A program made the translations under genes and the position numbers. Below are positions 1-64,000 of a DNA stretch of 64,000 nt, piece after piece. Source of the stretch: a virus; IMG/VR virus record IMGVR_UViG_3300012005_000004, positions 16,370-80,369 of that record; one strand, 5' to 3'. The number at the start of each line of letters is the position of its first letter. Positions within the stretch are counted from its first letter, which is position 1. Under the pieces are notes generated by a model that was not told the DNA's origin, ran no database searches, and saw only the letters and a list, made by a program, of their open reading frames with translations.

Positions 1-156
1 ATGCGTATCGACATGAATGAAGTTACAAAGCGAATCCTTGATGAAAGTACCAAGTCAAAGATCATGTTCGCCGGTAGCGGTAAGATATACAAAGATGGAG
101 TTTGCATCGTCTTTAAGAATAAGACGGTGGTAACAGTATCAGTTAAGGACAAATGA
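1..156 (+). CDS. hypothetical protein, probably truncated at window edge
   Basis: Open frame from base 1 to TGA at 154-156, overlapping the next ATG (ATGA coupling). Confidence 0.55.
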   Translation: MRIDMNEVTKRILDESTKSKIMFAGSGKIYKDGVCIVFKNKTVVTVSVKDK

Positions 157-1010
157 AACATATTCGATTCGCCAGTGACATTCACCTGGACTTTGACATC
201 GCAGCCTGGCACAAGGGGTTGCGAAGAAGTCACGGAGTGATGTGTGACATGGACATGCTCTGGTATCCAGAGCCGATGGAAGGCGATGACGAAACGACGC
301 TAGTGATTCCTGGAGACCTCTGGGTAGAGCGCAGGTTCTTGAGCCAAAAGCATCCCGCCACAAAGAAAAGCTGGATGCAAGAGCTGTCAGGACGCTTTAA
401 GTACGTTGTGTTTGTGCTTGGTAATCATGATTATTGGGGTCAAAACCTAAGCAAAGAACCAGGACGAATCAAATCGGTCATCAATGATGACAAGCTGACG
501 AATGTGTTCTTTCTAGAAAATCTGTCGATCGTTCTCGACCAGGTTAAGTTTCTCGGTGGAACGCTCTGGACAGACTTTGCTAGGCAAGATCCTCTATTGA
601 TGTTCAATGCACCAAACGTAATGAATGACTACAAGTACATTCGAAATGGCGCAAGCTTTGGGAGGTTGCACCCAAGAGACTTGCTTGCCGCTCACCTGAA
701 GACACGATCATTCATCAGTAACAATTGCGTCAAGGATGATCCAGCACAGCGTATCATGGTGGTAACTCACATGGCTCCATCATACATGTCTTATGCTAAA
801 GCTCCATTTAGCTCTAAGTACCAACCGTACTACGCTTCGGACCTATCGGACATGATCTTAGATGATTGCCAAGACGCCGAGTGGTGGCTTCATGGTCATA
901 TTCATGATCCTGCCGATTACATGATCGGAAACACCAGAGTAATGTGTAATCCACGAGGTTACTCCAGACAACAAATTAAGTGGGACCCTTTGATGAGGAT
1001 AGATCTATGA
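153..1010 (+). CDS. calcineurin-like metallophosphoesterase
   Basis: Motifs SDIH, GD, GNHD, THMAP, HGHIH, CNPRGY. Confidence 0.92.
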   Translation: MKHIRFASDIHLDFDIAAWHKGLRRSHGVMCDMDMLWYPEPMEGDDETTLVIPGDLWVERRFLSQKHPATKKSWMQELSGRFKYVVFVLGNHDYWGQNLSKEPGRIKSVINDDKLTNVFFLENLSIVLDQVKFLGGTLWTDFARQDPLLMFNAPNVMNDYKYIRNGASFGRLHPRDLLAAHLKTRSFISNNCVKDDPAQRIMVVTHMAPSYMSYAKAPFSSKYQPYYASDLSDMILDDCQDAEWWLHGHIHDPADYMIGNTRVMCNPRGYSRQQIKWDPLMRIDL

Positions 1011-1390
1011 GCACTACATTCGATAAGTTTATGGTTAAAGACCAATATGGTTCACCGCAGTATCGCTTGAATGAAAGACTGGCAACGGCTCAAGGAGTCA
1101 CCGATGAACAGCTGACGAAGCTTCGTGACTTGCACCAGCAAAAGCTTATGCTGTTTGAGCAGATGGAGCTTCTTGATCCAACTACTGAACCTGGACGGCT
1201 TAAGTCACTAGCTTTCGCGGTGGAACAGATTGAATTCGACCTGCAAGCAAATTGGAACTTTCCTCAAGATCCAAACTTTCACGAATGGTATCTGGTTCCT
1301 CATTGTAAGTGTCCGACTCTAGACAACCGCGATCGAAAGGGGACACAGTTCAAGGTCATTTCAACATTCTGTCCGATTCACGGAAAATAA
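1007..1390 (+). CDS. hypothetical phage protein with C-terminal Cys/His cluster (CKCP...CPIH)
   Basis: ATG at 1007 overlaps the upstream stop; putative Zn ligands. Confidence 0.7.
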   Translation: MSTTFDKFMVKDQYGSPQYRLNERLATAQGVTDEQLTKLRDLHQQKLMLFEQMELLDPTTEPGRLKSLAFAVEQIEFDLQANWNFPQDPNFHEWYLVPHCKCPTLDNRDRKGTQFKVISTFCPIHGK

Positions 1391-1391
1391 G

Positions 1392-1652
1392 ATGAAAATA
1401 AGATTTAGCACAATTGTGGTGTTTGTGCTTGCTGGTGTTGTTATTTTCTTAGCATGTTCTCTCTTAGCGATTTCAATCTCTATGGCATTCCATACGATCT
1501 TCACGAAGAGATCATCACCTGAGTGTAGGAATGAAATTGTTGTGTCGATCGTCAAGGCTGAGTATCGAACAGTGACGGTCAAAACGGAGTCAGGTAAGTT
1601 ATTGCGGTTAGACCAACCAACCGTTAAACCAGGAGATAAGATCTGCGTATGA
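1392..1652 (+). CDS. hypothetical membrane protein
   Basis: N-terminal hydrophobic helix; tight operon packing. Confidence 0.6.
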   Translation: MKIRFSTIVVFVLAGVVIFLACSLLAISISMAFHTIFTKRSSPECRNEIVVSIVKAEYRTVTVKTESGKLLRLDQPTVKPGDKICV

Positions 1653-1879
1653 TAGTTTATGGTTTCTTCTACAATAGCTGCATCTTTGAGAGCGCCCCAG
1701 GGCTCCAGTCCTTGCACTTAACGAAGGCTGGAGCGTATAAGGCTATGAGAGCTGATATGATCAAGGTGGCGATGGAAGACCGTGAAAATTCTCCGTATAA
1801 GTCTAAAGGTTGGACTAAAGAAAAACCAATCGATTGGCGTTCTTGGTCCATAAAGAAACTAGAGGTTCAAGATGAGTGA
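1649..1879 (+). CDS. hypothetical protein
   Basis: Overlapping start/stop with neighbours. Confidence 0.6.
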   Translation: MIVYGFFYNSCIFESAPGLQSLHLTKAGAYKAMRADMIKVAMEDRENSPYKSKGWTKEKPIDWRSWSIKKLEVQDE

Positions 1880-2123
1880 TATTCATAGACGTTCAGATGA
1901 GACTATAAGAAAAGATTCATTTTGGAACATAGCTGAACAAAACAATCGGTGTGAATATGCAGTTTGTGTCAACATCCCAGGTTTTCCAGATGCAGAAATT
2001 TTAGATGCTTATGAAGCTTGGCTAAATGAACAAAGCATAAAATACTATTTCTATTACTTCTTTATCTTTTTTAAGAATGAAGAAGACGCTATAGCATTTA
2101 ATTTACGTTGGGTATTAAGATGA
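1872..2123 (+). CDS. hypothetical protein
   Basis: C-terminal F-x-N-E-E-D-A-x-x-F-x-L-R-W motif typical of small jumbo-phage proteins. Confidence 0.65.
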   Translation: MSDIHRRSDETIRKDSFWNIAEQNNRCEYAVCVNIPGFPDAEILDAYEAWLNEQSIKYYFYYFFIFFKNEEDAIAFNLRWVLR

Positions 2124-2428
2124 AAATGAAAAGATCTAATTTTGATGTAGTTATGCGTGCGCTATCAGAATATGTTCCAGTCACACTAGGTGGTAGAGTT
2201 TATCGGCTTATCAAGGCAGGTGACCCAATAGTCGCAGTGTCTGGTGTTTTTGAATCAGATCACGACGTACTCTGCCACGTTCTTCAAATGTTCAAAAATG
2301 AAAGCAAGGCTTATGCAGAAATAACTCTTCCGGCAGATCTCACCGTTAATAACTTGATCGAGCTCGCAGATTCTTTAACCGAAGAAGATATAATTAATTG
2401 TATCTTCAGCCATGCTGGTCGAATCTAA
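2120..2428 (+). CDS. hypothetical protein
   Basis: ATGA coupling with upstream gene. Confidence 0.6.
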   Translation: MKMKRSNFDVVMRALSEYVPVTLGGRVYRLIKAGDPIVAVSGVFESDHDVLCHVLQMFKNESKAYAEITLPADLTVNNLIELADSLTEEDIINCIFSHAGRI

Positions 2429-2697
2429 TGACAGCGTACCAAGACAACTGGGAAAAGATCTTTGGAAAGAAGAAGGTAAAGCCGAAGATCATTCAACCGT
2501 TGCGATCTACCGTCGCATACTGGGATCCTGATAAGCCAGACATTGTCTCGGCTCTAAGCTCAAATGTTGACTCTTTAGATAAAGAATCTTTGATCTCCTT
2601 AGTTCGAGAGCTTGATCGACGATTCATCCAGCTTTGGGATAAGGTCTCATTTGAGCAAGAACATGGTCTTCTTGACTATGAAAAGCTGGTGAAATAA
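2428..2697 (+). CDS. hypothetical protein
   Basis: TAATG coupling; YQDNWEKIFGKK N-terminus. Confidence 0.6.
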   Translation: MTAYQDNWEKIFGKKKVKPKIIQPLRSTVAYWDPDKPDIVSALSSNVDSLDKESLISLVRELDRRFIQLWDKVSFEQEHGLLDYEKLVK

Positions 2698-2700
2698 TTG

Positions 2701-2729
2701 TGTACTTGTTGAGTTCATTGAGTTATAAT
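2701..2729 (+). promoter_or_regulatory. sigma70-like early promoter
   Basis: TGTACT-N17-TATAAT upstream of the Ter/TelA cluster. Confidence 0.7.
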
Positions 2730-2765
2730 GCTTTGTGTTAGTCCATCTAAACGGAGCGTAATAAA

Positions 2766-3794
2766 ATGAAATCAACAATGTCGTACTTTTCGACCAGCTT
2801 CATCTTCACATTGGTCGCCCTAGTATTTTGTTACTTTGTCGCGGGCATCGAAGGAGCCTTCTTGGCTGGAGTTCTAGGGATCTTAGAGACCAGCCTATCG
2901 ATGGACAACGCCGTCGTAAATTCCACGGTCCTTCGCGACATGGACCAAGTATGGAGGAAGCGTTTCCTGACTTGGGGTATGGTTATCGCCGTGTTTGGAA
3001 TGCGACTCGTGTTCCCAGTCTTGATCGTCTGGGCTACCAGCACGCTAGGCCTTGTAGAATCTGCTGTACTTCCCTTTAAAAACCCACACCTCTATGAAAC
3101 TACGCTGACGGCCGCTCATGTAAGCATCGCGGGCTTCGGTGGAACGTTCTTGCTGATGGTCTTCCTGAAGTTCTTCATCGATGATTCAAAGGAGGAACAC
3201 TGGGTACCATTCGTAGAAAGCGTCATGGTCAAGGCTGGACGTATCGAAGCAGTACAGATCATCTTGGCTCTTGCGGTGGCTGCTGTAGTTACGCTGCTGC
3301 TGCCTGCCATCGATAAGATGCAGTTTATTCAATCGGCCGTGTGGGGCATCATCGCTTACCTAGTAGTTGACGGCATCGGCGCGATCTTTGAGTCCGATGA
3401 AACTGAAGGATCAGTCGCCGCATCTGTCGCTAAGGCTGGGATCGCCTCATTCCTTTACCTCGAGATGGTTGACGCATCCTTCAGCTTTGACGGCGTAATC
3501 GGAGCGTTTGCGGTTACCAACAATGTTATCTTGATCGCGCTTGGCCTCGGGATCGGCGCCATGTTTGTCCGGTCGTTGACCTTGTTGATGGTAGACAAGA
3601 ATACTCTCGGAACCTTCCGTTACCTGGAACATGGAGCCTTCTGGTCGATCGGAGTTCTTGCCATCTGTATGTTCCTCGGCATCGTCGTTGACATCCCAGA
3701 GGTTGTCACGGGATTGTCGGCCGCGGTTATCTTGGGACTTGCTCTCGGACACTCCGTATATGCAAACCGTAAAGAGCTGGCGTTGGCCTCTTAG
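2766..3794 (+). CDS. DUF475 / TerC-related integral membrane protein
   Basis: LETSLSMDNAVVN, VFGMRLVFP, LYLEMVDASFSFDGVIGAFA, YLEHGAFW motifs; multiple TM helices. Confidence 0.9.
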   Translation: MKSTMSYFSTSFIFTLVALVFCYFVAGIEGAFLAGVLGILETSLSMDNAVVNSTVLRDMDQVWRKRFLTWGMVIAVFGMRLVFPVLIVWATSTLGLVESAVLPFKNPHLYETTLTAAHVSIAGFGGTFLLMVFLKFFIDDSKEEHWVPFVESVMVKAGRIEAVQIILALAVAAVVTLLLPAIDKMQFIQSAVWGIIAYLVVDGIGAIFESDETEGSVAASVAKAGIASFLYLEMVDASFSFDGVIGAFAVTNNVILIALGLGIGAMFVRSLTLLMVDKNTLGTFRYLEHGAFWSIGVLAICMFLGIVVDIPEVVTGLSAAVILGLALGHSVYANRKELALAS

Positions 3795-3802
3795 AGATAA
3801 AA

Positions 3803-4063
3803 ATGATACTACCTAAAGATCTTCTTGATCAAATATCGTATTATGAGTATAACACTCAACGGGTGAATCGATTCGCGACGAACACACTCACACAATCAAA
3901 ATTTATATTACATTTTAAGCAATGGTGGAAACCAAGTAAAACTATCTTCATCAATTGGTTACAGCGAACAACTCAAGACGGTGATTTATTGATTTTCGAA
4001 GAACCAGATGAAAGTAGAGAACTTAGAGATCAACTACACTTATACATTCAAGATAGAAACTAG
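3803..4063 (+). CDS. hypothetical protein
   Basis: ORF in operon context. Confidence 0.5.
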   Translation: MILPKDLLDQISYYEYNTQRVNRFATNTLTQSKFILHFKQWWKPSKTIFINWLQRTTQDGDLLIFEEPDESRELRDQLHLYIQDRN

Positions 4064-4088
4064 TTTCATAACTGTTAAGGAATAGATC

Positions 4089-5354
4089 ATGCAACCAACC
4101 CGTCTAGGTGGAGCTCCAAACCTTCAAGCTCAACCAGCATCACCGCCTGCTGCTGTAGTTGAATCGATGATGCCAGACTTTTTGACGCCAAAGACAGAAC
4201 AATCGGTTATGGTAGCACCAACGATGAGCACATCGATCACATTACCACCAAACTTCCCGGTCACCTTCCCTGAGCAAAAGATGCGGCAGATAGAAGGAGA
4301 TGTCAAGAAGTTTGACTTTGACAAGATCTCGATGCGAGACATTGCCATGATCGGAACCGAGGTCGAGCAGGAGCTTCACAAGACACTTGGTGTCTTCCTA
4401 GCGAAGATCAACCAGGGTGACCAACCAAAGCTGTTCAAGCTTGTTGAAAAGCTCAAGGATGAGGTCGACAAGGAGAACCTTGGTGAGCTTGCTGATAAGA
4501 TTCTCAACGCCCAGCCTGGCATGATCGATAAGCTCAAGGGGATGTTCAGCGCAAAGTCGCTATCAAAGGCGTCCAACAATGCGTTCGAGAACGTTCGGCT
4601 GCTGGCCGCAGGCAAGACCAAGACGCTGACCGAGGTTATCGCCAAGATGGAGCAGGAACTCGCGGTTGAGATGAACCGGCTCGAAGGAGAGGTTAAGAAC
4701 ATGGAGGCGCTTAAGAACGCGTACGTCGATCGCTTCATGGACTATGCCTACTTGACGGTTTACATGATCGGCATCCATGAAAAAGCTCAACAGTACGTTG
4801 CTGCAGTTGAAGCGCAAGGCCAAGTCGATCCTACTTTCCTCAATGACCTTCGGGCTAAGTTTCAAGCTCTGGAAAGCCGTGCATTGACCGTTGAAGGCAT
4901 GATGACGAAGCTGCCTAGTGACCAGCTCGCGATACGTCAGATCCAGAACGCCGGTGTCCAAACGCTCATGGAAACTGCGACGACATCATCGACCAGGTTT
5001 GCTTCGATCAAGATGACGCTGATTAAGATCAACGGTGCGTTGATCGTTCAAGGTGTTCAACGGTTGAGCGCTCAAGGAAAAGCTCTTGATGAAACGCTGC
5101 AAACCGTCGATCGCAAGCTGATGAATGAAGTTGTCACCGTCGCCGCAAACGCTCCTGGAGATAATCGATTGGCTCAAGCCCAACAGCTCCAACAGGTCAT
5201 CGCTGACACCAAAGCGCTCCAGGTGATCGTCGAGCAAGCACGGGTGAAGAACTCCGCACAGTTCCAGCAGGCCCGCGAGATCTTCTCTCAAGCCCGAGCT
5301 GATATGCAGCAGCTTGGAACTACCATCCGCCCAGACCAACCGCTTGGATATTAA
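4089..5354 (+). CDS. TelA/KlaA-like toxic anion resistance protein
   Basis: Long helical coiled-coil, AIRQIQN motif, Ter-cluster context. Confidence 0.7.
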   Translation: MQPTRLGGAPNLQAQPASPPAAVVESMMPDFLTPKTEQSVMVAPTMSTSITLPPNFPVTFPEQKMRQIEGDVKKFDFDKISMRDIAMIGTEVEQELHKTLGVFLAKINQGDQPKLFKLVEKLKDEVDKENLGELADKILNAQPGMIDKLKGMFSAKSLSKASNNAFENVRLLAAGKTKTLTEVIAKMEQELAVEMNRLEGEVKNMEALKNAYVDRFMDYAYLTVYMIGIHEKAQQYVAAVEAQGQVDPTFLNDLRAKFQALESRALTVEGMMTKLPSDQLAIRQIQNAGVQTLMETATTSSTRFASIKMTLIKINGALIVQGVQRLSAQGKALDETLQTVDRKLMNEVVTVAANAPGDNRLAQAQQLQQVIADTKALQVIVEQARVKNSAQFQQAREIFSQARADMQQLGTTIRPDQPLGY

Positions 5355-5356
5355 AG

Positions 5357-5542
5357 ATGACGAAGGAAGAAGTTAAAAAACATCTTGAGAATAATGAAAC
5401 ATTGGGTGGCGGTTCATGGGTATTTTCTAAAAACTGTATGAACTGCGGAGATGGCTGCTGTTATCAAGAATTTAGCGGCGTAGAAGAAGCTCTTGAAAAC
5501 ATAGGATGGTACGTTGATCTTGATGAATTAGAAGTTGTTTGA
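5357..5542 (+). CDS. small Cys-rich hypothetical protein
   Basis: CMNCGDGCC. Confidence 0.55.
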   Translation: MTKEEVKKHLENNETLGGGSWVFSKNCMNCGDGCCYQEFSGVEEALENIGWYVDLDELEVV

Positions 5543-5563
5543 TCACATAATTTAGGAAAAACT

Positions 5564-5833
5564 ATGACTTCAGAAGATATCTATCGAGCAGCTCTTATCG
5601 AGCTCGCAGATGAAGGAAATGAGAAAGCGAAATTTGCTCTCGGTATGGGATCTAGAGTTAGCGAAAACTCTAGAGAGATTCGTCCAAATGTTTCTACTGC
5701 TCTACAAAAAGCATCTGGTGAATTGACCAGAGCGCTAAGGTTGAATGGAGATGAGTGGACTAAAGAAACCGACAGAGCTGTTTCTGCTGCCCACGCCTAC
5801 TTAATGGAAGCGATGTCTCAATTAGCTAGATAG
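5564..5833 (+). CDS. hypothetical protein
   Basis: SD AGGA upstream. Confidence 0.6.
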   Translation: MTSEDIYRAALIELADEGNEKAKFALGMGSRVSENSREIRPNVSTALQKASGELTRALRLNGDEWTKETDRAVSAAHAYLMEAMSQLAR

Positions 5834-5839
5834 AGAAAC

Positions 5840-6793
5840 ATGAACGAACTCGCGGTCATCACGACTTACTACAACCCAGTTCGCTATCAAACGCGTCGCA
5901 AGAACTATGACGTTTTTATGGCGGGTATGAAGAAAGCTGGAGTGACTTGCATCACAGTCGAATGTGCGTTCGGAGATGAACCGTTTGAGCTAGAAGAATC
6001 TCCAGCTGTTATCCAGCTTCGATCTAAAACCTTGGTTTGGCAAAAAGAGAGGTTGATTAACATCGCCGCGTCCTACGTTCCAGATCATTTTAAGTATATC
6101 GCTTGGATCGATTGTGACGTCGTATTCATGAATAACAGCTGGGTAAAAGATACAATAAAGGTTCTCAAGAAGCACCAGGTGGCCCAGCTCTTCAAAACTT
6201 GTATGAGGTTGGATAAGCATGGCGACCGCACAAATGACATCTCTGAGTCCTTCGCCTCGGTGATGAGCGATCATCCAGAATATCTCAACTATGAACGGTA
6301 TGACAAGCATGGTCACACCGGTTACGCTTGGGCGATGCGCCGGGAGATCTTTGATAAGGTTGGATTATATGAAGCTGCGATCTCAGGCAGCGCAGATCAC
6401 TTCATGGCTCATGCCATCTATGATGATTACAACTTTTGCATTCAAAATGCTCTCAAGCATGATGAATTTCAGATCTCACATTTAAAGGAGTGGGGAAAGA
6501 GATTCTATGAGATAGTTAAAGGATCGCTAGGATGTGTACAAGGAGAGATCGAGCACCTTTGGCATGGAGATGCGGTTGATCGGCGGTACTTCCTCCGTAT
6601 GCATGAGATTACAGAGCTTGGATTTAATCCGTGGACAGACATAGTTTCACTTCCAGGAAAGCCTCTTGATTGGAGTCCTGGAATGAATAAACTGGGGCTA
6701 GTAAAGTACTTCGATAATTACTTTAGGGGCCGTCGAGAAGATGGAGCTAAAGAACCAGTGAGTCACCATTGTGGAGAAACTTGTGTCGTATAA
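5840..6793 (+). CDS. GT-A fold glycosyltransferase-like protein
   Basis: AWIDCDV DxD motif, WQKERLIN, GYAWA, HLWHG. Confidence 0.7.
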   Translation: MNELAVITTYYNPVRYQTRRKNYDVFMAGMKKAGVTCITVECAFGDEPFELEESPAVIQLRSKTLVWQKERLINIAASYVPDHFKYIAWIDCDVVFMNNSWVKDTIKVLKKHQVAQLFKTCMRLDKHGDRTNDISESFASVMSDHPEYLNYERYDKHGHTGYAWAMRREIFDKVGLYEAAISGSADHFMAHAIYDDYNFCIQNALKHDEFQISHLKEWGKRFYEIVKGSLGCVQGEIEHLWHGDAVDRRYFLRMHEITELGFNPWTDIVSLPGKPLDWSPGMNKLGLVKYFDNYFRGRREDGAKEPVSHHCGETCVV

Positions 6794-7595
6794 TATTCCA
6801 GAAGCACGGGCTAGCCTAGATAAGAAGTTAGATGATGTTAACGCTAACTTATCAACATTAAACTATAAGCAACGAGATAATTTCAACTCTCGCATAGCTT
6901 ACATCAGCGAAGAAGCTAAAAGGATGCTTCCTGACTTTTCGAAGAACACAGAGAGCTATCTTGCTGAAGTAGCTCCAGATTTTGTGACTGAGAAAGTACA
7001 TAAAATCTTCAAGTCGAATAGAAAGTTGCTTGGTGTTTTCAAGCGACGAAATTCTGATAACGCTCTATGGGGGCTTCACATCTCATTGAAGAGTTACCTT
7101 AATAGCTGTAAGTGGAGAGAGTTGCGTCACATGGATGACTCTATAGAGATTGTCCAGAATGAAATCAATTCTCTCAACCAGGAGCGTGTAACTCTGATCA
7201 AGACTATCAATTCACTCAGAGATTTATCAGCGTCTGGTAAAAAACCCAGCCCACGTTTGAGGCTTGCTTTAACTAAATCCTCACAAAATAATATTACTCC
7301 ATCATCAAAAGCTAGGTTGAAGAGAATCCAAGAAGAACCATCTTACCAACCTGATTATCAAGAGAATGATGATTTAGATCTGTTAAAGCTGCTCATCATT
7401 GAACAACAGATGTTCGGCCAGACAGGCACCATCGATTCGGTACACGGCGGTGGCGGAACGTTTGATGGAGGTGGAGCGTCTGGCAACTGGGACAGCGGAC
7501 CGATGACCAATCCAGGATGTAACATTGACCTCATCAGCGCGGTGGTTGGAGCTGGTGTGATCGCAACAGATGATTCATTGGGGACGTTCTCTTAG
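6771..7595 (+). CDS. hypothetical coiled-coil protein with Gly-rich GGGGTFDGGGASGNW tail
   Basis: GTG start overlapping upstream gene. Confidence 0.6.
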   Translation: MEKLVSYNIPEARASLDKKLDDVNANLSTLNYKQRDNFNSRIAYISEEAKRMLPDFSKNTESYLAEVAPDFVTEKVHKIFKSNRKLLGVFKRRNSDNALWGLHISLKSYLNSCKWRELRHMDDSIEIVQNEINSLNQERVTLIKTINSLRDLSASGKKPSPRLRLALTKSSQNNITPSSKARLKRIQEEPSYQPDYQENDDLDLLKLLIIEQQMFGQTGTIDSVHGGGGTFDGGGASGNWDSGPMTNPGCNIDLISAVVGAGVIATDDSLGTFS

Positions 7596-7653
7596 TTGTT
7601 TACACAAGGTGTGAAATGGTATAAGATGCATCTACTCACTAAGGAGAACTTGC

Positions 7654-8010
7654 ATGGATCCATTTGAAGCCACTTTGAACGAGCTACGTAATTACTTGAA
7701 ATCGCTTATGATCTCAAGTGAGCCGGTAACTAAGTTTGAGTACGGTGGTGACACCCCAGGATTTGAATTGATAACTCACTTCAAAGCGCTCTTACTTGGT
7801 GAAGATTCAGATTCTGCAGAAGTAATCTTTAAGATTCAAAAATTCTTTTCGGCACCAGATGTCTCTGTGAAATCAAATCCATCAGGTGAATTCATGATCG
7901 ATTTGCGGTGGTCAACTCAGCCACCAAACATGGATGCATTGTTAAACTTCGGCGTGGTAAATGATGGGCCATTTGCTGGTAATTTGTATTTCTCAATGTC
8001 ACGTGGTTAA
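7654..8010 (+). CDS. hypothetical protein
   Basis: Strong SD (AAGGAG), promoter-like element upstream. Confidence 0.7.
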   Translation: MDPFEATLNELRNYLKSLMISSEPVTKFEYGGDTPGFELITHFKALLLGEDSDSAEVIFKIQKFFSAPDVSVKSNPSGEFMIDLRWSTQPPNMDALLNFGVVNDGPFAGNLYFSMSRG

Positions 8011-8034
8011 CGTAGTTCAACTTAGGAGTTAATT

Positions 8035-8673
8035 ATGAGTGCTCTCACTCTCAATCTGTCAAAACCTGGCGACGTCGCCCAAAAGCTGCAACTGAACCTC
8101 AAGAAGTCTGAAGCCTTCAAGGTCAAGCTTGCTTGGGAAGGCAACACCGACCTGGACCTGCACGCCCTGTTCTGCATCAATGACGGCTCCGGCGGAAAGA
8201 TCAGCCAGCTCGAAGATATCCTTTCCACATACAACGTCAAGCGGCGCCTCGGCGGCCAAGAAGCCGGCACACTGACCAAAAATCCCGATGGCACCTTCGC
8301 AATTCACGGTGGAGCCCTCATTCACAGCGCCGACGTAGACAATGGCGACTCATCCGAAGATGAAGATGAATGGATCCGTGTCGATCCTTCCAAGATGACG
8401 ATCCCGCCCGGATCAGCCATCGAGATTCCAATCATCGCGATGATTCATCCTCAGTCTTCCGGCCGGAACTTCAGCGGCGTTCAGAATGCCAAGGTGTCCG
8501 TGGAAGATGCCAACGGGACCGTCCTCATGTCGGCGAACCTCTCAGCCCAGTTCGGTCAGTTCGTCGGTGTGCAGATGGGTTCGATCATGATTGAAGACAC
8601 CGGAACGAGCTTCGCTCAGGTTGGCGTCGGCTTCAACGAGGACTTCAACGGCGTCCTGGGCCACTTCTCCTGA
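8035..8673 (+). CDS. TerD/TerA-like stress protein
   Basis: LNLSK N-terminus, VKLAW...DLDLHAL, LIHSAD, EDEWIRVD, NFSGVQNA. Confidence 0.8.
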   Translation: MSALTLNLSKPGDVAQKLQLNLKKSEAFKVKLAWEGNTDLDLHALFCINDGSGGKISQLEDILSTYNVKRRLGGQEAGTLTKNPDGTFAIHGGALIHSADVDNGDSSEDEDEWIRVDPSKMTIPPGSAIEIPIIAMIHPQSSGRNFSGVQNAKVSVEDANGTVLMSANLSAQFGQFVGVQMGSIMIEDTGTSFAQVGVGFNEDFNGVLGHFS

Positions 8674-8674
8674 G

Positions 8675-9697
8675 ATGAAACCGACCATCATCGGCGAGAA
8701 GAAAGTAGAGGTCACCAAGGTGTTTAAGCCAACTGTGATCTCTACTCAAAGCTCGCCGGTGGAGACTCCTCCCATGAAACCGACATCATTTAAGCCGACT
8801 ACCATTCCTCAATCGGAGACAAAGCCGAATGATCCAGAGGAACCAAAGGCTTCATTTAAGCCGACCTCGTGGGAATCAAAGGTTCCTCCTCCAGAGGTAA
8901 AGCCAGTTCATCAGCCGATCGGACCTTCAAAGCTTCCTGGACAAGAGCGCCACACGTTGGATGTTTCATTTGATGAGGTCAAGAAGAAATTCATAGCCTA
9001 CGATGATGATATCATCCAAGCAACACGAGATACGCTTTGTGGTGTTATCATCGAGTCAATGGATACACAAGCCACCATGATGTTCGGCGTCAAGGTTCAA
9101 CAAAGCTACAGCATCATCGTTGACAAGTGGCTCAAGGTCCTTGAAGGCGATCAGGTTAGAACCACAGGTCGGCACGTTCAGCGATTGAAGGAAGTTCTTC
9201 AAACCGTCGCTGATTCTTTGACCGCAGGACAACCATGGTTTCGTCGTGAAACTATCCAGGGACGCTTTGATAAGGTAAAACCAGAGATAGAACAGCTTAG
9301 ACAGCTCCTTCGTACTGGTGAACAACAGCTCTCAGTGGCAAATCGAGAGCTGACCGAGTTGAAGCTGTCTACTCAGCGCTTGATTAAGGAAGCGACAGGT
9401 TACATGCTCGCGTGCGAGTACATCATACCTAAGCTTCCAGAAGACAAGGGACGTCTCTTGAATGATCGTGGTATGTCTTTGACTAAGACGATCAGCTTGC
9501 TTCAAACTCAAGCGATGAAGCTAGATCAAGATGAACAGAACATAACAGCGCTATTAACTAATATCCAGGATGGTGTGCTTATTGCCCTTCCTGCACTTTT
9601 ATCAACCGTAGCAACGGCCGTTCAAGATGAGAAGAATGACACACAGCGGTTCGTCGTTCGTGATCAATTGATGGACGTCATCCGTAAGTTAACTTAA
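8675..9697 (+). CDS. second TelA-like coiled-coil protein with N-terminal (F/M)KPT repeats
   Basis: Likely ATG at 8675 just after the TerD stop; helical C-terminal two thirds. Confidence 0.55.
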   Translation: MKPTIIGEKKVEVTKVFKPTVISTQSSPVETPPMKPTSFKPTTIPQSETKPNDPEEPKASFKPTSWESKVPPPEVKPVHQPIGPSKLPGQERHTLDVSFDEVKKKFIAYDDDIIQATRDTLCGVIIESMDTQATMMFGVKVQQSYSIIVDKWLKVLEGDQVRTTGRHVQRLKEVLQTVADSLTAGQPWFRRETIQGRFDKVKPEIEQLRQLLRTGEQQLSVANRELTELKLSTQRLIKEATGYMLACEYIIPKLPEDKGRLLNDRGMSLTKTISLLQTQAMKLDQDEQNITALLTNIQDGVLIALPALLSTVATAVQDEKNDTQRFVVRDQLMDVIRKLT

Positions 9698-9706
9698 GGA
9701 AATCAA

Positions 9707-10474
9707 ATGGCAATTACACTGAATCTTCAGAAATCCCAAGCAGCTCTGCAATTGAACTTGCAAAAGGCCGGTATCATCACACCTCCTTCCGTTGAGATGA
9801 TGTTCATCCTTGACGTCAGTGGTTCTTTTGAAACTGAGCATATCAATGGCACCACGAATGACCTGATCACACGGCTCGTTCCGTGGGGTATGACCTTTGA
9901 CCCGGACAAGAAGCTTGACTTGCTGACCTTCTCCAATGGTCCAAACTCTGTACAAAATGTAGGTCCTGTAACCGACGCCAACTATAAGGACTTTGTCAAG
10001 AAGAACATCATCAACAAGGTTGAAGGTTGGAACGGCGGAACTGACTATAGCTACGCTCTCGAAGAATCGCTGAAGGAATTTGGTTGGATCGGTGAAGGTA
10101 TCGGTGGAGCGGCGCCAGCCGAAAAACCTGGGTTCTTCGGTAAGCTCTTCAGTAAGAAGGAAACTCCAGCCATCACCGCTCCAACTTCACAGAAACGAAA
10201 GTCTCTTGTCATCTTCGTTACTGACGGTGAAAACAGCGATCGTGACCGGACCACGAAGATCCTCCAGGAATCTGAAAACCGCCATGACGGCTGCTACTTC
10301 CTCTTCATCGGCGTTGGCCATGGCAACTTCTCCTACCTCAAGCAAGCTGGAGATAAGTTTGCCAACACTGCCTTCTACGAGATCAAGGACCTGAAGAAGT
10401 TCATCAGCATGTCCGACGAGGACCTGTACGGTGAGCTGATGCAGGAAGAGCTGATGTCCTGGATGAAATCCTAA
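9707..10474 (+). CDS. vWA domain protein (TerF C-terminal/TerY-like)
   Basis: MIDAS DVSGS, GGTDY, FVTDGE, FIGVG; LNLQK N-terminus shared with the TerD-like gene. Confidence 0.88.
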   Translation: MAITLNLQKSQAALQLNLQKAGIITPPSVEMMFILDVSGSFETEHINGTTNDLITRLVPWGMTFDPDKKLDLLTFSNGPNSVQNVGPVTDANYKDFVKKNIINKVEGWNGGTDYSYALEESLKEFGWIGEGIGGAAPAEKPGFFGKLFSKKETPAITAPTSQKRKSLVIFVTDGENSDRDRTTKILQESENRHDGCYFLFIGVGHGNFSYLKQAGDKFANTAFYEIKDLKKFISMSDEDLYGELMQEELMSWMKS

Positions 10475-10674
10475 GTATGCCAGTCTCACTGATTATCCTT
10501 CACATCGTTGATGATTTTGGAAATCAGATACCGCCGTGCGATCTACCTTTTGATGTATATTGCCGGCGGTATGCTTATTTTATGGATGAGTGGTACTGGC
10601 ACGGGATGGTATTTAGATGCACACCTACTCCGTTCTAGATAGTTTCGTGGAGGATAAACATAAATAGTCCTATT

Positions 10675-11184
10675 ATGGAACTATTAAAAGAACTCATCAA
10701 AATCCGCGAAGCGAATGACGAGGTGCTGTGTGAATCAGTCACTGAGTATCTCGCCACGGTTATCGCCTACCTCAAGTCTAAGAAGCATGAGGACCTATTC
10801 AACACCGAGAAGCCGCTGATCAAGGTTGACCATCTTGCTTCGATCGTGGCCGGTCTAAGAGTTTTGTCTGACATAGAGCACCGCTCGATCCTGACCAAGG
10901 ATGACATCCACATCAACCCGAACAACTCCCACAACCTTTATGACTTCATGGACTCCTTCCCGAAGAACGGTAAGGGAACCCCAGCTTTGACTCTCAAGGT
11001 CCTCAAGGCCCTCAAGGAAGTTTCTCCTAAGACCTTCGCGTCAGAGCTTCAAAAGTTTAAGGGATTGAAGACTAAGAATGATGCCGAGCGCGGAAAGCTG
11101 ACGACCGAGCTAGAAAAGTTTGCAGCCAACGTAGGAACTATGTTCAACAAGGTTCGCTCTATCCATAATGGAGATGAGGACTAA
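10675..11184 (+). CDS. hypothetical late protein, possible internal head protein
   Basis: TAAATA just upstream; MELLKEL..IREA..LCES N-terminus. Confidence 0.7.
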   Translation: MELLKELIKIREANDEVLCESVTEYLATVIAYLKSKKHEDLFNTEKPLIKVDHLASIVAGLRVLSDIEHRSILTKDDIHINPNNSHNLYDFMDSFPKNGKGTPALTLKVLKALKEVSPKTFASELQKFKGLKTKNDAERGKLTTELEKFAANVGTMFNKVRSIHNGDED

Positions 11185-11223
11185 GGCTGATAACTAGAAC
11201 TATAATATATTTTGGAGGTCCTG

Positions 11224-11559
11224 ATGGACATTAATATAGTAGGCTTTAACGGTGAACCACTCACCGTTGCTGTAGATTACATTTCACGCCCATCTTATGG
11301 TAACTTAACACGAGTTTATAATAAAGATGGTAATAAAATGTTAGTGGGTGATTTGACCGCACATCCTCTAACGATTCGCGCCAGTGAAGAAGTATTTTCA
11401 AAATTACGATCGATGTCGCCATTTAATATTGTTTTTATCAAGGATAACCTGACGTTCCAAGTTAATAATGTATGGGAACTTGTTCAACACGAAGATGTTA
11501 AAGGATCTCGCGACTACTATTTTGAAACCTCACACGTGACAGAAGTGTTCAAAGGATGA
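11224..11559 (+). CDS. hypothetical protein
   Basis: GGAGG SD before ATG 11224. Confidence 0.65.
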   Translation: MDINIVGFNGEPLTVAVDYISRPSYGNLTRVYNKDGNKMLVGDLTAHPLTIRASEEVFSKLRSMSPFNIVFIKDNLTFQVNNVWELVQHEDVKGSRDYYFETSHVTEVFKG

Positions 11560-11641
11560 CTTAAGCAAAATCTGCAATGTCACGAGCTAGCTGCTCTTGT
11601 AACAACGACTAATTTTCACCTCACCCCTTAAAGAGAATCAC

Positions 11642-11818
11642 ATGAATAGCTACGTCAAAAATTGTCATATTATTACACGCGCTGGTGCGGTCGGGCCTTT
11701 GTTCCGACAAGAAGGCGATAAAGTTATAGCTGCTTTAGATGGCTACGCAATTATGCCAGTGGAGCAACTCCGTGAGCTGCAAGCTAAAGCTGGTGTGCCT
11801 TTAGCAGATGCAGACTAA
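11642..11818 (+). CDS. small hypothetical protein (58 aa), not in the ORF track
   Basis: MNSYVKNCH...PLADAD*, AGAG upstream. Confidence 0.5.
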   Translation: MNSYVKNCHIITRAGAVGPLFRQEGDKVIAALDGYAIMPVEQLRELQAKAGVPLADAD

Positions 11819-12016
11819 TGAGCAAAAACAATATGACCCGAATCACACTAAACGGTAGGAGAGATTCTCGGTAGTATATGTTTATGTTTTCAGAGTGATA
11901 AAGGAGCTATTTTAGCTCCTTTTATCATTTTTACTCAATATTTTCATAGCTGAATGTACTTTATGCTAGTGATGTGATACTATATCCTTCTAGAACCTTT
12001 CACCGGAATTCATAAA

Positions 12017-12433
12017 ATGAATACACAGATCGAAGACGTAGAAGCTATTACTCCTGAATCAACAACCACGGAATCAACAACCACCAATTTTTATCAAACG
12101 GTTGATGCTCCTCCACAATCCGCCGATGGCTCTTTGGATTTGATCATGACACACCTTGGATCAAAGTTTGATGATATCGGTCGCCGCGTTACAATGATTC
12201 AATACTTGCTGGAGAACGACACATTTAAGCTGGCGTCGAAGCAAACACGCAATAACCTTCTTCATGGCTTGCTCGAAGATATTGGCGTCTTTGAGGAGAT
12301 CTCAAAGGTAGCGGTTCGCTCGTTGAAAAAGATCAAGCGTGAGCGGGCCTCTGAAGATCGTTTGGATCAGCTTTTATTAATCGATCCAGATTACATCACT
12401 AGCGCCAAAGAAGATATCTCCAATGATGCTTAA
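12017..12433 (+). CDS. hypothetical protein
   Basis: Promoter-like element upstream. Confidence 0.65.
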   Translation: MNTQIEDVEAITPESTTTESTTTNFYQTVDAPPQSADGSLDLIMTHLGSKFDDIGRRVTMIQYLLENDTFKLASKQTRNNLLHGLLEDIGVFEEISKVAVRSLKKIKRERASEDRLDQLLLIDPDYITSAKEDISNDA

Positions 12434-12854
12434 AGATCTAACATACGTTAATTCACGATACCTTGCGTTCGTCTTAGATGACGCATGCAAGGCTCACCTC
12501 TTGAAAGTTTGTCCGCCGAACTTCGAGAAGGTTTATTGTGACCACGTGACGATCGCATTGAGCCCATCAGAAGAGACCTTTGAGAAAATCAAGCGCCGGT
12601 GGAATACAGAGCCTGATGTTGAAGCTTTGTTAATCGTCATCGGCGATGATATCGAAGCGTTGGTATGTACCGTTGATAAGGATAGTCAAAGATTATTCGC
12701 TCATGATAAGGGAACTTACCACGTGACGATGTCTCTGAATCCACCGCGAAAACCAGCTAACTCCAAAGAGCTAATCTCCAAGTCTGTTGGTGTCAAGCGT
12801 ATTCCATTCAAAGATCCAATAAAGTTGACCGGAAAGTTCAAATTCGTGGTATAA
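12423..12854 (+). CDS. 2H phosphoesterase (cyclic phosphodiesterase-like)
   Basis: Two HxT motifs (HVTIAL, HVTMSL) and KPANS, as in tRNA-ligase CPD domains. Confidence 0.75.
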   Translation: MMLKDLTYVNSRYLAFVLDDACKAHLLKVCPPNFEKVYCDHVTIALSPSEETFEKIKRRWNTEPDVEALLIVIGDDIEALVCTVDKDSQRLFAHDKGTYHVTMSLNPPRKPANSKELISKSVGVKRIPFKDPIKLTGKFKFVV

Positions 12855-12861
12855 TAGTAGA

Positions 12862-13365
12862 ATGATAATCATACCAACATTTACGCAATACGTGCCGATC
12901 GAGCTCTTCTTAGACCTCGATGGAGTATTTGCACACTTCGACCTCGGTCACTATGAGCTGTCTGGGAAGTGGCCTCACGAGGTTACCGACAGAGAGATGT
13001 GGAAGACCATTCACAAGGCTAAAGATTTTTTCCTTTCGCTTAAGTTCATGCCTGACGCTGAGATCCTTTGGGAATACACAAAGCAATACAACCCTAAGTT
13101 CCTGACAGGTGCTCCATCTTCAGAGCTTTCTAGGCTTCACAAGAAGCAGTGGGTAGCTGAGAAATTTGGACCTCAGTGGGAAACGATCGTGCTGCCGTCT
13201 AAGGACAAGCAAAAGTATGCAGGTCCTCACAAGGTCATCGTAGATGATCATAAGGATAACATCCAGCGTTGGACTGATGCTGGAGGCATAGGCATCTTGC
13301 ACACCGACGTTCACGTAACAATTCAACAGCTTGAAGCTCTTCGATTAACTTATCACCCGGAGTAA
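12862..13365 (+). CDS. HAD 5'(3')-deoxyribonucleotidase-like protein
   Basis: DLDGV, K..W, IVDD...NI..W...GGIGILH. Confidence 0.85.
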   Translation: MIIIPTFTQYVPIELFLDLDGVFAHFDLGHYELSGKWPHEVTDREMWKTIHKAKDFFLSLKFMPDAEILWEYTKQYNPKFLTGAPSSELSRLHKKQWVAEKFGPQWETIVLPSKDKQKYAGPHKVIVDDHKDNIQRWTDAGGIGILHTDVHVTIQQLEALRLTYHPE

Positions 13366-13367
13366 AG

Positions 13368-14525
13368 ATGAAGATTGTAGTCGTTGGAGGGATCGGTGCT
13401 GGTAAGTCGACCGTTATAGAGAAGCTTCAAACAGAGATGCTAAAGATGAATACTAGCATCGAGCCTATAAAGCCATCGGTGACTTTTTGCAGCGTTGATA
13501 AATTCGTTAGTTGGCTTTATGAAAACAGCATAGAGGTTAAGGAGTTCTTGAAGTCCTTAGGAATAAAAGATAAAGCTCAGATGTCGGACGTTGTGTTTGA
13601 AAATCCGTTTATCAAGGAAAAGCTTGAGAGCATCTGCGCCCCTTTGATCTCAAAGGAAATTAACTATTGGGTCGATCGAGAAGATTGGAAAAAGAACCAC
13701 TTGATCGTCGAATTTCCATTGCTATTTCAATATCCGGAGTACCTCGATAAGTTTGATGTGATCGTTTCAGTTACCGCTCCAATTGACGTAAGGATCGGTC
13801 GTATTAAAAATCGCAATGGGTTCTCTACTGACAAGATACTTTCAATCATAAACTCTCAACCTTTACAGCAAGACGTAGATGAGAGGGCTGACGTTGTGAT
13901 TTACAACGGATCAGATAAGCTCGATAGTGATGACATTAATATCTTGTTGAATGACATCGGAGAAGCTTATTTTAAGAAACAAGCTAGTTTAGAACATACT
14001 GATAAAGATGAATCAGATCTAAAGATCGGTATCGTTTCTGGTTCATTTGATCCCATCACCAAGGGTCACATGTGGCTGATTGATCGTGCTCTGGACATGG
14101 TGGACAAGGTCTATATCGTGATCGGAACCAACCCAGGAAAGAATAGCCTCTTCACGCAAGATGAAAAGAAGAATATGATCTGCGATTCTCTAGATAGTTT
14201 ACCTAAACATAAGCTAGAAAGAGTTCACATTAAGGTCCTTCCAGAGTCTGAGCTATTGGTGTATTACGCAAAAGAGCTTGGTGCGGCCTTCATCTTCCGT
14301 GGTCTCAGGTCTGGCATTGACTTTGAGTATGAATCTCAAATCAACATGACACAGCGAAAGCTTAATCCAGACATCGAGATAGTTTACTTGATGCCTCCAC
14401 GTGACAAGATCGAGATCAGCTCATCCTTTGTAAAAGGGCTATACAAGCTTAACGGTACCGATGAGCTGATTCAATCTTACGTTCCATATCCAGTTTATGA
14501 AGCTCTCAAGAAAAAGTTAAAATGA
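13368..14525 (+). CDS. coaE-coaD: fused dephospho-CoA kinase (N) and phosphopantetheine adenylyltransferase (C)
   Basis: GGIGAGKST P-loop, VEFPLLF; then GSFDPITKGH, RGLRSGIDFEYE, ISSSFVK. Confidence 0.9.
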   Translation: MKIVVVGGIGAGKSTVIEKLQTEMLKMNTSIEPIKPSVTFCSVDKFVSWLYENSIEVKEFLKSLGIKDKAQMSDVVFENPFIKEKLESICAPLISKEINYWVDREDWKKNHLIVEFPLLFQYPEYLDKFDVIVSVTAPIDVRIGRIKNRNGFSTDKILSIINSQPLQQDVDERADVVIYNGSDKLDSDDINILLNDIGEAYFKKQASLEHTDKDESDLKIGIVSGSFDPITKGHMWLIDRALDMVDKVYIVIGTNPGKNSLFTQDEKKNMICDSLDSLPKHKLERVHIKVLPESELLVYYAKELGAAFIFRGLRSGIDFEYESQINMTQRKLNPDIEIVYLMPPRDKIEISSSFVKGLYKLNGTDELIQSYVPYPVYEALKKKLK

Positions 14526-14992
14526 TCAAATATCACATCGGATTATTGTTTGACATCGCCCAGCTTGCTGACCACTTTTATCCCATCGTTAAGGGTCTCA
14601 CCGGTAGAGATGCGATCTACCAGAACCCAGGTGCTTCATTACGTAGCTTTGCTGTCTTCAACTGTCGTAACAGGATCGTTGAGCTACCAGAGGAAATAAC
14701 GTTAGCCTATGAAGAGTGTGTGTCTTTCATCAACGATGAGACGGTTTGGGAAACTATCGAAAAATACGCTCGCACATATCCTTATGAGCTGGTAGACAAG
14801 CTGTTCGCCATCACCGGGCCGTCTGAAGATATTAACCAAGCGATGCGAGATTTTAATGATCTTAATTGTATTCTCGACCAAGGTAGGCTTGGCAATGATG
14901 ATCAGTTCGTGCAAGCGTTGATTGACATCAAGACAAAGGCAGAAGAGTTCGCTTCTGATATTGAATCAACCTCTTCCGACTCGGTGGCTTAA
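14522..14992 (+). CDS. hypothetical protein
   Basis: Coupled in operon. Confidence 0.6.
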   Translation: MIKYHIGLLFDIAQLADHFYPIVKGLTGRDAIYQNPGASLRSFAVFNCRNRIVELPEEITLAYEECVSFINDETVWETIEKYARTYPYELVDKLFAITGPSEDINQAMRDFNDLNCILDQGRLGNDDQFVQALIDIKTKAEEFASDIESTSSDSVA

Positions 14993-15639
14993 TGAACGTA
15001 GAAGCGATACTAGCGCACAGCAAGAACTTCGTCATCGGTAAAGGCAATGGTATGCCGTGGCATCACAGCGCCGACTTCAAGAGGTTTGCAGCAATCACGA
15101 AGGGTCATGCGCTGCTGATGGGAGCTAAGACCTTCCTCGGCATCGTTGATTACTTTAAGTCAACAAAAACACAGATCTTACCAGAGAGAAAGATCTTCAT
15201 CTTAGCCGATCACAAGGGTGATCACATTCCTTTGGGACATCATGTTCACCGCCGAGGATATGGTCCAGAGTGGACACAGCTCAATAACCAGCTAATAGGA
15301 TATTGCAAGGACCTCGCACTAGACACGTCTAACCTTAACGTGGTGCTAAATGATGACGGTCCCACAAACATCATCCGTAGAATTAGCCCGATGATATGCA
15401 AGGATCAAACGCTCTTCATTGCTGGTGGGGCTAAGGTTTACCGAGAGTACCTTCCTCTAGCTTCGACGATACACGTTACCGTAATCGACACCGAAGTTCC
15501 AGAAGGTGAAGACATCGTATCGCTTCATGAAGATTCGATCGCTCTATTGAAAGATCGATCAACGTATCGAACAGAGCTAGAGAGTTATGCAGATCACAAG
15601 GGGTTGACTGCTTTCTTTCACCGATTGGAGAAAAAGTGA
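14992..15639 (+). CDS. folA: dihydrofolate reductase with central insertion
   Basis: VIGKGNGMPW, DFKRF..IT, LMGAKTF, LPER, IAGGAKVY. Confidence 0.88.
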   Translation: MNVEAILAHSKNFVIGKGNGMPWHHSADFKRFAAITKGHALLMGAKTFLGIVDYFKSTKTQILPERKIFILADHKGDHIPLGHHVHRRGYGPEWTQLNNQLIGYCKDLALDTSNLNVVLNDDGPTNIIRRISPMICKDQTLFIAGGAKVYREYLPLASTIHVTVIDTEVPEGEDIVSLHEDSIALLKDRSTYRTELESYADHKGLTAFFHRLEKK

Positions 15640-16052
15640 TGCCACCAGAAGAATTGATTGCCATATGGATCGTTAACTTAGCTAAAGAGCTAGAAGCTTC
15701 TAAAGATGAACAAGAGAGCACATTAATTAAAAATTATTATGCTCCTCATATTACTCGGCTTCTTCAAGAAGGAAGTAAAGATTCCAAAGAATTAATATTG
15801 ACTTTAATAAAAGCGCTAGATATATGCGTTAAAAGTAATGGTATTCGAGACGGTGATTTTCTAACTCATTGCACCATAAACAGGTTGGCGTATCCTAGAT
15901 CTATTAAAACCATAGACATGACGTTGAAGCTTAATAATAATCTTAAGTATTTAAGATTATTTAACGCAGGATGTACAACGGAGAAAATGAAGTTAAATTT
16001 TGTACCATCTTTAAGCCTAGAAGAGATTGCTCGATCGATCTTGATGAATTAG
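15636..16052 (+). CDS. paralog family A member 1 (hypothetical)
   Basis: YYAPHITRLL and C-terminal EEIARSILMN. Confidence 0.65.
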   Translation: MMPPEELIAIWIVNLAKELEASKDEQESTLIKNYYAPHITRLLQEGSKDSKELILTLIKALDICVKSNGIRDGDFLTHCTINRLAYPRSIKTIDMTLKLNNNLKYLRLFNAGCTTEKMKLNFVPSLSLEEIARSILMN

Positions 16053-16060
16053 GAGATGAA

Positions 16061-16471
16061 ATGTCACTTGAAATCAAGCTCACTAATGTATTAACTGATT
16101 TTATCATAGATTTACAAAAATCATACAATGATGCTGAAAGCTCTCTTTGGAAAGCATATTACGTTCCAATTCTTACAAGAATGCTTCTACAAAATCTTTC
16201 AGTTTATTCGTCTGAAGATGCATGCGAGGAAGTGAGATTTAGGCTGAGAACGATCTTGCATAATTGTAGGAAAAATGGTGCTATCTCATTCTATGTCATT
16301 GGAGACGTTAATTTCTCCCAAGATGCATTTTTAATTGAATTAGAACTTTCGAAATCAAAATATAATCGAAATGGAATTACTACTGGATCTTGGGAAATAT
16401 TTAAGATCACGGTTGTAGCTCATTCATTGAGTCAAGAAGAGAAGGCTCGTTCAATATTGTTAGGAGATTGA
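16061..16471 (+). CDS. paralog family A member 2
   Basis: SD AGGAG before ATG 16061; YYVPILTRML, EEKARSILLGD. Confidence 0.65.
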   Translation: MSLEIKLTNVLTDFIIDLQKSYNDAESSLWKAYYVPILTRMLLQNLSVYSSEDACEEVRFRLRTILHNCRKNGAISFYVIGDVNFSQDAFLIELELSKSKYNRNGITTGSWEIFKITVVAHSLSQEEKARSILLGD

Positions 16472-16472
16472 A

Positions 16473-16898
16473 ATGATTATATCAGAACAAATATCAAAAT
16501 TGATCGGTCCGTTATCTTACTTTTTAGGATATTCCATCAATGATTTAGAGCGTGATTCGTATAAGACATTCTACGTCCCTAAGATATCTAAGCTAATTCA
16601 CAGCCTGGTGGCAGTCAAAAATTCCATGCCGAATATATTATTTTTTGAAGATTTAGCCTTAACAACTATTAAAAAAGCTCTTTTTGAGACATTAAATAAA
16701 AGAAATATTCGTAGTTATAAGGTAGAACATCAACGTGGAAATGGGTACAGCTTTATCGAAGTAACTTTTGAAATGATGAATTTTCAATATTCGAGAGGTG
16801 TTCCGGGAAGAGACAGCTTTGAATCATTTTGTATCGACCTTCTCTATGAACCAACAAGCATCGATGATACGACTCGATCAATCTTGCTAGGAGACTAA
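16473..16898 (+). CDS. paralog family A member 3
   Basis: FYVPKISKLI, DDTTRSILLGD. Confidence 0.65.
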   Translation: MIISEQISKLIGPLSYFLGYSINDLERDSYKTFYVPKISKLIHSLVAVKNSMPNILFFEDLALTTIKKALFETLNKRNIRSYKVEHQRGNGYSFIEVTFEMMNFQYSRGVPGRDSFESFCIDLLYEPTSIDDTTRSILLGD

Positions 16899-16899
16899 A

Positions 16900-17298
16900 T
16901 TGAATTTACTGCATTTATTTTACTTTTTTGTCAATGACTTGAGGGCAACTGCAGGACCAGTTATAGGACATGCTACAGATATAGCTGCAAGAGATAAGGT
17001 TTGTGAAGCTTACTTACCTGGGATCTCCACCGCGCTTTTTAAGAACCTTGAAGGTTTTGAGCGTCGGAATCAGTTACAATTTATCTATGATAGGTTAAAA
17101 GATGTAATCGTTGACTTGATAAAAGTTGGTGACATTATAAGTGGTACCGTAATCTATAAAATGATACCGGATGAATTTGTTGTCATGTTGGAGCTAATTG
17201 CTCAGAATAACAACATTTTTGACCAGAACTTGACAATTTCAATGAAGAATGGAAACTTCGACTTCAATGAAACGGTAAAGTCGATCTTGCTAGGATAA
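16900..17298 (+). CDS. paralog family A member 4
   Basis: TTG start; YLPGISTAL, NETVKSILLG. Confidence 0.6.
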   Translation: MNLLHLFYFFVNDLRATAGPVIGHATDIAARDKVCEAYLPGISTALFKNLEGFERRNQLQFIYDRLKDVIVDLIKVGDIISGTVIYKMIPDEFVVMLELIAQNNNIFDQNLTISMKNGNFDFNETVKSILLG

Positions 17299-17949
17299 TC
17301 AAAGTTTAGCGAACCGTTCAAGGTCCATCCCATCTTTGTCATAGGCGAGCATCTCAGCTTGAGCAGCTACAACTCCAGCTTTTCCATGACCAAGATGTTT
17401 GTTAACGATATTGACAGCGGCCTGTAGCTCGGCTAGATTTTTGCCTAGGTGATTGACCTTAACTTCTTTGAGATGTTTAACTAAGATTAACGATAGAATT
17501 CCATCATCAACGTTCCTGATGACTAAGTATGTGCCAATATAATCTACGTGCTTTTCAATCCCTTTCAACGATGTGAATTCATTACACACGTACTTCCCAT
17601 TAACTTTTCTAGGAGAGTACTCAAATGTTATATCTCCGCTGATGTAGAAATCTCCTTTGACGGTTTTAGGGCACCCTCTCATGGTGGTAGGAGCAACCCC
17701 AGATTTGCTCTTATTAAGAGCAAAGGTAGCGTTAGCTTCTGAAAAAGTAAAAGGAAGAGCTCCATCTTCAGAAGATACCGCTATGGTCGCAAGGCACCGA
17801 ATCTCACCATCGGTAGTAAGTAAAATATCGGCAGGATTAAACTTACTTATGTCGTTATAGCTCCAGTTGGCCGACATCCACTCGACGACCTTGCGATACT
17901 TGTCCATCCAGGCCTTATCTTCTTTATCGGTGATCTCGTGTAGCTTCAT
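17299..17949 (-). CDS. paralog family B late protein (LRR-like repeats)
   Basis: FTSLKGIEKHV; C-terminal IVNKHL...AQAEM...LERFAKL. Confidence 0.75.
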   Translation of the reverse strand: MKLHEITDKEDKAWMDKYRKVVEWMSANWSYNDISKFNPADILLTTDGEIRCLATIAVSSEDGALPFTFSEANATFALNKSKSGVAPTTMRGCPKTVKGDFYISGDITFEYSPRKVNGKYVCNEFTSLKGIEKHVDYIGTYLVIRNVDDGILSLILVKHLKEVKVNHLGKNLAELQAAVNIVNKHLGHGKAGVVAAQAEMLAYDKDGMDLERFAKL

Positions 17950-18590
17950 AGTTTAGCGAACTTCGATAGGTCAAGGTCTTCATAATCTTCTAGCTCTTTC
18001 TGAGCATCTAGAACTCCAGCCCTACCTTTACCTAAATACTTGTTGACGATCTTGCACGCGGTGTCAAGCTCTTCATCTTCAGGATCATCAGCTTCGATAG
18101 ATCCTAGGCTCTTAACTAAGATAACGCTGAGAAGCCCTCCCTTAACTCGCCTGATAACTAAGGCTTCTCCGATCTTATCTACGTGCTTTTCGATACCTTT
18201 AAGCGAGGTAAATTCTAGACAGTAATAGCTTCCACCTACGCTCTTAGGAGAACCTTCAAACGAAGGTAGGTCTCCCTCGATGGTAAAGTTATCGGTGACT
18301 ATATTTGGACATCCCTTCATCGTCTTGGGTGCCATCTTAGACGTATTGACTAGCAATGAAAAATTACCACCAGCTCTCGTGAACTTGAACGGAATCTCTC
18401 CGTCATCGGTATCTATACCCAGTGACCCTTCTACGAATACCCCTGTCGGGAAGACTTTAATCTTCTGCCATATATTATCATTTGTTACTTGACCATCAGA
18501 TTCACTATCATAGGCGTGGTCAATTACCCACTTGTAGATCTCACTTCCGTTAGTGAGCTTCTTGTCTTCGGTAAGTTCTAAGAGTTTCAT
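17946..18590 (-). CDS. paralog family B late protein (LRR-like repeats)
   Basis: Clear paralog of the adjacent gene; TAAATA a few nt upstream on the minus strand. Confidence 0.75.
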   Translation of the reverse strand: MKLLELTEDKKLTNGSEIYKWVIDHAYDSESDGQVTNDNIWQKIKVFPTGVFVEGSLGIDTDDGEIPFKFTRAGGNFSLLVNTSKMAPKTMKGCPNIVTDNFTIEGDLPSFEGSPKSVGGSYYCLEFTSLKGIEKHVDKIGEALVIRRVKGGLLSVILVKSLGSIEADDPEDEELDTACKIVNKYLGKGRAGVLDAQKELEDYEDLDLSKFAKL

Positions 18591-18657
18591 GATGGTATTT
18601 ATCCTCTAAAGTTTTCCGGAGGAAACATGTGATATAATCTTCTCTCATGGAGACTAT

Positions 18658-20355
18658 ATGCAACAGCATCCTATCACATTTTTCCACAATCATTCTATAG
18701 TTCCTAGGGAACAACAAACCAGAGTGCTAGATGCGGTCCACGCGAACTGGGACAAGTACAAATATTTTGCCCTGTCTTGTCCGACCGGCGTAGGTAAAAC
18801 TTATATCGCCACAGCGATCGCTGATTCTCTCAAGAACGCTTACATCCTTACCTCGACGTTACAGCTCCAAGAGCAATATGAATCATCTTGGAAACAGCTA
18901 GTCAACCTCAAAGGACGCAGCAACTATCAATGTAACGTCAACACGAACTTTACCGTGGATGCAGCGCCGTGCGCGGCTAACATGGACCTCTATTCTGATT
19001 GCATGCAAGCTAGCCGGTGCGCTTACTATAATCAAAAGAACCTCGCCCTTAAGTCAAAAGCGATGATCACAAACCCGGTGTACATGCTATATTCTACACA
19101 TTGTGGCTTCGCTAAGGATGAGGAGTCGCCGTGGGTGAAGCGATCTGTTCTGATCATCGATGAAGCGCACAATACCGAGAATCACCTAGTCAGCTTTGCC
19201 GAATCAGACGTAGATCCACAAGCGTATCACGATGAGTTTGGTTGTGAAACAGATCACTTTAAGTTTACCGGAGATCAACTTACTGACTATATGATGGTAG
19301 TCGAGATCAAGGAGATCTTGCTCGAAAAGCAAGAGGAGATGAAGGCCGAGATCGACAACCAATTTCCTGCAGCCAAGATGCTTGGTATTGACGTTAAGAC
19401 GTGGGCTAGGGGGTTTTCGGTTAAGGCTGCGGAGAAGGTACAAAAGCTTCAGGCTAGAGCAAATAAGCTTGACAAGGCCATCCAACCTCTCAAGATCTTC
19501 TTCAACACTCATTCTACTCCGGAGGAGCTGTCGCGCCGGTGGTTAGTTGAGAAGGTTGCTGACAAGAACGTATTGAAGCTCGCTCCTGTTTATGGGGACT
19601 TTCTCTTCCAAGAGTACTACGGTACCTTGGCAGACAAGTTTGTGTTCCTCTCAGCTACTCTTGGAACTAAGAAAGAATTTGCTAAGGAGATTGGGATCAA
19701 GGAATCTGAGCTCTTCTTCATCGAGACGGATTCTCCATTCCCTCCTCAAAATAGTCCGATCATCATCTCTCCGATGATAAAGCTCTCGAAGGAAGTTTAT
19801 GAGTCTAACGTTAAGAAGGTTGGACCGTTGATCGATGAGATCTTGAATTTCCATAACGGAGAACGAGGGATCATCCACTCCGTCACATATGATCTTCAAA
19901 AACACATCTTTAATGGTGTCACACCTCTAAATAGAAAGAGGCTCTTATGCCGCGACATGGATACATTAAATGGAGTGGTTAGTAAGAGTGTGTATCCGAA
20001 GAAATACTCTAACCAAGAGCTTCTTAGCTTACACGAGGCAAAACCAGATAATGTGCTGCTGTCTCCGTCGATGATGGAAGGTGTTGACTTACATGATGAT
20101 CTTTCGGCTTTTCAGGTTATCATCAAGCTACCCTGGGCTAACCTGGGAGACATAAGGATCCGCACCAAGTCTAACCTCGACGGAGACTGGTACGCAAATA
20201 AGATGTGGCTGAGCATCCTTCAAGCTTCAGGGCGAAGCACGCGTCATGAGACTGATCGGTCGATGACGTATATCTTGGACGCTAATTTTAAGTACTTCTA
20301 TAACCAGTGGAAATCGAAGCTACCAGATTGGTTCAAGCAAAGGATAGTATTTTAA
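18658..20355 (+). CDS. DinG/XPD (Rad3)-family SF2 helicase with Fe-S cluster
   Basis: PTGVGKT, LKGRSNYQC with three further Cys, DEAH, SAT, EGVD, QASGRSTR. Confidence 0.92.
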   Translation: MQQHPITFFHNHSIVPREQQTRVLDAVHANWDKYKYFALSCPTGVGKTYIATAIADSLKNAYILTSTLQLQEQYESSWKQLVNLKGRSNYQCNVNTNFTVDAAPCAANMDLYSDCMQASRCAYYNQKNLALKSKAMITNPVYMLYSTHCGFAKDEESPWVKRSVLIIDEAHNTENHLVSFAESDVDPQAYHDEFGCETDHFKFTGDQLTDYMMVVEIKEILLEKQEEMKAEIDNQFPAAKMLGIDVKTWARGFSVKAAEKVQKLQARANKLDKAIQPLKIFFNTHSTPEELSRRWLVEKVADKNVLKLAPVYGDFLFQEYYGTLADKFVFLSATLGTKKEFAKEIGIKESELFFIETDSPFPPQNSPIIISPMIKLSKEVYESNVKKVGPLIDEILNFHNGERGIIHSVTYDLQKHIFNGVTPLNRKRLLCRDMDTLNGVVSKSVYPKKYSNQELLSLHEAKPDNVLLSPSMMEGVDLHDDLSAFQVIIKLPWANLGDIRIRTKSNLDGDWYANKMWLSILQASGRSTRHETDRSMTYILDANFKYFYNQWKSKLPDWFKQRIVF

Positions 20356-20364
20356 GGTAACATC

Positions 20365-20847
20365 ATGGATAGCATGCAGTTCGTCGACAGCCTGAGGAAG
20401 ATCCCGGAGGTTGTGACCGTCGCTAACGTGATGAACATCCCGATCTCCACCAAGCTGTTTGTTTTTATTAACACCCAGAAGAACCTAATCTTAGTCGAAG
20501 GAACGGTTATTGCGTTAAATCACCATACGGCAGATGGTCTTCCAGACATCTTGATCACGATGGAGTTTACGATCAATGGGTTACCACACGCATCAACCTT
20601 GGTTCTTGGTCAAACATATAACGGTTGGACCGACAAGATCGGAGATGAGGGAGACAACCTTAATAGAGTATTCTTAACTAAGGCGGCTGCGTTGAGATAC
20701 TTTGAGGACATCTCCTTCGTAAATGATATAAAAACACTAGAACGATCTAGAAGCATTCATGGATTGATAAGCCGATTGCTCCACCAAGCCAATCATCCAA
20801 GAGGTGCTGGGGGATCTCCTAGTGATAGGGATCAAAAGAAAGATTGA
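20365..20847 (+). CDS. hypothetical protein
   Basis: SD AAGG upstream. Confidence 0.6.
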   Translation: MDSMQFVDSLRKIPEVVTVANVMNIPISTKLFVFINTQKNLILVEGTVIALNHHTADGLPDILITMEFTINGLPHASTLVLGQTYNGWTDKIGDEGDNLNRVFLTKAAALRYFEDISFVNDIKTLERSRSIHGLISRLLHQANHPRGAGGSPSDRDQKKD

Positions 20848-21045
20848 TAATTTGAAATATCAAATTGTTACTAAAAATAATTGTTTACATGAGGTACTGG
20901 AATGATTATAATGAGTTCCTTGGTAAAGCACTTCCGATACACAAGTTACACTTCCAATAAGGAACTTCTCATAATCAAAGATCTTGCTAAAGATCTAGGA
21001 TGCTCAGTCCCAAAAATAAAGAAACACAATGAGACCTAGTACAAA

Positions 21046-21492
21046 ATGAGATTTTATTCGACCGAGTATGTACTGACAAGTAATAATAAAGAGCAAAAGT
21101 TCAACGGAAATATTTGGGCTCCAAGCTTTGAGGCGGCCACCGAGTTGGCAATCCTTCGTAACATCAATGAACGGGTCCTTGGAGTAGTATCTGGTTATCC
21201 AGGCTTCGATCCTTGTCCACTCCCTTCTACTTTTTACAAAAACCGTGATTTGATCGAATGCACCCACGTCCTCGTGTTTTACGGTTGGCTAGCATCAAAA
21301 GCCAAGGCAGCAGACTGCGATTCACTTCTAAATGATCACGGTGCTATCCACGAGATCCTCCACGAAATGCACCATCCTAATTTCTACTCTTTTAGACAAG
21401 AAGTTATGGACATGCTGATCAAGCTTGAAGAGTCTATTCCTGGGTTAAAAACATACATAGGTGTTAAAAATCACAATAAAGTTACTGAGTAG
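21046..21492 (+). CDS. hypothetical protein
   Basis: Downstream of promoter 20884-20912. Confidence 0.6.
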   Translation: MRFYSTEYVLTSNNKEQKFNGNIWAPSFEAATELAILRNINERVLGVVSGYPGFDPCPLPSTFYKNRDLIECTHVLVFYGWLASKAKAADCDSLLNDHGAIHEILHEMHHPNFYSFRQEVMDMLIKLEESIPGLKTYIGVKNHNKVTE

Positions 21493-21668
21493 TAATTTAA
21501 GATAGCAAGAATGTGTTTATTTTACACATTCTTGCATTTTTATGTGATAGTCGGTTTACTTTTGATACCGTGTGATATACTATTACTCCATAGAAGTTGA
21601 ACACGAGAGAGGAGAGCTCACAAGGTGATCCTAATTTTATAACCAATGAATAATCAGGAGTAACATTC

Positions 21669-22202
21669 ATGGACAAGCAACATCAAGATGGTCGCAATGA
21701 TTTCAAGTTTGGAACATCAAAACCAAATAAGCGTGATTTCTACAATGTGGTCGTGATCGCTCCAAATGGAACCGTGATCGATGAACATCAATGGAAAAAG
21801 GTCGCCGGTAACAAAGAAGGCGGAGATCTCCGCAAAGCGCTGAAGGTTGAAGGTTGGACCCCAGTTCGGGTCTTTGACGAAACCGCGTATGAAGCGTCGC
21901 GTTCAGAATTCCGCGATCAAAACAAGAGGTCTACCCAGGAATCTCGTCAATCGGTTATTCAGCAAGCTTTCATTGACGCTGAAGTTGAATATCATCCGCG
22001 GATTGAAAGCGCCCTCCGCATCGTTCTTCAGCTGATGGATCCATCACAAGAAAAGCGGACAGTTACTACTCTTCGTAATGTAGTTCGTTCCATCGATGCC
22101 GGTATGTCTGAAGATGCTCGGGCCAAGGGTAAGACTAAGGTCTCCAAGGGAACCACCAAGACGGTTGAAAGCGCCGCGCAGGTCGAAACTACGCAATCGT
22201 AA
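21669..22202 (+). CDS. hypothetical early protein
   Basis: AGGAG SD; promoter-like element near 21555. Confidence 0.7.
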   Translation: MDKQHQDGRNDFKFGTSKPNKRDFYNVVVIAPNGTVIDEHQWKKVAGNKEGGDLRKALKVEGWTPVRVFDETAYEASRSEFRDQNKRSTQESRQSVIQQAFIDAEVEYHPRIESALRIVLQLMDPSQEKRTVTTLRNVVRSIDAGMSEDARAKGKTKVSKGTTKTVESAAQVETTQS

Positions 22203-22264
22203 ATACCAGCAGGCTGTAAAATGGCGTACCAAAAATTGGTACGCCATTTTTATATGCGAAATTA

Positions 22265-24634
22265 TTACAAGAGAGTCCAGACTCTAACCCAGTCTAGCTC
22301 AAATGAATTTCCCTGGCCCTGCGGGGTGTTGTTGGTGTCTGGTATACCAGACGTGCTTAACGGACCATTCCCAAACCACAGCTGGAACAAAAGGTACATC
22401 GGGTTATTATAGTTGCAAGAAGTCCGATGATACTCTCTTCCATCCATGTAGAAGATCAGCGTGTTAGAATCCCAGTGCATACCCCAGATGTGGAACGCAT
22501 CTCCCCAGCGCTGCAACCCAAGGTTGGTGTCCTTACCCTTAACGTAATCCAGCCGATTTGTGGGTCCACCGCCACCTGGTTGCCAGACGGTAGTCGTGAA
22601 GTCGGTGACGTTGTAGCTAGAGTCCGTGTACAACCCATCTCCGTTACCGTAGGCCTCCATCATGTCAATCTCGTCATTCGGGTAATTCGGTCCGTCATTA
22701 AACAGCCAGAATGCTGGGAAGATTCCTTTTCCCTTCAATAGCTTACCATTCCACTCTACATAACCATGGAGCATGTTAAATGATCCTGGAGTGCTCATCT
22801 CACGACGGAAGAATTGATTCGGGGTGATGTTTGTATTTGGAAGTGATGAATCAACCAGCGGCCACAGTCGCGCAACGGTCCGCACTACAGGAGGGCTAAC
22901 TGATGTATCGGTGTATGAGGTTGTGTCATAGTTAACCATCGTGTAGTTATTCATGTGATTGAGGTCCCACACGCTAGTGTTCAACACCGAATCAAATTCA
23001 TCTCTAAACGCAATGTTTCCATATAGCGAAGTAGTGTTAACTAAATTACCACCAGAGTCGAGCAAGAACGGCCGCGCTGCTCCAGATGGAGCTGGGGCTG
23101 GTGTAGGTGCTGTTGGAGTCGGGACTGGAGATGTTGTAGGAGATGGCACCGGTGAAGACGAAGCTATTCCCCATACCCTGACGTACATGATCTCAAAAGA
23201 ATTACCTTTGCCAGTTAAAACCGGAGCCGCTGTTGGATCCCCAGACGCCGAACCAAGCCAAACATCAAGCAAGACATACATAGGCTTCGAGAAGTATCCA
23301 TCATTCAGGTAGGTCGGTCCGATTTGCGCACCGTCAAAGTAGAACCTAATTTCATTAGCATCCCAGTGTACCGCGTACTTGTGGAACCCAGCCGAGAGGT
23401 CAACCGCTGGTAAGAAATCTGTAAGCTTGTACGCGTAGGGAACCTCATGGTAGCTGTAATCAGCGTTGGCCTTGTGAAGCGTGATTCCATAATTATTAGG
23501 ATGGAGGCTTCCATCTGACCAACCGCTCGACGGCCCTCCTCCAGAATAAGCTTCCATGATGTCAATCTCTGGGCGATCATTTGTCGGATGAGCATAAAGC
23601 CAGAAAGCTGGCCAAACGGCGTTACCGATATTTAACTTCGCTTCACACTCAAAGTAACCATAAAGCTGTTCAAACTTTCCATCGGTGTTGATCGTCCGAT
23701 TTTCCTTTTCGTAAGGTTGCTCAGCCCAGATCTTCAAAGATCCACCTTCAACGGTGTAGTTATTCTTTGTATTGACAGGCATGTACCAGTCTTGCAAGAT
23801 CCACTTAGCAGGATCGACGATTCCAGCTTCAAATTCATCCTGGAAAGTCATCGCTGTATACCTAGACGCTGACTGACCGTAAGGACCAATTCCTACAGGC
23901 GAAGGTGTAGGTGCTGGGGTTGGTGTCGGTCCTGGGCTCGGTGTCGGAGTAGGTGACGGAGTAGGTGCTGGGGTTGGTGTCGTCGGAGTAGGCGCTGGCG
24001 TCGGTCCTGGTCCTGGGGTTGGTGTCGTCGGAGTAGGCGCTGGCGTCGGTCCTGGTCCTGGGGTTGGTGACGGAGTAGGCGCTGGCGTTGGTGTCGCCGA
24101 CACGGGTGGAACAGACGGAGAAAAGATAGGGCTGGGAACAGGGACGGAGACAGGAGCTACGATCGGCGGTGGCAGCGCCAACGCGTTAAATTTTAACGGC
24201 GACGGTTTTTCAACGTTATTCTTCTGAGTATACATGACCGTGATCATTGAGTACCCGACCGTGTTTGCACCTCCAACTTGAGTATAGATCGTTCCGCTAA
24301 GGCCACCAGGCGCATCAGGTGGAACCGAAGACATATTATACAGGTTGGTTGGAGTGAACGGTATGTCAACCCGTCCGATGAATGAGCTCGGGATCGGTTG
24401 CGTGTATTCATTTCCTCCTGGTGTGACTCCAATAGAGATGAAACCACCTCCATCAAACGGAATGGGAACGTCACAAAGGAGATGAAGGATTTGGGATCCT
24501 ACAGGAACCATAATGTTTACTGCTGGCGCTTGCGGCGTCAGAGATGCCACTTGAGATAAAACAACTAACCCAGTATTATCTTGGGGTAAATTGTCAGCGC
24601 GAATTGTTCCTACCCGTACCGGATCTTGTTTCAT
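22265..24634 (-). CDS. virion-associated protein with two GH16 (beta-glucanase-like) domains and Pro/Thr linkers
   Basis: WPAFWL...EIDIME and FPAFWL...EIDMME catalytic motifs; FQDEF/FRDEF domain starts. Confidence 0.88.
23905..24100 (-). repeat. coding tandem repeats ([15 protein letters not shown] linker)
   Basis: About 45-bp direct repeat GGGGTTGGTGTCGTCGGAGTAGGCGCTGGCGTCGGTCCTGGTCCT, twice, plus partial copies. Confidence 0.85.
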
Positions 24635-24649
24635 ATCTTATATAATTTG

Positions 24650-25309
24650 TTAGTTAACTACACTAAACAGAAAGATGTAGTTTACATCGATTAGATCATC
24701 TGGATCATTGTCTAAAACCGATAGAGTTACCTTCAGCTTAATTTGACGACCCTGATAAATTATCTCAACGGCCATAGGATGTTCTATCCCACCGTCGAAG
24801 CAGAATGGAAGTTCATCCTTCAGACATTCATTGCAAACTAGATACTTTTCTGTTGAATCCTTGACTCTATCGAGTAGACGTTGGCTAAGATCGCTGAAGA
24901 AATTTTCCCGTAAGATAGGCTTCGCCACGATGTTACCGTTCGCATCATGTAGGTTATTTCCGCACTCGATTACCTCAACCAAAGTTTTTCCGATAACGTC
25001 TTTTTCTTGGAGACCAAAAATTTTAAGTCCCGTTCTATTTAAGTGAGTGATTTTTCCAGAAGAGTCCATGATGATTAGACCTTCCCTCAACTTAGCTGAG
25101 ATCGATGTCAGACTTTTACGAGCTGTCTTACATTCCTTAGAGATCTTTTCACTTAGCTTACTAGACATCTCTTGAGTTTGACGCACAGCTTCTTCTAAAT
25201 CTCTACCGATCTTCTCAACTTCAGCTAATTTATCTTTGATTTCATTGCGGTGAGCCTCTAGCTTCTCGGCCGGCAAAGCCGCCGCAGGTGACTTTGAGTT
25301 AAAGAACAT
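24650..25309 (-). CDS. coiled-coil plus PAS-domain protein
   Basis: LREGLIIMDSSGKITHLNRTGLKIFGLQEKDVIGKTL is a PAS N-terminal signature. Confidence 0.75.
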   Translation of the reverse strand: MFFNSKSPAAALPAEKLEAHRNEIKDKLAEVEKIGRDLEEAVRQTQEMSSKLSEKISKECKTARKSLTSISAKLREGLIIMDSSGKITHLNRTGLKIFGLQEKDVIGKTLVEVIECGNNLHDANGNIVAKPILRENFFSDLSQRLLDRVKDSTEKYLVCNECLKDELPFCFDGGIEHPMAVEIIYQGRQIKLKVTLSVLDNDPDDLIDVNYIFLFSVVN

Positions 25310-25329
25310 AGGAGTTTCCTCTTTTGATA

Positions 25330-25620
25330 TTACAGTTTGGCGCCGATTGTTGCGATCAATACTCGTAGCTCTGTTAGAGCTTGAACTACGCTAATTTGAC
25401 CTTCCTGATACTTGTCTATGACAGTTAGTAGGTCTTTACGATCTTCTTCGATCTGCTTCTGAAACATCTCAACAAGTTGCTTTTGTTCTTTCTTGAGCTC
25501 TATTTCCCTACGAATATATACGTATACACTACCACCAGCGAGAAATAGCAAGATGGCCATGATGGCTGGATTGCCAGCAGCCAAGATCGGCGCGAGCAGC
25601 TCGTGGATGAAGCTTTCCAT
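25330..25620 (-). CDS. single-TM coiled-coil membrane protein (holin-like)
   Basis: One hydrophobic helix then charged coiled-coil; late TAAATA upstream. Confidence 0.6.
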   Translation of the reverse strand: MESFIHELLAPILAAGNPAIMAILLFLAGGSVYVYIRREIELKKEQKQLVEMFQKQIEEDRKDLLTVIDKYQEGQISVVQALTELRVLIATIGAKL

Positions 25621-25850
25621 TTGTTATCCTTCGTTTATTGGTACAGATAAGCTATTTACAAAAAATTTCATAACTCTTTTGAATTTTTCATTTCTTTTAT
25701 AGGAAAGATAGATTACAATAGACTCGTACACTCGAATTTGGTGAAGTAGTTCACCCACACACCTCGGCTCTAACGAGCTTGCCAATGGCACGGTGGTAGT
25801 TACACTGCTGCTCGTAGTAAAGTTCTACAAACAAACCTAAAGGAAATTAG

Positions 25851-27839
25851 ATGGGCAAACTTCTTGAACGTTTCATGACGGACCTAGGCGGACGATCAAC
25901 AGATGATCTAATCCCACTCGAAGATTATCTCGAGCTCTGTAAGACAACCCCAGCAGTTTACGCATCTCCAGCTCAGCGTATGCTTAAGGCTATCGGTGAT
26001 CCAATCACGATCGACACGCGCAACGACACCCGGCTGGCCAAGGTGTTCGGCAACAAGATCATCCGTCAGTATCCAGCATTCAAGGATTTCTACGGCATGG
26101 AAGACGCGATCGAAAACATCGTGTCGTACTTCAAACACTCCGCTCAGGGTCTTGAAGAATCTAAGCAGATCCTGTACTTGCTTGGACCGGTCGGCGGCGG
26201 TAAATCGTCTTTGGCTGAAAAGCTAAAAGCTTTGATGGAAGATGTTCCGGTCTACATTCTCTGCACCCATGAAAAGGAAAAGAAGAACGAACACAGCACC
26301 GTCGAGAAATTTACCACTGAAGTATCTCCGGTCTTTGAAAATCCGCTCGGGTTGTTCCACGGAAAAGAATCGTACGTTACGATGCTCGCCGAAGAATATG
26401 ACATCCCAAAAACCGCGATTCGTACCATCCCATCGCCGTGGGCTGTTAAGAAGCTCGAAAGCTACGGCTATGATTTCTCAAAGTTCTATGTCAAGAAGAT
26501 CTATCCAAGCCGTCTTCGTCAAGAATGTATCGCTCGGGTTGAACCAGGCGATGAAAACAACCAGGATGTTTCTTCAATGGTCGGCGAGCTTAACATCCGC
26601 ATGCTCGAAAAGTTTGACCAGGATCACCCCTACGCTTACACCTTCTCGGGTGGATTGAACAAGGGTAATAATGGCTTGGTCGAAATGGTTGAAATGTTCA
26701 AGACCCCGATCAAGATGTTGAATCCTCTGCTGACGGCCACGCAAGATCGTAACTACACCGGTACGAAGCCGATTGGTTCGATTCCGTTTGACGGCATCAT
26801 CATGGCTCACTCGAACGAATCTGAATGGTCGCAGTTTAAGAATAACAAGACAAACGAAGCGTTCCTCGATCGCGTCTACGTTGTTCACGTTCCATATTGC
26901 ACACGGGTCAATGAAGAAATTTCGATTTACAAAAAGCTATTAGCTCACTCTGAACTGTTCAAGGCGCCTTGTGCTCCTGGAACTCTCGAGTTCCTCGCGC
27001 AATTCTGCGTTATGTCTCGTCTTGAAGAGCCTGGCAACTCAACTCTGTACTCAAAGATGCGAGTCTACAACGGCGAAAACGTCAAGAACGATGATCCGAA
27101 GGCTAAGCCTATCCAAGAATACAAGGATGCGGCCGGAGTCAACGAAGGCATGAAGGGTTTGTCAACTCGTTTTGCCTTCAAGATCCTCTCGAAGACGTTC
27201 AACTTTGACACCGAAGAAGTTGCGGCAAATCCGATCCACCTGATGTATGTCCTCAAGACGTCCATCGCCCACGAGCAATTTGACAGCGAAAAGAATGATG
27301 CGCTGTTGGAAAATCTCGACGGTGTGCTGTCGGACAAGTACATGGAGTTCCTCGAGAAGGATATCCGCGCATCGTTCCTGGATTCATTCCAGGACCTCTG
27401 CCAAAATGTCTTCGAGAACTACTTTTACTACGCCGATGCGTGGGTTCAGGACCAGGAGTTCCGCGATGCAGATACAGGCGTCATGCTTGATCGGCCGGCC
27501 ATCAACGCCGAGCTGGAGAAGATCGAGAAGCCTGCCGGCATCTCTAACCCGAAGGACTTCCGTAATGACATCACGAACTTTGTGATCCGTTATAAGTCTG
27601 ATCATGGTGGTCAGCTGCCGAAGTGGGATTCTTTCGCTAAGATGCGGGACGTGATCGAGAAGAAAGTTTTGGCTTCGACGGATGAGATCCTTCCGGTCAT
27701 CTCATTTGCACCGAAGCGCTCGGAGCAAGACCAGAAGAAACATGAGCAGTTTGTTGGAAAGATGGCGGCGCGCGGTTACACCGAACGCCAAACTCGATTC
27801 CTTTGCGAATGGTTCATGCGTTCCAGGAAAGCGTCGTAA
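25851..27839 (+). CDS. prkA: PrkA/YeaG family AAA+ ATPase / serine kinase
   Basis: KQILYLLGPVGGGKSSLAE, EPGDENNQD, HSNESEW, GLSTRFAFK. Confidence 0.96.
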   Translation: MGKLLERFMTDLGGRSTDDLIPLEDYLELCKTTPAVYASPAQRMLKAIGDPITIDTRNDTRLAKVFGNKIIRQYPAFKDFYGMEDAIENIVSYFKHSAQGLEESKQILYLLGPVGGGKSSLAEKLKALMEDVPVYILCTHEKEKKNEHSTVEKFTTEVSPVFENPLGLFHGKESYVTMLAEEYDIPKTAIRTIPSPWAVKKLESYGYDFSKFYVKKIYPSRLRQECIARVEPGDENNQDVSSMVGELNIRMLEKFDQDHPYAYTFSGGLNKGNNGLVEMVEMFKTPIKMLNPLLTATQDRNYTGTKPIGSIPFDGIIMAHSNESEWSQFKNNKTNEAFLDRVYVVHVPYCTRVNEEISIYKKLLAHSELFKAPCAPGTLEFLAQFCVMSRLEEPGNSTLYSKMRVYNGENVKNDDPKAKPIQEYKDAAGVNEGMKGLSTRFAFKILSKTFNFDTEEVAANPIHLMYVLKTSIAHEQFDSEKNDALLENLDGVLSDKYMEFLEKDIRASFLDSFQDLCQNVFENYFYYADAWVQDQEFRDADTGVMLDRPAINAELEKIEKPAGISNPKDFRNDITNFVIRYKSDHGGQLPKWDSFAKMRDVIEKKVLASTDEILPVISFAPKRSEQDQKKHEQFVGKMAARGYTERQTRFLCEWFMRSRKAS

Positions 27840-28006
27840 TGAATAGCCGAGAGATGTTTGAGCAGTCATTCAAGCGTCCCTCGGACTATTTTAGGTTGAC
27901 AGCCGAGCATCAATGGGAAATTGATGCTCGGCTTGGAATCCTAGATTGGGACGGGAAGAACTTGACAGAAGAAGATCATCTTAGATTTAGAAAACATTAT
28001 GAATGA
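27839..28006 (+). CDS. small hypothetical protein
   Basis: TAATG coupling; QWEIDARLGILDW. Confidence 0.6.
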   Translation: MNSREMFEQSFKRPSDYFRLTAEHQWEIDARLGILDWDGKNLTEEDHLRFRKHYE

Positions 28007-28647
28007 GCAAATGGAGAGTATTTTACTCTCCATTATTTTTAGAGAACATGAAAAATATAAAGATCATATCAGGGGGTCAAACAGGGGCCGACCTAGCTGG
28101 GTTGTGGGTAGCAAAGTTATTTGGATTACAGACAGGAGGGATGGCTCCTAAGGGATGGAAGACGCTGATAGGTTCAATGCCTCAGCTTGAAACCCTATTT
28201 CAAATGGGAGAGTCCGCAAGCGGATATCATGGCAGAACATTAGAAAATTGCGAGATGTCTGACATAACGCTGATCTTTGCATCTAATATTAAGTCGCCAG
28301 GTACCAAGCTAACTCTTCACCATTGTGTCAAGAACAAGATTCACTATCAAATCTTTGCGTTCGGAGACGATGCGGTTACTGCATCAGATCAAGCACTAGG
28401 AAGATTAGTAACAGTTTTGCAAAATCAACTTGCGGTGAATGAAGATTCGATCATTAACATCGCGGGTAATTCAACCTCGACATCCTCACAGACCTTCAAG
28501 TTTACATTTCTCTTGTTGTGTAAAGCTTTTGAGCAAGTTCTCAGATTTAAACCAGAGCAGCTGAAGAATCATGGTATAGATAAGGTAGAGGCGATGGCAC
28601 GAGACCGCTATGATCAATCAACTTTTGATTTTCTTACAAAAGTGTGA
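28003..28647 (+). CDS. SLOG-superfamily protein (putative molybdenum carrier family)
   Basis: KIISGGQTGAD, GGMAPKGW, RT..N..SD.TL, INIAGN. Confidence 0.82.
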   Translation: MSKWRVFYSPLFLENMKNIKIISGGQTGADLAGLWVAKLFGLQTGGMAPKGWKTLIGSMPQLETLFQMGESASGYHGRTLENCEMSDITLIFASNIKSPGTKLTLHHCVKNKIHYQIFAFGDDAVTASDQALGRLVTVLQNQLAVNEDSIINIAGNSTSTSSQTFKFTFLLLCKAFEQVLRFKPEQLKNHGIDKVEAMARDRYDQSTFDFLTKV

Positions 28648-28728
28648 GCGGTGAGATCAAAATTTCTTTTAGTATCTTTTTGAGAAGATCTATATTAGAA
28701 TAGATCTAATCATGGAGAATTCAAGGAA

Positions 28729-29490
28729 ATGAAGGATAATAACTCAAAGCTTCTCGGATTCAATGTTGCACAAGCTGCCTCTCAGTTTCGCTTGATGCAG
28801 CATCACGAATTGGTTAGCTACATCTTTCGCTCGAATGGTGTTGAGGATTACCTTGATTATTTCAATGCCCACAATCCATCTAGCGATATCCCATATCACA
28901 ATAAGTACCACACTTATTGTATGGCATTGAATGTCTATGAGGCTTCTCTCTATTACAATCTTTCTATAGAAGCTCGACGAGCTCTTCTAGTTGCCGCATT
29001 ATTTCACGATTATGATCATTCTGGTGGACGCAAAACTGACGACATAAACGTCGCCATAGCCGCAAATAACCTGGTTGATGCTCATAAACAGCTTGTAGAA
29101 ATATACCGAACTCAACCGGTCTCCGACGTCGGAGACCACTTCGCTCACTTAACTCCAAAAGAGCTCATTGATGCGATTGAGACGTTGCTTATTACTAAAT
29201 ACCCCTATGATGGACCTCCAGTCACGATGCTTCAAAAGATCATTCGTGATGCGGACTTGATGCAAGTATACGAAGAAGATGCTGATCGTCTGCGACAGCA
29301 ATTTCTCGGTCTAAAGGCTGAGATGGAGCTTACGCGCGGACCCTTTACACCAGAACAATGGGGCGATGGATGTCGTGATTTTAACGATGCTACCGTCTGG
29401 CATACCCAGTGGGCCCAGGACAAGGCGGTCGCCTTGGACCAAAAGGCTTGCACGGAACATCTTAGAAATTTATTGATAGGAAACAAATGA
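28729..29490 (+). CDS. HD-domain phosphohydrolase
   Basis: PYHNKYH, AALFHDYDH, IIRDAD. Confidence 0.85.
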   Translation: MKDNNSKLLGFNVAQAASQFRLMQHHELVSYIFRSNGVEDYLDYFNAHNPSSDIPYHNKYHTYCMALNVYEASLYYNLSIEARRALLVAALFHDYDHSGGRKTDDINVAIAANNLVDAHKQLVEIYRTQPVSDVGDHFAHLTPKELIDAIETLLITKYPYDGPPVTMLQKIIRDADLMQVYEEDADRLRQQFLGLKAEMELTRGPFTPEQWGDGCRDFNDATVWHTQWAQDKAVALDQKACTEHLRNLLIGNK

Positions 29491-30872
29491 GCATCGTCAT
29501 CAATGATAAGCGTAAAGTAACAAGGGATCGCACGTCTGAAAATCGGGCTCGTTTCCTTCGACGCATCAAGGGAACCATCAAGGAACAGATGAATGATATC
29601 ATCGGTGGAAAATCTCTCAAGGAGATGGACAAGACCGGTGGTAACATAAAGGTTAATCGAAAAACGATAACCGAGCCTCAGATCTGGCACACCGACGGAG
29701 GTAACGTCGATCGCGTCTTGCCTGGAAATGATCAATATGTTCCAGGAGATACCATCCAGAAACCACGCCAAGGCGGAGGTCAAGGACGCGGCAAGAATGC
29801 AAGCGATGGTCCAAACTCTGAAGATGATTTTGTGATTGAGCTGTCTCCTAAGGAATTCATGGATTATTTCTTTGAAGACCTAGAGCTGCCAGACATGATG
29901 AAAACCCAGCTGACGAAGATCAAGGAATATAAGCGTGAAAATGCTGGATTCCAAACAGATGGATCTCCGAATCGGCTGTCGGTCATTCGATCTTACAAAC
30001 AATCTTTCGCGCGCCGAATGATGATGAATGGAGTCTTCAAAGATCGCATCGCTATTCTCAACGAGCTACTTTACGTATTGACAAACTCGGAGATGCTAGC
30101 GGTGAAAATGATATCACTTCCACTTACGATTGATATCAAAGAAGCTGTGATCGAGACCGATAAGCTGCCTGAACGTGGAACATTTGAGCATGATCTTTTA
30201 GTCGCTACTGTCCAAGCTGAGATAGATCATTTGCACTTCAAGTGCGAGAACATGGCGATGTTCGAAGAGATGGACATGCGCTATAGAACTGTTATTAAGC
30301 GTGAGATTCCGATCGCACACGCTACCATGATGATGATCATGGATAACTCAGGATCGATGGGTGAGAAGGAAAAGACGATCGCTAGGAAGTTCTTCTGGTT
30401 GCTATACTCCTTCCTGGTCCGCGCATACGAGAAAGTTGACATGGTATTCATCTCACACACCACCGAAGCATCTGAGATGACCGAAGAAGAATTCTTTAAC
30501 ACTCGCGAGAACGGTGGAACTATCGTATCTTCAGCTTTGGATCTCACTAACGAGATCATCCAGAAGCGTCTGTTAAATAAGACTAACATCTATGTTGCTC
30601 AAGTTTCTGATGGTGACAATGTAGATTCTGACAATGACACTTGCATTGACATTCTTACCGATCAAATCCTCCCAAACATTCGCTACATGGCTTATGTTCA
30701 GGTAGATGATTATCATGGAGATGAAAATGCAAATGTCTATGGGAAAGGTTTATGGAGAGCTTATAAGTCGATCTCAGATACTAACTCGCGGTTGCAGATA
30801 AAACGCGTGCAAGATGAAAATAACATCTACCCTGTCTTCAGGGATTTGTTCAAAAAGAAAGAAACATCATAA
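29487..30872 (+). CDS. yeaH: YeaH/YhbH (DUF444) vWA protein
   Basis: NRARFLRR, PGNDQY..GD, FEDLELP, MDNSGSM, GGTIVSSAL, SDGDN. Confidence 0.93.
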   Translation: MSIVINDKRKVTRDRTSENRARFLRRIKGTIKEQMNDIIGGKSLKEMDKTGGNIKVNRKTITEPQIWHTDGGNVDRVLPGNDQYVPGDTIQKPRQGGGQGRGKNASDGPNSEDDFVIELSPKEFMDYFFEDLELPDMMKTQLTKIKEYKRENAGFQTDGSPNRLSVIRSYKQSFARRMMMNGVFKDRIAILNELLYVLTNSEMLAVKMISLPLTIDIKEAVIETDKLPERGTFEHDLLVATVQAEIDHLHFKCENMAMFEEMDMRYRTVIKREIPIAHATMMMIMDNSGSMGEKEKTIARKFFWLLYSFLVRAYEKVDMVFISHTTEASEMTEEEFFNTRENGGTIVSSALDLTNEIIQKRLLNKTNIYVAQVSDGDNVDSDNDTCIDILTDQILPNIRYMAYVQVDDYHGDENANVYGKGLWRAYKSISDTNSRLQIKRVQDENNIYPVFRDLFKKKETS

Positions 30873-31081
30873 TGAAAGTCAAAGTAGAGATTAAGTACCC
30901 ACGGTTCGCGGTTCAGTTTGGAAGACAGATCGCCTTTGGACAGATCTACAAAGATGGTGCATTGTTCTTTGACGGATCAATCGCTCAAATTTTAGAGGTT
31001 GTTAAAGTGCAAGACTTTGAGATCGAGAACGCGCAGGAGATTCTTGACCTTATAGTTCGACTCCACGGGTTTGCTTGCTAA
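30872..31081 (+). CDS. hypothetical protein
   Basis: TAATG coupling. Confidence 0.55.
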   Translation: MKVKVEIKYPRFAVQFGRQIAFGQIYKDGALFFDGSIAQILEVVKVQDFEIENAQEILDLIVRLHGFAC

Positions 31082-31090
31082 AAGGCAGAG

Positions 31091-31606
31091 ATGAAACTCT
31101 CAACGATTTGGCATCTTCTCGCCTTAGCGACGGCTGCTGGTTTAGTAGCAATTTGCTATCCAGAACCTACTAAGAAACCAGAGCTTAAGCAAGTGGTTTC
31201 TACCACCTTAACTAAGGTCCCTGGAGTCTCTGAAGGTATAGAGCTGTACATAGACACCAAGACCATCGAAGATTTTGTTGATTCAAAGTCCTCAGTTCGA
31301 CACGCTGTAGTGGTGTACTATTTTACAACACCACTTGTCATTAGAGGTAAGGATGTTTATTACATGCAAAAAGATGCTTTTTATGCATGTGATGATAATC
31401 TCTTCTTAAACGGTGATATAATCTTCTATGACAAGGCCGCCAGCCAGCTTTTCAAAGGACCAACTGGTGTCGGTGTTGAAAAACCAGAGAAGGATACAAA
31501 CTCAGAGGTTGAGATGAAATTTATCTGTGGCTCCAATGTTACAAAGAAGTCAGCTCCAAAGAGCTCAATCGGCCCAATAAAGCCACTTAATCACATTTAC
31601 ATTTAA
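31091..31606 (+). CDS. exported or membrane-anchored hypothetical protein
   Basis: Signal-like N-terminus; paired Cys. Confidence 0.6.
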   Translation: MKLSTIWHLLALATAAGLVAICYPEPTKKPELKQVVSTTLTKVPGVSEGIELYIDTKTIEDFVDSKSSVRHAVVVYYFTTPLVIRGKDVYYMQKDAFYACDDNLFLNGDIIFYDKAASQLFKGPTGVGVEKPEKDTNSEVEMKFICGSNVTKKSAPKSSIGPIKPLNHIYI

Positions 31607-31617
31607 GGAGCATTAAC

Positions 31618-33162
31618 TTGTCCGAAGATAAACTATTATTCAAGGCCGGTGATGATTGGACGTTTGAGATGCTCGATAAGATCTGGACCGAGATCGAGAT
31701 CATCGCTAAGGAAGAGCTGCGAATTCCTTATTACAAACCACAGATTGAAGTTATCACAGCACGACAGATGCTTGATGCTTATACCTCTGTCGGTATGCCA
31801 ACATACTACAAACACTGGTCATACGGTAAGGAATTTGTCCAAAGCGAGAAGCAGTATCTCAATGGACAGATGGGTCTCGCTTACGAGATTGTCATTAACT
31901 CTGACCCATGCATCGCTTACCTGATGGAAGAAAACAATGCCCTGATGCAAACCTTGGTCATGGCTCACGCTTCAGTCGGCCACGCGGCGGTTTTCACGAA
32001 CAACTACCTATTCCGCCAGAACACAGACGCGTCGGCGATCGTAGATTATCTCAACTTTGCTAGGGATTACCTGAAAAAGTGCGAGGAAAAGTATGGCTTT
32101 GATGAGGTAGAAGGTGTACTAGATGCATGCCATGCGTTATCGAACTACGGTGTCGATAAGTACAAGCGTCCACCAAAGATTTCGGCTGACAAAGAAGCTA
32201 AGAAAGCGATGGAGCGCTTTGAGCGCGAATTTGCTGACTACGATCCGATCTGGGCTAAGATCGGAAAACGGAAGGCTGATGCTAAGGATGTAAATCCTGT
32301 CACTGATACTAAGCTTGCTGAATCACAGGAAAACATCCTCTATTTTATCGAGAAAAATGCTCCACACCTTCCAGGTTGGAAACGTGAGGTCATCCGCATC
32401 GTACGGAAGATCAGTCATTATTTCTCACCGCAGCGTGCCACCAAGGTTCTGAATGAAGGGTACGCATCATTCACCCACTTCTACATTATGAATCGACTTC
32501 ATGAGAAGGGTTTCATCGACGGTGGTTCGATGATTGAATTCTTCGCTAGCCACAGCGGAGTTCTAACTCAACATAAATTTTCACAGTTCAACCCGTACAA
32601 GCTTGGTTTTTCGATCTTCATGGACATCAAGAGGATGGGTGAGGATCCAACCGATGAAGATCGATTATACTTTCCTGACCTTGCTGGAAAAGACTGGGTC
32701 ACCGAGATTAACTATGCGATGAAGAACTTCAAGGATGAAACATTTATCCTTCAGTACCTATCTCCAAAGGTCGCTCGAGACATGCAGTTGTTCGTAATTA
32801 ACTCAGAGTCGACAGGAGCTACACAATACGGCGTAACCGAGATCAGTAACCTTGAGGGTTTTGAAACTTTGCGTAAGAAATTGGCCGCACAGTTCGCGAT
32901 GGAAAATATCATCCCCGACATCCAAATTTCAAACGTTGATTACAAGCGCTCACGAAAGCTTACTCTTGAGCACCTGGTTAAGAACGGGAAGCCAATCAAT
33001 ATTGATGATACTCGTCGCGTTGTCCAACACGTCGCCGATCTGTGGGAATACTCAGTCACGCTAGATACCTTCGAATATGACAAGGAAGATGATGCAACCA
33101 AGCTTCACATCACAGCCCTTGGAAAATACTCAATGAAATCATATGAAGAAACCCACAGTTAA
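31618..33162 (+). CDS. ycgB: SpoVR/YcgB family protein
   Basis: GMPTYYKHWSYGK, LAYEIVINSDPCIAYLMEEN, TKVLNEGYAS, NPYKLG. Confidence 0.95.
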   Translation: MSEDKLLFKAGDDWTFEMLDKIWTEIEIIAKEELRIPYYKPQIEVITARQMLDAYTSVGMPTYYKHWSYGKEFVQSEKQYLNGQMGLAYEIVINSDPCIAYLMEENNALMQTLVMAHASVGHAAVFTNNYLFRQNTDASAIVDYLNFARDYLKKCEEKYGFDEVEGVLDACHALSNYGVDKYKRPPKISADKEAKKAMERFEREFADYDPIWAKIGKRKADAKDVNPVTDTKLAESQENILYFIEKNAPHLPGWKREVIRIVRKISHYFSPQRATKVLNEGYASFTHFYIMNRLHEKGFIDGGSMIEFFASHSGVLTQHKFSQFNPYKLGFSIFMDIKRMGEDPTDEDRLYFPDLAGKDWVTEINYAMKNFKDETFILQYLSPKVARDMQLFVINSESTGATQYGVTEISNLEGFETLRKKLAAQFAMENIIPDIQISNVDYKRSRKLTLEHLVKNGKPINIDDTRRVVQHVADLWEYSVTLDTFEYDKEDDATKLHITALGKYSMKSYEETHS

Positions 33163-33634
33163 CTTTCTACGTCAATTACTGTGCGGACTTTTACATAATG
33201 AGTGGAAGTTCATTCGCAATATCTACGGTGATGAAATTATAGCTGCTGGATGGCGGCGCAGCATTTGGCGGTGCCAACGCTGCGGGAAGCATAAGTATGA
33301 GAAGGAGCTTCATACCACCGGAGAGATCTCTGGATATATAAGGTACCGATATCCAGAAGATAATGAGTTTGAAGTCTTGTTTCCAGAGCAAGCACACGAA
33401 GGAGTTGATGAAGATGTCTTCGCCACATTTAAGGTAGATGATCTTCCAAAAGAAGATCTTGAAGAATGGTATAGGGAAGGAGCTTATGTCATCTTTAACG
33501 TCGACGATGGAACGCTTAGCTTCTTGAAAAGATATTGGACACAAGAAGAGATCGATGAGATAAATCGTCGAGGTGATGAGCTTTATAAAAAGATGCAAAC
33601 TGTATTCAAAACCCACCCAGAGTGCGAGGATTGA
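33143..33634 (+). CDS. hypothetical protein with N-terminal Zn-ribbon
   Basis: C..LH.W...CQRCGK. Confidence 0.6.
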   Translation: MKKPTVNFLRQLLCGLLHNEWKFIRNIYGDEIIAAGWRRSIWRCQRCGKHKYEKELHTTGEISGYIRYRYPEDNEFEVLFPEQAHEGVDEDVFATFKVDDLPKEDLEEWYREGAYVIFNVDDGTLSFLKRYWTQEEIDEINRRGDELYKKMQTVFKTHPECED

Positions 33635-33766
33635 AAATACTCGTGACTGCTATGATTGAGAAAATACTCATTAAGATGTTAACAATAACATTCTTTACGT
33701 TAGTAACATGTCTCATCATCGGGGATTCGTTCCTAATATATTCAATGATACTGTACGGAGTAAAAA

Positions 33767-33982
33767 ATGGCATGTAAACGTTGCACGGACCTTGCTGTGC
33801 AAACCAACGGAGATGCTGGAGATTTTTGCTCTTGTGTGAAATCTATCTCCAGGCTGGTTGAAATACCGAAGTCTAAGATCTACCTTCAATTGGTCCAATC
33901 ATTCATCGAAAACGCCGTCACGCTAGATGAAAACGACATTAAATCGCTGAAACAGCTTTGTAAGGACGGACTCAGTGACTGA
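33767..33982 (+). CDS. small hypothetical protein
   Basis: GGAG SD; CKRC...CSC. Confidence 0.55.
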   Translation: MACKRCTDLAVQTNGDAGDFCSCVKSISRLVEIPKSKIYLQLVQSFIENAVTLDENDIKSLKQLCKDGLSD

Positions 33983-34790
33983 ACGTTTCTTAATGTGTAA
34001 GCCCAAGTGGTTTTCAGTAAACTACGTCATCAACCCGTGGATGGATGGTAACATTTCTAGCGTGGTCTCTGCTGATGCCATGTCTCAATGGACCACGCTG
34101 CAAAAAGCTATAGCTAAGCTGGCTGAAGTGGTAGGCATCAACCAAGCTAAGAGTTTGCCTGACATGGTCTTCACTGCCAACGCAGCTTTAGTTCGAGATG
34201 GCAAGGCTATATTATCTCGATTCAAACACCCAGAACGTCAAGGAGAAGAAAAGCTATTCAGTGACCTGCTTCTCAACCAGGGATTTCAAGTTCTATGGTT
34301 ACCTAATGGCGTTCCATTTGAGGGGGCCGGTGACGCGCTATTTTGCACTCGACACCCAAGCTTGTTGTGGATGGGGTATGGACACCGAACTGATGCGATG
34401 GCCTCATTTTACATCGGTGATTATTTAAAGTGCGCGGTCGTACCGCTTAAGCTGATAGACGATCGCTTCTATCACCTTGACACATGCTTCTGTCCTCTCA
34501 AAAATGGAGAGCTGCTCTATTATCCACCAGCCTTTGACGAAGAGTCACTCCAGAAGATCAGGGCAATGATCCCAATGGATCAGCGGATCATCGTGTCTGA
34601 AGAAGATGCGCTAAACTTCGCTTGTAATGCAGTTAACATAGATACAAATATTTTTCTCAACAAAGCGTCAGATGAACTAGTTGAGAACTTGACTAGTCGA
34701 GGTTATGTTGTCAAACAACTTCCGCTGACAGAGTTCATCAAGGCTGGTGGATCTGCTAAGTGCTTAACGCTTCGTCTCACAGAAAACTAA
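33975..34790 (+). CDS. pentein-fold amidinotransferase / arginine dihydrolase-like enzyme
   Basis: YVINPWM, PDMVFTAN, FEGAGD, FYHLDTC, GGSAKCLT. Confidence 0.9.
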   Translation: MTERFLMCKPKWFSVNYVINPWMDGNISSVVSADAMSQWTTLQKAIAKLAEVVGINQAKSLPDMVFTANAALVRDGKAILSRFKHPERQGEEKLFSDLLLNQGFQVLWLPNGVPFEGAGDALFCTRHPSLLWMGYGHRTDAMASFYIGDYLKCAVVPLKLIDDRFYHLDTCFCPLKNGELLYYPPAFDEESLQKIRAMIPMDQRIIVSEEDALNFACNAVNIDTNIFLNKASDELVENLTSRGYVVKQLPLTEFIKAGGSAKCLTLRLTEN

Positions 34791-34908
34791 AACTGCATTC
34801 TTTCTCTTTTTCACAGCTCTAATGAAAGAGCAGTGAAAACTTGTTCACAATCTAGGAGAACAATGATATAATTTCTCCATCGATAGAGAAACTTTGGAGA
34901 ATTCCGCA

Positions 34909-37527
34909 ATGAGGCTACATCAGAATGATCACGGTTTTGAATCTCAGCTGCCGACCGATGAATATGAAGCTGGCATTGAATTTTCACAAAAGATGGTCAC
35001 GATCTTGTCCGACCATATCTACAAGGACAAGATCCTCGCGGTGATCCGTGAGCTCAGCTGCAACGCCTATGACTCCATGGTTGAAGCTGGCAAGAAGGAT
35101 TGCCCATTTAAGATGCACCTTCCGACTCGCATGGATCCAACCTTCTATGTAGAAGATAATGGTGTTGGGCTGGACCCATTGGTCCTCCCACGCGTCTACT
35201 TGACGTACGGGCACTCAACCAAAACCGATAATGATGAAGCGATCGGAGCTCTCGGCCTCGGGTCTAAGTCTCCATTTGCTTACACAAAATCTTCCTTCAT
35301 CGTCCGTAATCGCTGGAACGGCGTAGAGTATTCCTACTTGGTTTACTACAACGCGCAAGGTAAGCCTGCGATGTCAAAGGTCGGAGAAGAAGTTACCGAT
35401 CGAGGCAACGGACTGCGCGCCGAGTTTGCGGTCAAGCCTCAAGACATCTCCGCATTCTTTGATCGTACCGATCGTTTTTTCAAGTATTGGAAGAACACTC
35501 TTCCAGATTTCGTTGGTCAGGACACTAAGCGAGTCTTACATTCTAAGATCGATAAGGTCATCGACGGTGGTAGCTGGTACTTAGAAAACCGCGGAGCTGA
35601 TAGCGATTTCAAGGGGGCAATCGCTATCATGGGAAACATCCAATATCCCATCGAAGCTGATTCGATCCCAAATTTACCCGAAGAGCTGAAAGTAGTCGCT
35701 CAAAACTCCTTCGTGATTGAATTTCCGCTTGGATCTCTAGCTTTCCAGCCCTCGCGCGAAGCCTTATCATTTGATGATTTTACAAACAAGAGCTTGATCG
35801 CTCGCCTCGAAGAGGTTCGCCTATCAATGGGAGATACATTCAAGGCACAGATCTTTAAGAAGGGTCAAACGCAGCTGCAATTCCGTAAGAATTTCACTTT
35901 CAAGCTCAATGAGTTTGCTCGGATTATCAGGAGGGAAACTATTTCTTCTGCTCGATATGACAACCAAATTTATTGGGCCGTAAAGTTTCTGCTTAACCGT
36001 ACCCACGTCGATTCGGTAACCTATGATAAGTATGAATACAGCATCGACGGATTGCTGAATAATGTTCACTACGTAGTACGAGATGGTCACCAACAGTTCG
36101 CGATTATCTCTGAAACCACACGAGGTAAGAATGCTAGGATCTGGCTATCTAATGCTACATCATTGACGTTCTCTGCAAAACAAGATGTTCCATATGATGA
36201 GATTTATCCTGGTCCAAATATTGCTAGCCGAAAGATCAAACAAAACGAAAAGGTAACATTTGATTGGATCCCATCGTTAGTTCCAAACCGCAAGAACGCA
36301 GCTGAGTATAGCAATGTCCAACGGGTAGTTATGTCCGGTAAGTTTGACGTGGTAACTAACAATCGACTGATGCTTGACTCTCCAGAAGCAACCTTTGTCA
36401 TCAATGATGAAGGTGGCCCTGGTGAGAGCAAGTATAAAGCTTATATCAAGTCCCATCATCGTGGTCCACAACAGTATTTCTTCGTTAAGCACATCACGAA
36501 GGACATCTCTATCGTTGAGCTTACTCAGAAAGTTGCTTCGTTCATCGAAGACAATGGGATGAAAGGCGCATCTATCGAGTTTACTAGCAACCTTGAAGAT
36601 TATCGTCCGGTGCTTGATAAGGTTAAGAAGAATCGCGGCACCATCAAGCTTTACGTGCGAGAGTTCAAATTTTACCCAACTATCAAGAAGCCATTTCAGC
36701 TTAGCGTTGGCCGTAAGACGGAGGTTGGCCGCGGGGATATGCCTCGGCATCAAGATGAACACACTCAAACCATCTTTGAGTGGGATGTTCTGAAGAATGC
36801 AAAGTTGCCATGGCTTTACTTGCGTAAAACTCGGTCTAAGGTTGAAGCTAATGAAGACACCAAGGCTAATCAACGTTCATTTATAACGCACAATAAAGAT
36901 GCGGTAATTCTTGCCTTGACCAAAGGTTTATTGGAAGATGTCGAGCATGAGGTGTTGCAAGATCCTCATCATAAGACGGTAGATAACCTTCCAGTTACAT
37001 TCAACAAATATACCGTTCTAGTTCTCACCGACGGTCACATCAAAGAGCTGCAGAAGAAGGGTATCAAGATGGTAGGACTTTATGACCATGTTAATGCTAA
37101 GGTCGCTGAGATGTTTAAAGCTCATGATTTTCGTAAGGACCTAGAGCATGACGCGATGATGGATAATCAAACGGTTATCAATGGCTTATATAACAGGATG
37201 GCGCCAGCTACTCGGCGGGGACTGTTAACTCGAGTTGAACCTGAAGTCCCTAGCGCTGAATCACTGATGTTGTCAATGCTCAAGAACTACGATGACTACT
37301 TAAACGCTCCTAAGAATAATACTGAGAGCTACGAGATGGTTGCCCTGTATCAATATTTCGTTGATATGTACAGTGCTGGAGTTAGCAACAGCAAGTCAGC
37401 ACGAACCATTGATGAAAAAGTTAAAGACAGGTATCCGATCTTAAAGTATATGTCTATCAACAATTTAGATAAAAATGGAGTAGATATCCTTCTAGATTAC
37501 GCATCTATGGTTGAAAATAACTGTTGA
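34909..37527 (+). CDS. rIIA: rIIA-like protein (N-terminal GHKL ATPase)
   Basis: IRELSCNAYD, VEDNGVG, STK, GALGLGSKSPFAY; SD GGAG favours ATG 34909. Confidence 0.9.
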   Translation: MRLHQNDHGFESQLPTDEYEAGIEFSQKMVTILSDHIYKDKILAVIRELSCNAYDSMVEAGKKDCPFKMHLPTRMDPTFYVEDNGVGLDPLVLPRVYLTYGHSTKTDNDEAIGALGLGSKSPFAYTKSSFIVRNRWNGVEYSYLVYYNAQGKPAMSKVGEEVTDRGNGLRAEFAVKPQDISAFFDRTDRFFKYWKNTLPDFVGQDTKRVLHSKIDKVIDGGSWYLENRGADSDFKGAIAIMGNIQYPIEADSIPNLPEELKVVAQNSFVIEFPLGSLAFQPSREALSFDDFTNKSLIARLEEVRLSMGDTFKAQIFKKGQTQLQFRKNFTFKLNEFARIIRRETISSARYDNQIYWAVKFLLNRTHVDSVTYDKYEYSIDGLLNNVHYVVRDGHQQFAIISETTRGKNARIWLSNATSLTFSAKQDVPYDEIYPGPNIASRKIKQNEKVTFDWIPSLVPNRKNAAEYSNVQRVVMSGKFDVVTNNRLMLDSPEATFVINDEGGPGESKYKAYIKSHHRGPQQYFFVKHITKDISIVELTQKVASFIEDNGMKGASIEFTSNLEDYRPVLDKVKKNRGTIKLYVREFKFYPTIKKPFQLSVGRKTEVGRGDMPRHQDEHTQTIFEWDVLKNAKLPWLYLRKTRSKVEANEDTKANQRSFITHNKDAVILALTKGLLEDVEHEVLQDPHHKTVDNLPVTFNKYTVLVLTDGHIKELQKKGIKMVGLYDHVNAKVAEMFKAHDFRKDLEHDAMMDNQTVINGLYNRMAPATRRGLLTRVEPEVPSAESLMLSMLKNYDDYLNAPKNNTESYEMVALYQYFVDMYSAGVSNSKSARTIDEKVKDRYPILKYMSINNLDKNGVDILLDYASMVENNC

Positions 37528-37587
37528 TATCATATACATTTCTCCTAGATCTGGTTATAATAAGAATCATACCACATAGGAGGTTCA

Positions 37588-37956
37588 ATGATTGCTTATC
37601 AACCTAAAACCATATTGGTAGTAGATGATAATATAGATTTAATTGCTTCAGCTGTTAATTTACTTAAAAATCATGGTTACGAGACCATCACAGCAGAGAA
37701 CGCCGCTGAAGCATTGAATATCATAGAATCTGGTAAACACGTTGATCTCATCTTCACTGATGTGGTAATGCCAGGGAATGTCTGTAGCGTCGAGATGGCT
37801 GCTCGGGCCAGATACATCTATCCGCATATCAAGGTTATCTTTACGAGCGGGTATAGAGATACTTTAAAGATGCTGCTTGAAGATGAGGTGTTTCTGTTGA
37901 AACCCTATGAGTTTAACTCAATGCTCAAAACTATAGAAGATGTTCTCAACAGCTAA
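37588..37956 (+). CDS. stand-alone CheY-like response regulator receiver
   Basis: ILVVDD, FTDVVMP, TSGY, LKP; own promoter 37533-37561. Confidence 0.92.
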   Translation: MIAYQPKTILVVDDNIDLIASAVNLLKNHGYETITAENAAEALNIIESGKHVDLIFTDVVMPGNVCSVEMAARARYIYPHIKVIFTSGYRDTLKMLLEDEVFLLKPYEFNSMLKTIEDVLNS

Positions 37957-38039
37957 CTTCACTTTTTTGTTTACACTTCGTGGATGTTGAGATATAATGT
38001 CTATATTAAATTTTTCAACAACCTCGGAGGCGAACCGAA

Positions 38040-39425
38040 ATGAGTAACGAGATCTACTACACCAGCCATGATGGTGGTGCTACGCTCTTTATGGACGGAA
38101 AGCTGAAGTCAATCTCCAGCGATCACCCAAATTTCATGAAGATCATGAGCGCTCTCAAGGCAAAGTCATATGACTTGGCCATCAAGCTCATGGACATGGT
38201 AGGAACCATCAATGATATTGGATCAAATGTTTCCAAGAAGTTTGTTGGTCGTAGAGTTTTTGTCGAAGGTGAAACGGTTTACTTCACGGATGAAAATGGC
38301 AAACATCATGTCTTGCACGGTACTCTTGTTGATCGCATCATCGATGATATCGGTAAGCCATCTGGACAAAAATATGCAGATGCTCTCTTGGCTCTTCAAG
38401 ATAACATCATGCGCAACACTCGCAAGGATATTCGCGAAGAGCTGTATGAGTTCTTAATGTCTGGAAAGACGCCGATCACGATGGATGGTTGCTTCCTGGC
38501 TTACAAGAAGGTAAAGGCTGCAAACAAGCAAGGTCAATACCTTGACATCTACTCTGGAACTATGGATAACGCGCCTGGTAAGATTCCGCGTATGGATCCA
38601 AAAGATGTCGACGCAGATCGGTACCGAGAATGCTCTCGAGGACTGCATTTCTGTTCTCGTGGTTATTTGAGTCACTATGGAAATGGAGATGGAGATGATT
38701 CATCTGTAGTTATGGTGGTGAAGGTCAATCCAAAGGATGTGTTTGCAATTCCTACGGATTATTCATTCCAAAAAGGTCGGGCATCTGAATATTATGTGGT
38801 AGGTATGGTTAATAAGGGACACGATCTTTCCAAAAGTGACGTGTTCAAGGATTCTTTTATCGATGAAGATAGCAAGGAAGCTTCGGCACCGAATGTTACA
38901 TTCAAGGCGCCTCTCAAGGCTGGCTTGCAAACTGTTGGCGAAAGCTATGGTTTGATCAACGATGGAAAATGCTTGGTCATCGAACAGAACGGAAAATATG
39001 TTCCAGTTAGATCAGCTTCATTCACCGGTAAGGTAGATGCTCCTGGTGCCGATCAAGTGAAGCATCGGTTGGGTAAGGTTATCATGGAGATGTTTGAATT
39101 GGCTTCATTTGAAGTTACGAGTGACCTTACTCTTGAACAAGTTGGTGGCGATTCGCTAGATGCGGTAGAGCTAGTTATGGCGATCGAAGATGAGTTTGAG
39201 ATTGAGATCTCCGATGATGATGCTGAAAAATTCCACACGTCAATGGATATTCTTAACTATCTGCTCAAGGTGAATAAGATCTTTCCACCGAATAAGTATT
39301 CTTATGTTGATGTTCTTGGAACTCCAGTTACCGGAGAACCGAAACTCATGTCATTTGAAACGAAGTCGGTTCGTCAGTCAGTAAAAGAAGCAGTACAAAA
39401 AGCTCAAGGATCTGTTAAGAGTTAA
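38040..39425 (+). CDS. rIIB: rIIB-like protein with inserted acyl carrier protein domain
   Basis: PITMDGCFLAYKKV, ECSRGLH, VKVNPKDVFAIP (rIIB); GGDSLDAVELVMAIEDEFEIEISDDDAEK (ACP). Confidence 0.9.
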   Translation: MSNEIYYTSHDGGATLFMDGKLKSISSDHPNFMKIMSALKAKSYDLAIKLMDMVGTINDIGSNVSKKFVGRRVFVEGETVYFTDENGKHHVLHGTLVDRIIDDIGKPSGQKYADALLALQDNIMRNTRKDIREELYEFLMSGKTPITMDGCFLAYKKVKAANKQGQYLDIYSGTMDNAPGKIPRMDPKDVDADRYRECSRGLHFCSRGYLSHYGNGDGDDSSVVMVVKVNPKDVFAIPTDYSFQKGRASEYYVVGMVNKGHDLSKSDVFKDSFIDEDSKEASAPNVTFKAPLKAGLQTVGESYGLINDGKCLVIEQNGKYVPVRSASFTGKVDAPGADQVKHRLGKVIMEMFELASFEVTSDLTLEQVGGDSLDAVELVMAIEDEFEIEISDDDAEKFHTSMDILNYLLKVNKIFPPNKYSYVDVLGTPVTGEPKLMSFETKSVRQSVKEAVQKAQGSVKS

Positions 39426-39455
39426 GTCGAAGAATGCCTCCCTTCGGTTTTACTC

Positions 39456-39490
39456 AGAGAGATCGAAGAAATTCGATCTCTCTTCTTTTG
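39456..39490 (+). terminator. intrinsic terminator
   Basis: AGAGAGATCGAA-GAAA-TTCGATCTCTCT followed by a T-rich tract. Confidence 0.75.
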
Positions 39491-39531
39491 AGCTAAGGTA
39501 AATAAATAGATAAACCAGAAAGGCGGACAAT

Positions 39532-40212
<681 letters not shown>

Positions 40213-40377
40213 GTAACTTGGTGGATATATGTGTATACATGTTCATAGATGTTTGTTATAATGATCTTAGTACTTAAGTAATTAAAAAGAGGTTTAAAAT
40301 GTATTCTTTACAATTTTCTTAGTGTAAATCCAACGTGTATTTAGCGTTAAAAACTTTCAAATGAAAGGTTACACCTC

Positions 40378-42498
40378 ATGCAACGGATTTATAAGGATAA
40401 TGCCGTGTTGCGAGGCATTATCGAAAACACCATGGATGCGATCATCGTCATTAACGATGATAATAAAGTAGTAGAATGGAACAAGTATGCCACTGATTTA
40501 TTTGGATATACCCAAGATGAAGCTATCGGTAGATCATTATCTTCTCTGATTATACCAGATACGTTCATTCCTCACCATGAGGCATGCGTTAATCGAGCTG
40601 TCCAAAATCAAAAAGATCATTGTTATCTTAGAACTGAGATGGATGCACGCAGAAAAGATGGTTGTAAGCTCAAAATTGAGCTTACAGTTTCTCAGATAAC
40701 TCTAAAAGATCAAAGCGGAATAAAGAATAGTTTGTTTAGCGTAGCAATACGTGATATCACAGTTCAAAAGAATAGTCAAGACCGTGTGATTCGCCAAGCT
40801 TCTCTTTTAGATCTTTCGCGTGATGGTATCTATGTTATTGATAAAGATCAGAGGTTGACTTGGTGGAATAAGGGGGCTGAGCTGCTCTACGGATATTCCA
40901 CTGATGAAGCTATCGGTCATATAGCTTATGAATTGTTACAAACAGATTACCCACTAAGTGGTAGGAATGCCTTTGAAGAGATCTTTCAAACACTTCTACA
41001 TTCTGGTTCTTGGGAAGGGGAGTTGACGCAACTCACAAAAGACGGTAATCGCGTTACAGTTCTCAGCCGTTGGGTACTTGATATCGAATATGATGAAGTG
41101 TTAATAACTAATACCAATATCACAGAGCTAAAACGAAATCAAGAAAAAATCGAATATCTCGCTACGCATGATGATCTCACTGGTTTGCCAAACCGTCGGT
41201 TGCTAGAAGATAGAATAAACCATGCGATAATCCAATGTGAACGAAATGGTGGTCACGTTGGTGTTCTATTCTTAGACCTTGATCGTTTCAAGATCATAAA
41301 TGATTCGCTTGGTCATGACATGGGAGATAAACTACTCAATGAGGTTAGTCAAAGATTAGTCAAATCAGTGAGACGTGAAGATACCGTAGCTCGTCTAGGT
41401 GGAGATGAATTTGTAGTAGTTCTTGAGAATGTATCAAATATTGAAGATATAGCTGAGATCTCTTCCAAGATACTGAATTCTATTCAACAACCTATTTCAT
41501 TGGGAGAAGGTGCTGGGAAGAGCATCTCAATCAACACTAGCATTGGTGGTTCCGTCTACCCAAAAGATGGCCTAGACGTTATCACATTGATGAGGAACGC
41601 TGATTTAGCTATGTATAAGTCTAAAGAATATGAAATGGGGGCATTTCGTTTCTACAGCCCAGAGATGAATGAGTTAGTTCTTCAACGACTGACAAATGAA
41701 AATAATTTAAGAAAAGCATTGAATAATGAAGAATTCATTCTCCATTTTCAACCGAAGATCTGTAGCGCAGAAGGGCGTACCACCGGTGTTGAAGCATTGA
41801 TTCGATGGAACCACCCAGAAAAGGGTTTAATCATGCCATCTGAATTTATTGGATTAGCTGAAGAGATCGGGTTAATCAATAAAATTGGTGAGTGGGCTCT
41901 ATACGCAGCGTGCGAGCAAAATAAAGCATGGCAAAATATGGGATTGCCTCTCATACAGATGTCAGTAAACTTGTCAGTGCACCAGCTCACGCCAAATTTA
42001 GTTAACATCGTATCAAAAGCGTTGAAAATGTCTGGCTTAGATCCAAAGTGGTTAGACCTAGAAGTTACCGAATCTGCTGCGATGAAAGATGTAGACATGA
42101 CGATTGAAACCTTAGGTAAACTTCGAAAGCTTGGTGTGTCAATCTCTATCGATGATTTTGGAACTGGATATTCATCTCTAGAATATCTTAAAAAGATGCC
42201 GTTAGATAACTTGAAGATTGATCAATCATTTGTTAGTGGCATTCCAACAGATTCTAATGACCTTTGTATCGTGGCTGCAATCATTGGTCTGGCTCATAAC
42301 ATGAAGCTACGAGTGATCGCTGAAGGAGTGACATCTAAAGAACAAGTTGCGTTCTTAGACACACACAAATGTGATGAGATGCAGGGTTACCTATTCAGCC
42401 GTCCAGTGACAGCTGAGGACGTAGAGCAAAGGTTGATCGGTCAAGTTTGGAGCTACCCATACCAAGGAAATCATGAACTACGAACGTGCGATGATTGA
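40378..42498 (+). CDS. PAS-PAS-GGDEF-EAL diguanylate cyclase/phosphodiesterase
   Basis: HDDLTGLPNR, RRED I-site, GGDEF, EALIRW, DDFGTGYSS, IAEGV. Confidence 0.96.
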   Translation: MQRIYKDNAVLRGIIENTMDAIIVINDDNKVVEWNKYATDLFGYTQDEAIGRSLSSLIIPDTFIPHHEACVNRAVQNQKDHCYLRTEMDARRKDGCKLKIELTVSQITLKDQSGIKNSLFSVAIRDITVQKNSQDRVIRQASLLDLSRDGIYVIDKDQRLTWWNKGAELLYGYSTDEAIGHIAYELLQTDYPLSGRNAFEEIFQTLLHSGSWEGELTQLTKDGNRVTVLSRWVLDIEYDEVLITNTNITELKRNQEKIEYLATHDDLTGLPNRRLLEDRINHAIIQCERNGGHVGVLFLDLDRFKIINDSLGHDMGDKLLNEVSQRLVKSVRREDTVARLGGDEFVVVLENVSNIEDIAEISSKILNSIQQPISLGEGAGKSISINTSIGGSVYPKDGLDVITLMRNADLAMYKSKEYEMGAFRFYSPEMNELVLQRLTNENNLRKALNNEEFILHFQPKICSAEGRTTGVEALIRWNHPEKGLIMPSEFIGLAEEIGLINKIGEWALYAACEQNKAWQNMGLPLIQMSVNLSVHQLTPNLVNIVSKALKMSGLDPKWLDLEVTESAAMKDVDMTIETLGKLRKLGVSISIDDFGTGYSSLEYLKKMPLDNLKIDQSFVSGIPTDSNDLCIVAAIIGLAHNMKLRVIAEGVTSKEQVAFLDTHKCDEMQGYLFSRPVTAEDVEQRLIGQVWSYPYQGNHELRTCDD

Positions 42499-42602
42499 TA
42501 ATCTTTTAACATTACTTCGAGATAGTCAACGAAGGGCTGGAGATGTAGAGTGGGCTCGGCGACGAGATAAGTTAATCGCCGAGCTGCTTGAAACTAAACG
42601 AT

Positions 42603-43271
42603 CTATTTCTTGCTCTTCAACGAAGCTTGAGGAGAAGTAAGTTTCTTTGGCTTCAGTGAAGCAGCTCCTTTAGGCGGGTGTTGCTTCGCTAATGCGTCTT
42701 CCTCCTTCTGATGCTGTGGCTTTGGTGGAATGAATCTTCCTTCTGCATCAATGTGAGGTGATGAATATTTAAAACGTTCGCCACCTAATGCAGTTGCAAC
42801 AACCAAATTTACCTTAGCGTATTTTCTACCTGCCATCTTATAAACGGTCAATCTGTGGTGACCATCTAGTATGCAAAGGTCTCCACCGTTTCCACCCTTA
42901 GGTAGGTCTATCGAATAAACAACTTCGGGTAAATCTTCATCTTTAACGTTCTTATTCTTGTCAACCAAGCTAAGAAGACGATTTTTTTGGACTGATGATT
43001 GGGCTCGCCCTAGCTCCTTGAGAGGAACAAGAACAACTCTTCTCTTGGTATGTCCTCCTGAGATGATTGACTTAGGGCGCTTAAAGAATGCGCTAAGGTC
43101 GATCTCTTCACCATCTACGCCATCAAACCATTGACGGTGCTCATCAGCTGCAGGGTGGCTCTTGATGGCGATCTTAACTTGCTCGATCTCATCTGATGTC
43201 AGCTTAACGGCGTGCTGTTTGATCGCTTCCTCGGCTCTCCAGCCCTCTGATAGATAGTTCTTGAATGACAT
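42603..43271 (-). CDS. ParB/Srx-like domain late protein
   Basis: ILDGHHRL motif; MSFKNYLSEG N-terminus. Confidence 0.7.
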   Translation of the reverse strand: MSFKNYLSEGWRAEEAIKQHAVKLTSDEIEQVKIAIKSHPAADEHRQWFDGVDGEEIDLSAFFKRPKSIISGGHTKRRVVLVPLKELGRAQSSVQKNRLLSLVDKNKNVKDEDLPEVVYSIDLPKGGNGGDLCILDGHHRLTVYKMAGRKYAKVNLVVATALGGERFKYSSPHIDAEGRFIPPKPQHQKEEDALAKQHPPKGAASLKPKKLTSPQASLKSKK

Positions 43272-43272
43272 G

Positions 43273-44064
43273 TTATGGCTCCGCGAAGTCTTCTAGTCCA
43301 GCTTCGATCAGCTCATTTTGAGCTTCTAAAACTGAGATCTTACCCTTGTTATTTTTAGGACCGACATATTTGTTAATGATCGCCACCGCATCAATTAAAT
43401 CTTGAGAGTTATGATACTTAACCTCATCTTTTTTTAGCAAGGGTGTGTTATAGCGGCCTTTGACCCATGAATCATCTATAGCGACGCTAGTTAATCCTTC
43501 GATCAATAATAGACCTAAGATGTTTGACTTAATCGGATTTCCACCGATCCAAATAGAGCTGTTAATTCGATGGATGTGCTTGTGAATATCCTTGAGAGAA
43601 GTAAACTTATTACCAGAGATCCTGAGCTCTTTACCAAATTCTTTGGGGGCTCCTACAAAATCTGTTAGTAGATTGTTTGAGATGTTCATGCCACCATTTG
43701 GTAGCTTATCTGGAGCACCCTTCCAAGAGCTGATCTTATTGTTTCGAACGTTATAATAGTTTCCTGTAAATTTTGCAGGACCACCCGTCAGATCTTTGAG
43801 CTCTTGATCCATACAGATCAGGTAGCTGTTGAAGCTAAACATCCTCGGAAAATTCTTAAGACTAGTCACATTACCTTCTGCTGAAAATACTCCGTGACAC
43901 AGCGCAAATGGAACCTCGACATGTCCGTCTACTGATAAAGTTACATTAGCGTTTGCGATGATCTCTCCGTCTTGCACCATGCACTTGATCAAGTGATTAT
44001 CGCTGATAAATTTGGTGGCGCCGCGGTCCGCGGCTGATTCGACTAAGATTTGAGAGATTTTCAT
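43273..44064 (-). CDS. paralog family B late protein (LRR-like)
   Basis: Start MKISQILVES after TAAATA; N.LT...GAP repeats; IINKYV...EAQNELIEAGLEDFA tail. Confidence 0.75.
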   Translation of the reverse strand: MKISQILVESAADRGATKFISDNHLIKCMVQDGEIIANANVTLSVDGHVEVPFALCHGVFSAEGNVTSLKNFPRMFSFNSYLICMDQELKDLTGGPAKFTGNYYNVRNNKISSWKGAPDKLPNGGMNISNNLLTDFVGAPKEFGKELRISGNKFTSLKDIHKHIHRINSSIWIGGNPIKSNILGLLLIEGLTSVAIDDSWVKGRYNTPLLKKDEVKYHNSQDLIDAVAIINKYVGPKNNKGKISVLEAQNELIEAGLEDFAEP

Positions 44065-44159
44065 AGCTGTATTTATTTTATCATTAGTTGTCACCAACTA
44101 ATGATGTACTTTTCTAGAGATTTAAGTTATAATTAAATTATGTTTAATTGGAGGACTAG

Positions 44160-44387
44160 ATGCTGAGAGTTATAGGAGACAAGGCTGAGGCTGTTAGCGA
44201 GGCCAGATTGTTGTCAAAAACCATCCCGGGGATCCGCTTGTACGTAACGTCGAGCGGAAGTCTTCTCCTCACAGAGGAAGATCGACCTGAGCTCCGTGAA
44301 ATACCATTTAATGATGTTAGCATTCGTGCGATCCGAGAATATGATGTTGAATACATGGAAGAAGTCCCAGAATCAGAAAGAGTTTAA
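44160..44387 (+). CDS. hypothetical early protein
   Basis: Promoter 44105-44133; GGAGG SD. Confidence 0.65.
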   Translation: MLRVIGDKAEAVSEARLLSKTIPGIRLYVTSSGSLLLTEEDRPELREIPFNDVSIRAIREYDVEYMEEVPESERV

Positions 44388-44390
44388 ATT

Positions 44391-44582
44391 ATGAATATTA
44401 TAAAGTATCCGTACCCACGTGAAAAGATGATAGCTCCATTGATCATCGAGCAACCCAAGACGATCGATGAGATGATCACCGATGCTAAAAAGCTAGTTGC
44501 AGCTCACGGCATGCCTGTTTCCTTTGAGTACCGAGGAGCTACCATTATGGTAAGTAAAGGTCAAGCTTCTCAAAATGAATAA
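44391..44582 (+). CDS. hypothetical protein
   Basis: Operon context. Confidence 0.5.
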   Translation: MNIIKYPYPREKMIAPLIIEQPKTIDEMITDAKKLVAAHGMPVSFEYRGATIMVSKGQASQNE

Positions 44583-44596
44583 ATTTTTGAATTTAA

Positions 44597-44625
44597 TTTA
44601 CAAACTCAAAAAGTTAGTTTATAAT
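44597..44625 (+). promoter_or_regulatory. sigma70-like early promoter for Ro60
   Basis: TTTACA-N17-TATAAT. Confidence 0.8.
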
Positions 44626-44711
44626 TCTCCTTCACGCTTAAGCTAGTGTGTTGAATAGTGGCGCTGATCCATTGAAGGATCACAATTCCCTAACTGAAAG
44701 GTAATAAAAAC

Positions 44712-46148
44712 ATGAAGACCAACGCAAAGGCAGTAAACAACCGTCGCACCGAAGGTGGTGCACGTGCATCGGCGATCACGCCGGAACAAGAGCTGCGCCG
44801 TCAAGTAATGGCACTGATGCTGTGGGAAAATGGCGGACAGACAGAAAAGAATGTCGCATCGCTGATCCCGAAGTGTCGGCCAGAGTTCGTGGCCGCGTGC
44901 GCGTTCGAAGCTCGCACGAAGATGAAGCTGCGCCACGTTCCGCTGTTCATCGCGCGCGAGATGGCTCGGCACCCAGAGCACAAGTCCCTGGTGGGTAAGT
45001 TGCTGCCTGACCTGATCAACCGTGCCGATGAGATCAATGAGTTCATGGCGATCTACTGGAAGAACGGTAAGACCCCGATCTCGGCGCAAGTCAAGAAGGG
45101 TTTGGCCGCAGCTTTCAAGAAGTTCGGTCCGTATGCGCTGGCGAAGTACAATAAGACCGACATGGCCATCAAGATGCGTGATGTGATGTTCTTGACTCAC
45201 GCTAAGCCTGCCGATGCTCCTGGTGACAAGTACACCAAGGAAGTTCGTAAGGCTGAACGTGCTGGACAAAAGGCTCGTCAGCTGACCAAGGGCGAAAAGC
45301 TGTTCTCGGACTTGATCAATGACAAGCTGGAAACTCCTGACACATGGGAAACCAACCTGTCGGCTGGTGCAGACAAGAAGGAAACGTTTGAACGATTGAT
45401 GTCTGAAAACAAGCTGGGTGCATTGGCATTCATTCGTAACCTGCGGAACATGGTTCAGGCTGGTGTGAGCCGGCAGGCTATGAAGGAGTACGGAGCCAAG
45501 GTAAACTTGGAATACGTGCTGCCGTTCCGGTTCTTGTCAGCAGCTCGTCAAGTTCCAGGAATGGAAGACCTGTTGGAGCCGATGATGTTGCGTTGCCTGG
45601 AAGGTCAACCGAAGCTGCCGGGTAAGACCGTGCTGATTCTCGACACTTCTGGTTCGATGCACGCCGGAATCTCGGGCAAGTCTGACCTGACTCGTTTGGA
45701 CACGGCCGCAGCGCTGGCGATCTTGGTTCGTGAAATTTGCGAAGATGTCGTCATCTACTGTACCGCAGGTTCGGATGGAGCACGTCGTCACGCTACCATG
45801 CAGATCCCAGCACGTCGTGGATTTGCGCTGGCGGATTACATCCGTAGCAATGAAGTTCAAGGCAAGATCGGTGGTGGCGGTATCTTCTTGAAGCAGTGCC
45901 TGGACTTCGTGGAAATGAACGAAAAGACGGCAGACCGCGTGATCACGTTGACCGACGAGATCGACTGCGATGACAAGGCGTCTCCGGAGGGAGCTTCGAC
46001 TTTCGGTGAGAACAACTACATCATCAACGTCGCTACGCAGGCTAACGGTATCGCGTACTCGAAGTTCACGCACATCAACGGTTGGAGCGAAGCTGTAATC
46101 GACTTCATCCGCGTGCTTGAAGAAGACCAAGCGGCTGAATTGCAGTAA
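44712..46148 (+). CDS. rsr: Ro60/Rsr TROVE-vWA RNA-binding protein
   Basis: LAKY, L.TPDTWET.LS, ALAFIRNLRN, LPFRFLSA, vWA DTSGSM, GWSE. Confidence 0.93.
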   Translation: MKTNAKAVNNRRTEGGARASAITPEQELRRQVMALMLWENGGQTEKNVASLIPKCRPEFVAACAFEARTKMKLRHVPLFIAREMARHPEHKSLVGKLLPDLINRADEINEFMAIYWKNGKTPISAQVKKGLAAAFKKFGPYALAKYNKTDMAIKMRDVMFLTHAKPADAPGDKYTKEVRKAERAGQKARQLTKGEKLFSDLINDKLETPDTWETNLSAGADKKETFERLMSENKLGALAFIRNLRNMVQAGVSRQAMKEYGAKVNLEYVLPFRFLSAARQVPGMEDLLEPMMLRCLEGQPKLPGKTVLILDTSGSMHAGISGKSDLTRLDTAAALAILVREICEDVVIYCTAGSDGARRHATMQIPARRGFALADYIRSNEVQGKIGGGGIFLKQCLDFVEMNEKTADRVITLTDEIDCDDKASPEGASTFGENNYIINVATQANGIAYSKFTHINGWSEAVIDFIRVLEEDQAAELQ

Positions 46149-46232
46149 TGTTTTACGCATGGCACATGCGTACAAGTCCCCTGGATAAGAGATGGAATGT
46201 GCTAACAGAGGTCGGTTTACCATTCACCTCTT

Positions 46233-46366
46233 GGATGTGTAGCTCAGGTTGGTAGAGCGTCTAGTAGGAAAGCCCGGACGTTGATCCCATGTGGAAGCGC
46301 ATGGAGTAGTCGCGGTGTAGCAAGTACAAATGAAGGTCGCAGGTTCGACGCCTGCCACATCCGCCA
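46233..46366 (+). ncRNA. tRNA-like RNA (134 nt) with anticodon arm replaced by a long hairpin
   Basis: Acceptor GGATGTG/CACATCC+GCCA, D arm GCTC-AGGTTGGTA-GAGC, T arm GCAGG-TTCGACG-CCTGC; about 80 nt between D and T arms. Confidence 0.8.
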
Positions 46367-46368
46367 AA

Positions 46369-46608
46369 ATGAAACGAATTAGCACTTTATTGTTGAATCG
46401 AGTAATTGATAGCGTTCACCATCGAGCTTTTCGAGGGTATCCTACCTATTATGAAGAAATAAAGATCTTAGAGCTCCTAAAGGATGCACGTGAACTTATG
46501 AACAAGCATGATAAAGATAGAAGTAAAGTTGATTTAATCGCTCACGTTGTTCTAATCGGTGTTCTAGCTTTATCCGGTGTTATTGTAACCTACTCACTAT
46601 TTCGCTAA
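46369..46608 (+). CDS. small membrane protein
   Basis: C-terminal TM; ATG just after the tRNA-like CCA. Confidence 0.5.
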   Translation: MKRISTLLLNRVIDSVHHRAFRGYPTYYEEIKILELLKDARELMNKHDKDRSKVDLIAHVVLIGVLALSGVIVTYSLFR

Positions 46609-46844
46609 TGATGACCGATAAAGATATTCAATTCTTGAAAGAGCAGGTAAAGAATGGTGAGAACGTGTGTTATATCGATGATGACGGTAAGCGTCTTTTA
46701 GTATCCTCTGTGAATCTAAACTGGGTAGAATTCCCAGATGAACCAGATCTAAAAGAACCAGCCGCCATGCTAGTTGGTAGCGTTCCTGTAGCTTTATTGA
46801 ACGTTGAGCTGAGTTCTTTCATGAAATTGGTACCTCTAAAATAA
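46608..46844 (+). CDS. hypothetical protein
   Basis: TAATG coupling. Confidence 0.55.
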   Translation: MMTDKDIQFLKEQVKNGENVCYIDDDGKRLLVSSVNLNWVEFPDEPDLKEPAAMLVGSVPVALLNVELSSFMKLVPLK

Positions 46845-46857
46845 TTTCATAAAGTAG

Positions 46858-46886
46858 TTTACTTTTCTAGAAAGACAAGATATAAT
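46858..46886 (+). promoter_or_regulatory. sigma70-like promoter driving small RNAs
   Basis: TTTACT-N17-TATAAT; no ORF immediately downstream. Confidence 0.8.
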
Positions 46887-46900
46887 ACTTCCATAGCATA

Positions 46901-46975
46901 AATTCTTAAGTAAGAGCGATCTTAGTAGAGATACACTGTTAACATTAGCAGTACTAAGGCTCTTACTTAAGAATT
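46901..46975 (+). ncRNA. hairpin small RNA
   Basis: Perfect 17-bp stem 46901-46917/46959-46975 plus inner CTTAGTA/TACTAAG. Confidence 0.6.
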
Positions 46976-47040
46976 CAGGTGGCGTAGATAACGGTTACTT
47001 CACTTCCAAAGAAACCAACCGTTCTCGCTTAGTTCCCCTG
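46976..47040 (+). ncRNA. candidate minimal Y-RNA-like hairpin
   Basis: CAGG/CCTG closing, bulged GCG/CGC, AACGGTT/AACCGTT helix, TTC/GAA cap; near rsr. Confidence 0.5.
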
Positions 47041-47046
47041 TAATAT

Positions 47047-47126
47047 GGTTCCGTAGCTCAATGTTAGAGCGCCTGGTCCCTTTGCGGACAGGAGATAGTG
47101 GAGTTCAAATCTCTCTCGGATCCACC
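47047..47126 (+). tRNA. atypical tRNA-like gene (extended anticodon stem, 6-nt loop CTTTGC)
   Basis: GGTTCCG/CGGATCC acceptor with T-T mismatch, D arm GCTC/GAGC, TTCAAAT loop. Confidence 0.6.
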
Positions 47127-47167
47127 TAAATTTGTAATTTTTGTGAAGTCTTATAAATAAACCTGTT

Positions 47168-47263
47168 ATGAAAAACTTTGTTTCCTTACTGTCGCTTAGT
47201 TATTGGTCATTGTCCTACCTTGGACAAGGCCTTGATGTACCGACTGAAGGATGGGATTTGTAG
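47168..47263 (+). CDS. putative Leu/Ser-rich leader peptide (31 aa)
   Basis: MKNFVSLLSLSYWSLSYLGQGLDVPTEGWDL* directly after TATAAATA; overlaps alternative hairpins. Confidence 0.55.
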   Translation: MKNFVSLLSLSYWSLSYLGQGLDVPTEGWDL

Positions 47264-47291
47264 GAACCCACAAAGATTCAGCAGGTTTATC

Positions 47292-47319
47292 AAGGCTCCG
47301 CAAGGGGCCTTAATTGTTT
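47292..47319 (+). terminator. terminator-like hairpin (attenuator candidate)
   Basis: AAGGCTCC-GCAA-GGGGCCTT then AATTGTTT; weak U-tract. Confidence 0.55.
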
Positions 47320-47422
47320 CTGGAGATAGAAAATGGATTGTGATCATGGATATCTTCTGGGCAATGGTTTGGGTGTTGTGGATAGCGATGATAGCTTCGC
47401 TGATCAGCACTGATTAAAATAT

Positions 47423-47505
47423 CTTCGACTGGCTAATACAAACTGGCACAGTTAGCGTCCTCAAAAGTCGCGCCTCTATCGGTTCGAATCCGATGTCGAA
47501 GACCA
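47423..47505 (+). tRNA. tRNA-Leu(CAA), short variable arm, long D loop
   Basis: CTTCGAC/GTCGAAG+ACCA; loop CTCAAAA; ATCGG-TTCGAAT-CCGAT. Confidence 0.8.
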
Positions 47506-47516
47506 AAGTAGTATAT

Positions 47517-47607
47517 GGATCTCGCAAGTAAGGATGGGTGGTCCCGTCAGCCGGCTGTAACCCGGTTCCTATTAGGCAAGGCGTTCAACTCGACCCGAGA
47601 TCCACCA
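47517..47607 (+). tRNA. atypical tRNA-Tyr(GTA), 8-bp acceptor, 6-bp D stem
   Basis: GGATCTCG/CGAGATCC+ACCA; GATGGG-TGGT-CCCGTC; GCCGG-CTGTAAC-CCGGT. Confidence 0.75.
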
Positions 47608-47611
47608 AAAT

Positions 47612-47696
47612 GTATCAGTAGACCCTTAAGGAGAGGGGACAGTCTGTAAAACTGTTGGCTTTGCCCTGCTAGGATCGTTACCTAGATGATGCACCA
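47612..47696 (+). tRNA. tRNA-Tyr(GTA)
   Basis: ACAGT-CTGTAAA-ACTGT; T loop ATCGTTA; ACCA end. Confidence 0.85.
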
Positions 47697-47720
47697 AGAA
47701 GTATGTTATAATGGGATTAT

Positions 47721-47810
47721 GGAAGATAGCGTCTAAGGTAGACAAACGGCTTTGAACACCGTCGCCAACACCTCAGTAGGGTTGTCAGTTCGATTCTGGT
47801 CTCTTCCGCC
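47721..47810 (+). tRNA. tRNA-Ser(TGA), 8/4 fold
   Basis: GGAAGATA/TCTCTTCC, loop TTTGAAC, long V arm, TCAG-TTCGATT-CTGG. Confidence 0.8.
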
Positions 47811-47861
47811 TGTGAACCTTTTTACCACTTTGTATAAATACATGTTTCGAAAGAGACATGT

Positions 47862-48542
47862 ATGCAAAGACAAGCTTCACGTAGAAAGTATCATTACATT
47901 TACAAGACCATTTGTTTAGTGAGTAACCGATACTACATCGGAATGCATTCTACCGATGATCTTGATGATGGATATGTAGGTTCTGGGAAACGATTATGGC
48001 ATTCAATCCGTAAACATGGGTTAGAAAAACATAAATGTGAAATTTTAGAATTTTTAGATTCAAGAGAAAAACTTAAGATTCGTGAACGAGAGATCGTTAA
48101 TGAAGATTTCCTTAAAGATCCTCAATGCATGAATCTGACGTTGGGTGGTGGGTGTGGATGGGATTATACAAATTCAGTATTAACCGACGAACAAAGAACT
48201 AAAGCTGGAAAAGCTGGTGGATATGCTAATAGAACATTTGAGCAACGATCAGCTGCTGGTAAAATAGGTGGTAAGATTGGAGGAGTACTAACCTGGTTAA
48301 AGAATAGAGAACAAGCTGAAGCATATAGGAAAATAGCTATTAAAATCGCTACATTACCAGAAAACATAGAAAAAAGAAAAATCACCTTTATGAAAATGAA
48401 TCATCAAAAAGGAGAAAAGAATTCTCAATTTGGTACAAAATGGATTCATAATGATGATTTGAAACTTAGTAAAAAGTGCAATAAGAATGATCTATTAGAT
48501 CATTTAGAAAATGGTTGGAAGCTTGGAAGAAAGATAAAATAG
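47862..48542 (+). CDS. GIY-YIG homing endonuclease (Seg-like) in tRNA cluster
   Basis: YIYKTI...YYIGMH, YVGSG, N-L..GG, GEKNSQFGT; AT-rich; TATAAATA upstream. Confidence 0.85.
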   Translation: MQRQASRRKYHYIYKTICLVSNRYYIGMHSTDDLDDGYVGSGKRLWHSIRKHGLEKHKCEILEFLDSREKLKIREREIVNEDFLKDPQCMNLTLGGGCGWDYTNSVLTDEQRTKAGKAGGYANRTFEQRSAAGKIGGKIGGVLTWLKNREQAEAYRKIAIKIATLPENIEKRKITFMKMNHQKGEKNSQFGTKWIHNDDLKLSKKCNKNDLLDHLENGWKLGRKIK

Positions 48543-48613
48543 GTCACTGATGTAGTGATAGCATGACAGTCTCCAAAACTGTTTGTCAGAGTTTGATTCT
48601 CTGGTGGCCTGCC
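48541..48613 (+). tRNA. tRNA-Trp(CCA)
   Basis: AGGTCAC/GTGGCCT; ACAGT-CTCCAAA-ACTGT. Confidence 0.85.
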
Positions 48614-48619
48614 GTTATT

Positions 48620-48708
48620 GGAAGTGTATTGTGCCAGGTGGCACAGATGGTTTGCTAAACCATTGGGCTCAGTTAATGGGCCGGGTTCGAGTCCCTGCGC
48701 TTCCGCCA
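48620..48708 (+). tRNA. tRNA-Ser(GCT), 9/3 fold
   Basis: GGAAGTGTA/TGCGCTTCC, D TGTGCC-AGGT-GGCACA, ATGGT-TTGCTAA-ACCAT, GGG-TTCGAGT-CCC, GCCA. Confidence 0.85.
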
Positions 48709-48783
48709 GTTGGTTGACCGCATGACCGTTCCGGTAAGTAAGATCAAAGGTCGTTAATATTGACACCAACATTTAAGAAGTAT

Positions 48784-48870
48784 GCCCGAGTGGTGAAATG
48801 GTATCCACAGAAGACTTAAAATCTTCCGGCTGTAATGGCCATACCGGTTCGAGTCCGGTCTCGGGCACCA
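48784..48870 (+). tRNA. tRNA-Leu(TAA)
   Basis: Canonical class II cloverleaf, loop CTTAAAA, ACCA. Confidence 0.93.
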
Positions 48871-48872
48871 TT

Positions 48873-48959
48873 GGAAGTTAAACTGCGTAGGACGCAGCGC
48901 TGCCTCGAAAACAGTAGGACTCAGTAATGGGTTGAGTTTCGATTACTCTTTCTTCCGCC
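48873..48959 (+). tRNA. tRNA-Ser(CGA), 8/4 fold
   Basis: D CTGCGT-AGG-ACGCAG, loop CTCGAAA, GAGT-TTCGATT-ACTC; acceptor has two U-U mismatches. Confidence 0.75.
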
Positions 48960-48967
48960 GACCTCAT

Positions 48968-49054
48968 GCACCTATGGCGGAACTGGTAGACGCGCAAGAT
49001 TGAGGGTCTTGTGTCCGAAAGGACGTGGGAGTTCGAATCTCCCTAGGTGCACCA
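48968..49054 (+). tRNA. tRNA-Leu(GAG)
   Basis: Canonical; CAAGA-TTGAGGG-TCTTG; ACCA. Confidence 0.93.
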
Positions 49055-49069
49055 AGTAATATCACACTT

Positions 49070-49158
49070 CCCCGTGTGGACAAATTGGTAAAGTTGCCGC
49101 ACTCAGACTGCGGAGCCGCGAAAGCGTATTGTCGGTTCGAACCCGACCATGGGGACCA
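49070..49158 (+). tRNA. tRNA-Leu(CAG)
   Basis: CCGCA-CTCAGAC-TGCGG; ACCA. Confidence 0.9.
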
Positions 49159-49217
49159 GTTGAAATAGTTTTACTTTGTAGTGAAAGCATGGTATAATTT
49201 TCTTTTAGGAGAAAAAC

Positions 49218-49646
49218 ATGTTTGAAGCTTACAATGGCGACAAGGACAAGTTGGTGAAGTTTAATGGAGTAGCAGCTCAAAAGATTCTTGATAAGTTTGC
49301 GAGCTCCAATGTTGTTAGTAACCCAGGTCTTCAAAAATTTACTTTTGATGATTTTAAGGTCGGTGAATTCACAGCATCATTTAGCTACTTCTTCGATCGT
49401 CAAAAAGGAATTGACTTCTTAAAGTGTGGTGACAAGATGTATGTTCATGATCAATGGGTTAAGACAGAAACTTTCTCAGGAGTTCAAGTCTCCATTGGAG
49501 AATCATTTCCTCAACTAGCTGATGATATCAAGAAGGCATTTCCAGATCTTGGATTTAACATCATCTTCATCAAGGAGCTAGGTTTGAGGATGCAAGTTAG
49601 CGCAGGAGAGATCTACAACATCGAACGTTTTAAAGAAATTAAGTAG
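49218..49646 (+). CDS. hypothetical early protein
   Basis: Promoter 49170-49198; AGGAG SD. Confidence 0.7.
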   Translation: MFEAYNGDKDKLVKFNGVAAQKILDKFASSNVVSNPGLQKFTFDDFKVGEFTASFSYFFDRQKGIDFLKCGDKMYVHDQWVKTETFSGVQVSIGESFPQLADDIKKAFPDLGFNIIFIKELGLRMQVSAGEIYNIERFKEIK

Positions 49647-49653
49647 CATTAAT

Positions 49654-49735
49654 GGGATTGTGGCTAATACAAATCGGCACAGTTATCAGGTTTAGAACCT
49701 GAGCCTTTGAGGGTTCGAATCCCTCCAGTCCTACC
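49654..49735 (+). tRNA. tRNA-Leu(TAG), short variable arm
   Basis: TCAGG-TTTAGAA-CCTGA; D region nearly identical to Leu(CAA) at 47423. Confidence 0.85.
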
Positions 49736-50128
49736 GATCACAAAGCTGACCTATCGCTGAGGTGTAAAAATTCTTAGAGAAATCTAAGTTGTAAACCCTT
49801 AGAGGAAAGTCGGGGCTACAAAGAGCAGGGATTGTCGCTCTGTGGAAGTAAGAGGTGTTGATTGAAAACTACCCTGAGGTCTGAAAAGGCAACAGGCTCT
49901 CGCAATCATCACTAGATATCAGATCTGTGTGGTAACAGCACAAACAACCTCGTATCCTCGCTTACGTTATACCACAACGACTCCGTAGCAAGCCAAACAG
50001 GTACCGTTGACGTTGCTGGCCGAGGTACCGGGTTGGTGCAGCCGAAAGGCACGAGGGTGTATGGCAACCCACACCGTCGTAGACGAATGATAGGATAAAA
50101 CAGAACTCCGCTTACGGGCTTTGTGATC
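49736..50128 (+). ncRNA. rnpB: RNase P RNA (bacterial type A-like)
   Basis: P1 GATCACAAAGC/GCTTTGTGATC; GAGGAAAGTCGGGGCT (49802-49817), TAGACGAATGA, ACAGAACTCCGCTTA (50100-50114); P4 pairing retained. Confidence 0.9.
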
Positions 50129-50131
50129 AAT

Positions 50132-50219
50132 ATGTCGACTTAACATGGTCTGAACATGGCCACGGGCAGGTGATACTTCCCGTGGTGTGGGCAATACGTG
50201 GAGGAGCCTTAATCGACAT
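50132..50219 (+). ncRNA. unclassified rod-shaped small RNA candidate
   Basis: ATGTCGA/TCGACAT closing; CCACGGG/CCCGTGG apical stem; GC-rich intergenic. Confidence 0.45.
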
Positions 50220-50275
50220 TTTAGAGTTTACACCTCGATTAAATTGAGATATAATGATTTTTTGAGGAGAACATC

Positions 50276-50614
50276 TTGAGAAATCATACTGATAGGTTTA
50301 CGCTGTGTTTTGATGAGTCTGGTCAAGTTTCCGTCGGCTCGCTAGATAAAATTGATGAGATGTTAAGATCTTATGGATCAAAGGGTCTCAAGGAAGATGG
50401 AAAATATAGCCATCATTTTGAAATTTCGCAAGAGTTTCGTAAAGGTAAAAAGATAGAAGGGTGTTTAACCTTTCCGAACTATGTTTTAACTGATATGAAA
50501 AAGTCAGACATGGGAGAGGTTCTTCTCAAGCTTCTAGGTCTTGGAGCCAAGACAGTTTTTATCGTTGAAACGGAAGATACCGTGAATGATGTGCAAGTGA
50601 ATACACGTTGGTAA
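50276..50614 (+). CDS. hypothetical early protein
   Basis: Promoter 50227-50255; GAGGAG SD; TTG start. Confidence 0.65.
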   Translation: MRNHTDRFTLCFDESGQVSVGSLDKIDEMLRSYGSKGLKEDGKYSHHFEISQEFRKGKKIEGCLTFPNYVLTDMKKSDMGEVLLKLLGLGAKTVFIVETEDTVNDVQVNTRW

Positions 50615-50618
50615 TTTT

Positions 50619-50710
50619 GGAAGAGTTCCCAGGAAGGTTCCTGGTGCTGTTTGGAATACAGTTGCAGTGGTCACAAGCCGCTGACGGATCGACACCGTAC
50701 TTTTCCTCCC
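50619..50710 (+). tRNA. tRNA-Ser(GGA), 8/4 fold
   Basis: GGAAGAGT/ACTTTTCC, D CCAGGA-AGGT-TCCTGG, GCTGT-TTGGAAT-ACAGT, ACGG-ATCGACA-CCGT. Confidence 0.82.
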
Positions 50711-50715
50711 ACAAT

Positions 50716-50801
50716 GGGGCTGTGATGTAAGACAAACCCGGTACAGTCAGCAGATTTAAATCCTGCCATTTTTACGAGTTCGAATCTCGTCAGCCCTACC
50801 A
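50716..50801 (+). tRNA. second tRNA-Leu(TAA), short variable arm
   Basis: GGGGCTG/CAGCCCT+ACCA, loop TTTAAAT, ACGAG-TTCGAAT-CTCGT. Confidence 0.78.
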
Positions 50802-50833
50802 TCAATAAATAGCTCCTTACCGGAGCTATTTTT

Positions 50834-51379
50834 ATGAAGATCACCGAAGTACTAATCAGCCACAAGGATGCCCCCGCAGGCTTCAAGGGTCTGGGATCGA
50901 CCAAGATGCTAGCTAAAAAGCTAAAATTCTCCGATGGCCGCCCAGTCGAATACACGATCGGTAATAGCACCATGTATGATAGGAGTAACCCGAAAAAGAA
51001 GGGACTGTTGATAAACATCTCATTTCCAACTAAAGAAGGTCCGGTGCGGGCTAATACTTATGGTATGGGTTACAACAATACTGGATATGATCACTATCAC
51101 TCTTCTCCTGTTGAAAAAACCGCGATTGACAAGGAAACGTTAAAGAAGGTGATCCCAGCAGTTCACAAGCGTATTGAAGCTCTTCACCCACCAAAAGGTG
51201 ATGTTACTAACGATGAATTTCGAGACTTTGACAACAAGGTAGGTAATGTGATCTATAAGTGCCTTCGTGGTTATGAGATCTTGTCTAAGTATATCGTTAA
51301 AGGTGGCGGTAGAGCTAGTATGATCGATGCCCAAGACGAGCTTAACGATAAAGATTTGGAAGATTACGTTGACTTTTGA
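50834..51379 (+). CDS. late protein sharing the family B C-terminal motif
   Basis: TAAATA upstream; MKITEVL; ILSKYI...GRASMIDAQDEL...LEDYV. Confidence 0.7.
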   Translation: MKITEVLISHKDAPAGFKGLGSTKMLAKKLKFSDGRPVEYTIGNSTMYDRSNPKKKGLLINISFPTKEGPVRANTYGMGYNNTGYDHYHSSPVEKTAIDKETLKKVIPAVHKRIEALHPPKGDVTNDEFRDFDNKVGNVIYKCLRGYEILSKYIVKGGGRASMIDAQDELNDKDLEDYVDF

Positions 51380-51443
51380 TCGTACAAAGTAGTTTACATT
51401 TCTCGAAGATTGAGTTATAATCTACTCAACATAGGAGCGGATT

Positions 51444-51821
51444 ATGAATCAGCTTATTTCTTTCCTCAGGAACAAGACCAAGAACCAATGGATCAAGGTA
51501 GGAAACTTTGATATCTATGTTCGACACGGCCATCATTATATAGACAGCAAGGTAATAACTACCTTTGACATCGCCAACATCGAAAATCGAGTAGAAGCTG
51601 AGCGTGGCAAAGGTAAGTTCAAGTTAATTCTTGCCGAGCTACAACAGATCCTCGAGATAGATAAAGATCTCCGAGGAGACATCAAGGGAATTTTTATCGA
51701 GAGTGTGTTAAATCCGCAATTGATCGAATCTCTTCCGAAGCTCGGTTTTAGGTTAGTCGGCGATACAAATCCTCCATCTTTCTTTCGACCAGTCGCTTAC
51801 GCGATGGTGCCTTCATTATGA
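51444..51821 (+). CDS. hypothetical protein, possible GNAT fold
   Basis: IANI...ERGKG, VLNP.L...L.KLGF. Confidence 0.55.
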   Translation: MNQLISFLRNKTKNQWIKVGNFDIYVRHGHHYIDSKVITTFDIANIENRVEAERGKGKFKLILAELQQILEIDKDLRGDIKGIFIESVLNPQLIESLPKLGFRLVGDTNPPSFFRPVAYAMVPSL

Positions 51822-52009
51822 CATTTGATACTATACCAGAAGATCATGTGCTATCTTATCATTGCTCGTGTGGAGGTAGCATCGTTGAGAGCGGTCCCGG
51901 ACAATGGGAATGTGATTCTTGTCCATGGGATTCTAGCAAACCAGAAACACAGGAGCTCATCTTAGATCTTATTGAAGATGAAGACTATCTCTTAGAGGAT
52001 CCAACATGA
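51818..52009 (+). CDS. small Zn-ribbon protein
   Basis: CSCGG...WECDSC. Confidence 0.55.
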   Translation: MTFDTIPEDHVLSYHCSCGGSIVESGPGQWECDSCPWDSSKPETQELILDLIEDEDYLLEDPT

Positions 52010-52260
52010 ACCACGCAACTGCTTTCCTTGTATTAGCTGTGATCATCGTATTGCTTTTTGGCTGTTATTGGTGGACCGGTGGAAAATGATACGAGCTACA
52101 ATTCAAGAGTATCGAGGAGATTCTCCTTCATCGAAGGAATTTGTTCGAAATTTTAACACCAAGGAAGAATTGGATTCTTGGGTAAAACGATCTAAACACC
52201 CAGTATTGTCGATCAAGGTAATTAAGATTGAAGACGAAGAGATGAAAGGTTAAGAAATAC

Positions 52261-52335
52261 GGGCTGTTAGCACAGTGGTTAGTGCAATGGACTCCAAACC
52301 CATTGACGGGAGTTCGATTCTCTCACGGCTCGCCA
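52261..52335 (+). tRNA. tRNA-Trp(CCA)
   Basis: GGGCTGT/ACGGCTC+GCCA; loop CTCCAAA. Confidence 0.88.
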
Positions 52336-52350
52336 GAACATTATAAAGGG

Positions 52351-52650
52351 ATGATCATGATTAGGCCAATTGAAAAGATCTATGGTGCGACTAGTCGCAG
52401 CAAATTGACCATCACCCCAAAACAAGTCACAATGAGGATTCGCGTTGGGGCTTCGGATGAAGAGCGTGAACGAACTGAAAAGTTCTTCGCGACGATCGCC
52501 GAAAAGGTGGTTGAAGTCCCGAAGACAATTCGGGGAAATTTAGCTAAGCATGAACCTAGCGATACGCTTTACATCGTAATGAAGAATGAAGCAGGAGATT
52601 TTTCAGAGCGATTTTTTGAAACTGAGATCAAGCCAAAACAAGCAGCTTGA
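52351..52650 (+). CDS. hypothetical protein
   Basis: Start moved downstream of the tRNA. Confidence 0.6.
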   Translation: MIMIRPIEKIYGATSRSKLTITPKQVTMRIRVGASDEERERTEKFFATIAEKVVEVPKTIRGNLAKHEPSDTLYIVMKNEAGDFSERFFETEIKPKQAA

Positions 52651-52702
52651 ACAGTCACCATGACATGTCGTCGGGTGTAAATCTACGTACAGGAGATTTT
52701 TA

Positions 52703-53314
52703 ATGTCACGAAATCAACGAAACAGCGGGGCAACCACCAAGGGATGGATCTTGGCTACGCTTATGGCGGAGCTCGGCAAGAGTCATCCACGTCTTTCAGC
52801 AGTCCAAATTGGAAATATACTCAATATTCCAGCAGATACGATTCGCTGGCATCTCAAGGAGCTTAGGGATGAAGGTCTAGTTCTCAGGGAGAATTCTCCA
52901 GTTAATTCAACTTCCTTCGTTTACTGGGCTCCGTCGAATCCAGGAGCTTTGGGTGCTCAACCTGCTGTTGACGTAGCTTCTCCACCTAAAGCCACCGTCG
53001 AGCCTTGGCCATATCCAGAAAAAGATAAGGCTATCAAGGGAGCTGGCGCAAACTTTCCACCTCCTGCGCGGCCTGCACCACCGATGCCAGCCGTCAAACC
53101 ATCTAAGATTCGCACGCCAAACTCTACTACAGTTGATGCTCTCAAGGAAGCTGATAGATTGGTAGCAGCAAAGAAGGCAGCAGATGAGAGTGCAGCAGAT
53201 GAGAGTTCTGATGAAGCTACGATCAAATTTTCAATCAGCGGAACTTCGATCGAAGTTACTCTCTCAGAAGCAGCTTCGATCTTTAATAAGCTGAAGCCGA
53301 TCTTTGCCAGGTAG
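52703..53314 (+). CDS. winged-helix DNA-binding protein
   Basis: LSAVQIGNILNIPADTIRWHLKELRDEGLV. Confidence 0.75.
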   Translation: MSRNQRNSGATTKGWILATLMAELGKSHPRLSAVQIGNILNIPADTIRWHLKELRDEGLVLRENSPVNSTSFVYWAPSNPGALGAQPAVDVASPPKATVEPWPYPEKDKAIKGAGANFPPPARPAPPMPAVKPSKIRTPNSTTVDALKEADRLVAAKKAADESAADESSDEATIKFSISGTSIEVTLSEAASIFNKLKPIFAR

Positions 53315-53344
53315 AAAAATGGGAGCTAATTAGCTCCCATTTTT
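53315..53344. terminator. bidirectional intrinsic terminator
   Basis: AAAAATGGGAGCTAATTAGCTCCCATTTT between convergent genes. Confidence 0.85.
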
Positions 53345-53835
53345 CAATTTAGCGATTCGCTATCTTTTGCTGCGTATCTGAGATTAGTTACTACTCGAGC
53401 ACACCAGCCTCTCCCAAAGGTTGGGAAGGTTGAGATCTTAGTAAAAAAGTTAAGACGCTCGGCCAAGAACCTGATCAATACTAAGTGAACTTCCATCTTA
53501 CTATATGAGTCTTGACTAATCTGACCCCAGTGTCCATCATCTGCTACACCTACTGCTCGCTGAAGCATGCGAATAGCGGTGCTGACACCATGATTCACTC
53601 CAGCATCAAAGACTTGAAAGTTTACCGATGGATCTAAGTGCTGTCCGCAAGGCTCCCAATAGTCACGAAGATAGATCGCTTTTGCTCCATCTCGTGTCAG
53701 ATCTTTAATGTTAATATTTGGATATTGACGCTTAGAAATCCCCCAATTAGTCTCTCCGCCAGGGTCTTGTGGATGATTAACATAGCCCCCTTCGTTCCCC
53801 AACAACCGATCAAATGCCTGGTCAAATGTAATCAT
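53344..53835 (-). CDS. GH108 lysozyme (endolysin) with PG-binding domain
   Basis: EGGYVNHPQDPGGETNWGIS, FDAGVNHG, FGRGW; late promoter. Confidence 0.92.
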   Translation of the reverse strand: MITFDQAFDRLLGNEGGYVNHPQDPGGETNWGISKRQYPNINIKDLTRDGAKAIYLRDYWEPCGQHLDPSVNFQVFDAGVNHGVSTAIRMLQRAVGVADDGHWGQISQDSYSKMEVHLVLIRFLAERLNFFTKISTFPTFGRGWCARVVTNLRYAAKDSESLN

Positions 53836-53949
53836 AAAGTCCTCAAAGATGCTATTTATTTGAGTTTACAACAAGAATTGGCTATGTTATAATGAATTGT
53901 CCATTGCTTTCCTGGACTCCCAAACTCTAACTTTTAAGGAAAAGTTACA

Positions 53950-55191
53950 ATGAGTGACCAACAACCAAGTGCTCGAATGAAGATTGAAGGGCTGCTTACC
54001 AAGCAGCCATCGAAGTGGCTTTCTACAGGAGAGATCGCAGAATCATTACCTGACGTAAAACGTTCCATGATCTATGTCACTATCAGTCATTTGGCCACCA
54101 AGTCAAATCGTCTGGTTCGTCGAAAGCGATCTGGAGAAAGCGGCGGGTATGAATACCAGATCTCTGCTGCTGTGAATCCAGAAGATCAACCAAGATCTGT
54201 AAATGGGTATGGGTGGACACACGATGAAAAGATCGCCTTCACCACCGCCTACATGAAGCTCAAGAAAGAGCGATCTTATTTGGCTACATCGGAGGTGATT
54301 CGGGAGGCACAGAAAGCTCTACCAGTCGAGAAACAACGACGATACATCACCAAGACCGCGAATCTTCCTTGGCTCGATCATTATATCCTTCAAGTTAAGG
54401 AAATTGAGAATATCAATCGTGAGAGACAACAACGATCGGATAAGCTTGCTGAAAAAGCTGGTTATCAGCCTATCGGCAGAGAATCTGTACCAGCAATAGT
54501 ACCACTTCAATTTGCGAAAGGTGCTAGACATCCTGGAGAGCTTCCTCCAGAAAAGCCAGTTGAGACGCCATTAGTTGAACCAGTAAAACAAGCGGTCCTG
54601 CCTAAGGAGCCAGAACCAGTTCTTATTCCTCTTGAGATTAGTTCTCTGGCTACTGATGCGCTGATTGAAGAGCTGAGTAAGCGAGCATCTTCGATCTTGC
54701 AAAAGGTTTTGTCGCAGACGATCATTGAAGTTTTCAAGTCTCCTCAAGTCCGAGAAGCTTTGACCATTAAGGTCAACGTCAATGTCAACCAGCGTCAAGA
54801 AGCTCGCCGGACCGATGACGTTCCTCCAGTCCATGACGTTCCACCTGAAACTATACGGCCTAAACATGATCCTCAACCGTTTCAAGTAGATAAGCCGAAG
54901 CTTAAGAAGATCTTGGTGGTTGGGCTGATCAACTCTCAGATTCGTGAGATCGAGAAAGAATTTCAAGATACCCTTGACATTCGATTCTGGAGGACAGATG
55001 AGCACACTAACATGTTGAAGTCGAAAGCCGGCCAAGCTGATTACACCATCTTGGTTGCAGATTTTGTTAGCCATTCTCACCAGGAGATCTTGAATACTTT
55101 GGGTGTTAAGTTCATTAGACACTCCGGTGGTATGACGAAGCTTAAGGACTTGCTCACCGGTATCTACGTTAATGAATCTCTACCAAAGTAA
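53950..55191 (+). CDS. N-terminal wHTH protein with C-terminal DUF2325-like domain
   Basis: LSTGEIAESL HTH; ILVVGL...ADY..L.ADFVSH. Confidence 0.6.
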   Translation: MSDQQPSARMKIEGLLTKQPSKWLSTGEIAESLPDVKRSMIYVTISHLATKSNRLVRRKRSGESGGYEYQISAAVNPEDQPRSVNGYGWTHDEKIAFTTAYMKLKKERSYLATSEVIREAQKALPVEKQRRYITKTANLPWLDHYILQVKEIENINRERQQRSDKLAEKAGYQPIGRESVPAIVPLQFAKGARHPGELPPEKPVETPLVEPVKQAVLPKEPEPVLIPLEISSLATDALIEELSKRASSILQKVLSQTIIEVFKSPQVREALTIKVNVNVNQRQEARRTDDVPPVHDVPPETIRPKHDPQPFQVDKPKLKKILVVGLINSQIREIEKEFQDTLDIRFWRTDEHTNMLKSKAGQADYTILVADFVSHSHQEILNTLGVKFIRHSGGMTKLKDLLTGIYVNESLPK

Positions 55192-55283
55192 GTAATATTT
55201 TGGCATCACCTAAGAGAAGTGAGCAGTAATGTTTACTTCTCTTTTCTTTTGTGTTAGAATATTTTATTCTAGGAACACACTCG

Positions 55284-55589
55284 ATGCCGTGGATAACAAA
55301 CAGAATTTTCAAGATACGATTTTTGAAGCAAGGTAAAAATAGTGAAGATCATACGATACAATTTGAGATAGCAGATACTGGTCGCATTGAATTTTATAAA
55401 GAGATCGAATACTTTTTAGCGTCTTGCATCAACGCTGATGCATTCATTGCTAAGTGTGAGAGCATCATTGATGACTCTGGAGAAGCTACCGAGCTTGAAA
55501 TCGAGATCTCTGGATCCCAAGGAAAGTTGATGCAGGTGTTAAACCAACATGGGCCGGAGCTGAGCAAGCATTCGGTTAGTTTTAAATGA
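55284..55589 (+). CDS. hypothetical protein
   Basis: AGGA SD before ATG 55284. Confidence 0.55.
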   Translation: MPWITNRIFKIRFLKQGKNSEDHTIQFEIADTGRIEFYKEIEYFLASCINADAFIAKCESIIDDSGEATELEIEISGSQGKLMQVLNQHGPELSKHSVSFK

Positions 55590-56137
55590 TAGAAGAGATT
55601 AAGGTAATATTTCTAGACATCGATGGAGTTATTAACTCATTACGCTCATTTACCGCGTTCAAACCTTATAACCCAGAAGATGATCTCGAGCTAGAAACCA
55701 TCGCTACATGTGATCCTGTTTCTGTTAAGTTAATCAATATGATCGTCGAGCAGACCAAGGCTAAGATCGTCGTATCATCTTCTCACCGAATTTACTTTCA
55801 CTCAAGGTATGCTTCTCGATTTCAAGAGACGTCCTTCTTAGGATTTGACCTAGACAAGCTTCAGCTGTATATCTCCTCACTTGGAATTTTTGGTGAAGTC
55901 ATCGACGCAACTCCTATCTTTGATGGTGAGAAGAGGGGTGAAGAGGTAAATGGATGGTTAAATGAATTTCCAGCAAAATTTCCTTTATATGCGTTGAGTC
56001 GGTATGCCATCTTTGATGATACCACAGACTTTCTAGCAGAGCAAGCGTCAAAGCTAGTTCTATCTACTTTTGATAATGGGTTTTCAATCGACAACTACAA
56101 GCGAGCGTTATTGATCTTAGGAGATGACATTGCCTGA
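55586..56137 (+). CDS. HAD phosphatase, Swiss-Army-Knife RNA-repair type
   Basis: FLDIDGV, IVVSSS, RGEEV..WL, YAIFDD. Confidence 0.82.
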   Translation: MIEEIKVIFLDIDGVINSLRSFTAFKPYNPEDDLELETIATCDPVSVKLINMIVEQTKAKIVVSSSHRIYFHSRYASRFQETSFLGFDLDKLQLYISSLGIFGEVIDATPIFDGEKRGEEVNGWLNEFPAKFPLYALSRYAIFDDTTDFLAEQASKLVLSTFDNGFSIDNYKRALLILGDDIA

Positions 56138-57059
56138 AGGCCCAGAAGTTAAGCGTTGCTCTGAGGTTCTCAGTGACGTTATCAGCGGAAAATCCTTGAC
56201 TTCGATTAAGTTGATTAGCGGGAAGATTAGTCGAGGTGTCAACGATCTAGAGAAACTTCAACTTCCAGCTAAGGTTTTAAGCGTGTTCACGAAGGGGAAG
56301 GTGATCTTCATAAGGCTTGCCGGAGATTACTCTATCATCTCAACTCTCGGTATGTCTGGGTGGTGGTACCCACCGCTTGAAACGATCAACCCATTATTAA
56401 TGAGCCAAGCTTATTACTCAAAGGTAATTGACACGATCAATAAAGCTGAGCAGCACACCAGATTATCGCTCAACATGGATGACGGAACCCAAGTAAATTA
56501 CATCGACCCGCGCAATTTTGGTAACTTTTTCGTGGTAACGCAAGATGAATTCCAAGCGAGAGTAAACTTGCTCGGCGTCGACCTACTCAATAACGTAAGC
56601 TACATTGGTCTTCCAAATGGGATCGATTGGTTTTCAACTTGCTTGTCAAAGAAGAAGTACTCGAAGAAACCGATCGCTGAGGTGTTACTCGATCAATCGC
56701 TGATCGCTGGAATTGGTAACATCTATCGATCCGAATCGCTCTACCTAGCCGGAATAGACCCAAATCGTGAAGCTGGAAGCTTATCTCAAGATCAATGCTT
56801 AAAACTCATTAAGGCCGTTGATATGGTCCTCGAGCTCGCGTATCAAGGACGAGGTCGAATGGTCTATCCGATCAATGATGTTATAGATTTTTTAACTATT
56901 GAGATGGCTCAAAAGTTAAGGGGATCCATGCCAGGAAACACTACGGCCGTTAATGGACACCTAGTGTATGGACACGCGGAAGACGTTATGGGGAATGAAG
57001 TGCTTCGATCGCCCATCGGTTCAAGGACAGCCTGGTGGGTTCCTGCAGTGCAGACATAA
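56130..57059 (+). CDS. Fpg/Nei DNA glycosylase, zincless finger
   Basis: (M)PEGPEV with TTG start at 56130, KGK, LGMSG, DPRNFG, H2TH LLDQ..IAGIGNIY. Confidence 0.9.
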   Translation: MPEGPEVKRCSEVLSDVISGKSLTSIKLISGKISRGVNDLEKLQLPAKVLSVFTKGKVIFIRLAGDYSIISTLGMSGWWYPPLETINPLLMSQAYYSKVIDTINKAEQHTRLSLNMDDGTQVNYIDPRNFGNFFVVTQDEFQARVNLLGVDLLNNVSYIGLPNGIDWFSTCLSKKKYSKKPIAEVLLDQSLIAGIGNIYRSESLYLAGIDPNREAGSLSQDQCLKLIKAVDMVLELAYQGRGRMVYPINDVIDFLTIEMAQKLRGSMPGNTTAVNGHLVYGHAEDVMGNEVLRSPIGSRTAWWVPAVQT

Positions 57060-57082
57060 ATACCAAAAACAAGGAGCATTTT

Positions 57083-57754
57083 ATGTCTCATGAAATAGAT
57101 TCGTTAATCGTGTACGTTCACGGTGCTTTTGCTTCAAAGCGTAGCTGGAATTTTATCCAAAAGCAGGTAAACCGATCTATTAGAAATAAGGCAACGCACG
57201 CCGAGATATTCTTTGAGTATGATCTTCAAGAGCAAGATGCATTTGTAATTTTGGTTAACTTAGTAGAATCAATTAGATCATCTATTAAGATAAAGAAGCC
57301 TCGCAAGGTTATCTTGGTAGGCCATTCATTTGGCGGAGTTCTCTGTGTTGCGGCATCTCGAGAGCTAGATCATGATCGAGAGCTTAATATTGATAGCGCA
57401 GCTATAACGATGTCAGCTCCATTTAACGGAGCGAAGATCGCATCAATAGTTACTATGTTTACTCCTAGCTCTACGTTCTTCATGAACATCAGTCATAATA
57501 GCCAGTTTATGTGGAATTTCAAGCACAAAAAGCTAACGTGTCCAACTCATTCATTCGTGACTACCCAAGGAAGGGTTAAGTGGATAGCTGGAGAGAATGA
57601 TGGAGTGGTCACTCTAGAGTCACAGCTTCACTTCAAGTTAGACCCATTGAATACCATAGATGTAATAGATGTAAATCACTTTGAGATCCTCCTGAGTGAT
57701 AACGTGGCAGCTCGGATAGTTTCAGAAGTTATTCCTATAAAGGTAGCAGCATGA
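57083..57754 (+). CDS. alpha/beta hydrolase (lipase/esterase-like)
   Basis: VHG, GHSFGG, NDGVV, NHF; TAAATA and AGGAG before ATG 57083. Confidence 0.85.
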   Translation: MSHEIDSLIVYVHGAFASKRSWNFIQKQVNRSIRNKATHAEIFFEYDLQEQDAFVILVNLVESIRSSIKIKKPRKVILVGHSFGGVLCVAASRELDHDRELNIDSAAITMSAPFNGAKIASIVTMFTPSSTFFMNISHNSQFMWNFKHKKLTCPTHSFVTTQGRVKWIAGENDGVVTLESQLHFKLDPLNTIDVIDVNHFEILLSDNVAARIVSEVIPIKVAA

Positions 57755-58041
57755 ACAAATACTCAACATCACTTGCAATTTTTGCTCAAGCTCCAGCAAT
57801 GAGTATTGACCAGGAGCTTACCGTTAAGCTTAAGGTTCTGTCGGAACAGAAGGATGATGTGAAATCAGACCAGGTACTTGAGATCCTTGATCTCGGAGCC
57901 AGATATTCAATGATGAGCGAGTTTGCGATGCGGGCTCTTGACGAGCTGTGGTACATAATGATCAAAGATGAAGGTAAGACAGAGGAACAAGCTAGGTTGG
58001 AAGCTGAGCCAAGACGCAAGGCTCATGAGGCTAGCGAATAA
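57751..58041 (+). CDS. hypothetical protein
   Basis: ATGA coupling. Confidence 0.55.
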   Translation: MNKYSTSLAIFAQAPAMSIDQELTVKLKVLSEQKDDVKSDQVLEILDLGARYSMMSEFAMRALDELWYIMIKDEGKTEEQARLEAEPRRKAHEASE

Positions 58042-58049
58042 ATATTAGT

Positions 58050-58380
58050 TCATGATTGTGTGGGAAGGTAACTTCTCGAATGTCAATTTGAATGTAGTTT
58101 GGACAAGGGTTCGATTCCCTTCACCTCCACCGCGTTTTTAAGTTTTTAATGGGGGTGCCCTGGTTTCGACAGGCTAAGCTAGAAGAGAATACAATCCGGT
58201 AGGCGATGACCGTTAATCAAGCAAACGTTTAAATGCAAATGAAGCATTTTTTGGAAAGTTCGCTCTCGTAGCGTAGTTTCCACGAGGTTAACCACCTTGT
58301 CTCCGAACGGTTGAGGGAGCAACGCTCTCTTAGGGGTTTTAGCCGGTAGTCCTATCAACAGAATGAAACCGGCGCCAACG
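58050..58380 (+). ncRNA. ssrA: circularly permuted (two-piece) tmRNA; ends approximate
   Basis: T arm and CACCTCC-ACC (to 58131) precede the 5' end GGGGGTG...TTCGAC (58151); G3-U70 pair; tag ANEAFFGKFALVA* at 58235-58276. Confidence 0.9.
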
Positions 58381-58384
58381 CATT

Positions 58385-58413
58385 AAAAATGCCCCATAAT
58401 TTGGGGCATTTTT
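58385..58413 (+). terminator. intrinsic terminator
   Basis: AAAAATGCCCCA-TAATT-TGGGGCATTTTT. Confidence 0.85.
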
Positions 58414-58556
58414 ATGTCAAAAATATTTTCACTAGGAAATGATACTTTCAAGAAAAATAAGAATATAATTTCTTTTCTGGTTATCCCTCACGTTAATTTT
58501 CGTATCAGGAGACTCTTCAATGAAGATCACATTGGCAATAAAACTCATAATCCAAG

Positions 58557-59003
58557 ATGAAGAACCGTGCATTCAAGAACAAGCTTTACGCAACTTATGC
58601 TTCAATCAAACCAGAAATTAAGAAAGCAATAACAACACCCTTCATCGAAGTTACAAAAATCCAACAACCAATCACCAAAGTAGCAAACCCATTTGATCTT
58701 CTCTTCAAAGATCTTCAACCTATCACTGAGATAGTAGAAGTAGTAGATCCAGATGCAGCCCCAAAAAAGCGTGGTCGCCCACGCAAACCTACCGCCGAGG
58801 ACGGTTCTATCCTTAACCGAACCGATGATTCAGAAGAAGAACCCCGAGAGATCACTTCTTGGATGAAGAATCGTATGATCGAAGAGTTTCGTCGAGCTTA
58901 TATCGTCAATCAAGATCCCATCCAACCTACCATAGAAAAGATAGCTAAGCGATATCGTCTAACTTATCTTCAAGTTCATCTCACCATCGAACCTCAACTA
59001 TAG
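58557..59003 (+). CDS. AT-hook / HTH-containing hypothetical DNA-binding protein
   Basis: KKRGRPRKP; TIEKIAKRYRLT. Confidence 0.6.
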   Translation: MKNRAFKNKLYATYASIKPEIKKAITTPFIEVTKIQQPITKVANPFDLLFKDLQPITEIVEVVDPDAAPKKRGRPRKPTAEDGSILNRTDDSEEEPREITSWMKNRMIEEFRRAYIVNQDPIQPTIEKIAKRYRLTYLQVHLTIEPQL

Positions 59004-59060
59004 TTTACTTAGCTTTCATTTGATGTTATAATGATTCAATGTATATTATAAGGAAATAAC

Positions 59061-59378
59061 ATGAAAACGGTCGTCTCGGTTGTGGGTGGAATCATTGCAG
59101 TTTTGGCTTTGATTTTCCTGCTAAACTTATTTGGGTTTATGAATTTTCAATTTTTTGCTCCAAAGGTTGAAGCTGTTCGGCGTGCAACTTACGAGCAAAG
59201 CCAAGCGTACAATGAAGGGATGGTTCGAGATTTAGAGAACCTAAAGATGGAATATGAATCTGCTGATGATATGCATAAGGCTGGTCTTCGTAGCGTAATC
59301 ATGCATCGGTTCTCTTCTTATCATGGTCAGCTTCCAAGTGATCTTCAATCTTTCTACTTTCAGCTTAAAGGAAACTAA
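59061..59378 (+). CDS. single-TM membrane protein
   Basis: N-terminal TM; promoter 59004-59032. Confidence 0.7.
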   Translation: MKTVVSVVGGIIAVLALIFLLNLFGFMNFQFFAPKVEAVRRATYEQSQAYNEGMVRDLENLKMEYESADDMHKAGLRSVIMHRFSSYHGQLPSDLQSFYFQLKGN

Positions 59379-59864
59379 ATGAAAGCTCTAACTCTTGGAA
59401 TTTGTAGCGCTCTGCTGCTATCGGCGTGTGATCATCAACCAAGTTCTGATGAAGTTCAACGCCATCAGCAAGAGATGATCTCGCAAGAATCAAATTCTCA
59501 AGTTGGTATGCCAGCGATCACCAACTTTCAAGAAAAGAGAATGGCTAAGATGATCCTTGAGCTTCGTGATAAAGCGATCACCACGTTCACATATACGCAA
59601 GACATGAACGGAAAGCTTCATAAGCTTTGCGATTCGGTCGGGTATGGTCTGCCTTATGCAACTCAATATACAAACCCTCAACGGATTGATTACAATACAC
59701 ATGGATCAATTACGTTGCCTCAGGCAGATCCCAATGGGCTGTTCTCGCCGCCATCAGCAGATGGAACTTGGGTTTTGTGCGTTGATCCGGCTACAAAGAA
59801 ATCAATGCCAATTTATGTGGAGCCTCGGGTAATCGTTAGTCCATTTGCTTTAGGAGAAAAGTAG
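59379..59864 (+). CDS. lipoprotein
   Basis: Lipobox LLSAC; GYGLPYATQYTNP, PQADPNGLF. Confidence 0.8.
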   Translation: MKALTLGICSALLLSACDHQPSSDEVQRHQQEMISQESNSQVGMPAITNFQEKRMAKMILELRDKAITTFTYTQDMNGKLHKLCDSVGYGLPYATQYTNPQRIDYNTHGSITLPQADPNGLFSPPSADGTWVLCVDPATKKSMPIYVEPRVIVSPFALGEK

Positions 59865-59882
59865 TAGTAACATAAATAGGAT

Positions 59883-60716
59883 ATGAACTTCATATCCTTT
59901 CTCCAAGAATCTTTCCTGCTAGAAGGAGGAGCCGCGATTAAAGGCTCCTCCAAAATTACGCAGGTTGAAGCCCGCCATGTCATTCCAGACTTAATCTCCA
60001 AAATTTCCAAAGTTACTGAAGTTGATCCTGAGAAGATCAAATCTGTAGGTTCGGCTGGTCATAAACCAGCCGACACCGACCTCTCAGGAGATATTGACAT
60101 CGCGATCGAATGTGGAGTTGAGATCGTCAAGAAAGCTTTACCTGAACTTGCGTTTGACGGTGAGAACTTTAAGGCGATGTCAGCCATCAATGTTTATTCA
60201 TTCGCCACTAAGATAAATGACAAGATAGTCCAAGTCGATCTAGTTCCTGTTGAAAATATTAACTTTGCTACTTGGTCTTTCATCTCAGATGAAGACGATC
60301 TCGCTAAGGGATTAAAGGGAGCCCAACGGAACGAAGTTATCTTTGCTGTAACAAAGCATGCAAACCTAAAGAATGTCAAGAATGACAAGGGAGATGTTGT
60401 TGAGCTAGACAGATACTTCTTCGACTTAAGTAAAGGTTTGATGAAGGGACACCAAACTCGATACAATTCAAAGGGTAAGTTAACTAAGAACTTTACCACT
60501 ACGAGTAAGGAGCTGGTGTCCGATGATCCCGAGAAGATCGCTAAGATCTTGTTTGGAAAGAAAGCTAAAGCCTCGAAGCTAGTAACATTTGATCAAGTTT
60601 GGGAAGCGATACATTCTCCAGATTTTCCATTCAAACATGAGCTAGAAAAGATCGTAAAGATGGCGAAGGTGGGGATTGAGAAGAAAAATCTCAAAGTCCC
60701 CGATGTATTGCTTTAA
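59883..60716 (+). CDS. Pol-beta-superfamily nucleotidyltransferase, late
   Basis: VGS...SGDIDIA, VQVDL; TAAATA directly upstream. Confidence 0.75.
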   Translation: MNFISFLQESFLLEGGAAIKGSSKITQVEARHVIPDLISKISKVTEVDPEKIKSVGSAGHKPADTDLSGDIDIAIECGVEIVKKALPELAFDGENFKAMSAINVYSFATKINDKIVQVDLVPVENINFATWSFISDEDDLAKGLKGAQRNEVIFAVTKHANLKNVKNDKGDVVELDRYFFDLSKGLMKGHQTRYNSKGKLTKNFTTTSKELVSDDPEKIAKILFGKKAKASKLVTFDQVWEAIHSPDFPFKHELEKIVKMAKVGIEKKNLKVPDVLL

Positions 60717-62017
60717 AAAACGTTGATCATCGCTCTAGATGTTTTAAGAGGTACATCACCAATCACTAAGTATGGATATCTTATTCCGCTGCCGCTAACA
60801 GTTGTCCAATTGATAGTAAAGCTCTGAGAGAAGTCAAACTGGAATGCTCCTTGAGAATTGAATGTAGCTGACGATGAACATCTACCTATCCCAGATGATG
60901 TAGATGATGCTCCTACCATTGTTGTATCTGTTGTATTACCATCTGGCACATAATGAGATATCAGCTCCTGACCGCGGTTATCAGTTCCAGCGATCGACAT
61001 ATTTGAATTAGCATTTAATGTAGCAAATCCAGTAGTTACGCTCGCATAATTTGTTGTTCCAGAAGACGTATTACCGCTAGTCATAAAGAATTGGGCTACC
61101 GGTTTCACGCCAGGAGTTGATATAGTTTGAACACCTGTAGATCCTGGTTCTGTAATCGTTCCAAATGAAAATGTAGCAGTTCCTCCAAGAGCTACATAAC
61201 CCACCATGCAAGTTGTTGCTGCTGACTTACACTTATAAAATACGCTGAAGCTAGTAGACCCTAATGCTGTAACTGTTCCCAGCATATCTAAGAAATCTCC
61301 GTTGTATCCGATCTTCGGTATGCACGCGCCTTGATACTCAATATTTTTAGTTAATCGACTTGCTTCTGGAGTTTCCCAATAGGAACAGCAAGCTTGTTGA
61401 GATGCGCTTGTCCCAACGCAAAAACCTAACCCTAAAGCACCACCAGTATCTGGGCTAGTAGTTCCATCATTTTGTGGACCGGTGACGAAGATCAATGCTT
61501 TTGGTTGAAACCCAACAGAGTAAGTTTGTGTTGTTCCTTGATCTCCAGTATTTGCTAAAAATGTGCCGGCTTGGGCAGTGATACTAGATCCACCAATTGC
61601 CATGAAATTAATCTGAACGTTTGAATAGTTAAATGTTGTTGGTAACGCCCTGGTTACGTTAATCGTAAATCCATCGGAATCCATTGATGAAAAATCTGCA
61701 TCCATAACATAAGCACCATCATATGGATTTCTCCACAAGATACAGCGATCATTTTGAATACCATTTTCAGCACCATTTACGTGATAATTAAGAGCAGAGA
61801 TTTCACAGAACCTAGCTGTGCTAGAAGAAGCAGCACCAAAGAATCTCATCAATTGATGCCCAGGATCTGAGTTATTATCAGCAGGAATTGGATCAGTTAT
61901 AGAATAGTACTGGCTCCAGAAGATAACTACTTTTGGGGTAAACCCAACTCCAGTTATCGACTGATTGCCAGTACCAGACCTTAATATAAAATTACCAACC
62001 TTAGTTAACGTAGTCAT
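60713..62017 (-). CDS. virion fibre-associated beta-rich protein
   Basis: Three repeats of G.Q.I..VGF.PK; Gly/Ser/Thr rich. Confidence 0.65.
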   Translation of the reverse strand: MTTLTKVGNFILRSGTGNQSITGVGFTPKVVIFWSQYYSITDPIPADNNSDPGHQLMRFFGAASSSTARFCEISALNYHVNGAENGIQNDRCILWRNPYDGAYVMDADFSSMDSDGFTINVTRALPTTFNYSNVQINFMAIGGSSITAQAGTFLANTGDQGTTQTYSVGFQPKALIFVTGPQNDGTTSPDTGGALGLGFCVGTSASQQACCSYWETPEASRLTKNIEYQGACIPKIGYNGDFLDMLGTVTALGSTSFSVFYKCKSAATTCMVGYVALGGTATFSFGTITEPGSTGVQTISTPGVKPVAQFFMTSGNTSSGTTNYASVTTGFATLNANSNMSIAGTDNRGQELISHYVPDGNTTDTTMVGASSTSSGIGRCSSSATFNSQGAFQFDFSQSFTINWTTVSGSGIRYPYLVIGDVPLKTSRAMINVF

Positions 62018-64000
62018 TAATAACCTCTAGAGAACGCGATGACATCATATTTACCATCATCAGAGTTCACAACAAGACCGATATAGTCTGTCTTGCTTGG
62101 AGTTGTAGATAATGTAACTACGTCAACGTCCGTTCCAAGACGAACAGCGGCGCCCCATGCTAAAGTACGACTACCGGTCGCATCTTGCTTCAACCTTAAT
62201 AAGACTTTTTGACCATTTGTTCCACCAGAGAAGTTAATCGTGATATTCCCGGTTAGCGTTATGACGAATACATCATTATTTGTTGCATTTAATGTTAATG
62301 ATGAAGCGAAGGTGGTCGTTGTAGTTCTGTATCCAGGACCAGTAGGACCAGTTGCTCCAGAAGTTCCTGTAGGACCAGTTGGACCAGCAACCGTTGAAGC
62401 TGCTCCTGTAGACCCCGTAGATCCAGTTGGACCAGTTGGACCAGCAACCGTTGAAGCTGCTCCAGTTGGACCGTTCGTACCTGTAGGACCTGTAGCACCA
62501 GTTCCACCAGTATTACCAGTCGGACCAGTAGCTCCAACAGGACCAGTAGCACCTATAGTACCAGTATTACCAGTAGGACCAGTAGCACCTTTTGGACCAG
62601 TAACCTGAGAATCTGCTCCTGTTGGTCCTGTGATACCTGGCCCGGTTGGTCCTGGTGTGCTTGAAACTGGCCCAGTAGATCCAGTCGGACCAGTAGTACC
62701 TGTCGGGCCGGTAACGCTTGGGCCTGTTTGTCCTGTTGGTCCTGTAACTTGAGATGCAGCACCAGTAGGTCCAGTTACACTTGGGCCTGTTGCTCCAACA
62801 TTACCGGTCGCGCCTGTAGGCCCAGTTGGTCCTGTCATACCGGTAGGTCCAGTAGCACCTGTTAATCCTGTTGGTCCTGTAACGCTTGGACCCGTCGGAC
62901 CCACCACGGTCGATGCAGCTCCTGTAGGTCCTGTTGGGCCTGTAACGCTTGGGCCTGTTTGACCGGTTGGTCCGGTGACAAAGCTTGCAGCTCCTGTTGG
63001 GCCAGTCGGACCGCTACCAGCTCCAGTAGGACCAACAACACCAGTAGGACCGGTTGATCCTGTTGGACCAGTTACACTGGGTCCAGTTTGGCCAGTTGGG
63101 CCTGTAACTTGAGATGCAGCACCAGTAGGACCAGTCACGCTCGGGCCCGTAGGACCAGTCATACCAATAGATCCTGTTGGGCCAGTTACACCGGTAGGTC
63201 CCATTGGGCCAGTTGTTCCAGTGAGTCCAATAGATCCCGTCGGTCCAGTTACTCCAGTAGGTCCTGTTGCTCCTATAACTCCAGTAGGACCGGTTGCACC
63301 AAATCCACCTGTTGTTCCAGTCGGGCCAGTAGCACCTTTAGGTCCAGTTGGACCAGTTACGGTCGATGCAGCACCGGTAGCTCCTGTTGCTCCTGTTGGG
63401 CCAGTTACACCAGCAGCTCCTGTCGGACCTGTAATAGTTGAGTCGGCACCAGTAGGACCAGTCGGGCCACCAAATTGTCCAGGAGGACCAACTGAGCCAG
63501 TAGGTCCAGTTGGACCAGGATCTCCAGCTCCAGTCGGGCCTGTTGCTCCATCAAATCCGCGCAATCCAGTTGGACCAGGAGCACCTGTTGGACCGTCAGT
63601 TCCGTTCAAACCCGTGGGGCCAGTAGGACCGTCAAATCCTCGAATACCAGCAGGGCCGGTTGGACCGACATTACCAGCCGGGCCAGTAACATTAGAATCA
63701 GCTCCAGAAGCTCCTGTGGGGCCAGTTACAGTCGATGCCGCTCCTGTTGCGCCAGTGGGACCAGTTGATCCGAGTCCTGTAGGACCAGTTACGGTCGATG
63801 CAGCACCAGTTGGACCTGTTGGTCCCTTGAGTCCGGATGGGCCAGTTAAACCTTGAATTCCTGTTGGACCAGTTACTCCTGTTGGACCAGTTACCGTCGA
63901 AGCAGCACCGGTGGGTCCAGTTACGCTAGGTCCTGTTGGACCTACCACCGTTGAATAAGATCCTGTTGGACCAGTAGGACCACCGAATTATACTGTAGGA
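62017..64000 (-). CDS. collagen-like fibre protein (start lies beyond window)
   Basis: Hundreds of G-P-T/G-A-T triplets; C-terminal [13 protein letters not shown] domain. Confidence 0.88.

Follow-up and report, generated by a model that had tools for sequence, protein, structure and literature searches.

A phage-encoded RNase P RNA with an intact catalytic half and a specificity domain apparently replaced by a fast-changing structure

Here, we report that a huge phage encodes an RNase P RNA, homologous to those of bacterial type A, in which the catalytic half is intact and in which, as judged by sequence comparison, the specificity domain (S-domain), normally the reader of the tRNA elbow, has been replaced by a different, fast-changing structure. 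RNase P RNA is among the few universal ribozymes and trims new tRNAs. The gene lies in a 64,000-nt stretch of viral DNA (from here on, the window) that comprises bases 16370-80369 of an 80,369-bp IMG/VR record. CheckV estimates the completeness of this record at 22 %, which implies a huge phage of several hundred kb.

Results

The catalytic domain of the phage RNase P RNA is complete

A sequence-only reading of the window had proposed that the phage encodes an RNase P RNA whose catalytic core is conserved, and covariance searches bear this out. At an E-value threshold, the Rfam model RF00010 matches 49738-50130 on the + strand end to end (model positions 1-367) with 72.9 bits and an E-value of 7e-22, and it is the best match within its clan. 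At gathering thresholds, the Rfam matches in the window are to tRNAs and to a permuted tmRNA, with no RNase P RNA among them. The score falls short of the RF00010 gathering threshold of 100 bits because model positions 74-213, i.e. the S-domain, are unaligned; they are skipped as local ends, and P18 is likewise replaced by unaligned sequence. Relatives of the RNA score 86, 64 and 37 bits. As a consequence of such scores below the Rfam threshold, routine annotation misses these genes. Combining the RF00010 match, the complementarity of the P1 strands and the minimum free energy (MFE) fold, we place the gene, which is type-A-derived and 393 nt long, at 49736-50128 (+). The MFE of the RNA is -125.9 kcal/mol (z -3.1).

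All elements of the catalytic domain can be followed along the + strand. The 5' strand of P1 (49736-49746), found by complementarity, pairs with 50118-50128, and that of P2 (49750-49755) pairs with 50089-50094. P3 is enlarged (49757-49802); it appears as a 22-nt insertion in the Rfam alignment and covaries. J3/4 and the P4 5' strand (GAGGAAAGUCGGGGC, with the bulged U), the P5 5' strand GCUAC and the P6 5' strand AGCAG follow within 49802-49828, and P4, P5 and P6 all have compensatory variants among relatives. The P5 3' strand GUAGC, identified from sequence tables of the family, comes after the unaligned middle part within 49972-49989. J5/15, P15, P16, L17 and L15 occupy 49990-50040, as supported by the RF00010 alignment and by family variants, with P16 (GGUACC) formed by 50000-50005 and 50024-50029, the P6 3' strand UUGCU carried in L17 (50013-50017) and L15 GGGUUGG (50030-50036) holding the CCA-binding GGU. 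A hairpin with a GAAA cap stands at the position of P18 (50041-50050) and is followed by an extra hairpin (50051-50080), by J18/2 (AGACGAAUG, 50081-50089) leading into the P2 3' strand, and by J2/4 with the P4 3' strand (ACAGAACUCCGCUUAC, 50100-50115).

The features that the sequence-only reading had named, i.e. P1, P4 with changed pairs, the GCAAGCCAAACAGG segment and the conserved 3' strands, were all located. P4 with its flanking CR-I and CR-V strands (GAGGAAAGUC ... ACAGAA) is formed by 49802-49816 and 50100-50115; relative to the type-A consensus, one C-G pair is swapped to G-C and one G-C pair is weakened to G-U, without loss of the bulged U. At 49987-50002 lies the GCAAG-CCAAA-CAGG segment. 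The P6 pseudoknot between J5/7 and L17 is present with five of six pairs and one mismatch, and P15-P16-P17 are present together with the L15 internal loop GGU, which binds the 3'-CCA of tRNA. A local P5.1-like hairpin after P5 (AGAGC/GCUCU) was considered and dropped; family variation favors P6, because AGAAC cannot pair with GCUCU.

Compensatory changes in a family of phage RNAs

The window RNA and a relative in a 385-kb phage contig have two blocks in common within the unaligned middle part. When these blocks were used for pattern searches of IMG/VR and of metagenome contigs, about 35 different sequences proved to be real members of one RNA family, and chance matches in coding DNA were discarded; the metagenome and genome scans gave L098, L115, L121, L138, L139, L140 and L142 as such chance matches. 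A blastn search with the window RNA gave no match in 50,697 deposited phage records. Among 185,579 prokaryote species genomes (one each), the family motif had one real match, in a 3.6-kb tRNA-flanked contig of a metagenome-assembled genome (MAG) that is probably a phage fragment; no sampled cell in this set uses an RNA of the family type as its own rnpB.

Fifteen full-length members, the window RNA among them, fold into a consensus of 65 pairs; compensatory changes are seen in 29 of these, which cover P1 (10 of 11 pairs), P3, P4, P5, P15, P16, P18 and the extra hairpin. For P6, three variants are exactly complementary (GAGCAG/CUGCUC, GAACAG/CUGUUC and GGACAG/CUGUCC), L136 has a form with a G-U pair, and the window RNA has the five-of-six version. 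P15 has five variants, P16 at least eight and P5 two, and L15 (CGGGUUG) is without variation across the family. These patterns indicate that the window RNA is under structural selection and is not a relic.

The canonical specificity domain is not recognizable

The sequence-only reading had described the S-domain as remodelled and as lacking a clear T-loop-reading pair, and had named alignment to the bacterial type A covariance model as one way to check this. In that alignment, the S-domain positions failed to align, as described above, and two further approaches agree with it. When we searched 49828-49984 for the signature strings GGTGAAA, GTGAAA, ACAGAAA, ACAGAGA, AGTGC and TAACG, none was present; only GGTAACAG was found, at 49931, and it also fits the L14 consensus. 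In addition, we built a covariance model of the S-domain only from 12 canonical type-A S-domains of viral contigs. On other phage RNase P RNAs this model gives 29-135 bits (135 and 122 bits, as well as 30 and 29 bits for two shortened S-domains), and it matches neither the window nor any of six relatives of the window RNA. With filters off, its best match in 49700-50170 is a 15-nt hairpin, UGUGGUAACAGCACA, at 49928-49942, which aligns to P13 of the model with 5.6 bits and an E-value of about 0.03. The hairpin at 49926-49942, with the loop GGUAACA, shares GGUAACAG with the L14 consensus, and there is no second hairpin. By its sequence, this hairpin is the apparent sole vestige of the canonical P13/P14.

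The P8 and P9 arms of the four-way junction were not found by the S-domain model in the window RNA. The motifs of CR-II (J11/12, ACAGARA) and CR-III (J12/13, GGGUGAAA) are likewise absent from the window RNA, and nothing aligns at their positions. CR-II and CR-III are counted among the universally conserved regions of RNase P RNA and contact the D and T loops of tRNA (PMC4919922).

A covarying replacement domain with an invariant stalk and two arms

At the position of P7-P10 and directly after P6, the window RNA has an invariant stalk, the 5' strand of which (GGGAUUGUCGCUCUGUGG, 49828-49845) is predicted to pair with 49972-49984 in the 3' strand (CCACAACGACUCC, within 49972-49989). The stalk consists of the helices GGA/UCC, GUCG/CGAC and UGUGG/CCACA with the separators UU, CUC and A. 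Because only CUC (3 nt) and A (1 nt) lie between the stalk helices, P8/P9 could not be accommodated. MFE folding of single sequences gave the stalk for six of eight members, and RNAalifold predicted it from each of two alignments; P7 as GGAAGU/ACUCC was dropped because both methods recover the extended stalk instead. Since the stalk pairs never vary, covariation cannot test this pairing; three single-base variants seen in the 3' strand all yield G-U pairs, which lends the pairing some slight support. The design of the searches accounts for part of the invariance of block A, yet block C, which is outside the metagenome search pattern, is conserved as well. The strict conservation of the stalk hints at a sequence-specific role.

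Beyond the stalk, the 5' strand of a P11-like helix (49846-49852) pairs with 49961-49968. Three of its pairs are changed on both sides in the subgroup of RNAs with the two-arm S-domain (the window RNA, L079, L104, L106 and L107), and the P11-like helix of the commoner S-domain type covaries too. This helix opens into a three-way junction with joints of 1, 1 and 4 nt, from which two arms emerge. In arm 1 (49854-49912), at the position of P12, 49854-49864 and 49903-49912 form a basal helix. Above it come a conserved internal loop (AAAACUAC facing CUCUCG), an inner helix of 49873-49876 and 49893-49896, and a terminal hairpin with a GAAA tetraloop (49879-49890). Arm 2 (49915-49956) consists of a helix X (49915-49919 with 49952-49956) that encloses the hairpin at 49926-49942 with its conserved loop GGUAACA. 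A local P13-like hairpin (AGAU/AUCU, 49914-49926) was dropped in favor of the rival helix X, which has three compensatory pairs. Eight pairs with compensatory changes fall in arm 1 (helices 4 and 5 of our model) and eight in arm 2 (helices 6 and 7).

In a nearly gap-free alignment, 95.8 % of the cells are paired under the replacement-domain model, as opposed to 37-58 % when the partners are slid, and 19 of the 48 pairs are compensatory, which was matched by none of 500 shuffles; these values come from three independent lineages only, and the model is derived from the same sequences that were used to score it. The conservation of the arm 1 internal loop and of the GGUAACA loop suggests that both could make specific contacts. 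A search with the internal-loop signature of the two-arm subgroup returned L079 only, besides the chance coding matches L143 and L144.

The specificity domain turns over between close relatives

Across the family, the sequence between the stalk strands varies from 54 to 170 nt and has several unrelated architectures. The commoner S-domain type has a conserved large-loop hairpin (GCCAUAAAGAAAAGGAUGAUAUGGC) and a variable hairpin. One case of turnover is the pair L125 and L104, which are 94.9 % identical over 1,055 nt. L104 has an S-domain of the window type, while L125 has a clean 105-nt deletion beyond P11, so that both arms are gone and a 5-nt loop is left on P11. When a tree is built from the catalytic core (140 columns), the window RNA groups with L038 and L119 (support 98/96), both of which have other S-domain types. 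A single clade of window-type carriers, including L125, is rejected (delta lnL 24, p-AU 7e-4, in a test that paired sites inflate). This shows that the S-domain has changed repeatedly, either through exchange of modules or through repeated replacement of an ancestral form.

The gene is embedded among tRNA genes

Immediately upstream of the RNase P RNA gene and abutting its 5' end without a gap is an atypical tRNA-like gene (49654-49735, +) with the anticodon UAG, an oversized D region and a canonical T arm; it was missed by ARAGORN and scores 38.9 bits with the Rfam tRNA model. A consensus scan places a promoter-like site (TTTACT, 17 nt, TG-TATAAT) at 49170-49198 (+), ahead of an ORF (49218-49646) and of both the tRNA-like and the RNase P RNA genes. 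Downstream, a long imperfect hairpin followed by UUUU (50132-50223, +) is a possible terminator, and a strong match to the promoter consensus at 50227-50255 would open the next unit. In the family, tRNA genes are present in the fetched flanks of 21 of 29 loci, and in several loci a tRNA begins 4-8 nt after the RNA or stops 3 nt before it. In the window, a permuted tmRNA is encoded 8 kb downstream of the RNA, and six relatives also have one within a few kb. On the upstream side, at a distance of 3-5 kb from the RNase P RNA, there are a Ro60/TROVE gene and tRNA-like RNAs. The public runs that contain the full stretch are two soil-metagenome DNA runs, from which the DNA may have come, with no RNA run among them.

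Consistent with the sequence-only reading, which had seen no rnpA in the window, a PF00825 search of the 80-kb record found none. PF00825 likewise failed to detect RnpA in two relatives of 385 and 358 kb that are 100 % complete and have terminal repeats, whereas it was positive in all ten bacterial control genomes. PHROGs and Pfam scans of the neighboring ORFs identified no RNase P protein and no candidate cofactor, five of the eight ORFs scanned (142, 112, 181, 125 and 413 aa) having no significant Pfam match. Across 49 loci, no neighboring protein co-occurs with the RNA, a homing endonuclease excepted. Because the record is about 22 % complete, a cofactor gene could sit elsewhere in this phage.

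Phage tRNAs with 8/4 and 9/3 stems, as noted in the sequence-only reading, exist. An allo-tRNA Ser(GCU) at 48620-48708, which matches the Rfam tRNA-Sec model, has a 9/3 fold, and an allo-tRNA Ser(GGA) at 50619-50712 has an 8/4 fold and the T-loop AUCGACA; a weaker allo-tRNA candidate is at 48873-48960. In the family, the tRNA-Ser genes beside the RNA in L091, L092, L118, L087 and L119 and one in L038 are 7/5 with canonical T-loops, and in the fetched flanks of L079 and L104 ARAGORN gives standard-length tRNAs only and no tRNA-Ser. The 3'-CCA is encoded by 154 of the 168 distinct tRNAs in the family loci (92 %), in contrast to 27 of 88 tRNAs in phages with canonical S-domain RNase P RNAs; in two phages with shortened S-domains it is encoded by 30 of 33. 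This contrast fits a heavier reliance on the contact between CCA and L15; alternatively, host lineage rather than RNase P type may lie behind it.

Discussion

We suggest a model for the phage RNase P RNA that we regard as probable rather than secure. In this model, the RNA is a working RNase P ribozyme of type-A descent that uses the RnpA of the host, and the two arms are a replaceable module and not a reader of special tRNAs. The RNA would probably be co-transcribed with phage tRNA genes and then released from the precursor, and it would remove 5' leaders from pre-tRNAs and probably also from the precursor of the phage tmRNA. Because the catalytic domain is complete (P1-P6, P15-P17, L15 and the joining strands), cleavage of pre-tRNA 5' leaders is expected. 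A catalytic domain alone cuts pre-tRNA, with lowered rate and affinity (PMC4919922). Since no RnpA is encoded in the record or in the two complete relatives, the RNA most likely borrows the RnpA of the host. Substrate choice would be made mainly by the catalytic domain, through the acceptor stem, the pairing of the 3'-CCA with L15, on which the RNA may rely, and the leader bound by RnpA. The arms would serve as a folding or stabilizing module that can be replaced. A sequence-specific role of the stalk would go beyond what this model explains, and specific contacts by the arm 1 internal loop and the GGUAACA loop would be awkward for arms that are merely replaceable.

These conserved elements could also be read as a second solution to substrate recognition, in which the stalk and the exchangeable arms replace the CR-II/CR-III reader, and a hybrid enzyme of phage RNA and host RnpA follows a different rule. 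The rule might be recognition of CCA and acceptor stem only, or the stalk or the GGUAACA loop might contribute a new contact. We consider this unlikely, if sufficiently plausible to deserve attention; were it correct, CCA-encoding tRNA, tmRNA and tRNA-like transcripts of the phage could be given precedence over the precursors of the host during infection. A further proposal, which builds on the tuning to non-canonical tRNAs suggested in the sequence-only reading, is that the remodelled S-domain is a dedicated reader of unusual phage tRNAs that the host enzyme handles poorly, namely the 8/4 and 9/3 allo-tRNA-Ser, tRNAs with the T-loop AUCGACA and the odd tRNA-like genes. Allo-tRNAs do lie near the gene, one of them has A in place of U at the first T-loop position, and the conserved arm loops (GGUAACA and the arm 1 internal loop) would fit specific contacts. 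However, relatives that lack a canonical S-domain adjoin ordinary 7/5 tRNA-Ser genes, the flanks of L079 and L104, which are of the window subgroup, have standard-length tRNAs only with tRNA-Ser not called, and L125 has lost both arms and kept the rest of the RNA. Moreover, most window tRNAs are canonical, i.e. 7/5 with UUCGAxU T-loops. The RNase P of E. coli is an ordinary type A enzyme. Mukai et al. found 8/4 tRNA-Ser in phage clusters and reported that 8/4 and 9/3 allo-tRNAs, which retain the 12-bp acceptor/T branch, are "properly folded, processed, aminoacylated" in E. coli (PMC5389517). Tuning to the allo-tRNAs is the one part of the sequence-only reading that these observations speak against, and we now think it quite improbable. 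Its alternative, namely other substrates, may still apply.

The invariance of the stalk could alternatively mean that it is the binding site of an unrecognized phage protein, other than RnpA, that takes over what the S-domain would otherwise do. In about 35 RNAs the sequence of the stalk is strictly conserved, even in block C outside the search pattern, and huge phages encode many proteins of unknown function, such as those of the five neighboring ORFs without a Pfam match. Nevertheless, none of the proteins near the RNA in the 49 loci travels with it and no candidate emerged, while the invariance of block A is in part a product of the search design, and we therefore assign this explanation a low probability. 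A similarly low probability applies to the idea that the main job of the RNA is something other than bulk tRNA maturation, be it the processing of other phage RNAs (the permuted tmRNA precursor, or the tRNA-like/Y-like RNAs near the Ro60 gene) or the soaking up of host RnpA, which would disable host tRNA maturation. The co-occurrence of tmRNA in the window and six loci, the Ro60/TROVE gene with its tRNA-like RNAs 3-5 kb upstream, and the looser substrate choice that would come with the loss of T-loop reading are in line with it. Against it, the gene sits within tRNA arrays and beside tRNAs in most loci, and an invariant L15 together with the 92 % of neighboring tRNAs that encode CCA points to tRNA-like substrates; a pure decoy would have no need to keep P4 and the core strands under compensatory evolution. 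The same evolution makes it highly improbable that the RNA is a decaying, functionless relic of a captured host rnpB, as its score under the Rfam threshold, its unrecognizable S-domain and the mismatch in the window P6 might otherwise suggest: among about 35 relatives, each core helix shows compensatory changes while the catalytic strands are invariant, the replacement S-domain itself covaries, and no sampled cellular genome carries the family type as its own rnpB. Thus, we favor a working ribozyme that borrows host RnpA and has a replaceable module in place of the S-domain.

A selectively maintained RNase P RNA of the bacterial type without CR-II and CR-III would offer a ready-made test of the need for a T-loop reader, and natural variants are available in dozens, from a bare hairpin cap up to modules of 170 nt. 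The family would also provide a system for asking whether a viral RNA subunit can use a host protein subunit, and why huge phages carry a tRNA-maturation enzyme beside tRNA arrays and tmRNA. In the literature accessible without subscription that we searched, we came across no account of an RNase P RNA encoded by a phage; in the main huge-phage paper, tmRNA is mentioned but RNase P is not.

Among known RNase P RNAs, the window RNA is closest to class A (RF00010), as represented by the E. coli M1 RNA (rnpB) and the T. maritima P RNA (PDB 3Q1Q/3Q1R). At 393 nt it is similar in size, and the two have in common P1-P5, the P6 pseudoknot, P15-P16-P17, the L15 GGU, the bulged U of P4 and the conserved J3/4, J5/15, J18/2 and J2/4 strands. 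When compared with the type-A S-domain scheme in PMC4919922, the window RNA also keeps the topology of a P7/P10/P11-like stack and an arm at the position of P12, and one of its hairpins has some likeness to L13/L14 (GGUAACAG). By contrast, it lacks P8/P9, CR-II (ACAGARA) and CR-III (GGGUGAAA), has a stalk of other sequence in place of P7-P10, has an extra hairpin after the position of P18 and is encoded by a phage in which an rnpA partner was not found. The window RNA descends from class A RNase P RNA and would be expected to work like it. In class B RNAs (RF00011), P5.1, P10.1 and P15.1 are present while P6, P16 and P17 are absent; the window RNA is not of class B because it has P6, P16 and P17.

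Other phages encode RNase P RNAs of type-A descent as well. We found these in seven contigs of 100-463 kb with dense tRNA arrays, where they score 167-308 bits. Those in L022, L035, L032, L045 and L044 (259-308 bits, 340-365 nt) have canonical S-domains, and those in L010 and L033 score 208 and 167 bits, respectively. Even in shortened forms of these RNAs, P8, P9 and the signatures of J11/12 and J12/13 persist, and the window family shows the reverse. For instance, the shortened RNA of L033 has kept P8, P9, AACAGAGA and GGCUGAAA and lost P13/P14, which is the opposite of the window RNA. Outside the bacterial type, the closest parallel is the minimal RNase P RNA of Pyrobaculum, which is type P in PMC4919922 and type T in Rfam RF02357 (Lai et al. 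2010). Like the Pyrobaculum RNA, the window RNA is without a canonical specificity domain, and L125 and L096 approach the Pyrobaculum state. However, the Pyrobaculum RNA is archaeal, is accompanied by several archaeal proteins and has almost no S-domain, whereas the window RNA has a replacement domain of 157 nt and the bacterial features P6 and the L15 GGU.

The RNase P RNA and its neighbouring tRNA genes

In the window, the RNase P RNA is directly abutted by a tRNA-like gene (49654-49735, plus strand) whose D region is oversized; it scores 38.9 bits in Rfam and is not called by ARAGORN. Such close spacing is also found at other loci of the family of RNase P RNAs from huge phages and metagenome contigs. 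At L038, the RNase P RNA starts 3 nt after a tRNA, and at L108, L109, L124, L141 and L118, the start of a tRNA lies 4-8 nt past the RNase P RNA. Therefore, the RNA's own ends may be set by tRNA processing.

A permuted, i.e. two-piece, tmRNA with the tag ANEAFFGKFALVA is encoded at 58038-58367 (plus strand; RF04321, 123 bits; beta_tmRNA, 116 bits), and in six relatives (L085, L097, L111, L112, L122 and L136) a tmRNA lies no more than a few kb from the RNase P RNA. Together, the tRNA array, the RNase P RNA and the tmRNA look like a conserved module. In the complete, 385-kb phage L038, the tRNA array with the RNase P RNA also contains, ~2 kb away from it, a GOLLD RNA (RF02032; 5070-5488, minus strand; 212 bits).

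Variant members of the family

At L093 (about 207-714, minus strand), the family RNase P RNA is broken at L15, the CCA-binding loop. Directly after it comes another RNase P RNA, a miniature one that has a P4, an L15 and a stalk-like region of its own. This double RNase P RNA, the sequence of which is the same in L094, L101 and L134, is a tandem or chimeric arrangement. The L079 RNA (681-1118, minus strand) scores only 37 bits against RF00010 and has an insert of ~75 nt between J5/15 and P16 in an otherwise intact family member. In L104, L106, L107 and L125, the RNase P RNA has an extended -10 promoter-like sequence of its own, TGTGATATAAT, just upstream, and J3/4 reads GAACAAG or GAAGAAG instead of the GAGGAAG of nearly all RNase P RNAs.

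Other genes in and near the tRNA arrays and comparison with other phages

A gene for a GIY-YIG (SegE-like) homing endonuclease (47862-48542, plus strand) is at the head of the window's tRNA array, and its homologues are in the arrays of L087 and L079. Three further elements lie on the same strand. A tRNA-Ser(GCU) with a 9/3 fold (48620-48708) scores 51.4 bits against the Rfam tRNA-Sec model. A second GGAAG-initiated element (48873-48960; anticodon CGA) adopts roughly an 8/4 fold, but with mismatches in the acceptor stem. The allo-tRNA-Ser(GGA) at 50619-50712, for which ARAGORN made no call and Rfam gave no match at E 0.01, has a predicted 8/4 fold with an 8-bp acceptor stem, a 6-bp D stem, a 4-bp T stem and the T-loop AUCGACA, and the MFE structure accounts for 47 % of the ensemble.

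We compared encoded 3'-CCA between the family loci and RNase P RNA loci of other phages with shortened (L010 and L033) or canonical (L032, L035, L045, L044 and L022) S-domains. 3'-CCA is encoded by 92 % of the tRNAs beside non-canonical S-domains and 91 % of those beside shortened ones, but by only 31 % of those beside canonical ones; host lineage may explain this contrast.

Finally, downstream of a TROVE/Ro60-like gene (44712-46148, plus strand; PF05731, E 5e-12) lies an RNA of 131 nt (46233-46363, plus strand) that matches the tRNA model end-to-end (38.6 bits) with a large insertion within. As already noted from the sequence alone, this RNA would be a Y-RNA-like tRNA chimera.
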